Positions 1 to 64,000 of a DNA stretch of 64,000 nucleotides are shown piece after piece. This stretch comes from the human T2T-CHM13v2.0 reference genome, Homo sapiens. Every line of letters starts with the position of its first letter. Position 1 is the stretch's first letter. Both the position numbers and the translations under genes were made by a program. Where the stretch lies: the NCBI RefSeq assembly GCF_009914755.1, contig NC_060940.1; one strand, written 5' to 3'. The notes under the pieces were generated by a model. The model worked only from the letters and a program-made list of their open reading frames with translations. It was not told the DNA's origin and searched no databases.

Positions 1-826
1 AAACCAGCTCTCCTTGTGAAGAGCCAGAGTTAAGTGGACTAAGGGGCTGATGGGAAAGTGGCGTGCGCTGGATGAGCGTCTTGGGGGTGCATCACGGCAT
101 CAGAGTGCGAGTTAAAGTGGTGGGTTCTCCAGCGGCACGTCACTGGGAAGCTTTGCTAAAGGCTGGCTGGCCCCACATCAGGGTGCGCGTCAGGTGAGGG
201 TTTACTTGACCCTCAGACTTGGCTCGCAGGAGTTCCCCAGAAGGCGTGAGTGGCCTGGCCCGTCTAACGTGCTCTCCTCTTCTCTACTGATGGGACTTCT
301 AAGGACACTTAGTGGGAAATCCCTTTCTAGGGATTGCCCGCCTCCCTGGTTACTGCTGATTGGTGCACTGTGGGCACTTGGCCCGAGCTGGACTTTGAGG
401 CCCCTCCCTGAGTCTGGACTTGGGACAGGGAGCAGGAGCAGGCCGTCCTAACCTGGCCGTGCTCTCCTGGGAGACTGTGGGATACCCCAGCGGCCTCAGG
501 TTAAGTGCACTTCTAACTTCAGCTGGTCTGGGCTGATTCCACGGGTAACCACAACAGGGTCTCTGGTGGAAGAGCAGGGAAGCGCCTTGCACCAAGTCTG
601 GGGAAGAGATGTCTCTGCAGTGTAGAGTTCCGAGTGTTGTTCCCTCTTGATTACTTCTCTTCCTGCTTGAACTCATTACTAAATTAGTTCCAGCACAATC
701 TTAGATTTTCTTAGAAGGATTAGGCATTTCTGCTCTTAAATATTCTGACTCACAAGACTTGATCAACTGATACCTGGGTTTCATTTTATGCCTGGATAAT
801 CTATTTTGCTAGCTGTTTCTATCTTT

Positions 827-953
827 CTTTTATTCAAGAGATGGGGTCTTGCTATGTTGCCCAGGCTAGACTCAAACTCCTGGGCTCAAGTGATTCTCCT
901 GACTCGGCCTCCCAAGTAGGTGGGACTACAGGTGCATGTCACCATGCCTGGCT
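827..953 (-). mobile_element. Alu monomer (FLAM/AluJ-like)
   Basis: Reverse-complement Alu left-arm sequence (gatggggtcttgctatgttgcccaggct...accatgcctggc). Confidence 0.75.
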
Positions 954-1209
954 TACTTGTTTCTCAACACAGTCAAGCTGAGAATTACAAAAGTCAATGA
1001 TCCTGAGTTATTTTATACTAATGTGGGATTGGCAGATGGTTCCACTGCAGAAAGTAGGAAAGATCACCAAAGAAGTAGAAATCTGGGGACAGGCCAATGT
1101 CATTAGGTGGGAATTAAACAGAAAAATGGAAGAAAAATCATCCAGAAGAAGGGAACAACCTGATAAAAAAAAAACTTGGCGAATAATATGATTAGAAATA
1201 GAAATACAA

Positions 1210-1530
<321 letters not shown>

Positions 1531-1798
1531 TCATCCTTGATAGCAAGAGAAACATAAATGAAAATTCTAAGAAACACTTAGACCCACCAGGGAGCTGTTC
1601 TGGATGAAAACACTCTGAGATACTACTTTCCTGAGCAGTTCTGCTACTCACACGCAACTCTCTAGGGAGAGAGGCTGGTGTGCACTATGAGCCGGCCCAG
1701 GCCCCAAGGACAGTGGTTTGGGCATCCGCTAAGCCACAGGGCATGCCCCGGGACCCATCTGCACCCCCTTCTTGGTGCTTTCTAAATGTACACAGGTG

Positions 1799-4317
1799 AG
1801 GGCAAGGAGCAGCCGCCTGCCTTGGCCTCCCAAAGTGCCGAGATTGCAGCCTCTGCCCGGCCGCCACCCCGTCTGGGAAGTGAGGAGTGTCTCTGCCTGG
1901 CCGCCCATCGTCTGGGATGTGAGGAGCCCCTCTGCCTGGTTGCCCAGTCTGGAAAGTGAGGAGCGTCTCCGCCCGGCCGCCATCCCATCTAGGAAGTGAG
2001 GAGCGCCTCTTCCCAGCCGCCATCACATCTAGGAAGTGAGGAGCGTCTCTGCCCGGCCGCCCATCGTCTGAGATGTGGGGAGCGCCTCTGCCCCGCCGCC
2101 CCATCTGGGATGTGAGGAGCGCCTCTGCCCGGCCGAGACCCCGTCTGGGAGGTGAGGAGCGTCTCTGCCCGGCCGCCCCGTCTGAGAAGTGAGGAGACCC
2201 TCTGCCTGGCAACCACCCCATCTGAGAAGTGAGGAGCCCCTCCGCCCGGCAGCTGCCCCGTCTGAGAAGTGAGGAGCCTCTCCGCCCAGCAGCCACCCCA
2301 TCTGGGAAGTGAGGAGCATCTCCGCCCGGCAGCCACCCCGTCCGGGAGGGAGGTGGGGGGGGTCAGCCCCCGCCAGGCCAGCCGCCCCATCCGGGAGGGA
2401 GGTGGGGGGGTCAGCCCCCCGCCTGGCCAGCCGTGCCGTCCGGGAGGGAGGTGGGGGGGTCAGCCCCCCGCCTGGCCAGCCGTGCCGTCCGGGAGGGAGG
2501 TGGGGGGGTCAGCCCCCCGCCCGGCCAGCCGCCCCGTCCGGGAGGTGAGGGGCGCCTCTGCCCGGCCGCCCCTACTGGGAAGTGAGGAGCCCCTCAGCCC
2601 GGCCAGCCACCCCGTCCGGGAGGGAGATGGGGGGGTCAGCCCCCCCACCCGGCCAGCCGCCCCGTCCGGGAGGGAGGTGGGGGGGTCAGCCCCCCGCCTG
2701 GCCAGCCGCCCCGTCCGGGAGGGAGATGGGGGGGTCAGCCCCCCGCCCGGCCAGCCGCCCTGTCCGGGAGGGAGGTGGGGGGGTCAGCCCTCCGTCCGGC
2801 CAGCCGCCCCGTCTGGGAGGTGAGGGGCGCCTCTGCCCGGCCGCCCCTACTGGGAAGTGAGGAGCCCCCCCGCCCGGCCAGCCGCCCCGTCCGGGAGGGA
2901 GGTGGGGGGGTCGGCCCCCCGCCCGGCCAGCCGCCCCGTCCGGGAGGGAGGTGGGGGTGTCGGCCCCCCGCCCGGCCAGCCGCCCCGTCCGGGAGGGAGG
3001 TGGGGGGGTCGGCCCCCCGCCCGGCCAGCCGCCCCGTCCGGGAGGGAGGTGGGGGGGGGGCCAGCCCCCCTGCCCGGCCAGCCGCCCCGTCCGGGAGGTG
3101 AGGGGCGCCTCTGCCCGGCCGCCCCTACTGGGAAGTGAGGAGCCCCTCTGCCCGGCCAGCCGCCCCGTCCGGGAGGGAGGTGGGGGGGTCGGCCCCCCGC
3201 CGGGCCAGCCACCCCGTCCGGGAGGGAGGTGGGGGGGTCGGCCCCCCACCCGGCCAGCCGCCCCGTCCGGGAGGGAGGTGGGGGGGGTCGGCCCCCCGCC
3301 CGGGAGGGAGGTGGGGGTGTCGGCCCCCCGCCCGGCCAGCCGCCCCGTCCGGGAGGGAGGTGGGGGGGGGGTCAGCCCCCCTGCCCGGCCAGCCGCCCCG
3401 TCCGGGAGGTGAGGGGCGCCTCTGCCCGGCCGCCCCTACTGGGAAGTGAGGAGCCCCTCTGCCCGGCCAGCCGCCCCGTCCGGGAGGGAGGTGGGGGGGG
3501 TCAGCCCCCCCGCCCGGCCAGCCGCCCCGTCCGGGAGGTGAGGGGCGCCTCTGCCCGGCCGCCCCTACTGGGAAGTGAGGAGCCCCTCTGCCCGGCCAGC
3601 CGCCCCGTCCGGGAGGGAGGTGGGGGTGTCAGCCCCCCGCCCGGCCAGCCGCCCCGTCCAGGAGGGAGGTGGGGGGGTCAGCCCCCCTGCCCGGCCAGCC
3701 GCCCCGTCCGGGAGGTGAGGGGCGCCTCTGCCCGGCCGCCCCTACTGGGAAGTGAGGAGCCCCTCTGCCCGGCCACCACCCCGTCTGGGAGGTGTACCCA
3801 ACAGCTCATTGAGAACGGGCCAGGATGACAATGGCGGCTTTGTGGAATAGAAAGGCGGGAAAGGTGGGGAAAAGATTGAGAAATCGGATGGTTGCCGTGT
3901 CTGTGTAGAAAGTAGAAGACATGGGAGACTTTTCATTTTGTTCTGCACTAAGAAAAATTCCTCTGCCTTGGGATCCTGTTGATCTGTGACCTTACCCCCA
4001 ACCCTGTGCTCTCTGAAACATGTGCTGTGTCCACTCAGGGTTGAATGGATTAAGGGCGGTGCAAGATGTGCTTTGTTAAACAGATGCTTGAAGGCAGCAT
4101 GCTCGTTAAGAGTCATCACCAATCCCTAATCTCAAGTAATCAGGGACACAAACACTGCGGAAGGCCGCAGGGTCCTCTGCCTAGGAAAACCAGAGACCTT
4201 TGTTCACTTGTTTATCTGCTGACCTTCCCTCCACTATTGTCCCATGACCCTGCCAAATCCCCCTCTGTGAGAAACACCCAAGAATTATCAATAAAAAAAT
4301 AAATTTAAAAAAAAAAA
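1799..4317 (+). mobile_element. SVA_F1 (MAST2-fused SVA_F) retrotransposon, 5'-truncated, antisense in IFT140 intron 4
   Basis: Alu-like segment from 1813, GC-rich VNTR ~1860-3790, SINE-R ~3790-4295, AATAAA 4290-4295, poly(A); 15-bp TSD AAATGTACACAGGTG at 1784-1798 and 4318-4332; 5' end (G)AGGGCAAGGAGCAG matches my recollection of the MAST2 exon 1 end (EGKEQ). Confidence 0.93.
1860..3790 (+). repeat. SVA VNTR (~35-50 bp GC-rich units)
   Basis: Tandem units gcccggccagccgccccgtccgggagggaggtggggggg and ctactgggaagtgaggagccc. Confidence 0.95.
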
Positions 4318-4334
4318 AAATGTACACAGGTGCA

Positions 4335-4820
4335 AAATGGCAAAAGCATAAGGTTACTCACTGCACCATTGTCTAATTAGCAAAAGATTGAAAACCACCA
4401 AAATGTTAATCAACAGGGGGCTGGTTCAGTAAATTACAACATTCATATAAAGAAGAGCCGGTTTAAAGAAAACAAGGAAGTTTACTGTTTACCCATATGG
4501 AAGAATCACCAGGATACGCTGTAAAATGAAAAAGCAAGAGACATGACAGTGTGTATAGGATGCCACCACTGATGTGAAAAAGAATGAGGAAATCAGGAGA
4601 CAATGTCCTCTACGTGATATTTCTGCCAAAAACGTTTGAAATGAAAGTATTATGAGGAGACAAACACAGCCAACTTGAGTGAGAGTCTATAAAACAACCA
4701 GTCTACATCCTCAAAATGTAAATTTCATGAAAGACCAAAAAAAAAAAAGGGAGGAAAAAAGGAAGGAATGCAGGCAACTAACCAACCAACTGACCAGGGA
4801 ATTGTTCTTGATTAAAAAAA
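4335..4820 (+). mobile_element. Old L1 (L1M) 3' fragment
   Basis: A-rich degenerate L1 3'-UTR-like sequence (cactgcaccattgtctaattagcaaaagattgaaaaccaccaaaatgtt...). Confidence 0.45.
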
Positions 4821-4825
4821 ACTAG

Positions 4826-5130
<305 letters not shown>

Positions 5131-5739
5131 CTAGAGAGAAATAACAGAAATGCAACGTATGAGCCTTTACTGGATTCCTGCTCTAAAGGACATTCCTGGG
5201 ACAGCTGGAGAAATGTGAACATAAACTGCATCTTGGATGTCAGCACTGTCACTGTTACATTTCCTGGAGTGTGAGAACTCTACTGTGCCTGGGTAGGGAA
5301 TGCCCTAGGCCTCAGGAGAGTGGCGTCTAAGCATGTAGGGCTGAAGCATCGTTATCTGTGATAAACTCACAAATACTCAGGTAAAATACCCACGTAGCTG
5401 GAGGGAAAGCAGACCTGGCAGTGGGAACAGCGGGCGAATCGACATGGAGGGTGGATGCGTGTCCTTGCACTGTTCTTTCAACTCCTCTCATAATGTAGAA
5501 ATTTCAAATCTCAAGTGAGAGAAAGAATGCACTTGTGTGTGCCTGAAGCAGCAGGATAGGTGGTAAGAATGCACTTGTGTGTGCTGGAAGGCAGCAGCCA
5601 GGGGACTGAGGAGACAGGACATGGCTCAGTCTTCACTCTAGATGCCTGTTACCCTTTTTGAATCTTGGAACATGTGAATGTGTTACCTGTGGTTATTTAA
5701 GTAAACACATTGTAACATTTCTGCCATATATTTGTGATT

Positions 5740-5929
5740 CAGTTGCCTCTGCACCATGTCGCTATGCTGTGGGTCTGTCCTGTGTACTGTGTGATGGTGG
5801 GCAGCATCCACCACCCACCCACAGGGGTCCAGCTGAATCCTCCCCCAAAATTGTGACAACAGAAAATGTGACTGGACACTGCCCCATGTCCCCTGGGGGG
5901 CAGAACCAACCCTGGTTAAGAAGCCCTGA
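5740..5929 (-). mobile_element. MER20-like hAT DNA transposon remnant
   Basis: ttgtgacaacagaaaatgtgactggacactgccccatgtcccctgggggcagaacc...ctggttaagaagccctg resembles the reverse complement of the MER20 start. Confidence 0.6.
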
Positions 5930-6176
5930 GCTAGACAAACAGGCCTAGGGAAAAGTGACAGTATCTGGGCACGTATCTTTACGAATGCAGTTTCCCAGCA
6001 AAGTTCATTTATAAAGGTGCAGACACACCTTTGCCACAGAGTGGCAAATTTTCAAGCCTTGCTTCCAATATAAAACAAAATCTACAATTGCATCTGACAA
6101 GATCAACTGAATTTGGCAACAGCACGGTTCCCATATTTTGATCTTTCATACTCTCGAGCATGGTCAGAAAGGGTCA

Positions 6177-6479
<303 letters not shown>

Positions 6480-6502
6480 CTACTTTTAAGAACTTCTGTC
6501 TA

Positions 6503-7073
<571 letters not shown>

Positions 7074-7327
7074 CTAAAACCTTATCTACAAAAACCACCA
7101 GCGAGCCAGCAGGTGAGGTTTGTGGCCCCAGGGATCTCAAAGTGTTGTCCAGAGACCCCAGGACCCTTTCAGGGATCTGAAAGGTGAAAATTATTTTCAG
7201 AATAATAGTGACAGGTTAGTGCCATTCATACTCTCCTTCTTTCACGCGTCTACAGTGGAGCTTTTCAAAGGCTGTGTGATGTGGTGATGTCACTAATGAC
7301 AGCTTGTGAGATATGTGCTGCGTTTCC

Positions 7328-7623
7328 TCTTTTTTTTTTTCTGAGATGGATTCTCACTCTGTAGCCCAGGCTGGAGTGCTGCAGTGGCATGATCTGAGCT
7401 CACCGCAACCTCCGCCTCCAAGGTTCAAGCGATTCTCCTGCCTCAGCCTCCCAAGTAGCTGAGACTACAGGCGCGCCACCAAGCCCAGCTAATTTTTGTA
7501 TTTTTAGTAGAGACAGTGTTTCATCATATTGGCCAGGCTGGTCTCAAACTCCTGACTTCATGATCTGCCCGCCTCGGCCTCCCAAAGTGCAGGGATTACA
7601 GGCGTGAGCCACCGTGCCCGGCC
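7328..7623 (-). mobile_element. AluS-like SINE
   Basis: Reverse Alu dimer; imperfect TSD atgtgctgcgtttcct/atgtgctgtgttttct. Confidence 0.88.
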
Positions 7624-8115
7624 ATGTGCTGTGTTTTCTAAAATTTTCTAAAGCAGCAGCTTTGGGGAAGATATAAGTGCGTTTTCAGAGATTAACTTGG
7701 TTTGCCCCCAGTTGTTCCACTGGGCTTAGGAGCCATCTTCTGTGATCTCATCATTGTCCAATAGATCACTATTTTGAAATCCTGAAGTTTTCCTTGTGCC
7801 AACTGGAAACACAGAAATATGCTATTGACTAGTTTTATAATAGTATGCTTTAGATCTTCTAAATTTAAAAATTTTACCTAAAATTGCTATAACTTTGGAA
7901 TTTAATAATATTTATTTTAAAAAATATCCCATTTACCATATATGTTATAGGCTCCTGCAAGGGAGAATCTACCCAAAAAAATGGGCAAAAGTGGGGTTGG
8001 TGCTGGGGCTGGACTGAGCCCTAAGTCTGGCACGGCCTTCGCAAAGCTGCCAGTATATGGAGGAGCCTGCTGGCAACAGGGGAGCCGCTGACCAGCGCTG
8101 CATCGCGCTGCAAGG

Positions 8116-8117
<2 letters not shown>

Positions 8118-8164
<47 letters not shown>
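8118..8164 (+). repeat. (GT)~23 microsatellite
   Basis: Perfect dinucleotide run. Confidence 0.97.
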
Positions 8165-8165
<1 letters not shown>

Positions 8166-8219
8166 AGGGGGGAGCAGTTCCTAAGGGGCCACTTAGCCAC
8201 TTTCACCTGAAGGATTAAT

Positions 8220-9235
8220 GCATTAATTACAAAAATGGATGAAGGAGTGTCTTCTTTGCAGGTGGCACAGCATGTGCAGGGCTGGAAGGCCGAGGAAGGC
8301 TGTGCAAGGCTGTGTCAGCATCAAGGAAGGTGAGCCTGATGTGACAGGTGACAGAGCCAGACCTGGGAGGCGCTAGGGGCCACATCAGGGACTCCATGTT
8401 CACCCAAAGAGCAGCACAGGGCCGGGGAGGTGGGAGCAGGGAGTGATTCCATCTGTGATGCCAAGACAGGCCAGGCCTGGTTGCCGTGTAAAGTAGAGGA
8501 GGCCTGTGAGGGCACAGCTGCCACAGTAGGAAGCTGTACTGGTGTCCAGGAGAGGGGGATGGGAACCTGGAGGAGGGAAGGGCGGTTGGAAGGGCAAGCA
8601 GCAGCAGACTCGCCAGAGGTTCCGGGGGAGAAACTGGGAGGATCTAGTGATGGATTACAAGGTAGGGGAGTGGGAAATGTCAACAGTCATGCCCAGGTTC
8701 TTGTTCTAGAAACCAGGATAAAGGGGGTGACTTTCATTGAGATGGGAGGTGCCCATCTCAGTGAGCAGGAGATATGAGGCAGGGGAAGGGTGGGGGACAA
8801 TTTCAGTTCAGTTTTGTACAGTCTGAGGTCTCCTTGAAACACCCTAGAGATGTCAGGAAGGCAGCTGGGTCCCTAAGCTTACAGCTCAGAGGGAACTTCT
8901 AGGCAGGAGATGTATGTCTGCAAGCCACTGGGGATGCTCAGATCACAGGAGAAGGAAGAAATGGAGAGGAGCCCTGACCAAGCTCTGCAGAAGGCCATGG
9001 TGCTCACAAGCTGGAAATGGAGGAAGAGCTGGCAAAGCCATGGAGGCCGGGCAGGGAACGCCCTACCCCTGCGCTCTCGGGCATGTTTCCCAGAGGACTT
9101 CACAGGAGTGTGGTACAGACAAGGACCCCAAAACACTCAGGGGGTGACACCTAGAAGCAACTGATGACTGTCGCTGCTTGGGTGAAGTTGTGGTGGCAAT
9201 AGGGAGCCTGCAGAGGGCTGAAGAGTGAGTAGAGG
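8220..9235 (-). mobile_element. Degenerate L2 3' fragment
   Basis: Purine-rich L2-like motifs (gcacagcatgtgcagggctggaagg; agttcagttttgtacagtctgagg). Confidence 0.45.
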
Positions 9236-9250
9236 AGGAAACCTCATTTT

Positions 9251-9549
9251 CTTATTTATTTATATTTTTTGAGATGGAGTCTCACTCTGTTGCCCAGGCT
9301 GGAGTGCAGTGGCGTGATCTCGGCTCACAGCAAGCTCTGCCTCCTGGGTTCATGCCATTCTCCTGCCTCAGCCTCCTGAGTAGCTGGGACTACAGGTGCC
9401 CGCCACCACGCCCGGCTAATTCTTGTATTTTTAGTGGAGACGGGGTTTCACCGTGTTAGCCAGGATGGTCTTGATCTCCTGACCTCATGATCCACCCACC
9501 CCGGCCTCCCAAAGTGTTGGGATTACAGGCGTGAGCCACCGCACCTGGC
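9251..9549 (-). mobile_element. AluY-like SINE
   Basis: Reverse Alu; TSD acctcattttctt on both sides. Confidence 0.9.
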
Positions 9550-9632
9550 ACCTCATTTTCTTTATGGAATATGAGGTGCACTGGGCACCGAGAGGGTGAT
9601 TATCGAAGTCTGAGGAGCTTGGGGAACGTTTC

Positions 9633-10050
9633 TGTTAGGGGGTGAATTGTGTCCCCACAAAGATATGTGGAAGTCCTATCCCTGGTCCTTGTGACATGGC
9701 GTCCTTTGGAAACAGGGTCTTTGCAGATGTGGGTAAGCTCAGGTGAGGTCATTAGAGCAGGCCCTAGTTACATATGCCTGATGTCCTTTTAGGAAGAGGA
9801 GAAGAGACGCAGACATACAGAAGGGAAGGCCGGATGACACCAGAGGCAGGGCTGGAGCAGCGCATCTGCCAGCCAGGGAGCACCAAGGCTTGCTGGGAAC
9901 AGCAGGAGCAGGACAGCAGCTCGGGGCAGACACTCCCCTCAGCCTTCAGAGCCAGCGGGCCCTGCTGACACCTGATTTTGGAGTTCTCGCCTCCAGAGCT
10001 GCCAGAATACCTTCCTGTTGTTTAAAGCCACCCAGTTTGTGGAAATGATT
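9633..10050 (+). mobile_element. MLT1-type MaLR solo LTR
   Basis: tgttagggggtgaattgtgtcccc start; ggaaacagggtctttgcagatg and ttaaagccacccagtttgtgg motifs typical of MLT1. Confidence 0.7.
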
Positions 10051-10295
10051 AGAGTTCCAAATGGCCCCTATGGAGCGTGCAGGAGGGCACTGACAGAGGA
10101 AGATGCCTCAGGATCCACAAACAGCACTGTGGGGACATTTCTGGTGATGACTGTGAACTGATAGTGGCTTAATGCTGATAAGCATGAAGGATTCCTAAAC
10201 ATGTCCCCAAGCCACCAAAATAGCCAGCGTGAAAGAACTGCCCACATACTAGGGCTTTTATAACCCTGGGATTTGGCCTCTGTGAAAACTGATGA

Positions 10296-10631
<336 letters not shown>

Positions 10632-10658
10632 TAAGCTAGAGTAGAGTTCGTTTGAAAA

Positions 10659-10894
10659 TACACACACGCACCACACGCACACACACACACGTGTGCACAC
10701 ACACGCATACACCCCCCCACATACAAGCATACAGATGCACACACACACCCATATGCACACACCCACGTGTGCGCACACACACACAGATGCAGACATACAT
10801 ATGCGCATACACACACCAATACACATACACGCACACACAGATGCATGTATACACACACACACCCATAGGCACACACACACATGTGCACACACAC
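10659..10894 (+). repeat. Degenerate (CA)n tract, ~235 bp; (UG)n in IFT140 pre-mRNA
   Basis: Interrupted CA/TA/GC dinucleotide run. Confidence 0.9.
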
Positions 10895-10942
10895 AAGGAC
10901 AACAGCAACACAAACAACATGAGCCAGAAGCTACCACAGTCA

Positions 10943-11131
<189 letters not shown>

Positions 11132-11502
11132 TCAGCGCTGAAACCTGCAGGGAAAAAAAAATGACCAAGTCCAATCAGTTTTAAATAAAACAAACAATAT
11201 GACTGTACATGGAATGACGAAAAGGAAGCATCCCAAAGCCACCATCGGAAGACCATCGGCAACTTGAAAATGCCTTGCGGACTGAGCAGGCAACCTGATG
11301 CGAGGAGATCTCCAACAGGGAGACATGCAGAAGAGAAGCAGTTAGACCCGGAATCACCCAGGCTGTGACAGAAACGAATACAACTCATGGCCATCAAAGG
11401 AGGAAAGAAAGAAAAGGCCTGCAGCCTAACTACACACGCAATCCTCAGTAACTTTCATTCCAGTCACAATAAGGACAAGTTCTATTTCTGTAGTTCCCTT
11501 TA

Positions 11503-11785
<283 letters not shown>

Positions 11786-12205
11786 CCTTTTAAACAACAT
11801 TTTCAAACAAAATAAATGCAAACTGCTCCAGAAAAGAGTACTGGTACAGAAAAAAAACCAGTACTGAATTTCCAATAAAGCATAAAATCAAAGACTGTCT
11901 TTTACCTCTGACTCACAGGTGGTAGAAGACAGAAGTCTTCCTCTATTAGAGAGTCAAGAATGCACAGCCGCAGCAGCTGTGAGAAGTTGAGCTTGATCAC
12001 TTACGTGAACTTAATCTCTCTCTTTCATTCTTCCTTTCAGATCTGGAAAAGATATACACATCGTCCCTTTTCAGGCGGGTTAGGGTGATAAATAAAGTGA
12101 CGGTCTGGTTACTGCTCACTTTTTTACACCTCAGTCAATTTGGGGAAGTTAACTGGCAGAGAAGAACATACTTGTAGCCGGGTTTGCCACCATTTAAAAT
12201 TATAC

Positions 12206-13055
<850 letters not shown>

Positions 13056-14510
13056 CTAAGGGAAATTAGGATCTAATAAGTTTACTCTGTGAAAATATTT
13101 CTCTGAAAAATGAGTGATACATTAATACGACACTGTGCAATAACTATGAAGGCAAACGGCCCTAATTGCTTTCTTTCCTGCCTGGGGTTTTTCAAGGTTC
13201 CCCCCGGCTTTGGGTAAGGGAGCTCTCTCAGGGCTTGATGGCTTTACCTTTGTCGTGTGCTTCTTGCCCAGTGTCCCCACACAACGTTGCGCTTCTCCGT
13301 GGCTGCATTTAGACTTTACCGTAAATGTGAGTTTCACTGCTCACACATTGCCCCCCATATTATCTTCCCCAGAGAGCAGGAGGCACCCAGTATTCCCACC
13401 TCCTTACAACAGTGCCTTGCACAGAACAGGCCCTGCGCGGATGAAACTTAGCAAGGAGAGAGATTCTTCCTGTTGTATCAATATAAGAAACGGGTTCCAG
13501 GCCTGCCTGAATGAGTTCCATACACAATGCATTAATATAATTGTTCATAGTTCCTTTCAACGGCCTCTTAACAAGTTCCCAAAATGAGTATTATCAGTAT
13601 AATTTAAAAAGTTAACACAAGGAGGAGAGATGGCTGACAATAAAATAGTTATGTACTTGATGACAATCTGTAATAGCTTCAGGTCGGAAACAAGTACCTT
13701 TCCTTTTCTTGAAACAAAGTTCCAGTCTCTGGAACATAAAACCGGGAAATACATCAACTTTGGGGAACAGGAGAAAAACTGTATTTATTCTAACCGAAGT
13801 ACTCCTCTCACTTTCAGGCGTCCAGCGTCTCCAGAGCCTCTACAAGTGCCTCCATCAAACCAGCTTTTGGGAAAGAATCTGTTAAGCCCATTCAGCTAAG
13901 CGGCACGGGGTCACAGGGCTTTGAGTAGCCTTCCTCGGTGACGCTGAGTAGGGAACTCCGGGATGGGGCTCCACGGTGGACTCTCGGGGACAGGCACCCG
14001 GGGCCACCCTACAAAGCCTCGCCCTCCAGGCCACAGTCCAGAGCCTTCGGCCTGCGCAGGGTCCTCGCTGCATCCAGCGGACGGTACTGAGAAGCCATGC
14101 GCTGGCGGTTTGATGCAACACGACCCTCAGGGCCGACCCAGCGAGTGACCAAACATAGCATGTTTTTGTTTTGCATCTCTCGTTTGTCCCGTTTCGCCTC
14201 GGGGGTGTGATGGCGCCGCCCACCTCCCCACCCCGCCCATTCCAAAGGGACTCTCCCAGCTACCGGAATCAGCCGCGATTCGAGGCCGGGCGGGGGCGAC
14301 AGCCATAGTCCGACGAGCGACCTGGACCCCGCGCCAAGCCCGCCCCAGCCTCGATGGGACTCGCGAGGGGCCGCGGGGACTCGGCGGCGCCGGGATCGTG
14401 GGAGGAGACGGGAGGGTCCCGACGCCCGCCACCGGTCACATCCTCGGCCCCAAACCCCGGCCTGGCTCCTAAGGACCTGGGTCGGCCGCCCTAGCCCTAA
14501 GGCCACTCAC

Positions 14511-14700
14511 CTCTGCCAGGCCGCTGAGCCGCCGCGCGTTGCCGGGACAACGGCGCGCCAGGAACGCGGAAATAGCCGAAGGTGAGCGAGGCGGCCCCGA
14601 GGACTCCCGAAGCGCCCCGAGCGGCCGGAAAGAGCCGAAGGCGATCGGGCACGCACGTGCAGCTCCGAGGCCCGAGCGTCGGGGGCCAGGTTATTCCGCT
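14511..14700 (-). other. IFT140: IFT140 non-coding exon 2 (5'UTR, 190 nt)
   Basis: Acceptor CTTCTCTCTTGCAG| at 14700 and donor CAGAG|GTGAGT at 14511 on minus. Confidence 0.8.
14538..14551. promoter_or_regulatory. RFX X-box GTTGCCGGGACAAC
   Basis: Near-palindromic match to the X-box (GTTGCCATGGCAAC type) at the 5' end of a ciliary IFT gene. Confidence 0.75.
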
Positions 14701-15071
14701 CTGCAAGAGAGAAGCGGGACGAGCTTTTTCTAGGAGAGACGGCGGCGCAGGGCCGGCGTCTGGGTCCCCTTTGTGTGGAGGGCGCGCTGTCACAGCCCCG
14801 ATCAACCGCGGCATCCTCCCCTCCTGGGCGTGTTCCCTTCCCGTGCATCCCGAGGCGGAGCCTTTCCAGCACGCGGCGGTCTCGGCCCAGGCCTTCCCTG
14901 GGCTCCGCTTTTCTAGTTTCGGAGCGGAGGGCGTGGGTCAAGCGTTTCTGGGAAAGTCGATGCGCTCGGCAGTGTCCTGAGGTGTTGGGTGACTGAGGGC
15001 CTGTTCCATCGCCGGGCCCCGGACTCCACAGAGCCAAGCGAGGCAGGGAGCGCCCCCAAGAAAGCAGCTGG

Positions 15072-15759
<688 letters not shown>

Positions 15760-15814
15760 CTACGCTAACGTAGCGCAGAAGCACATACTCCACCCAGGAA
15801 AGGGTGCGCTTAAC

Positions 15815-15920
15815 TGCCTCAGACGTGCTTCCACACTTCTCAGAACTCAGGTTCGCGCCCGATTCCACACTCCGAGCTACCACGCCGTTTTCTTCTCACG
15901 TATCCGTCAACACTGCTGCG
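15815..15920 (-). other. IFT140: Probable IFT140 non-coding exon 1 (boundaries uncertain)
   Basis: Lies just downstream (minus strand) of the CCAAT cluster; donor ambiguous (GAG|GCAGTT at 15818 or GCA|GTTAAG at 15815); placement partly from recollection of the gene model. Confidence 0.4.
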
Positions 15921-16200
15921 GCCAATCACAGCACGGGCCCTGGCCTATTGGCTGTCTGTCCACCAATCCAAAGAGACGCACAGTCCGCAAGGTCGCGAGG
16001 CTGGCGTCACAACACTACTGGCGCCGCGGGCTCGCCCCCGACGCCCACCGGGCTCGTACGTGCGAGCGCGCCCGCCCAGCGCTAGCCAATGGGAGCGCCG
16101 TTTTGGGGAGACGGGCCCGAAGAAACATTGGGGGTGCTCGCCCCCGCGTTCGTCGCCCCGCCCCGCGCGCCCGCGCACCCCGGCCCCGCCCCCGCGCGCC
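15920..16200. promoter_or_regulatory. IFT140/CRAMP1 bidirectional promoter with five CCAAT (NF-Y) boxes and GC boxes
   Basis: CCAAT 15922, ATTGG 15947, CCAAT 15963, CCAAT 16086, ATTGG 16127; CCCCGCCCC near 16156 and 16184; no TATA box. Confidence 0.8.
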
Positions 16201-16504
16201 GTCCGTGAGGTCCCCACCGGCCGCCGTAGCCGGAACTGCTGCTGAGGGCGGCGGGCCGGCTTCGCTAGGGTGAGTGGCGGCAGTATCTGCGTCCGCAGCC
16301 CCCGCAGCCGCGCGCCGGCCCGCGGAGGGGACGTGCCGGGGCTAGCGCCGCTCGACCAGTCGCTTCCGAGGCGGACGACCAGCCCGGCGTTGCGGCCTCC
16401 CTGCAGCCGGCGCTCGGGGGCCGGGGCTGCCCGGCCCGGCTGGTTCTGCGGGCACCCGGGGAGGCCCCGGGAAGCCAGGCTGCCGCCCGGCGTTGATGAA
16501 AAAG
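16200..16504 (+). other. CRAMP1: CRAMP1 non-coding exon 1 (candidate donors at 16269 and 16504; start approximate)
   Basis: Donors AGG|GTGAGT (16269) and AAG|GTGACC (16504) downstream of the promoter; exon 2 has an acceptor 1 nt before its ATG, so an upstream exon is implied. Confidence 0.55.
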
Positions 16505-18160
16505 GTGACCAAGGCTGGGCGGCGGGGCTGTCATGGCGAGGCCCGGCCGGGGGGTCCTGTCGGGCGGCGCGGGAGAGCGCGGGGGGGGCGTCGCTTCCAC
16601 AGCGCCCGGTACAGCCACAACTGGCCTCAGGGCGAGGAGGCTTCTGCGTCCCCATCCCGAGACGCGAGCCGGTGCGGAGCGGGACGGGGCTGGAGGAGAC
16701 TGCGCCTCCGAGAAAAGTCCGGTCTCGTTGGAGGTTCTCGCGAAAAGGAGGCCATCCCCCTGCTTGTTGGCCCTTAGGGTAAAGTCTGGACGGCGTCGGT
16801 CCTTTCAGTGGCGAAAAGCGCTTCCCCGTGCTCGGTCGGCGTCTTGGGTGTGGAGCCCGGCGAGCGGGCGAGTTCACTCTGGTGGCCGAGTTTGTTTTGC
16901 TTGGGTCCCGGGTGGCCTGCGGGCGGACAGGTCCCTGGGCAGCGGGGTTCTCAGCCCGAGACGAGGTCTTTGGGGGTTTAGGTTTCTTGAGTGGAAAGAG
17001 GTGGGTTGAGGGGGAAGAGTGGGAAGTCTTGCCACGAAATCCCTTAAGTTGGGGTGTTTGTCGTGGGTGGTTTTGTTCTTTGGCAGAGTTTTTTTTAAAA
17101 CTAGCATGAACTCGAGATTCCCTAGACCAATTCCGACAGGAGAAAACGGCCACGGATCCTTGTGTGATCTGCACCTCAGGGTGGGGGCATCATTGCGACT
17201 TTGAAGCCATTTCCCGATCTCTCGGAAAGAGAGGTCCTCGCCCGCGTCCCTGTATTTCGTGGTTGGTGTTGGTGCCTCGATCGTGTGTTCCTTTGAAGTG
17301 GAAATGCCCCCGTTCTCAACAGTTGAGTTGAACGCAGGGTCAGTATCTGCTGAGGAATCTAATCTTCAGCGTTTTTGCTTCCTCACACGTGCCCGTCCCG
17401 GACTGTTTCTGGGCTGCAGCTCTTGCTGTGTACCTGATTGTCTGAGTTTATTTTTGAGTGGCTCTGCTTTCTGGGCTGCAGCATTTTTAGTCACTGCACT
17501 TTGTTGTTGACATTTTACAGGGCGGTGGGTAGCAAAGTTGATGCAATAATTTTATTAATTGTTGCCAAGAGTTTTAACACCATTGTCTTCTACCGCTTCT
17601 TGCACCTGGACCCGGACATAACTGGGCTGTCACTTTCCCGGGTGGTTCCAACCTGTTCCATGCAACAGGCTCCTTTGTTGCAAAAGCATTTTTAACTAGT
17701 AAATCCCCGCAGCAGCTCACATTTCCCACCCTGGGAAGAAGATTCCCAGAGACCCGGAGCTGATTATTCTTTATGTGTGTTTTAAAATAAGCAGGCGGGC
17801 CGGCGGCATTGGGCCACCATGGAGTTCCCCGTGCGGGCAGGCGAGCCCGCGCTTCTCCCGTCCCGGGGTGGATCCGGCCTCCTCTGTCCTCCTCCAGGGC
17901 CAGCTCTGGGGGCCGGCGCGTGGGGCAGGTGCGCGGGGCCCGGGAGCCCCGCGCCTTTCGGGGGGCGGGGAGGGGGTGGGACGAGGGGCTAGGGCTGGGG
18001 CTGCGGCCCGGCCGGCCGAGGCGGCGCAGGGAGCGAGGCCGGCGCGCAGGGCCAGGCCATGAGCCGCGGCCCCGCCGGGTAGGTGGCTGTGGGCGGGGCA
18101 GCGGCCCGGACCCGCAACCGTGCCCAGACCCGCGCCCGCGCCGGGGCTCCCATAGACCCC

Positions 18161-18184
18161 GGGGCCGGGGCCGGGGCCGGGGCC
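18161..18184 (+). repeat. (GGGGCC)4 hexamer repeat
   Basis: Four perfect copies read directly. Confidence 0.95.
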
Positions 18185-18486
18185 GGGCAGGGTCCGCCGA
18201 GCTGTCGCGCCCTCCCGCCGCCGGCCCGGGCGTCTGGACGCGAGCCTCGGCCAGGGGGCGTCCGGGGAGGCCCGGGAGGGTCCCGGGCTGGTGGGCAGGG
18301 CCGGGGGCGGCGGCGTGGGGGCGGCAGGGGCCGCGGCGGGCTCGGGCGGGCTCGGGCGGGCCGGGCCGAGCCGCCGAGAGGGGATTTGGAACAAACAACG
18401 GCGGCCATGTTGAGAGCGCGTCGGGGCCGCTAAACTTCCCGGCCTGCGCCCGCCTCACCGGCCGCCTCCCCTCTCCCGGCCGCAGG

Positions 18487-18832
18487 ATGACAGTGAAGTT
18501 GGGCGACGGCGGCAGCGGGGAGGACGGGCTCAAGAAGCTGGGCAAGCGGGCGGCCGATGAGGAGTCCCTGGAAGGAGAAGGGGCCGGCGGCGCAGACGCG
18601 GCCGAGGAGAGCAGCGGCACAAAGAGGGACGAGAAGACCCCCCGGGCCGGCGCCGACGGCCCCCCCGCGCCCCCCGGCGCGCCGCAGGCGCCGTCCCCGC
18701 CGCAGGGCAGCCCCCAGGACCAGCACCACTTCCTCCGGTCCAGCGTGCGGCCGCAGAGCAAGAGGCCCAGGAAGGATCCTCCGAGCGCTGTGGGGAGCGG
18801 CAACGCCGGTGGCTCGGGGCCCCGCGGAAAAG
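18487..18832 (+). CDS. CRAMP1: CRAMP1 exon 2, first coding exon (MTVKLGDGGSGEDG...GPRGK)
   Basis: Acceptor CGCAG|G ATG (exon starts 18486); donor AAAG|GTAGGG; 346 coding nt, phase 1. Confidence 0.93.
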
Positions 18833-20595
18833 GTAGGGCGGCCCGTCCCCTTGGGAGACCCCAGCCCCTCTCCGGGGTGTGCCGCGGGGGAGAGGAACCC
18901 CTCGCCCCAGCCGGGCTCCACCCTAGCTCACCCATCCCGCGGCCTACACTGAGGCTCTCAATTTGGGTGGCACTTATGGGGCATGTGTCCCCTCTCTCCT
19001 TCGAAGAGGCTGCGACTTTCTATATTTAAACTCTTTGAAGAGGCAGTGAGTATCCTTTTTTGGGGGGGAGTCGAAGAGATCCCTTAAAGCTGTTTCCTTT
19101 CCAAAGGATCACTGATGGTTTTCTATGGTTTTGTGTTTCAAACAGCGGACAATAGTTCGGAAACGGGAAGAGAAAAAAATACCTGCTGTATCTCTTTCCC
19201 AGACATCAGGCGGTGGAAATGCACCAAGGGAGCAGGCTTTTGAAACTCATTGGGGGGAAGATGGGTAAGAAGCGGAGAAAGGATCCTTGGGGTCTGACTT
19301 GGACCCATTGTCCTCTCCTTCAAGTGCTCCTGGGTTGAGAGTAGGAAGGGCATAGAGATGGGGCCCTTTGAGTTGCAACTGGGGTTTACTTCTGTGCCAA
19401 AGAAAGGAAAGAGTGGTGAAAACGATTGACATGAACAAGCAGCAGCTTGTAGTGTTCGCCCTTGTATTCTGAGGTGATGGAGAATGTTGCTACTTAGCTG
19501 GGGTCTCTTACCAAGATAGTAAGAAAACGGCATGTTAGTTTCGTTCTCCATGTGCCAGTGCTTCATTGTTGTCTGCTCTTATTTCTATTTCAGTCTTGTG
19601 CTTTTCCTTACGCAGGTGAATGACTCTGATTCTTTTTGTTTCCGACCATGTTCGCAGCACTTTGTATAAATAGCAAATATAACATCAGCTTCCAGTGAGT
19701 TTCACGTGAAAAAAAAATCTTTCACTTCCTTCCTTGGGAAATGCTCGTTTACATTTAGTGAATGGTCCTGGTAGTTTTGACAAGGAAATATATTACGAAC
19801 TAATGGAGAACCTGCTTTGGAGATCTGTGCCACATGTGTTCCATTAAGCCCACTTCTCCTGCCGCATTCTCAACCGAAGAAGGCTGGCCTCCGGAATCAT
19901 GGCCTTACTCATTGGTAAAGAATTCTGATATAAGTATACTTATTTAAAGATGTAAATAGAAGGTAACTTAGCATGTTTCAGAATTTAAAACTTGCCTCAT
20001 ATGAATTTATTTTGATGTGAAAGTTGCTGATCAATTTGGAAAACATGAGTGGCTTTGCTTGTTACTAGTTTTTTATTGCTAGTTACAGGTATGTCTAAGC
20101 TCATATAAGCTCCATGGTTCCTTCAAAGGTTTGTTGTTCATGGTTCAGAAGCCCTGGACCTTGAATCCAGCCGGCATTCGTCCCCCATGTCCCTGGCCTC
20201 CAACCTTGCTCTGCCCCTTCACCCTCTTGGAGATGCTTTTCTGTCGGGTGTCCTCACCTGTGAGGCAAGGAATGAGAGCAGCTACTTCACCCCGTTGAAG
20301 TGCGGCTGCTAAAATGAAATAGTGCATTGGTGTGAAAGCACTCTCAGACGTGTACGTGGCTACTTGTATGTATAAGTGAAGTGCTGCTGAGACGTTAGTG
20401 ATCAGGTCAATTTTTGGCAGTTGGGACGAGGGGAGGCTTGCTTTTGTTTGTATAGTTGAGAGTGGCTTGCTAAGGTGCAGAAGGTTTCCTGAGCTTGGCT
20501 CACACTTAGGTTGCTGGCACTTCTTTCTTTGCTTCTTGTCCCATTGTGTGGCTTGGAGAAGCGTGGGACTTTTCATTAAGTTTTAATATTAATAA

Positions 20596-20969
<374 letters not shown>

Positions 20970-22004
20970 CACAAGCAAATATATCTTTAAGCAAATAATA
21001 AGCTAAGCTGTGATGGTGGCTTTTAGGAGAGGAGTAGGAAGTGGGTCTCCTTTGCATCACAGAACTTCTCGGCCACTGTCTGCCTTGGAGCTTCCCGGGA
21101 AGGAAGGCTGCCTGTCCGCTGCTCTCTGCTTTCAGGTTCCTCAGTGCTTTGGGAGGCACTTCACTGTGCCCAGGACATCCTCTGACACCAGTCTTTGGAG
21201 AGACCTCTGCTCAGTCGTTGCTTCCATTACCCGTCAGAAAAGAAGGCCAGGTGGTGGCAGTTGCCCCGCAACAGTCTTTAGCTCACCTTCCAGAAAGATG
21301 CTCAGAGGAGAATCCTCTTACATTCTGGAGAAATCTGCATCTGGAGTGGTGAGCATCTGTCAGGGAGGAAACGATCAATACTTCATGTTTCAATTTTTCA
21401 CTTGGAAATGATGTAACTTCTATTATGCCTAAGGAATACTTAGCTCAATCACTGGCAGTTCCTTTGGTTGATTACTTACTGCCCTGGCCAGTTTCAATCT
21501 CAGTGGGCCTGAGACTCTTACAGTGAATTTGGAAGAAAGGACTTGTGGAGAAAAGGAAAGTCTGCTTGTTTGGCTTTTCTGCATGCAAGTGTGTTTTCTT
21601 TCTCTGAAGAAGACACTCTTATTGACTTCAATGAAAAATGCTTTTTTTTCTAGTTCAGTTTCAAATTTAAATCTTCTTGCATTGATAAAGCGATGGTAGC
21701 TGGGATTTAGTGCCTGTTTGCCAGGCATCTTGCATGTCTGTAATTTTGCTTTTAAATGAGTGCAGAACCTGAAGTAGATTGTTTAAGTCACATGCTCAAC
21801 CTAAACTCAAGGTAAGCTGCAGACCAGAAATCCCAAAACAGACATTCCTGCAGCTCTAATACACCACCCACGTGACCCTGGGACGCACTGGAGATTTCGG
21901 CTTAGAGCCGCAGAAACCATCTGAAAGACATAAGTCAGGAGACAGAGTCCTGATACCTTTCCCTATTTGGCCAGTTCATGATCCAGCTAGCCCTGGGCAA
22001 ACTA

Positions 22005-22150
<146 letters not shown>

Positions 22151-22589
22151 AAATAAACACCTGCCTTAAGTCACAAGGTGTTTTACAGGCACCTGGTGTT
22201 TCTGCCATGAAAAATGCATGCAGCTTCAAGATTACAGGACTGCAGGAGGAGGCTGCACAGGCTGGCGGGGTGGGGAGCCTACCTGTGGGGTGAGTAGAAG
22301 TCCGGGAATGCTGGTGCTCTGCTGGGGCAGATGGGATGAGAGAACACTGGGGGTGGGGACAGAGAGCCTCTGCTTATTTTGGTCCCCCTCTCACCCCGAA
22401 GAACTTCAGTTCCATCAAGGATGGGGAAATGCACCATCTCCAGAATAGGGTAATGTAGTCTGAAGTGACAGTCGTTTGTGTGTAGGAATCGGTAAACGAC
22501 TGTGCACAATTTACTCTTTATATTTTGTATAATCTGTGGACTGTTTGTAGTTTCTAGATGTTTCAAAAAGATGTCTCATAAGAGATTGT

Positions 22590-23326
22590 ACCTGTAGTCC
22601 TAGCTACTCAGGAGGCTGAGGTGGGAGGATCACCTGAGGCTGCTGGTTGGAGGCTGCAGTGAGCTGTGGACATTGCACTCCAGCCTGGGTGACACAACAA
22701 GACCCTGTTTCAAAAACAAAACAAAACCAAAAAAGATAAAGTAGGTAAGGCAAAATTTGAACATTGGTTTGAAGGCTGAGCTGCTTTTCAAATACCTGTA
22801 TACTTTTGGTATTAAAACTAGTTTCTGTGGTGTCTGTTGTTGTGAAGTTGTCTAATGAGGTAGACTTTTCGATTTTCATTTTTGTATCTTATTGTGGCTT
22901 ATGTAAGGATATAACAGGGAGATGATTCATGATTGCAAAGTCAGAAATGTGAAAATTAACATCGTTGTATAAAGTGGTGTGTAGAAGCTCTTTGTCACAT
23001 AAGTAACAACAGCGGGGTTTTGTTTTTTGTTTTTGTTTTGTTTTTGAGACGGAGTCTCATTCTGTCGCCTGGGCTTGAGTGCAGTGCTGCGATCTCAACT
23101 CACTGCAATCTCCGCCTCACAGGTTCAAGCAATTCTCCTGTCTCAGCCTCCTGAGGAGCTGGGACTACAGGCGCATGCTGCTACACCCGACTAATTTTTT
23201 TTATTTTAGTAGAGATGGGGTTTTACCGTATGGCCCAGGCTGGTCTCGAACTCCTGAGCTCAGGTGATCCGCCTGCCTCGGCCTCCCAAAGTGCTAGGAT
23301 TTCAGGCGTGAGCCACTGCGCCCGGC
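22590..23326. mobile_element. Alu right-arm fragment (+, 22590-22730) and full Alu (-, 23020-23326)
   Basis: Alu consensus segments. Confidence 0.8.
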
Positions 23327-26077
23327 ACAACAGCGTTTTTAACACTAAAGAACCACGTTAGAAACACTGAAAAAAGGAGACATTTCCAGGAGTTTGTAGT
23401 TTAGTTGGGATATCTTGCAATACCTACAGGATACAATTAGAAAATCTGCTGGTATTTCATGAAGAGGGCATACGCTTTTATACAAACAGTGGAGTTCTAG
23501 TTGTATTTCTCTCAAATATTTGTAGGAGGGGAAAGGGAGAATCTTCAAGAGAGACAGCGCTGGTCAGAGCATGCAGGAGGACGCTGAGCCTTGCAGGCAC
23601 TGAGGGTGGGAGTCCCGGCAGAGAAGGGGACAGTATGAGTGACTCCCAGAGGGTGTCGTGGAGACCATTAGGTTTTAGGTCAGCTTCAGAACCTGGAAGA
23701 GGACATCTCAGAGTCTGGCGACCCTGACCAGGGCTCTTGCAGGCACGCCTGGAGTGTGGACCAGATCTTTAGATTGATGGGACAATGCGAGGTCAGGAGG
23801 GGTCCCGGTTTGCTCACCGACTGCCTGTCGTATAGGATGGAGCGACACCACTGCGTGTGCATGACGATGGAGCTGGGTAGGGGAGGCTCAGAACTCATCC
23901 GAGATGACACCTTGCCTGCGGCTTGGCTTGCTTGAAGGGTCCCCCCATGTGACCTTGGAGATGGTATCCACCAAGCCCTCACCCACAACTCTGGCTCCAA
24001 GACCAGAGCTGCTGGCACCAGCATCTGATGCGATGTCTTGTGTTAGGAGAGGCACGGAATGCCTCAGGAGACTTGGAGGTGGACGCGTTGGACCTCTGCA
24101 GTTTCTGCGCCATCCTTGGCCTCCTGGGAAGGGTCCCTGCTGTCTTATGCTGCAGACGTAGGCCATGAGGACGTTTCCCGGTGCTGGGGTTGGGGCACGG
24201 TCAAGTCTGGAGATGCCCTTCCACGAGCGGGTGTCGCCAGTGCCTTTCTAGCTGAGAAATGAGTGAAGCATGGGGGAGACGGGTGTGTTCACTGCAGTCC
24301 TCTCACCTCCAGACCAGACGCTGACTCCCTCGCAGTTGGTGTTCTGTCACTCTTGATTTTACTATTCCTAACCCTCTGAAGGAAGTTCACCAAACCACAG
24401 AAAGAGTGCTCCAGGACAGTGAATTGATGTTAGAGATGATGACAGGGTGTCACTGGGCTTCTGCGTCTGACCTCTCACGTCCAGACAGACATCTTCCAAA
24501 GGCCCAGCTCTGGCTGTCTATTAGCCGCGTGCCTTTCGGTGAGTCATTTAACTTCTCACCTTTCCCAGGCTGAGGGAGGGACTTTGAGGTTGGTTTCCCC
24601 CACCACGACCCTGATCCTCCAGCTCTGTGACAGGACAGTGTGCGCTGCTTGGCTTTCAGAGCTGTTCTGACGGCACGGCATGGGAAACGCCTGGGTTTGG
24701 AGTGAGAAGGTTGCGTGGTTCTTGCTGCCTGGTGACTTCGGGGCTTCTAAAGCCTCAGTTTCCCCCATTTCATTTTTTTTTTTACATGACATAATGCTAT
24801 TAATAATTTCTGAAAGTTTCCCCATTTCTAAAATGGAGATAACTACCCATTGCGAGGACAGGAAGAAGCAGGGCATTTGAATGCATTTTAAGGTGCCATT
24901 TAAATACAGGTTCTGTTACTTCCAGGCCTGCTGGGCACTGAGCAGCTGTGTGGCTTTGTGGGTGACCTACTCAGCCCGTGCCTCAGCTTCCCCAGTTGAA
25001 AGATATGGATACTTTTTCTTCTTAAGGTGATATGAAGGGGTGCAGGTGGTGGCATTCCAGACCAACCCAGGACATGTGATGGGGAAGAGGACGTGTTGCA
25101 AAGAATAGGTGGTAGGGCCTGTCTGGAGCTAGGTAGAGGGGCCAGCAGCTGGGAGGGTGCGCTGGGGCCACATGGCTGTGCCCTCACTGCACCGTCTGCA
25201 CAGCAGGCTGTGGCAGGTGCTAGGGGTTTGGGAGACCTGAGAAGAGGCTGTTGAAATTGTCTTACTTGGGCGGCAGAGAGCTGGCTTGGGAAACAGGCGG
25301 TGCGGATGGGAAGGGGAAAGCAGGTGGCAGTGTGGCCTCTGGAGAACTGTGGCGCTGACACGGGCTAAGCAGGAAGGTGGGTTCCATTTGGGAGGACCTG
25401 GGTCCCAGCAGCCTGGGGTGTGCTGTCTGGGGCTGCCGAGGGGCAGAGGGAGCTTGGGGAGGCCCTTTATCTAGGCTCCGTGGGACCCTGTGCTGTCACT
25501 GAGCACTTGCTGTGTGTGAGGCCTGGGACCAGGCTTGGGTGTGGGGAAGTTCCACACGGTTCTTGCTTTCAAAGAGTGCACTGTTGGCGATCCTGCTTCT
25601 GCACCCCACTTCCCTGCAGGCTTCTCGATGGTTCTCCTCATTGTGCAGACCACACTCAGCCTCTGTGGGCTCAGCAACAGTCACAGATGGACCTGGCTTT
25701 GGCCTTCTGCTTTTCGCTGGGTGTCCTGCACCCAGAGAAGCCCACCTAGTTTTGTTTACATCATCTTACCTTTCCGTCTCTTGCCTTTCTCCTCCCATTT
25801 TTCTTGTTGCTTCTCTGTCTTCCCCTTCAGTCATCACCTTCTGTTTTCATCTGAATTTCTCTGAGCTGAGTCAGGTGGCCTCACACAGGCTGTCATCGTA
25901 TTCTACCAGGTGTCTCTGGTCCCACTTTCTATTTCATTTCGCTTGAGCTGTACTCAGTGAGCCGAGGTCAAGCAGTGAAGCCACTTCTGCATCTGAAATT
26001 TTAGGGGTGAACCAGAGGCCACCTTCAGTTTCTGCTCTGAAGTTTGTGATTGTTTTTTAAAAAGCATTCCAAGTTTA

Positions 26078-26980
26078 GGCCGGGCGCAGTGGCCCATGCC
26101 TGTAACCCTAGCACTTTGAGAGGCTGAGGCGGGAGGATTATCTGAGTTCAGGAGCTCGTGACCAGCCTGAGCAACATGGTGAAACCCCGTCTCTACTAAA
26201 GTACAAAAAAATTAGCCATTGTGGTGGTGTGCACCCATAATCCCAGCTACTCGAGAGGCTGGGTGCCGGAATTGACTGCCTGGGAGGCAGAGCTTGCAGT
26301 AAGCCAGGATTGCACCACTGCACTCCAGCCTGGGTGACAGAGCAAGACTCCTTACACAACAGCAACCAAAAAAGCACTCCAAGTCTAGAATAATGGGCAC
26401 CAAATATTAGAAAAGGTTACTTGGGGCGATTTGCTTTCTTGTCTGTTTTTTGGGGTTTTCTGTCTGTTTTGTTTTGTAGAGACAAGGTCTCCCTGTGTGG
26501 CCCAGGCTGGTCTTGAACTCATGGACTCAAGCAGTCTTCCTACCTCAGCCACCCAAGTAGCTGGGACTGCAGGTGTGTGCCACCACGCCCGGCAGTCTAC
26601 TTTTTTTTTTTTTTTTTTTCTTTTTTGAGACAGTCTCTCACTCTGTCACCCAGGCTGGAGTGCAGTGGCTAGATCTCAGCTCACTGCAACCTCTGCCTCC
26701 CGGTTTCAAGTGATTCTTCTGTCTCAGTATCTGGAGTAGCTGGGACTACTGGTGCACGCCACCACATGGGGCTAATTTTGTATATTTAGTAGAGACAGGG
26801 TTTCACCACATTGGCCAGACTGATCTCGAATTCCTGACCTCAAGAGATCCGCCTGCCTCGGCCTCCCAAAGTAGCTGTGATTACAGGCGCCCACCACCAC
26901 GCCCGGTTAATTTTTGTATTTTTAGTAGAGACAGGGTTTCACCATGTTGTCCAGGCTTGTCTTGAACTCCCAACCTCAGG
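26078..26980. mobile_element. Alu cluster: + (26078-26365), - monomer (26450-26593), - three-arm Alu (26600-26980)
   Basis: Alu consensus segments. Confidence 0.82.
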
Positions 26981-27981
26981 CCTGCCTTCTTTTCTGAATG
27001 TTCATCTTGCTTTACTTTCCTCTACTGAGGATGTGTCATTTTTAAAACATCAGAAGGAAAGGGTGAACCCCTCACACCCAGCCTTGGGCTGCTGGGAGGT
27101 GGCCTGCTCCTCTGAGGAGTGAGTGCCGCTTCACCAGCCTCATCAGAGCTGCCTTTACTGTTGTGCCTTCTTTTCACATCTCCTGTGTGCCTTTGCCTCC
27201 TCTCCACCTCTGAGAGCCCGTCCAGCTCAGACACTCCATTCTGTTAGCCTTTACTGTTTCACTCTCCTTGTCTTGGATCACCAGTGCTGTGATCCACTAA
27301 GATTTAGCAAGACATGTGGATTATGGAATTTTAGGAAATTTATGTCTGTTACTTTTTCAAATATACCTAATGCCAACATGGGCTAGCAAAAATAAACCTG
27401 ATACGTAACGGCAGGGCTGGTTAGCAAGTTGTGGTCTTGGAAGATGATAGTTTAGCGAGTGTTTCTTAGGAACCTGAAAATGGCTCTGAAAGCCTTTGTT
27501 GTGGGTGGTGCAGAGGTGGACAGGCAGTCCTTGCTGAAGTGACTCCACGTGAGGAATCCAGGCTCCTAGTGAGCCAGAGTGCCCTGTATTGAAAAGTTAA
27601 GTTTCAAATGGCATCTGTACCTGTCCATCATCTGCGGAAGCACCAGGTTCTGGGGAACCACCTGGTTGATTAAGTCCAGGTTTGGTGAGGAATGGGCAGG
27701 GCCAGATAACATGTCAGGCATTTGATTAGCCTGGTTGGTAGCACAGAGCATATGCATACCTGAGTTTTGTTTCTGTTGTCTGTGCAGGCTGGGAATGGAG
27801 CAGCCGGAAAGCGGCCTGGGTGGGACACACTTGGAACTCATTGTTTATTCCATGCCAGTGTGTTTTGGGCTGTGAGTGCTGGACATTCAGGTGCAGCACC
27901 GTCTGGTAGCTCTCTCTGCAACGATGGCCGCATGTGGACATTGACTACTAGAAATGGGGCTGGCGTGACTGAGAGGCTGAG

Positions 27982-28873
<892 letters not shown>

Positions 28874-29819
28874 AGTTTTTGATTTTTAAAGCATTTTTGT
28901 TTCAGAGTTTGAAGGTTTCCCAGCTTTTTATGGTCCTGCAGTTCCATAAAAAGAGAACCCTGGTTATCACAGGGATATGCTGACAGTTCCCGCTCCCTCT
29001 GCGAGGAGGAACTGAAATGGGTGGGAGGAATGTGTTAGGCCATGAAAAGTTTTTATCTGTGGTCTTTTGACTCCTGCCACATCTCTGCCTCCGGTCTCGG
29101 AGGAGCCTGGCCAGGGTTCTCGGTCCACAGCTGGGGAATGAAGCCTCCTCGGGGTCGTCTTGGGCTTTTCCCTCCTTGGTCTCAGAGGACTTGGCATGAG
29201 ATTGGGAACTGATGCTATAATAGGATTTGCAAGGTTATCAGGTCATTCTCAGAACACTACGTTTTTTTGGTGGACATTGATTGAGGGTAAGGAATTTTAA
29301 GACTAAAGATTCTTAGGCGTTGGACAGTTCATATTCTGAAGCACTGATTTTATCTAAAAGAAGGTGGTGTTTTACACGTTTGTTTCCTTGAGTTTGAATC
29401 TCAACCTACTTATTTGAAAAGATGTTAAGAATATTTAACCAAAAACCTCATTTACAAAAGAAATACGCATGAAATGTGATGTGAGGCTTCATTTTGCAGA
29501 GGGAAGGGATCTCTGTCTCCATTGTGGACAGGGCGTCTTAGGCTGCAGCGTCATTGTGCTGTTACATGGTTCCACATAAAATCTTGCTCCTTTTCTAACT
29601 GTAAAAACATTTGAGGGTCATTTGGCCAGGTAAAGATCCTGGCAGTCCTAAGCAGCCTCGCTGGTGCCGTGGGTCCTGGGTGCTGCCTGCCAGCATCCTC
29701 GGTTGAGGAGTGTGGAGTGGGACCTCAGGGCAGTGGGCCCTTCCCTCCCACCGGCCCTCTACCCTGCCCAGCCCGCCAGCTTTCTGGAACAGATCACTGT
29801 ACGGTGCTTTCTCTCCAAG

Positions 29820-30013
29820 GAGCTGAAGGTGGTGGATCATCGTCTGGAAATGTGTCTGGGGTTGCCCCTGCTGCCCCTGCAGGGGGCTCGCGCTCCTCCT
29901 CCCGGAACTTAGGGTCTTCTGGTGGCGAGAAGGAAGAAGGCAAAAAGGTCCGGCGGCAGTGGGAGTCGTGGAGCACAGAGGACAAGAACACCTTCTTCGA
30001 GGGGCTGTACGAG
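29820..30013 (+). CDS. CRAMP1: CRAMP1 exon 3 (194 nt), including the start of the SANT domain (RRQWESWSTEDKNTFFEGLYE)
   Basis: Acceptor CTTTCTCTCCAAG|, donor GAG|GTGAGT; frame continuous with exon 2. Confidence 0.95.
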
Positions 30014-30997
30014 GTGAGTAGGCTGTGGAGGCACGGCCAGGCAGCCTGGGCGTCCCTCTCGGATCCCTGCCCTCCGTTCCCCGTGCTTCCTCTTTGCTGT
30101 TAGATTCTAGAACGCAGATTCCTGGGCGACCCCCGCAGTGGCGGAGGCTGATGTGGGCTCTAGGCCTTGCCCACTGACCTTGGCTGTTTTATCTCCTCAT
30201 TGAGATTTTAGAAGCTAGTACTGGTGAGGTGTCTGTGAGGAGGTGTTTTTGTGTGTTTCCTTCATTTCCTTTTGGATATTCTCACCCCTTGTCTCTCAAA
30301 GATGTTCTTGACTGAAGGCCCTCTTGTTTCAGGGCTTTCCCTTTGTGCTGAGTGGGCTGATTTAGGCGGGATGGCCTCTTGAGGGGAGGCACAAGGCGGT
30401 GCTTGTCTCGGGGGTCAGTGTAGCTGAGAAACCTCACGAGATGTTGCTGCTGACTTGGGACAAAATGGAAAGTCCTAAAAATAGAGAGAAGCCACTCCCT
30501 GACCCCACCGCCCAGTGAATGCCCGTGCTCCCTGCTGGCCAGTTTCACCTGCATTATTGTTTTCTAAATCCTTGTAATTATTGTGAGCATACTTTTTAAT
30601 TAACATTGCTTGCATTTTTCACGGTGTTTCATAGCTCTTTTGCTCTGTATTTTTTTTTAACGCCTGTAAATATTCTCCTTGCCTGTGTGCTCACTGTGTG
30701 CTTTTGTAAAAACATCATATTGGAGCACAGCCATGGCCAGGGTCGATGTACTGTCTGCGGCTGATGCCACTGCAGTGGCATAGTTGAAGAGCTGCACCAG
30801 ACAGGGTGGCCCTTGAGGCCCTGGCCAGCCACTGCTCTGCTTGGCCATTCCTGTGTGGTCAAGGATGACTGAGATCCTTCCAGATTCTGTTGTCGTAAGT
30901 AACGCTGTGGTGAACATCGGTGTGCACGCTTCATACTTTAGACTGCTTCTTTGGCATACAGTATTAGAATTAGGTTCGTGATCGGTGAGCCTTGTTC

Positions 30998-31254
30998 TTT
31001 TTTTTTTTTTGGAGATGGAATCTCACTCTGTTGCCCAGGCTGGAGCGCAGTGGTGCAATCTGGGCTCACTGCAACCCCCGCCTCCTTGGTTCAAGCAATT
31101 CTCGTGCCTCAGCCTCCTGAGTAACTGAGACTATAGGCACACGCCGCCACACCCAGCTAATTTTTTGTATTTTAGTTGAGACGGAGTTTCACCGTGTTGC
31201 CTGGGCTGGTCTCGAACTCCTGAGCTCAGGCAATCTGCCCACTTTGGCCTCCCA
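30998..31254 (-). mobile_element. Alu SINE
   Basis: Reverse Alu; TSD gagccttgttctttt. Confidence 0.86.
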
Positions 31255-32099
31255 GGAGCCTTGTTCTTTTAATAGCTAATTAATTGGGGTGATGGAGAAG
31301 TCTTGTCAAGCCTGGGAAGCAGAATGCTCAAGAAAGAAATGGAGGCTCTGGAATGAGATGTTTAGAGAGGCATTAGAAAAGGAGACACTCGTAAATGTGG
31401 GCATGAGACTTGAGTACGGTGCATGCTGTGGCCAGGGTCGCTCCCGCCCTGGGCTGCAGGTTAGGTTCTGCCCACCCCAGGTGGACCGGACTGCCGTGGC
31501 AGTGTGGCTTGATTCTGATTGTCCAAAGAGAAGTGTGCATGAGTCCCATTGCAGTAGATATGAAGCCATTTAAACACATTCGTGTGTTCCTTTTCTTCCC
31601 TTGGAGGGTTCTAGAGTACAGCAAGGAGGCTGGTTTTGTGTAGATTCAAGCCCCAAATCGTGCCTTTAAGCTGTTTGTTGGTCTTGGAGGACCTGCGATT
31701 CCTGGAATGTTTTCAGAATCAGCAACCATTGCTGATTTTTGCCTGAAACAATTACTCCTGTGGTGTGGCCCTTCCTCCTTGGCAAGACTGTAGCCTCTGC
31801 AAGAGGGTCTGGGTGCCTGGGAGCAGGAGATGTGGTTGTCCATTAAAGGTAGCAGAGGAGGAGTTCCTTGTTAATGATCCACCCTTTACCCTTATTCAAG
31901 CAGTTCAGTTCGTGTCCTTCCCATTGGGTTAAGCTGCTCATTAGAGTTTTTCTATCGGGTAGATGCTTTTTGAGGATTCTGAAATCCTGAATTAGTAATA
32001 ATAATTAATAGTTGGCTGTTCTGATCATGTAATGCTTTCTGCTGTGGGTTCTCTGTATCTGAGTTTGTATATGAGAAAGAGCGAGGGCAAGAGAAAGGA

Positions 32100-32401
32100 C
32101 TTTTTGTTTGTTTGTTTTGAAACGGAGTTTCGCTCTTGTTGCTCAGGCTGGAGCGCAGTGGCACGATCTTGGCTAAATGCAGCCTCCACCTCCTGGGTTA
32201 AAGCGATTCTCCTGCTTCAGCCTCCTGAGTAGCTGGGATCACAGGTGCCCGCCACCACACCCGGCTAATTTTTGTATTTTTATTACAGACCGAGTTTCGC
32301 CACGTTGGTCAGGCTGGTCTTGAACTCCTGACCTCGGGTGATCCACCTGCCCCAGCCTCCTGAAGTGCTGGGATTACAGGCATGAGTCACCGCACCTGGC
32401 C
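32100..32401 (-). mobile_element. AluS-like SINE
   Basis: Reverse Alu dimer. Confidence 0.86.
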
Positions 32402-34004
32402 TAACACGTTTCATTTCTGCATTGTGTGTCTCATCAAAACTAGGTGGCCTTCTGGTGGGGTCTTGATGTGTGGCTGACTGGCCGGTGGCAGGTGTGACTG
32501 TGAACCCTCAAGCTGTGGGGTGACGGTGACTGGGCACAGGCCTCTGCTCTGAGAAGTGCGGCTTCTGCCATGTTGTCATGGCCACCGCTGCCTTTTTGAT
32601 GCCTCCCTGGGAGGGGTGCAGCAAGGCTGGCTGGGGCCTGATTGGATGCAGGGACCCCACCGCCATCACTGGGCCTCAGTTGGTCACTCCTGATCATGGG
32701 CTGAATTCTCTCCTGCTTCAGCTGCTCCTCAGGCGAGAGTGCTGCCCCTGCACACCCTACTTTGGGCAGTGCTGGGCATGCTCAGATTCGCGCCCGTCCA
32801 GTTATGGCCCGTCCAGACTTCTCCCTCTGGCAGGGCGGGCATTCACCTGTGGCAGGGCACTCGCCTCCTTCCTCTGAATACCCTTCCATTTCTGTGGCAG
32901 GTCTGCACAGACCCAGCCCTGACTTCATTTCAAGTTCCTGTTCCTGCTTATATCCGTCCATCATCCATGCTTGTTTTTGCCATACAGTTCTTGATTTCCT
33001 ACCTGACAGCCACACAGCCAGCGTCCTGTGCTTCCTTCTCCCTCTCTGCATAATGGCTGCGGCCTCAGCTCTGGCCTCTGTGCTTCGCAGTGTTCCCCTT
33101 CTCTGTCCCCACCTAGGCCCTCCCTGTCTCTGCACAGGCAGCCGGGGGCATCCTCAGCCTGTTACCATCTCCACAGCTCTGTGGACGCTGCAGGTTTCTA
33201 TCTCTTCACCCCAGACAGCTCTCTCAGACTTTCAGCCCTGCCCATCTTTTGTTCTCATTGCCGTTACCGTGTGTATATCTGGTTCTTGACTCAGGACAGA
33301 GCACTCTCGCCACACTGAGAATACAGAAAAGCTTCTGTCTGGTGGGGCTTGCTGCCTTGGAGACACACGGCAGGCGCGACACAGATGCCCTGGGACTTTA
33401 GGAGGCAGCAGAGGTTAAGAACACGTGAGCAGGAGGCCTGGAACTCAGGTTCTCAGGGAACCTCTTGAGTAGACGACCCCGCAGTGACATGCAGAGGCCG
33501 TCAAGTTGCTTCATCGTGGTTCTTGCCGAGGCCCAGGGAGCGTGGGGAGGGCTGGGCCTGCCTGGACCTTGCAGGAAGGCCTTTCACGTGCTGCTTCGCC
33601 TCTTTATGCTTTATCTGCCATTCCTTTTGAAAACAATGAACACGTTTTACTTTTTCTAAAGTTTTTAATTTTTCATTTCATTTTTGCACCCAGACTGGGG
33701 TGCCAGCCTTCCAGCCCCACCCGCCAGCCCACAGCAGCTTCTGTCTTCACCTCCCTCAGCCCCTGTGTTGCTGGGAGTTACAGATCCTAAAATGTGTCAG
33801 TGTGTCAAGCACAATGCCACCTCCCCTCTGGCCCCTCCAGGTCACCTCACGGTCCCCCAGCTGCCAAGAGTCTTCTGAGGTGGACAGGGTTGGGGGCCAG
33901 CACCCCAGCAGTCCCCAGGTTCTCATTTCCCTGAGGATCTTGCTCCCCAGTTACTACCCCTTACCCCCCATCAGCATGTTTTTTATTTTTTTGATTTAAA
34001 AAAC

Positions 34005-34297
34005 ATCTTTTTTTGAGAGTCAGTCTTGCTTTGTCACCTAGGCTGGAGTGCAGGGCTGCCATCTTAGTTCACTACAACCTTGACCTCCTGGGCTCAAGTG
34101 ACGATCCTCCTGCCTCAGCCTCCCACGTAGCTAGGACTACAGGCATGTGCCACCATGCCTGGCTAATTTTTAAGTTTTTTGTGGAGATGGGGTTTCACTA
34201 TGTTGCTCAAACTGGTCTCAAACTCCTGGGCTCAAGCAATTCTCTCACCTCAGCCTCCTAAAGTGCTGGGATTACAGGCACGAGCCACCACCTGGCT
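34005..34297 (-). mobile_element. AluJ-like SINE
   Basis: Reverse Alu with J diagnostics. Confidence 0.82.
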
Positions 34298-36059
34298 CCC
34301 TTAACTTTTTGTTTTGAAATGTTTCAGACTTTTTAAAAGTTGCAAAAACAGCACAAAGCAGGTCCCCTCCACCCTGCCTCCACAGCATTAGGGCAGCCGC
34401 ACTGTGAGGGTATGAGCACAGACATGGCCCTGCCTGCTCATTTGCAGGCGGTATTCAGATTAACAAGGGTCCCACTCAGGTCCATCCTGGCCAGGACGCT
34501 GCGCCGCACTCGGCTGCCCAAACTCCTCAGTCTCTTGTAACCTGGGACAGCTCCTGGGTTTTTGTTTTTTGTTTGCATGTTTTTTTGTCGTTGATGACCT
34601 CAACACTTGTGGAGACTCACAGCATGTTGGTTTGTAGAATGTCCCTTGTGTCAGTTTGGGTTGATCTGCAGTTTCCTCATGATTCTATGTTACGCATTTC
34701 TGTCAAGAATTCCACAGCAGTGATACCGTGTCCTTCTTGGCGCATCCAGTTGGCGGCCCGTGGTGTTCTTTCTGTCTCCGTCCTGGTGGTGTTTGCCTTG
34801 GTCGCTGCCCTCAGGCAGCGTCTGCCAGGTCTCACCGTGGCTGGGTCATGGCTTGGCTTTGAGGCTGTGTAAATACCGTGTTTCTCATCATTCTTTGCTC
34901 CCACTGATTTCAGCAGCCATCGCTGCCTTTTCCCTGAAGCAGTTGTTACTGTGCTGTTTGCTCCCAGTGAGGACCTTCTGTTTCCTTTATTCTTTCTGTG
35001 TTTGCTGATTGGAAGTCCTGTGCCAAGAAGAGCCCTGCGTTCTCCCCCACACGTGCAGTTATTCTGTTACCTACACCCATGTAGACTCACAGATGTTGGC
35101 TTTATTCTGGGGGTCATGGTCCACCATGCCATTGTCGGCTTTCTCGCCCCGTTGGTTCCCCATTTGGCCACTGGGGAGCCTCATGCTGGCTCCTGCATCC
35201 TCTTCTCACGTCCCCATCGCCTGCCAGTGTATTCTCGTGTGCTGGTGCCGTCAGGCATTCCAGACTCAGTGGCTGCTTGCTGCTCTGCAGTTGGCTGTTT
35301 TTCCTGGGAGCCCAGCTTCCCTTTGCAAAGTGGTATTTAGAAACCAAGACCTGGGCGCTAAGGATGCTGGTTACTGCTGAGCCCTTCCAGTACTTAGGAG
35401 CTTGGCTTTGATGAGATGATCGAACACTAGGTTCTCTATGGCAGTGCCTGAAGCAGCACTGAGGTGAGGCTGTTCTGTGGAACACAAGTTCTCTTCTGAA
35501 AATCTAAGTCACACTCAGCTTTTGCAAAGAAGCGTTCCAAGAAGGGTTGGCCTCCACGTATAATCAGAGTATAGTCTGTGCGGTTCACTTACTAAATGCT
35601 CACGTTTGCTGTCCTCGTTTGAATATGGAATATATTTTGTCAGATTAAAGCAGTGAGGATGTTTCTGATCTGTTCTTTAAGATGCCATAACTGCTTCTCT
35701 TCCAGAGCTTTTCTTCATGGAGGTGTCTCATTTCATTATCTGTGAAGAACTCTAGCAATTAAGGCATTTGTCCAAGTGATGAGCTTTATGTTTCTCCTGT
35801 CTGGGGTGCTTGCCTCTTTGGTATCCATGTGCTCTGATGGTTCTGTTCCTGGTTCCATTGCTCCTTTATCCTGATTAAAACCTAAGGTTCCAGGGAGTCG
35901 AAGTTCAAGTTCATACACAGATAAGAGCTTGGAAGGGCTGCTTGTTTGACTACAGCCTGTCTCCTTTCTCCTTTCTCGGAACCTTGGAAAGGGTCCAGTT
36001 AACACAGAAAGCTGCATTGTTTTAACCCCTCTACATTTATCATGGAATTTATTTTCCAG

Positions 36060-36213
36060 CATGGGAAAGACTTTGAAGCGATTCAGAACAACATTGCGCT
36101 GAAGTACAAGAAGAAAGGCAAGCCAGCAAGCATGGTGAAGAACAAGGAGCAGGTCCGCCACTTCTACTACCGCACCTGGCACAAGATCACCAAGTACATC
36201 GACTTTGATCATG
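36060..36213 (+). CDS. CRAMP1: CRAMP1 exon 4 (154 nt), rest of the SANT domain (HGKDFEAIQNNIALKY...RHFYYRTWHKITKYIDFDH)
   Basis: Acceptor TTTTCCAG|CAT, donor ATG|GTGAGT; SANT/Myb-like aromatic pattern. Confidence 0.96.
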
Positions 36214-37636
36214 GTGAGTGTGCCACGGGCCAGGCTCGGGGGTGCCCACAGGCAGGGCCGGCTTCTGCTCAGAGCGCAGCTTCCAGCAAGCCCGCCGGAC
36301 CTGCTTTCTGGCATTTTCTCACCAGCCGCTTGGCCTGGGGCTCCTCGCCTTGCAGCGCTTTGGCTGATTGTGTGCTGTCTAACTCGGTCAAACCAAGTTG
36401 CCAGGAAGTGGCCCGTATCCCATGCTCCAGGGTTCTTACCACTGCTTTTCTGAGCTATGGTTTGTGTGTTTCCAGTGGCTCTGAGTGTGCGTGAGTTCTG
36501 GGTCCCTGGCTCACCTGAAGCCTGTGGTCTCCACTGCAAATGATAGCACCATGGTCCAGCGAGGGGCTTGGGCCGCAGGCACCGTGCCTGGCGCTGGTCT
36601 TCCTGGGGGACGGCCAGCCTTCCCAGGCCTCTCGCCCTCTACACTGGGACCCAGGTCTGCGTCGGCCCTCGTTCAGTCACGGGACCAAGTCATCCCCAGG
36701 TAGAATTCTGGCTTCTGGCTCAGAGCACCCTTTGGCTACTGGTGGCTTCTCCGGATGATGCTTTGTCCATCACCATCTCTGTCCTTGGGAGTCTTAGCTG
36801 CCTCCTGCCTCCACCTATGAGAACTACCTCTCCAGCAGCGCACCTGTGCTGGGCCCTGCTCTTCATTCCTGTAGCTTCACACACAGCTTGGTCCTTCCAG
36901 ATGTACCCCCAGAGCACCCCTCTGCCTTCTGAGCCTTCTTTCAGATGTCTCACATTCTGACCCAGGGTACCTGGACTGTGGCCACACTGCCACTCTTTGT
37001 GCCCTTGCCTGTGCCTCGTGGTGACCTAAAGTCCTTCGCCTTGGCCATTCCTGTGGTGTCCTCTGGGTGGGTTATGGCATCTTGACCATGGTGCATCAGC
37101 TTTGCCCGGAGCTTTGGGAAGAGCCAGGACCCAGCTCCCCTGTGTGACTGGGCAGAGCCCTGAGGGCCGCAGACACCCCCTGCCCACCACGCAGCTAGCT
37201 TCTCCACTGAAGAACCTCCACTGGGAGATTGTCACCGTTTCTGGAGATCCATGGAAACGGCTGTTGGTCTCTGCACATTAGGGGTACCCCTTGATTCGGG
37301 TCTGCCGCCGATGCGGTTTTGTTTGTTTGCTTTTGGTATCCACGTGACCATTCATGTAAGATTTTCTGCTGACTTCACCTATTTATAGCACATCAGTTCC
37401 GTTTTGTCCTATATTTGATGCCTGTGCTGGTCTTCTCATGTTCAGCTCACTTGTTTATTTGAAATCTCAGCACTGGTCAGATCCCGTCATCCAAGGCTGT
37501 TGTGGTTAATGTCAGGTTGTGGTGAGTGGCCTTGTGCCTTCCAGAGTGGCACGCAGCACCGACTTTTCATTGTCGGCCTCTTCCTGTGTCGTCTGTCCTT
37601 TGCATCGTTCATTAGTGCCTTTTTGAAAGACAGTCC

Positions 37637-37890
37637 AGGCTGCGCGCGGTGGCTCATGCCTGTAATCAGCACTTTGGGAGGCAGAGGCGGGCGGATCACG
37701 AGGTCAAGAGATCAAGACCATCCTGGCCAACATGGTGAAACCGCATCTCTACTAAAAATACAAAAATTAGCTGGGCATGGTGGTGCACACCTGTACTCCC
37801 AGCTACTCGGGAGGCTGAGGCAGGAGAATTGCACCACTGCACTCCAGCTTGGCCACAGAGCAAGACTCCGTCTCAAAAAAAAAAAAAGAA
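37637..37890 (+). mobile_element. AluSc-like SINE with internal deletion
   Basis: Alu dimer lacking part of the right arm; TSD gaaagacagtcca/gaaagtcagtcca. Confidence 0.84.
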
Positions 37891-38663
37891 AGAAAGTCAG
37901 TCCATGAGAGCAGATCTGCCATCCACTGTGGCTGGTCTTGAAAAGCTCTCTATGGGGGAAGCTGGCCAGCAGCGGAGGGGACTGGGCAGCTGTTTAGTAG
38001 ATGAGGTATAGAGAGAGGGATGGGATTCCAGGAGCTTCGGTCTAGTGTGCTTTGCTTGAACCATCTGCGGGCAGGGTGGGAAGCGTCTTTGGACCCTCAG
38101 GCTCCTGGCGTAGACTTATCTCCTCTTCTGAGGTTCAAATGCACATTCTACTTGCCAACCCAGGCTCTCTCCCATGTCAATTTCAGAAGGCAGTCAAAGC
38201 AAACATTTCTTTTCTAATTGTGTCACCTTTCCCTGTTAAACAACCTCCTAATCCTAAACTTGCTGGTGCGAGGAGGCCTCATTCCTCTTTGGCCCTTCTG
38301 TCCATCTAGGGTGAAGGGTAAATGCTCCCTCACACCTCTCGGTGGGGGGTCACACCCAACACAGGTCCTTTTCCCTTCTCCGTGTGGGCCCCTGTGCTTC
38401 CCTCTCTTCCTGACCTGGCACAGCAGGCTCCTACAGCCTTGGTGTCTCCTGTTCGTGCATCTTTGGTGTGACCCCACATGATGTGCCTTCTTCCTGTTGA
38501 GCTCACCGTTCTCCCGTGTTCTCCCGGGTTCTCTGATGGCCCTGACTGTCTCTTCAGCAGGGCTGTCTGCCTCCGTGCCAGCGGGCAGCGGCATTGGGGC
38601 ACCCGATGCTGACTTGCCCAACAGGAGCATGAGGCTGGAGGCCACTAGGACACTGCGAAGTGA

Positions 38664-39045
<382 letters not shown>

Positions 39046-39504
39046 TGTGCTTTGGAGTTTTGAAGAGCACACCGTGTGCACTTTATCATGGGTTTGTCTG
39101 ACTCATCTTGTGGCGTGAGACACAGAGTGGTGGCAAGCGAGCGTGGAAGGGACTGACTCCGCCCCCAGCTTGGGGGCCTTGCGTGTGTGTTCGTCTTACT
39201 AATCTCCCGTGGTTTCCATGCACATCTGCGTTTCCTTGCTGCTGTCCATTGCTCAGTGGAGATTTTGCTTCACGAACTCAAAGTTGGATGAGGTGAGCTT
39301 GGTTCCTGTCCCTGAGTGTGTAATAAAACATGAGGTGCCACCTAGGAGGCCGTGGGGCCAGGCGGGGCATCAGGGACACCTCCCGGAAGCCCTGCTTCGT
39401 CCCAGGGTCCCACCTCCCCTGGGGTCCCTTGTCTGCAGTGTCTTGCTCTTGGTGCTACTTTCTTGTTTCTGGGTTGTGGGTTTTTTTCTTTTTGCCATTT
39501 CAAA

Positions 39505-40285
<781 letters not shown>

Positions 40286-40825
40286 TCAGAAGAGCCTTTG
40301 AGAGCAGTTGGCCTGTGCTTAGCCGTGTCCGAGACCCATGGTCCAGAATCCTCCTCATATCTTGAAAGCCTGCTTCTCCATTTACCAGTCTTAGGGCCTT
40401 GAGAACAGGTCTCTGAGGAGAGAACTAGAGAGGACAATTGTGAGAGTAGAGGGGACAAATGGCCTTCACCCCTGCTCTGTGAAGTGACCCAAAGGGGCCT
40501 GGACTGTGTTGTCACTTGGTTTCCCTAGCAGGATTAGGTCTGGTGTAATACAGTAACAAAATGCAAAATAGCAGTGGCCCAAGCGCCTCAGAATTCACTG
40601 TCTCGTGGCAGAGACGCCTAGAGGCTGGCGCCCAGGGCAGGCAGGACCCAGGTGCCTCCCATTCTTGTGCTTGGCTGTCCTTGGTGACAGCTCCAGGCAG
40701 TGGCTCTTGAGGAAAGAGGGGTGGGAAAAGGGGAACCCTCCTGCCCAAATCAGGCTCTTTAAGGAGGCTTCTGGAAGTCTCCACTACTTCCAGTGGTGTA
40801 GCCATGACCAGCTGTCCATGTCTCA

Positions 40826-41173
<348 letters not shown>

Positions 41174-41671
41174 TTACTGAGGAAGGAGAATGGGCCTCAG
41201 GCAGGGGTGAGCACCTGTCCTTGGCTCCTCCTCCCGCCTGGGCCCGGGCTATGCAGATCCACTGTCCTGGGAGGGCACAGGTGAGGCAGGAAGGCAGCAT
41301 CCAGGTTTCAGGGCTGCTGGCCTCACCTGTGTGCAGAGATGGATGACAGGTTTAGTGCTGGCCACATCTGCCACCTTCACGAGTACCAGCTGTTCTGAGT
41401 GTTGTGTTTTCTCCTCCAGGGGACATTTCCTCTGCCTATTGGGGTAAATTTCTAACGCCCCACTTTGGTTTAACTTTTTATTTTGAAAATCGCAGACACA
41501 GCACCGTGTTCTATACACTCTGCCCAGTGTCCCCTGTGGTTGACAGCTTGCATGACAAAGGTACAGGGAGGAGATCCAAGAAACCACGTGAGCCTGGTGT
41601 GGCTCTCACACCCAAGCCAGGCAGCGCCTCCTGTTCCCCTCTCTAAAGCCGCCTTCTCTTCTGTTTCTCAG

Positions 41672-41755
41672 TGTTCTCTCGAGGCCTGAAGAAGTCATCC
41701 CAGGAACTGTATGGCCTGATCTGCTATGGCGAGCTGCGCAAGAAGATTGGGGGCT
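41672..41755 (+). CDS. CRAMP1: CRAMP1 exon 5 (84 nt; VFSRGLKKSSQELYGLICYGELRKKIGG)
   Basis: Acceptor CTGTTTCTCAG|, donor GGCT|GTGAGT; phase 1-1. Confidence 0.92.
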
Positions 41756-43053
41756 GTGAGTACGCTGACTGTGGGGTTGCCCACGGCTCCTCCTGTCCTT
41801 TGTCACCTTTGGGCTTTAGTGCTCAGAGTTGTTTCTAGTTTCCCTCTAACTTTTATCTTGAAAAAATTTTACTAGAAGAGGTGAAGAATATGATGGCGGC
41901 CGTGCTCTTTAGCTTAGATGGACCTGTTGCTGACGTTGGCTACATTTGCTCTCTTTCTCCATGCACATGCACACATGCTCGCGTGCACACATGTGTTCAC
42001 ACACTCTGCATTCCACTCGACTGTAAGATGTCACGCCACAGCCCAGAATACCTCCACCGGCATCACCTCAGAGAACATTTCTCCTATATAGCCTTGATAC
42101 CATGGTCGCACCTAGACTTTTAGCATTTACCAAACAGGTGTAGTGATCTTACCTAATTTCCTGCCCATATTCAGATTTTCTAAAACATCCCAAAATATCA
42201 GTCAGGGCTTCTGTCAAGGGCCGTTGCCCTGCATGTGACTGTGGAGTCTCCCTTGGGTGTCTTTGACTTAGAGCGGCCGCACTGCCTGGGCTTCTGAGAC
42301 ATTGCAACGCGCTCAGGCCTTCCTCACGCAGGCCCTTGCTTGGATTTGTTCCGATCGTCTCCTCGGGACCAGATTCCCTTGAGACATTTTTGACACGACC
42401 TCTAGGTAGGGACATTGTAGACTTACCAGGCGCTTGTGCCCAGCGCCCCTCAGCCCTGCTTCTTCTGCCTGACTTCATAAGAAGAGAGCATGCCTGGGCT
42501 GTCCAGTGGGCACTGTAGGGGATCCCCCCCTCTTCAGTGGGATACTGCACGACCACGCCAGCTAGCATGTCACAGCTCAGGGCGGGTGGTGGGGCTGAGA
42601 GGACAGATACGGAGCAGTCGCCCTGTCTGTGCCAGGCCTGCACCACACTCTGTCCCCTTGCTGCCCCTCCATGCCTTGCTGTGTCCTGCGGGGTGGCTGC
42701 TGCAATCTAGTGTGGCATTTGTGTGTGGGAGGCCCTGCCCTCCTGCACTTCCCCACTGGGTCTGTCCCCTGTGGGCCCAGCCACTCCTCTTACCTCCTCC
42801 AGCCTGCCTCTCCAGCCCGCACTCATGTCCGTGGGCCTCGTGTCCCAGCTCTTCATGCCTGTTCCTGCCGCCTCTCATCTGCCCTCTCTCAGCCTTGGGA
42901 AGCATCCCAGGCCCCAAGGAGTTTACGCCACAGCTCTCCCAGCTCTCATCTTCCCCAGATAAAGGAAAACCCCATCTTGACCATGTGTTCCCACTCCTTG
43001 TTGCCTGGTCCTTTTGCACCACTGCTTGTTCTGGTTTCCTCCCTAGAAGCTTC

Positions 43054-43755
43054 TGAGAGGTGGAGGGTGTCCAGGTTCTTGGCATTTCGAACAAAGAATT
43101 GTACAAAATGCACAAACAAAGCAAGGGAAGAATGAAGCAACAAAAGCAGAGATTTATTGAAAACCAAAGTACACTCCACAGGGTGGGAGTGGGCCCGGAC
43201 GTAGGGGCTCAAGAGCCCTTTTACAGAAGTTTCCCCCTCTAGAGGGGGAAACCTCTAGAGGTTTCCCATTGGCTGCTTGGTGTACACCCTATGTAAATGA
43301 AGTAGTGGCCAGCAATCAGAGACTGAAGTGAGGTTACAAAGGTTACACTCTATGCAAGCATCTGATTGGTTGTGGAAAACAACCAATCAGAAGCTAAACT
43401 GGTTACAAAGTTACACTTCTTTGCAAAGGAAGACTTGGCCCCAGTCTTGGGGAAGACTTTTTAGACTTTTTCAAACCTAGCAGAAGCAACCAGTCAGGCT
43501 GAAGTGAAGTTCCAAAGTTGTACTCCTATGTAAATGTCCGATTGCTTTCTGCTTTCTGCAACCAATCAGAGATACTTTCAATTTCCCATCTGCCATGAAG
43601 AAAGAAGGGGAGGGGGCGTTGCAAAGGGAATAGCGTGTCTGGTCCGTTTGTTACTTAGGTGTGGAAAGTTGGGGTTTTCCTTTTGATTTAGTTCTAGGAA
43701 GTCAGCGTGAATTGGCCTTAGGTTCCCTACCTCTAGACCCTATTCTCCTGCCTCA
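43054..43755 (-). mobile_element. MER51-like ERV1 solo LTR with several CCAAT boxes
   Basis: Minus-strand start TGAGGCAGGAGAATAGGGTCTAGAGGTAGGGAACCTAAGGCC; repeated accaatcag/ctgattgg; AATAAA on minus near 43153. Confidence 0.75.
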
Positions 43756-44986
43756 TGAGGATGCTCAAGTTTGATGAAAATAAATGACTTGATTGCTGAG
43801 TGAGGGGCACACTGCTCCCAGGCTTCCAACCCTTCATCCGGGAGCAGGAGAGGTGGGGCACGGTGACCCTGTGGCATGCCATGCCTGGCCGGTTTCCGCA
43901 ACCGGTTCCTTTCTTGGTGCCTCGCCTGGCGACAAGAGCCCTTTCCGGTGCTTTTCATTCCTTCCTGAAGTTCCGTTTCCATCTGGCTTTGTTTCCTTTC
44001 TTTCTGAAAAACCTCCTGTATTTTTTTCCGTGCAGTTGTGCCGGCTGTGAATTCTTAGTTATTATTAATCTGAAAATTCTTTATTTCATCTTCATTCTTA
44101 AAAGATGTATTTGCCGGATAGAGAATTCTGATCTGACGGGTTCATTCTTTCATCACATTGACACCGTTGTCTGCTGCCTCTTGGCCTGTGCTGCTCTGAT
44201 GAGAGGGGTCAGTGGTCATCTATGCCCTCATTCCTCCGTGCGAGGTGCATTGTCTGTCTGTGGCTGCTTTGACAATTTTGTCTTTGGTTTTGGTTTTCAG
44301 CCTGGTCGTTCGTTTGTGGAGTTTTTTTCCCTAAAACATGCAGAAGAATTCAAAGAATTTTACAGTGAACAGCCAAGTACCCAGCACCTAGTCTCTCCCG
44401 TTAACGTACTGTAGCTGCTTTCTTGCACATCTTGAAGATAGTGAAGAGTCCCGAGCAGGTCACAGGAAATGGGGCGTCTGCTCCAGGAAACTCAGAGGGT
44501 GTCGGAGTCTTCATTCTGTGGACCCTGGGTGCCTTGGGGGTTCCACACTGTGGGCCGGAAGGTCAACACCGGACACTGTCAGTACGAGCCCAGCAGGAAG
44601 TGTGCGTGGGCAGGTGTGGTGCCTGCAGGAAGCAGCTGTTGAGCCAGGCAGATAGGGATGAGTGGAAGGCCGGCGCTGGGGGACCTAGGAGGGAGCTCTT
44701 GGGAGGACAGATCAACTGGTCAGAGGCTGGGTAGTGGGCCTGCCTGAGGAGGGGGCCAGGCAGGGGCGTGCCAGGCTTTCAGGTGAGCGGGGGCGACCAG
44801 GGCAGCTGACTCGAAGGTGTGACTTTGAGGGAGGGGCTGCAGCTACTGTAGGGCTTTTATTCCAGAGGAACTTTAATATTCGGTAATGGGATTTGAGTCT
44901 ATATTGAGCGGAATTGTATGGGAATCTTCAGTGGCTTTGCTCCTAACTACATTGTGGTCTCATTTATTTATTTTTTCCATTTAAAG

Positions 44987-45035
44987 GTATGGATGACAAG
45001 AATGCAACAAAGCTGAATGAACTCATTCAGGTTGG
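44987..45035 (+). CDS. CRAMP1: CRAMP1 exon 6 (49 nt; CMDDKNATKLNELIQVG)
   Basis: Acceptor TTTTTTCCATTTAAAG|, donor TGG|GTAAGT; frame links exons 5 and 7. Confidence 0.9.
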
Positions 45036-45619
45036 GTAAGTCCCAGTTTCCATGTGAAACATCACTTCTCTGGGTGTTTTGTGTTTATTCTCTAAAATAC
45101 AGAAGCTGAAATGCTCTCAGTGAGGACCTTCCGAGTTAAAACTTCATAACCTCTCAGTTACGTGTTCAGTCCCAACAAAAGGTGCTTGGTCCAGGGAGCA
45201 GTGACTGCGCCCAGAGCCTGTGCCTGCCCCGGGGAGGGAAGGAAGTGCCGTCTTTGGCCTCCTCCTTCCCGAGGGTCTCTGGCTGGGCGTTGTGGTCTCG
45301 ACGCAGCACTCAGGGCCCTGCTTTTTGTGCTCCTTTTCCTCCACCTTTGTGCCTGCTGTGGGGCTGGTCCCCGGCTTCTAGGGCCTCTCCTTTCCATTGC
45401 ATTTTTGTCGTGTCCTGGGCCACTTCTGACAGCTTCCCTGCCTTCTTGTGCCCTGGATGCTTCTGTCTCCAACTGGCCGCTCTCCTCCCCTCACACACCT
45501 GACTCCCAGAGGGCACATGCTCTCCTGGCCACACAAACAACCGGGCCCCTGATGGTCCAGTTGACATCTGCCCAGTTGCTGCTGTTGGGCTGCACTTCAG
45601 GGCAGGGCCCCGCCACCCT

Positions 45620-45806
45620 ACTCCACAGCCTGGGGGTTCCCTGCTTTACAGCTTGGGGAAGGTCCCCACGCCACAGCCTGGGGGGGTTCCCCACTCCGCA
45701 GCCTGGGGGTCTCCACTCCGCAGCCTGGGGGGTCCCCACTCTGGAGCCTGGGGGGGGGTCCCCGTTCCACAGCCTGGGGGTTCCCAGTGCACAGCCTGGT
45801 GGGGTT
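45620..45806 (+). repeat. GC-rich minisatellite (~22-26 bp unit ccacagcctgggggttccc)
   Basis: About 8 degenerate tandem copies. Confidence 0.8.
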
Positions 45807-47108
45807 CTGTGCATGTACATTTCTCACCTGGTGTGGGTCCTCATGGGTAGCCATCCCATCTTACATCCATCCCGCCCACTGACCACACCAGAGCTATCCC
45901 GGCAGCCTGGCTGACTGCTCTCAGTTCACTGAACCACAGATATTGGGTCTGCACAACCAGCCCCGATCCTTGTGGGTATGCCACCCGCACCCAAGAGCCC
46001 TGCCCTTGCAGCCACTCCTGAACAGTCCTTACCCATCTCTCTTCCGTCCATAGCACTTCACCCTTGGACCTCTGGTTGCTTTTCCCCTTGGCCCTTCTCC
46101 CCCAGGCTTGTGTCTGATGACCTGGGAACCCTCCCTGCCCCAGTGGGAGCAGTGCCTGCTGGGCCAGCACAGGCCTTCCCTCCAGTCCCAGCACAGCAGG
46201 TGTTGGGCATGATTCCCAGGCTGTGTGTGAGCTGCCACCAGCCTGCAGCCAACGACTGTAACTGGGTGACCACAGCCACCAGAAAGTGCAGCCAGCTTGC
46301 CCCAACACTGGACAGACTTCCCAGAGTGGGTCTGGGGTACAGCCAGGGGCCGCCAGCCATAGGGAGGGTGTTCACCGCCTTGCCCAGGCGCCCCTCCCAG
46401 CTTCAGAGCCCTGCTTCCTTCCCACTCTTGCTCCTGCTCTACCTCCATCAGGCAGTATCTGGCTTATCCTGAGCAGCACTGGGCACATTGGAGGAACCGT
46501 CTTGAGAAGGCCCAAGATCCAAGGCTTGGTTGGTTTCTGATGTCAGCTGACCAGTAGGCAAGGGGCTGTCCCATGAGGGAAAACACTGCCGCAGGATCCA
46601 TACTTGGGGCAAATCTTACTTCACCTTTTATTTCATTTCCTCCATGATTGATGGAATGAAGCCAGAGTTCCAGACTCTTTGCTGTATGCTTGAGGACGGT
46701 GCACAGAGTGGCCTGTCCGATGAGCGTTCCTTTTGCCAAAACACAGATGTGCTGCCCAGCGGGGGCGTGGTGGGCACCTGCAGCGCCATCCGCGGGAGAA
46801 CTTATGTAAGAAATAGATTCCTTCTGACCACACGGGCACAGGGAGTTCCCAGGGACTGGAGACACTTGACAAACAAATGCAGGTAGTAGCTTTGTGGAGG
46901 TCTTGGGCCTTTAAAAAAAACCAAGGAAGGAGAAGGAAAGAAATGGTTACAAAGAGTATTCTAGGGACAACTCGGGGGGCTTTGATTATGGGCTGCGTGA
47001 TAGAGTGTAGTCTCCCGAGTGATGACAGGGTTGTGGCTTGCAGGACTAGAGGTGCTGGCTAAAGTGTGCAGAGGGAAAGTGCCTTCTGGTATAAAGAACC
47101 CTCAGGTT

Positions 47109-47582
<474 letters not shown>

Positions 47583-48714
47583 TTACAGTCATGCCATCTG
47601 CCACTCTGAGAACCAAATGAAGAGGGAGCCTGGCATGGGTCCCCAGCTCCTCCAGGCCGCGTGTTGGGCATGTTGGCCAGAAGGCGGCATGGCTGAATGT
47701 CGGCTGTCATCCTCTGCTGTGCTCCTGCAGTGGAGGGGCTCTGAGATGACTGACTGTGGGCCTAGGCGGTGGGCCTGTCAGCAGGATGGCAAGATTGATT
47801 GTCCTTTTTCTTAAGGAAGCTAGTGTTGAGGTAGCTCACCTGGCTACCAGCTTGTCTGGAAAAGACTGGGCAGGTGGCAAAAGAAAAGGTGAGCTCAGGT
47901 GTGGGCGCTGATGGGGAATTTGCCCGTGTAGCCAAGGATTTTGGCAAATGGCAGGTGAAGGCAGTGCTGACTCCTGGACCGAGTGCTGGGTGAGGCCGCA
48001 GCGAGAGTGGGAGCCTGCGCTAAGGGACTTGGCCGTTCTCACCTGACTCTCTGGGCCCCAGCCTCACCTGTCGTATTGTCATCCTCCAGAGAGGTGTGAG
48101 ACACGGAGAAAAGGTTTGGAACAGCATGGTACCAGCAAGGAAAGATTTCTGTCTGCACCCATGGAGAGATCTGAGGCAGAACGGCTGCTGAATAGTGTGT
48201 TCATTGGTTCTGGAAATGTCTGGGTGCCTGTGTGTGCCTGGCACAGGAATGGGTGCTCGTTATGCAGTGGTGACAGCTGTGGTGTGGCAGCTGATGCATG
48301 TCCATTGAACAGGTCACCTTAGCATGTGGTGTAGACATGTACAGTAACTGGGGATGAAAGTTACTGTGAAACTGACGTGGCAGGTGGGTGCAGACATGGC
48401 AACTGGCAGGAAGGGAACCTGCCTGGGGCGTTTAGGGAAGCGATCAGGGGCCACACAAAGAGTTGGGGAATCACCTGGCCCAGGGAAAGGAAGGTGGGAA
48501 GGAGGAACTGGGTCATGGAAGCCTCAGGAGGGGAGGGGAGAGGAAGAGTGCAGAGCTGAGGCTGGAGGGCTGGGCCAGGCCCAGCTCTGAGCACAGGAGG
48601 GTTTGCAGCAGGAGAGCCCCTCGTTCTGGGTAAAACTGTGCCTCTCGTTCCCTGTGGAGAAGAGATGGGGACGCTGTTGGAGGTGGTGTGGTGTGGTGTG
48701 TACATTCTTTTTCT

Positions 48715-50850
<2,136 letters not shown>

Positions 50851-51307
50851 GTTCTTTGACCAGCAGACATTCGTATTTACAAACAAACAGGAAACCTGTC
50901 AAGGTGAGAGATTGGGAAAATGACTGAGGTGCCTGTGGGAGGCTACCCCTGGATTTCAGCCCAAAAGCGATTGGGGTATTTGACTTGCTGTCGCCTCTAC
51001 CTCTCATGCAGACCTGTTTCAATTAACTGTGAATCTTCTTTGGTTTTAGAATTGTAAAATTAAATTAAAGACTAAATGAATTGAGTAAAGCTCTAAACTA
51101 AAGTGAAAGCTTACTACGTGGTTCGCAGACCCAGAGGCCTAAGTTTATCACGTGCTTATTAGATTTATCAAGTGGTTTTGCAGAGAAGAGAATAAATGTA
51201 TCCGAAACGAAAGCCAGGCTCCCATGTACATAGAGGGATTACTCTGTTTTCGATTCAGAAATGCTGTTCTGTTCTGCAATGATATTTCTATTCTGAAATG
51301 CTATTCA

Positions 51308-52929
<1,622 letters not shown>

Positions 52930-53329
52930 TCAGTACAACATGTTGTTCTCTGGGGACTCATCCTCTCTAAATTATCCCTCAAGACAGAAAATCTGTACAG
53001 ACAGAAAGGGGGTGAGGGCATGGAAGTTTTTTTTCTACCGTCTTGACTCTTTGGTCAGGCTTTCCAAGGCTCAGCTCTGTCCTTTGGTATCCTGTGTTTG
53101 ATTCCCAGCACTGAAGGCACTCAGTCAGTAGTTGGGTGGGTGGACAGACGGACACGTGAGTGGATGGATGGATGGACACATGAGTGGGTGGGTAGAGGCA
53201 TGGTCAATGGATAGATAGAAGAGTAGCTGCCATGCATGAGGGATTGTTGAGCTTTCCATAGCTACTGAAACCCAGCTGCTGCTCCTGCCTTTCTGCCAAT
53301 TGGGACCTCACTGTTTGGCCTTATTTATT

Positions 53330-53951
<622 letters not shown>

Positions 53952-54825
53952 TAAACACTTGATTAAAGCCTTAGGTTTTTGGGGTGATGGTAAAATCTTT
54001 GTGGGGTATTGAGACTGCATAATGCTGAAATTAGAGCTAGGACCCTTTTAAAAGGATGGGGATTGCAGCTTTGTTTACTGGGATGTGGAGATTGTGGTGT
54101 CACCCTTTTTGCCTGTCTGAGGTTGCCAGAACTGGCTGTCTCCATTAGACGCCCTCAGCAGAGGCTGCTTTTCAGCCAAACTGCGGGAGTCATCTGGAGA
54201 GTCCCTCCCACGCAGCACTCGCTTCAGACTCTTGTTCACATTTTGATCTCTAATTTTGGTCAGCATTGTATTGGAATAAGATTTTTTAAAAACTATACAA
54301 GTAATGCATAAATATAAGTCTTAAGCAATTTTCAAACAATACACAGATAAAATATAAGACCCTCTTCACCACCCCATCCTGCTCATCTCATCGAAGCTAA
54401 CCACTTACAGTCATTTCATGTGTGTCTTTCTGAATTTTTTTCTTAGTGAATTTACATAAGTAAGTGTACAGGTACAAATATAGATACATATAGAGATGAA
54501 GATGTAATTTTTTACGCATCCTTAGAATCACGCTCTGTTCTGTAGCTTTTTTCATAGACTGTTTCTTAGAAATTGAATAGCAACAGCAAATATAGAAGCA
54601 GCAACTCTCCTACCTGACGTGTGCAACTGGGAGTTGGTGAATTCCTAAAATTGGTTAAGGCAGAAAGCCGTAAAAACAAGATACACATGCCCTGAGCATT
54701 TTGTAAAACACAAGCCCATTGTCGTTCACCAGCCAGTGGGCCGCTGCCCAGAGCCATGTCTTGACTGGGGTCCACTCCTTGGAATTCAAGTTGGTTTTTC
54801 TCTCAGATCAGAAACTCCTCACAGG

Positions 54826-55940
54826 GAGGTCACATAGAGGTGGACTGAGAAGTCACAGAGGTAGACTGAGCTCACACAGAGGTCATGGAGAGGTGGATTG
54901 AGGTCACACAGAGGTCACGGAGAAGTGGACTGAGAGGTCACAGAGAGGAGGACTCAGAGGCCACAGGTCATGGAAAGGTAGATTGAGGTCACAGAGGTCA
55001 CGAAAAGGTGGACTGAGGTCACGGAGAGGTGGACTGAGGTCACACAGGTCACAAAAAGGTGGACTCAGAGGTCACAGAGTTGGACAGGTTACACAGAGGT
55101 CACACGGTGGACTGAGATCACGGAGAGCTGGACTGAGGTCACACACAGGTTATGGAGAGGTCGACTGAGAGGTCACACAGAGGTCATCTAGGGGTGGATT
55201 TAGGTCACGCACAGGTCACGGAAAGGTGGACTGAGAGGTCACGGAGAGGTGGACTGAGGTCACAGAGGTCACCTAGAGGTGAATTGTCACACAGAGGTCA
55301 TGTTGAGGTGGACTGAGGTCACACACAGGTCATCTAGAGGTGGATTGAGGTCACACACAGGTCATCTAGAGGTGGACTGAGGTCACACAGGTCATTTAGA
55401 GGTGGATTGAGGTCACACAGTTCACGGAGAGGTGGGCTGAGGTCACACAGAGGTCATGGGGAGGTGGACTGAGAGGTCACCTAGAGGTGGATTGAAGTCA
55501 CACAGAGGTAACCTAGAGGTGGACTGAGAGGTCACGGAGAGGTGGACTGAGGTCACACAGAGGTCACCTAGAGGTGGATTGAGGTCACACAGAGGTCATA
55601 GAGAGGTGGACTGAGGTCACACAGGTCACAGAGAGGTGGACTGAGAGGTCACACAGAGGTCACAGAAAGGTGGATTGAGGTCACACAGAGGTCACAGAAA
55701 GGTGGACTGAGGTCACACAGGTCATCTAGAGATGGATTGAGGTCACATGGAGGTCACGGGGAGGTGAACTGAGGTCACAGAGAGGTCACGTAGAAGTGGA
55801 TTGAGGTCACACAGAGGTCATGGGGAGGTGGACTGAGGTCACAGGTCATGTAGAGCTGGATTTAGGTCACACAGAGGTCACAGGGAGGTGGACTGAGAGG
55901 TCACGGAGAGGTAGACTGAGAGGTCATGGGGAGGAGGACT
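54826..55940 (+). repeat. ~32-bp-period minisatellite rich in AGGTCA direct repeats
   Basis: Unit approximately GAGGTCACACAGAGGTCAYGGAGAGGTGGAYT, ~35 degenerate copies. Confidence 0.93.
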
Positions 55941-56343
55941 GAGAGCTTCTGCTCTGAGGGCCCAAAGTGGGAGGACTGCACAGAGCTGGGGCAGTGGAGA
56001 GAGGGGTGGCCATCTGAGGGGACCCCAGGATAGTGGCTTTTCCAGGGATGGGACATCAGCTTGTGCCAGGCCAGTCACCAAGGCAGGAGGGCACAGCACA
56101 TTTTCTGTAAACAGCAGGTGTCCCTTGGAGTGTGAGGTGTGGTCAGGAAAGTAGCAGGATGTGCAGAGTCACCACTTCTTGTTTGTCACTGTGTCCTCCC
56201 ACTGTCCTACGCGGGCTCGAGAGGCTGGGGTGGATGCTTGGCCAGGCCCCACCTGGCCTGGCTCAGCGCCTCTCCGTGTGCTGGCCCTTCCGTCCTTCTG
56301 TTCACTCACAGGCCTCAGCGTTCCTTCAAAACTCTTTTCCCAG

Positions 56344-56429
56344 GGCCACCACTGTACGTTACAAAGGGCGGAACCTGCGGATCAAAGCGCCCATGTGCCG
56401 GGCCCTGAAGAAGCTGTGCGATCCAGATG
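56344..56429 (+). CDS. CRAMP1: CRAMP1 exon 7 (86 nt; ATTVRYKGRNLRIKAPMCRALKKLCDPD)
   Basis: Acceptor CTTTTCCCAG|, donor ATG|GTAAGT. Confidence 0.93.
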
Positions 56430-56880
56430 GTAAGTGAATGGGGCGCTCCCGGGACCAGAGGCGGTGCCCATGGTGTCCCATTCAATGATGGGCAGGCTGA
56501 GCTACCGGGTTGCTGCCACAGTTGCTTTGTGTCTGACCCTGCTTAATCCCAGGGCTGCACATGGACCACTCTTGAACTTGAAATGCTCCCTACGACCACT
56601 CAGTCAAGTTGAGCTCAGAGCCATGGCAGCAGTCAGCAGAGTGGTCGGAGGTTGTCAGGATCGAGTCTCCTATGGCCTCTCTGGACCAGTCTGTGGCCTT
56701 TGCAAACCCCTGAGCAGCTACATTGGAGTTTCTTCTTCGCTGGGGTTTCTCTGCTCTCCTTGCCTCTGTTTGCAAGGCCATCTGCTCACAGCTGATTTCA
56801 CTGGTTTTTCTGGCCCAGCCCTTGGTTTTCTACCTTAAGGTTGGGCTGCACTAAACTTTCATGGTTCTTCTGCATTGCAG

Positions 56881-57004
56881 GCTTGAGTGATGAAGAGGAC
56901 CAGAAGCCAGTGCGCCTGCCTCTGAAAGTCCCTATAGAGCTACAGCCGCGGAACAACCACGCCTGGGCCCGTGTGCAGAGCCTTGCCCAGAACCCACGCC
57001 TCAG
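56881..57004 (+). CDS. CRAMP1: CRAMP1 exon 8 (124 nt; GLSDEEDQKPVRLPLKVPIELQPRNNHAWARVQSLAQNPRLR)
   Basis: Acceptor TTCTGCATTGCAG|, donor CAG|GTAACA. Confidence 0.93.
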
Positions 57005-57396
57005 GTAACATGGCCCTTGGCACGCAGAGGGGTCCCAACTGCTTGAGCAGGACTGGAAGCAACGTGTGTGAGTTTCCCTCAAGGAACTTCCAGGAGAAGC
57101 AGGTCCACCCCTATGCTCTGTCATCACACGAGGACGCAGCAGTGTGGAGGCGACTGGAGTCCAGGGAGCACTGGGCTGCAGTCCTGTATCTGGGCAGGGA
57201 TCGCCCAACCTGTGTTCAGGCCGTGGAGGGGATGTCGCGGTGAGAAGAGGAGCTGCAGAGCCTTCCTTTCGTCCCCCACTAAGGCCCATACAGTTCCTCT
57301 CCCACCCGCTTCTTGGAGACTCGTGGCTCGCATATGCACAAGGCGCCATCGTGGAAATGGACCCTTTTTCATTTGTACATTTTAAAAAATGAGGTG

Positions 57397-58357
<961 letters not shown>

Positions 58358-59066
58358 TGAACTTAGCCATTTCTAAGTTTGCAGTTCAGGGGCATTTAAC
58401 ACGATCACATTGTTCTGTGGCCACCGTCTCTGTCCAGCTCCAGAGCATTTTCATGACGCTAGAAGAGGCCCTGTGCACCTCAGCACTCACTCCTCTATTC
58501 TCCATTCTCACCCTCCCACGGCCGCCGGCACCTCCCAGTCCGCCTTGTGTCTCAGTGGACTTGCCTGCTCTGAACGTTTCATAGAAACGGAATCACACGC
58601 AGAGGCCTCCGGGCCTGGCATCTTTCACTGGGCGTGATGCTTTTGAGGTTCACCCATCATAGCGCATCAGTACTTCATTCCTTCCGCTCATGTACTTCTC
58701 CCTCAGAATGTATTAACACTGTCCAGGCCCGCCCGCCCTTGAAGCCAGAAGGAGCTGGTAGACTAGGCAGAGGCTGTGCGCCAGCACCCACGCCCACGCC
58801 CTGGCGGAGACCTTTTGCTGGCAAAGAATACTTGGGATCTCTGTGTTGTTTTCTTTAGCTCTGTGTGAATCTCTGGCCATCGCAGCTGGAAAGGCTGGTT
58901 TTTAGCCACAGGAGCCAAGGGCCCTGCAGACGCCCGCTCCCGGGTGCCTCTCCAGAGGTCCCTTGTCTCTTTTGGCACCCTCCTGCTGTAAGCAGCCTCG
59001 GGACTCTTCAGATGGTTTCCTTCCTGTTCTGCGAACCTCACTTCCTCCTGTCTGTCGTCTCCGTAG

Positions 59067-59148
59067 GATGATCGTGGAGCTACATCGAAAGGTCTCCAGC
59101 CTCATCGAATTCTTGAAGCAGAAGTGGGCGCTCCATGAGGTGCGAGTT
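59067..59148 (+). CDS. CRAMP1: CRAMP1 exon 9 (82 nt; MIVELHRKVSSLIEFLKQKWALHEVRV)
   Basis: Acceptor TCTCCGTAG|, U12 donor GTT|GTATCCTTT. Confidence 0.92.
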
Positions 59149-59724
59149 GTATCCTTTTCCAGCTAAAGCAAACCATCCAGGCTGCGCTGCCTCTGCTGCC
59201 CAGAGATGGACCACGCCTCCCTGTGCCTGTCATCGTCATGGTCCCCGTGGGCAGAACAGCCATGCTGTGACATGGTGTACATCTGGAACCATAACCTGGA
59301 GCCCCTTATTCCCTGGGTGTGGAGCCCCCTCTGTGGCCTTGCAGTGCTAGAACTCAGTCACAGCCAGCCCTCCACGATGTCAGTGGCCTGTGTCTGGCCC
59401 ACGGGGTGTGGCCAAAGCATTCCTACCAGCAGGTTGAGCAAAACGACCAAGGGTCAGCCCAGCCTTCTTCACATCCATGGCTGGCTCCCGGCCCTGCCTG
59501 CTCCCCACATAGGCGTGGTGCGTGTCAGGTGTGAATTTCCTGAAGGTACTAAGTGCCTGGGTCAGCATTGTTGGGTAGTGGTGTGAGGAAAGCCACGGGT
59601 GGTGGCATGATTTATACCCTGGGGGATGCCAGTGGGGAGCGTGGCTCGTGTCTGTACCCATGTGCCTGGTCAGCATCCCGACCTCAGTGCTAGCCAGTGT
59701 GGGCCTTCCTTGACGGGCACTCAG
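59149..59724 (+). other. CRAMP1: U12-type (minor spliceosome) GT-AG intron, 576 nt
   Basis: 5'ss GTATCCTTT; branch site TTCCTTGAC 59706-59714 about 11 nt before the AG; no polypyrimidine tract. Confidence 0.92.
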
Positions 59725-60840
59725 CGGAAGACACTCGAGGAGCGGCAGCTGCAGGACTCATGCTCCGCACCGATGCAGGAGAAGGTGACACTGCACTTGT
59801 TCCCAGGCGAGAACTGTACACTGACACCGCTGCCGGGCGTGGCTCGCGTGGTGCACTCCAAGGCCTTCTGCACAGTGCACTGGCAGGAGGGCGGCCGGTG
59901 CAAGCAGAGTGCCAAGGACGCCCACGTGCTGCCCCCAGCCCAGATCCTGGGCATCCAGAGTGGGCAGGGCACGGCCCGGGGCCAGGTGAAATGCCCGCGG
60001 AGCGGAGCTGAGGGCAAGGGTGTGGGGCGGCCCCCTCCTGCGGCTGACGCCTTGCAGAGCTCCGGAGAGAGTTCCCCCGAAAGCGCCCCCGGGGAGGGGG
60101 CTGCCCTAAGCTTGAGCAGCCCGGACGCTCCTGACAGGCCTCCTCCCAGGCACCAGGACACTGGGCCATGTCTTGAGAAGACCCCTGCAGAAGGCAGGGA
60201 CAGTCCCACCCGGGAGCCAGGGGCCTTGCCGTGTGCCTGTGGCCAGCTCCCAGACCTGGAGGACGAGCTCTCGCTTCTAGACCCCTTGCCCCGCTACCTA
60301 AAGTCCTGTCAGGACCTCATTGTCCCCGAGCAGTGCCGCTGTGCGGACACACGGCCTGGGAGCGAGCAGCCCCCTCTGGGCGGGGCGGCCTCCCCAGAGG
60401 TGCTGGCTCCTGTCAGCAAGGAGGCTGCTGACCTTGCTCCCACTGGCCCATCCCCGAGGCCCGGCCCCGGGCTCCTGCTGGATGTTTGCACTAAAGACTT
60501 GGCAGATGCACCTGCGGAGGAGCTCCAGGAGAAGGGGAGCCCCGCGGGGCCTCCGCCGTCTCAGGGACAGCCTGCCGCCAGGCCCCCGAAGGAGGTCCCC
60601 GCCAGCCGGCTGGCTCAGCAGCTCCGTGAGGAGGGCTGGAACCTGCAGACCTCCGAAAGCCTCACGCTGGCCGAAGTCTACCTCATGATGGGCAAGCCCA
60701 GCAAGCTGCAGCTGGAGTACGACTGGCTGGGGCCCGGCCGCCAGGACCCCCGCCCCGGCTCCCTACCCACCGCCCTCCACAAGCAGCGCCTCCTCAGCTG
60801 CCTCCTGAAGCTCATTTCCACCGAGGTCAACCCCAAGCTG
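59725..60840 (+). CDS. CRAMP1: CRAMP1 exon 10 (1116 nt; RKTLEERQLQDS...STEVNPKL)
   Basis: Long open frame (ORF 59626-60918); acceptor TCAG|CGG, donor CTG|GTGAGT. Confidence 0.95.
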
Positions 60841-63219
60841 GTGAGTGGGTTGGAGCCCAGCCCCTCTGGCGGCCCAAGGGAAGCCAGGCCCAGCCTTGGA
60901 GGGCTCCCTGCTGGGTAGCTAGGGCCAGCACGGTTGGGGTCCAGATGAGAGAGACAGGGTCCTGTGGCAGGGGGCCAGGAGCCTTCAGGACCTCAAGGAA
61001 GTGGGAGAGGCAGGGACCCAAATGGTCCGGGAGACAGAGGCTCTCCACAGACTACTTTCCTCTCCCTCGAGGAGGGATCCTCGGGCACTTGATGAGTGTC
61101 CCCACTTACGTGCACGGTTCCAGAAGTGCAGTGATGAGTGGCCTGGGTGCTCCCTTCTGTGTGGGACATGGAAGAAGACGGCCAACAGGCAGGCAGTACC
61201 TTGTGAGCCGCCTCGTGTTCCTGGGAGTCTGCCAAGCCCAATCATGCAGCTGAAGGGACAGTGTGCACAGGACCCAGGGTGACAGAGTGAGGCCTGGAGC
61301 CGAGCTAGCCTTCTGGCTTATCTAATCACTGTTAACAGGTTTCCACAGAGGGAACGATGGGTGTAGTTCTTGCTCTGGAAAGACCATCCCAGCTGCTGTG
61401 CAGATGTGGCAAAGTCAGAGGCTGTCACAGAAGAGCAGGGATGCGGTGCCGCAGCAGAATAGTGGAGCTGGGGACCAGACAGGACGGTCCCTGCAGGGTG
61501 TGGGTGGACCCTGAGCCTAGGGAAGGGTCCCTTACCACAGGGAGGCCAGTTGGTGGAGCCGACAGATGGGGTGCAGAAGGCACTGCTGCCAGGAGTAATC
61601 CTACCCCACAGCCCCAAGTCCGATAGGATCTCTGGGTGCAAGAGAGCAAGGTCCCACGGCAGGTCCATCCTGAAATGGCACGTTTAGGGGCTGGCGAGCT
61701 GCTGGACATGGGCGAGGGGCTCAAAGGATGGACTGGGCAGGAGCTGCAGGTCACTGTGGACCCCTTAGCGCTGTTTCATGGTCAGAATGTGTGTGAGGCT
61801 CACATGTCCCTGTGCTGGGGGGACTCGGGACTCGGGCGCTCACGAGCCCCCACACACCCACTGCTCCACACAGGCCGTCTTACAGCTTCTGAGTGATGCT
61901 CACTTCTGCCTGCATTCCCCACGCCTCCCGCTTTTTTTCCGCTCCCACCCCCAGCCGGTGCAGGGCTTGCCCCGGAGAGTTGGTCCATCAGCAGGTGGCA
62001 GGAATGTGCAGATTTGCCTGGGGAGCATCAAGGGGGCTGGAGGAAAGAAAGTTCTTCCAGGGGTGGTGGAGACTGAGCCCAACCCTCAGGCACCTCTGAG
62101 GCCAAGCCTGAGGGTGAAAGTGGCTCGGGGGTCGCATAGCAGGGACACCAGGGTGAGTAAGCGGGGACCAGAAAGACAGTGTCTTTAGAAGGCTTTTCAG
62201 GTTTGGCTTTTGGTGGGCTCATGGGAGGGGCTGAGGAGAGACATGGCGCCTGTGTTTGGGTGCCCCAGGGAAGGGGCCAGGGTGGGCTCCTGAGAGGGCA
62301 GGCAGCAGTTCTGGGACACAGAGCAGGTAGGAATCCCACATGGAAAGGCATCCCCATCCCCTGGGAGCTAGTTAGGGAGGCTGACTTGGGGTGGGCCTGG
62401 CAGACTGGACAGACAGACAGACAGGTGCCTGATGCAGCTCAGGTGTGGGGCCAGGTGGCCCTGTGCTGTCTCTTGCCTGGTGGAGCTGTGACAAGCACCC
62501 CAAAAGGCCCGAGCCCCAGAGATCAGGAGATGCCGGAGGCTGCTGAGCCGCTGTCGCAGGTGGAATGAGTAGCATAGGAAGGGTCATGAGGTGGGAGGGG
62601 TCCTGGGGAAAGCCTGTAGTATGGGGCTAGGGCCTGAAGGCTCTGAGTGAGCAGACGGGCAGGGCTGTGCTGAGAGCACGGGGTGGAGGGCTTCTTAGTC
62701 CATAGGGAGGTTGCCCCGGGTGGGATGTGTGGGGTGTTCAGGAGAGTGAGGAGAAGGAAGAGAGCCGAGAGGCTGGGGTGCTGGCCGAGTCTTCCCAGCG
62801 GTGGTGGCGTTTCTGTGGTGAGCCAGACAGGGACCCCAGGACTCGGCAGCAGGCTCTGCAGGCTGTGGCGTGGGCCTGCACATCCCCTGGGGTTGGGCTC
62901 TGTGGGCCTGCACAACCCCCAAAGTTGGGCTTCATCCCTGCAGAGTGCTCTTCAGCTGTGCTTGTGTCTGATTCTAGAAAGTCAGCCTATATTTCCTTCC
63001 TCTGACTCACAAGCAGAGAGGCTGCTGCAGTCTCATGTTGACTTTTTAATATAGCTTTGAGCTCTTGACACTTGTCACTTGCCATCCGGCACCTCTTCCT
63101 GCAGCCTGTGCTGGCACTTCGGGCTGGTTCCCTCCCTCCCACCTCTGCCCGTAGCACGTGGAAAGGTACTTGTGAGGAAGGGAGTGGTTTTCATTACTTA
63201 CCTGACCAGTGACTTTTAT

Positions 63220-63535
<316 letters not shown>

Positions 63536-63733
63536 ACCAGTAACTTTTAAAACTGGCAAGCTGCCAAGCGACTCTGGGGACACTGAGGTTGGGCGTCTCT
63601 GGCCCTGGCCTTTGCCGTCATGACACTGTGCTTTCTGAGCTCGATGATTTTCTTGTGCCTCCTACTCCAGGGCACGCAAGAGCCATTTCTCATGTGCTGA
63701 GTTTGGACATTGTTTGGCCCATTTCTGTCCTAG

Positions 63734-63911
63734 GCTCTGGAAGCAAACACCATCTCTACAGCCTCAGTAAGGCCCGCCCAGGAGGAGCAGTCGATGACGC
63801 CCCCAGGGAAGGTGGTGACCGTCAGCTCTCGCAGCCCCCGCTGCCCTCGGAACCAGGCCTCCCTCCGCAGCAGCAAGACCTTCCCGCCCAGCTCTGCACC
63901 CTGCTCCTCAG
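63734..63911 (+). CDS. CRAMP1: CRAMP1 exon 11 (178 nt; ALEANTISTASVRP...SAPCSS); gene continues beyond the window
   Basis: Acceptor TTTCTGTCCTAG|GCT, donor CAG|GTGAGG; in frame with exon 10. Confidence 0.9.
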
Positions 63912-64000
63912 GTGAGGCTGTGGCAGCCACACTCCTTGTGCCTGGGCTGCCCTGATGGCACCTCAGGCTTCAGGGGCCGTGCCGAAGCTGAGAGCACAGG

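What the first reader, a model, noticed from the sequence alone, without database searches (positions are those of the whole stretch)
54826..55940. Intronic minisatellite that is a dense, helically phased array of nuclear-receptor direct repeats (DR5/DR3/DR1)
Seen: the repeat unit contains AGGTCA-N5-AGGTCA. By hand I count 14 perfect DR5 (starts 54901, 55170, 55202, 55316, 55348, 55440, 55550, 55582, 55646, 55678, 55740, 55772, 55804, 55864), 7 DR3 (54986, 55037, 55257, 55380, 55410 with AGTTCA, 55614, 55710) and one DR1 (55836). Loss of a dinucleotide from the spacer turns DR5 into DR3 and DR3 into DR1. Many elements are 32 bp apart, about 3 helical turns. Established: DR5 is the RAR/RXR element, DR3 the VDR/RXR element, DR1 the RXR/PPAR/HNF4/COUP-TF element. 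Inference: this could be a copy-number-variable, multimerised hormone-response enhancer or a COUP-TF/TR2/TR4 repressor sink whose ligand specificity shifts by slippage, ~400 bp upstream of CRAMP1 exon 7 and within reach of the CRAMP1/IFT140 promoter.
Basis: partly seen in the sequence, partly recalled or inferred. Interest (0 to 1): 0.8.

Follow-up and report, generated by a model that had tools for sequence, protein, structure and literature searches.

The report
Intronic minisatellite full of receptor half-sites
A 1.1-kb tandem repeat inside an intron of the human CRAMP1 gene carries an unusually dense run of perfect nuclear-receptor binding motifs, but these most likely exist because one short motif was copied many times, and any hormone-related function is unproven.

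Summary
Window 54826-55940 holds 57 AGGTCA, all on the + strand.

It is a single-locus, hierarchical minisatellite. Subunits of about 11 bp (AGGTCACACAG / AGGTCAYNNRG / AGGTGGAYTG) build 32-bp units and 64/96-bp higher-order repeats. The DR5, DR3 and DR1 series comes from slippage of an embedded (CA)n run. Four of the eight short-spacer elements sit at one homologous position of a copied 96-bp block.

The array holds 14 of the 663 perfect AGGTCA-N5-AGGTCA in the genome. However, control hexamers of the same composition form comparable or larger 11-bp-period arrays elsewhere. Motif density alone is therefore not evidence of function.

No receptor occupancy, accessibility, polymorphism or primate data could be reached. 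Five papers' VNTR-QTL (expression or splicing) supplements and the paper searches gave nothing on this locus. The only functional hint is the hub's RefSeq silencer at 55137-55311, which lies inside the array.

Verdict: a real and curious feature, most likely a neutral VNTR. A nuclear-receptor silencer or sink role remains possible, at about 0.2.

The parts
54819..55940 (+). Whole minisatellite array in CRAMP1 intron 6. All half-sites lie on the + strand, which is the gene's sense strand.
   Evidence: TRF reports 54819-55920. There are 57 AGGTCA on + and 0 on -, and 89 AGGT spaced mostly 11, 10 or 12 bp apart. The + strand is 66% purine, with G 37% against C 17%.
54826..55235 (+). Older, more degenerate 5' part. 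It mixes 32-bp (A-B-C) and 21-23-bp (B-C) units and carries most of the mutated half-sites.
   Evidence: segments show AAGTCA, AGCTCA, AGGCCA, AGGTTA and AGATCA variants. TRF rows in this part have 71-95% matches at periods 11 and 21-51.
55236..55897 (+). Best-preserved core of the array, with 64-bp and 96-bp higher-order periodicity.
   Evidence: TRF gives period 64 with 10.9 copies, 81% matches and score 618, and period 96 with 4.6 copies and 81% matches.
55316..55863 (+). Four higher-order blocks of the form DR5-DR5-DR3. The last block has DR1 at the third position. The blocks start at 55316, 55550, 55646 and 55740; 55440-55549 between them was not aligned.
   Evidence: The alignment shows the structure, and pairwise identity is 87-91%. 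The short spacer sits at the same aligned position in all four blocks.
55137..55311 (.). RefSeq 'silencer' feature lying wholly inside the array. It contains 8 AGGTCA, 2 DR5 and 1 DR3.
   Evidence: The coordinates come from the hub's annotation table, and the source study was not seen.
56344..56429 (+). CRAMP1 exon 7, given for context. It starts 404 bp downstream of the array.
   Evidence: The exon is from the hub's annotation table. The sequence was read.

Best explanation
This is a single-locus intronic minisatellite of the VNTR type, built hierarchically. An AGGT-initiated unit of about 11 bp diversified into three subunits: A = AGGTCACACAG, B = AGGTCAYNNRG and C = AGGTGGAYTG(AG). A-B-C forms a 32-bp unit and B-C forms a 21-23-bp unit. 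These were then copied as 64- and 94-96-bp higher-order blocks. Subunits A and B both begin with the consensus half-site AGGTCA and A is 11 bp long, so every A-B junction is automatically a perfect DR5. A (CA)2-4 run straddles the first half-site and the spacer, and its slippage shortens the spacer in 2-bp steps to DR3 and DR1. Some of these variants were then propagated by block duplication.

The nuclear-receptor motif content is most likely an accident of which 11-mer was amplified, not the result of selection for hormone response. As DNA, the array still offers 22 consensus class-II receptor dimer sites in 1.1 kb. By established DNA-binding rules it should bind RXR heterodimers and the NR2F/NR2C orphan receptors wherever chromatin allows.

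Shown here: the anatomy, the slippage series, the block copying, the uniqueness of the locus and the genome-wide controls. Inferred: neutrality, and any receptor binding.
For: Anatomy. TRF finds periods 11, 21-23, 32, 64 and 96. AGGT-to-AGGT spacing is 11 bp in 43, 10 bp in 17, 12 bp in 8 and 9 bp in 6 of 88 intervals. The (CA)n series is shown. Four higher-order blocks share the short third spacer and are 87-91% identical.

Single locus. The array DNA matches only itself. All 9 genome-wide copies of the 17-mer lie here. All 12 matches to a 29-mer at up to 3 mismatches lie here. Both flanks are unique in the genome.

Look-elsewhere controls. Perfect AGGTCA-N5-AGGTCA occurs 663 times genome-wide, against 646 for the reversed control. 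Pairs of perfect DR5 within 4-30 bp number 7 for AGGTCA, 6 of them here. The same test on seven other hexamers of equal composition gives 20 (TGGACA, all in one 11-bp-period array at C11:115.84 Mb), 4, 3, 1, 1, 1 and 0.

The variable positions are largely the CpG of subunit B, consistent with mutational decay: spacer B is 67.8% identical to consensus, and the array has 14 CpG against 69 expected.

No human CRAMP1 VNTR report was found in the full-text searches. There were no CRAMP1 rows in the supplements of five VNTR or tandem-repeat QTL (expression or splicing) papers.
Against: The two AGGTCA hexamers are the best-kept part of the unit. They match the consensus at 388 of 397 aligned positions (97.7%), against 329 of 360 (91.4%) for subunit C and 93.2% for spacer A. 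The descriptive Fisher p is 1e-4, or 0.02 once the C/T position 30 is left out. The copies are not independent and the alignment favours the consensus, so this is only a hint of constraint.

All 57 half-sites keep one orientation and stay locally in helical phase.

A RefSeq silencer (hub table) lies entirely inside the array. It is one of only two non-promoter silencers in the 64-kb window.

Perfect consensus DR5 is the element used in synthetic retinoic-acid reporters (recalled knowledge). Some receptor binding in vitro is therefore close to certain.
Confidence: 0.7

Rival explanations
1. The array is a functional silencer or receptor sink. Orphan receptors (NR2F/COUP-TF, NR2C/TR2-TR4) or unliganded RAR-RXR would occupy the direct repeats and recruit corepressors, damping CRAMP1/IFT140 or titrating receptors. 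Strength would scale with copy number.
For: There are 22 consensus DR elements, all in one orientation. The RefSeq silencer at 55137-55311 lies inside the array and contains 2 DR5 and 1 DR3 (hub table). There is a precedent for tandem arrays of half-sites recruiting COUP-TF2/TR4 and heterochromatin factors at ALT telomeres: PMC3518223 (passages), and PMC13187458 and PMC11194075 (abstracts in the listing). The hexamers are slightly better conserved than the rest of the unit.
Against: No occupancy or accessibility data were seen. The source assay of the RefSeq feature was not verified, because the paper I suspected is not held. Control hexamers form similar arrays by chance. No expression- or splicing-QTL row for CRAMP1 appeared in the five supplements searched.
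Confidence: 0.2
2. The array is a ligand-inducible, multimerised hormone-response enhancer (retinoic acid through DR5, vitamin D through DR3). Its ligand preference would shift with slippage, acting on CRAMP1 or IFT140.
For: It has 14 perfect DR5 and 6 perfect DR3 plus one AGTTCA variant. The spacing rules for RAR-RXR (DR1, DR2, DR5) and VDR-RXR (DR3) are as stated in PMC1785376 (passages).
Against: The only functional annotation is 'silencer', not 'enhancer' (hub table). None of the 13 papers that hold both CRAMP1 and 'retinoic acid' concerns such regulation, judged by title and abstract start. The array is about 39 kb from the shared promoter. Nothing was seen that marks it as accessible.
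Confidence: 0.07
3. The array acts at the RNA level. It is a purine-rich intronic repeat with 89 sense-strand AGGT cores, 404 bp upstream of exon 7, and could act as a decoy for U1 or SR proteins and influence splicing.
For: The sense strand carries 89 AGGT and is 66% purine. The array lies close to the exon 7 acceptor (hub table).
Against: None of the 89 AGGT extends to AGGTRAG, and most have C at position +3, which is a poor donor by the recalled consensus. There was no Rfam match. There was no CRAMP1 row in the supplements of the splicing-TR study (file 1 was not searched). The hub table lists no alternative exons here.
Confidence: 0.03

Closest known systems
Classical G-rich human minisatellites / VNTRs (16p13.3 is known for them, from recalled knowledge)
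   Same: It has head-to-tail units of 21-32 bp over 1.1 kb, strand asymmetry (G 37% against C 17%), internal variant units and higher-order structure, and it occupies a single locus.
   Different: Its unit happens to carry two perfect nuclear-receptor half-sites. Copy-number polymorphism was not shown here. There is no exact PRDM9 13-mer.
CDH2 intron-1 VNTR with steroid-receptor sites (PMC12064536, abstract seen)
   Same: Both are intronic VNTRs of about two dozen units, with each unit carrying nuclear-receptor binding sites. The CDH2 repeat is proposed as a transcriptional hub.
   Different: The CDH2 repeat carries steroid-receptor (AR/GR) elements plus RBPJ and ZEB1 sites, and has binding and reporter data. 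The CRAMP1 array carries class-II direct repeats and has no binding data.
(TCAGGG)n variant telomere repeats that recruit COUP-TF2/TR4 in ALT cells (PMC3518223, passages; listing abstracts)
   Same: Both are tandem arrays of RGGTCA-type half-sites in direct orientation that create many receptor sites in a row. In ALT cells the outcome is repressive or heterochromatic.
   Different: The telomeric array has 6-bp units (DR0 register) at chromosome ends in cancer cells. Here the register is DR5/DR3/DR1 inside a gene, and receptor binding has not been shown.
Alu-DR2 retinoic acid response elements (PMC1785376, passages and table)
   Same: In both cases repeat amplification, not point-by-point selection, multiplies consensus direct repeats. 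The paper shows that some Alu-DR2 elements bind RAR.
   Different: Alu spreads by retrotransposition to more than 100,000 dispersed sites with DR2. Here amplification is local and tandem, with DR5/3/1. The array and its flanks are unique in the genome.

Membership tests
Minisatellite / VNTR | Head-to-tail tandem units of roughly 10-100 bp spanning hundreds of bases or more | tested here: met
   TRF gives periods 32, 64 and 96, with 20.4 copies at period 32, over 54819-55920.
Minisatellite / VNTR | Single locus, not a dispersed transposon family | tested here: met
   Only self matches were found. All 9 of 9 and 12 of 12 pattern hits lie in the array. Both flanks are unique. The DNA search skips simple repeats, so its sensitivity is limited.
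Minisatellite / VNTR | Copy number varies between individuals | not testable with these tools
   Only one human assembly is held. There were no CRAMP1 rows in the five VNTR-study supplements searched.
Retinoic acid / vitamin D response element (class-II nuclear-receptor direct repeat) | Two RGKTCA half-sites in direct orientation with 5-, 3- or 1-bp spacing | tested here: met
   There are 14 DR5, 6+1 DR3 and 1 DR1.
Retinoic acid / vitamin D response element (class-II nuclear-receptor direct repeat) | Receptor occupancy in cells | not testable with these tools
   No ChIP-seq or CUT&RUN data were reachable.
Retinoic acid / vitamin D response element (class-II nuclear-receptor direct repeat) | Ligand-dependent change in transcription of a linked gene | not testable with these tools
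   None of the 13 papers holding CRAMP1 and 'retinoic acid' addresses this, judged by title and abstract start.
Monomeric nuclear-receptor sites (ERR, NR5A, NR4A extended half-sites) | A-rich 5' extension, (T)CAAGGTCA or AAAGGTCA (motifs recalled) | tested here: not met
   AAGGTCA, TCAAGGTCA and AAAGGTCA each occur 0 times in the array. The 5' flanks are CAG, CTG, GAG, CAC or TTG.
Transcriptional silencer | Represses a reporter or target gene | not tested
   The only evidence is the hub's RefSeq feature at 55137-55311. Its source study was not seen, and Pang & Snyder 2020 is not held.
Transposon-derived receptor sites (Alu-DR2 type) | The motif lies inside a dispersed repeat copy | tested here: not met
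   The array and its flanks have no other genomic copies.
PRDM9-motif recombination hotspot minisatellite | CCNCCNTNNCCNC 13-mer in the unit (motif recalled) | tested here: not met
   There are 0 exact matches on either strand in the array and 12 matches with one mismatch.

The most novel reading that the evidence does not exclude
The array is a copy-number-variable and spacing-variable platform for nuclear receptors. NR2F/NR2C or unliganded RAR-RXR would load onto as many as 22 helically aligned direct repeats and silence the CRAMP1/IFT140 neighbourhood, or titrate receptors away from other sites. (CA)n slippage and block duplication would change both the dose and the DR5:DR3:DR1 mix between alleles. 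Receptor preference would then be a heritable, fast-evolving trait of this locus.
Probability: 0.1. Interest if true: 0.7.

Novelty: new member of a known kind. Interest (0 to 1): 0.35.

Why it matters
If receptors do load on it, this would be a natural multimerised DR5/DR3/DR1 element. It holds 14 of the 663 perfect AGGTCA-N5-AGGTCA in the assembly, about 2%. That would give a clean test of how tandem-repeat length and half-site spacing tune nuclear-receptor recruitment and repression in chromatin. It would also be a likely source of confusing multi-mapped ChIP-seq signal. If receptors do not load, it shows that perfect consensus sites, even two dozen in a row, can arise by tandem amplification alone. 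Control hexamers do the same.

Tried and rejected
Transposon origin or a dispersed family: rejected. The array, a 17-mer, a 29-mer at up to 3 mismatches, and both flanks are all unique to this locus.

Statistical exceptionality of the motif array: rejected by control hexamers. TGGACA gives 20 double-DR5 matches in one chr11 array. Other controls give 0-4.

Monomeric receptor sites (ERR, NR5A, NR4A) and E-box CAGGTG: 0 matches.

PRDM9 13-mer: 0 exact matches.

Coding potential: the longest stop-to-stop frame overlapping the array is 96 aa, and there are 11 frames of at least 50 aa.

Structured RNA: 0 Rfam matches at gathering score.

Literature. The searches 'CRAMP1'+'VNTR' (1 paper, on chicken), 'CRAMP1L'+'tandem repeat' (0 papers), 'minisatellite'+'AGGTCA' (3 papers, none relevant) and minisatellite/VNTR with RXR/RAR (the 15 listed hold neither 'minisatellite' nor 'VNTR') gave no report of this element.

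Supplements. There is no CRAMP1 row in PMC8275641, PMC8024321, PMC10234305 (file 1 not searched, file 4 cut when stored), PMC11701250, PMC8096271 or PMC10078293 (file 1 not searched). In PMC10234305 the IFT140 rows concern other repeats. There is no repeat-unit string. There are no coordinates beginning 16508-16513, which is my rough GRCh38 estimate of the array start derived from the IFT140 end.

Pang & Snyder 2020 is not held, so the source of the RefSeq silencer is unverified. I only read a description of the ReSE assay in PMC11761030. Earlier findings of this scan were not open. No primate, population, ChIP or accessibility data could be reached.

Full report
**Observation.** I read window 54600-56500 and scanned it by regex.

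- Between 54826 and 55940 there are 57 AGGTCA on the + strand and no TGACCT. The whole window has 80 and 20.
- Perfect DR3 occurs 6 times, plus one with AGTTCA at 55410. DR1 occurs once, at 55836.
- No other spacing from 0 to 8 occurs in the array.
- The DNA search gives 14 DR5 against 0.03 expected, and 0 of 100 dinucleotide shuffles reach 14.
- Of the 21 intervals between successive elements, 11 are 32 bp, 3 are 30 bp and 1 is 28 bp.

The excess over shuffles is what any tandem repeat gives, because the copies are not independent.

**Anatomy.**

- Tandem Repeats Finder reports the array over 54819-55920. It finds periods 32 (20.4 copies), 64 (10.9 copies, 81% matches, best score) and 96 (4.6 copies), with sub-periods 11 and 21-23.
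- Cutting at every AGGT gives 89 pieces. The spacing is 11 bp in 43, 10 bp in 17, 12 bp in 8 and 9 bp in 6 of 88 intervals.
- The pieces fall into three subunit types: A = AGGTCACACAG, B = AGGTCAYNNRG and C = AGGTGGAYTG(AG). A-B-C makes the 32-bp unit. B-C alone makes 21-23-bp units that carry no DR5.
- DR5 is therefore simply the 11-bp length of subunit A. Subunit C is a degenerate third half-site (AGGTGG).
- The + strand is the sense strand of CRAMP1. It is 66% purine, with G 37% against C 17%. CpG is depleted, at 14 against 69 expected.

**Spacing series.**

- Every element reads either AGGT(CA)nG-AGGTCA or AGGT(CA)n-GGTCA.
- In the first form, n = 3 gives DR5 and n = 2 gives DR3. In the second form, n = 4, 3 and 2 give DR5, DR3 and DR1.
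It is slippage of a CA run that straddles the first half-site and the spacer.
- The short-spacer elements are not all independent events. Four blocks, starting at 55316, 55550, 55646 and 55740, align as DR5-DR5-DR3. The short spacer sits at the same position in all four, and in the last block it is shortened once more to DR1.
- The blocks are 87-91% identical to each other. This haplotype therefore shows no very recent block duplication.

**Phasing.** AGGTCA starts have a resultant length of 0.39 at 10.5 bp. The best values are 0.53 at 10.35 bp and 0.46 at 10.6 bp. About 0.12 is expected for 57 random positions. Within 200-bp windows the value at 10.5 bp runs from 0.47 to 0.95. The array is locally in helical register and only partly so over its whole length. 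This follows from the 11/11/10-bp subunits.

**Conservation among copies.** I aligned the array to the cyclic 32-bp consensus.

| Part of the unit | Identity to consensus |
|---|---|
| Hexamer A (AGGTCA) | 97.8% |
| Hexamer B (AGGTCA) | 97.7% |
| Spacer A | 93.2% |
| Subunit C | 91.4% |
| Spacer B | 67.8% |

- The variation in spacer B is mostly C/T and G/A at its CpG, which fits deamination.
- The hexamers are better kept than subunit C: 9 of 397 mismatches against 31 of 360. With the C/T position 30 left out, subunit C has 19 of 324 mismatches.
- The copies are not independent and the alignment favours the consensus. I treat this as a weak hint of constraint, no more.

**Uniqueness and look-elsewhere.** The window is chr16:1,612,001-1,676,000 of the assembly held as G000.

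- The array DNA matches only itself.
- All 9 genome-wide copies of AGGTCACACAGAGGTCA lie in it.
- All 12 matches to a 29-mer at up to 3 mismatches lie in it.
- Both flanks are unique. The array is not transposon-derived and is not a dispersed family.
- Genome-wide there are 663 perfect AGGTCA-N5-AGGTCA, against 646 for the reversed control. The array holds 14 of them, about 2%.

I then counted pairs of perfect DR5 lying 4-30 bp apart, for AGGTCA and for seven hexamers of the same base composition.

| Hexamer | Pairs genome-wide |
|---|---|
| AGGTCA | 7 (6 in this array; 1 in a 23-bp x 2.1 repeat at C16:17,575,305) |
| AGGTCA reversed | 3 |
| TGGACA | 20 (all in one 11-bp-period array at C11:115.84 Mb) |
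| TGGACA reversed | 4 |
| GAGTCA | 1 |
| GAGTCA reversed | 1 |
| CAGGTA | 1 |
| CAGGTA reversed | 0 |

Arrays of an arbitrary hexamer in DR5 register are thus not rare. That one of them carries AGGTCA is within expectation. Motif density alone is no evidence of function.

**Other readings tested on the sequence.**

- There are no A-extended half-sites for monomeric receptors, no CAGGTG and no exact PRDM9 13-mer. There are 12 one-mismatch matches to the PRDM9 motif.
- None of the 89 AGGT extends to AGGTRAG. This argues against strong decoy splice donors.
- The longest stop-to-stop frame overlapping the array is 96 aa.
- There is no Rfam match.

**Function.** No receptor occupancy, accessibility, population or primate data could be reached with these tools.

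- The hub's table lists a RefSeq silencer at 55137-55311. It lies wholly inside the array and contains 8 AGGTCA, 2 DR5 and 1 DR3. It is one of two non-promoter silencers in the window.
- I could not see its source. Pang & Snyder 2020, which I suspected, is not held. I only read a description of its ReSE assay in passages of PMC11761030.
- This annotation fits corepressor recruitment better than a ligand-induced enhancer. A single high-throughput call inside a repeat is weak evidence.

**Literature.**

- Full-text searches found no human report linking CRAMP1 or CRAMP1L with a VNTR or tandem repeat.
- They found nothing relevant for minisatellite plus AGGTCA.
- They found no minisatellite or VNTR paper among those on RXR/RAR. 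All 15 papers listed hold neither word.
- None of the 13 papers holding CRAMP1 and 'retinoic acid' is relevant, judged by title and abstract start.
- The supplements of PMC8275641, PMC8024321, PMC10234305, PMC11701250, PMC8096271 and PMC10078293 hold no CRAMP1 row. Some files were cut or not searched.
- In PMC10234305 the IFT140 rows concern other repeats. Neither the unit string nor my rough GRCh38 coordinates occur there.
- Supplements I could not see may still list this locus.

**Comparison with known systems.**

- The kind of object is a classical G-rich minisatellite.
- As a receptor-site-bearing VNTR, its nearest described relative is the CDH2 intron-1 VNTR, which has 24 units carrying steroid-receptor sites (PMC12064536, abstract).
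- As a tandem array of RGGTCA half-sites that recruits orphan receptors, the precedent is the (TCAGGG)n variant repeat of ALT telomeres (PMC3518223, passages; abstracts of PMC11194075, PMC13187458 and PMC7691514 in the listing).
- As repeat-driven multiplication of direct repeats, the precedent is Alu-DR2. That paper counts 5,786 RGKTCA DR5 and 6,707 DR3 in the human genome and never uses the words 'tandem', 'satellite' or 'minisatellite' (PMC1785376, passages and table).
- The CRAMP1 array differs from all three in carrying perfect DR5/DR3/DR1 at a single intronic locus, and in having no binding data.

**Verdict.** This is a real, single-locus, hierarchical minisatellite. Its nuclear-receptor direct repeats are a by-product of amplifying an AGGTCA-bearing 11-mer, and its DR5/DR3/DR1 series comes from CA slippage plus block copying (confidence 0.7). 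A receptor-bound silencer or sink is possible (about 0.2). A hormone-inducible enhancer is less likely (about 0.07). The feature is a new member of a known kind, of moderate interest.

Noticed in passing
window 1849-3792 (inside the masked stretch 1806-4330, IFT140 intron): This is a large GC-rich tandem array with 40-49-bp units and 275-311-bp higher-order periods (TRF). The unit looks like the VNTR part of an SVA retrotransposon, but that name is recalled and was not tested.
   Followed up: no
window 45616-45805: A second small minisatellite lies in the same CRAMP1 intron, about 580 bp after exon 6. It has a 23-bp unit, 8 copies and 74% matches.
   Followed up: no
G000:C11:115843710-115845126: This array of about 1.4 kb is built on an 11-bp period (TGGACACTCAC-like). 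It gives 20 double 'DR5' matches for the control hexamer TGGACA. It is structurally analogous to the CRAMP1 array and served as the look-elsewhere control.
   Followed up: partly
L018 1492-1540 (G000:C16:17575305-17575344, - strand): This is the only other place in the assembly with two perfect AGGTCA-N5-AGGTCA within 30 bp. It is a 23-bp unit repeated 2.1 times, with the spacer xTTCC.
   Followed up: partly
window 55941-56040: The right edge of the array fades into degenerate unit-like sequence (GGAGGACTG..CACAGAGCTGG..GGAGAGAGGGGTGG). The array was therefore once slightly longer or has decayed at its 3' end.
   Followed up: no
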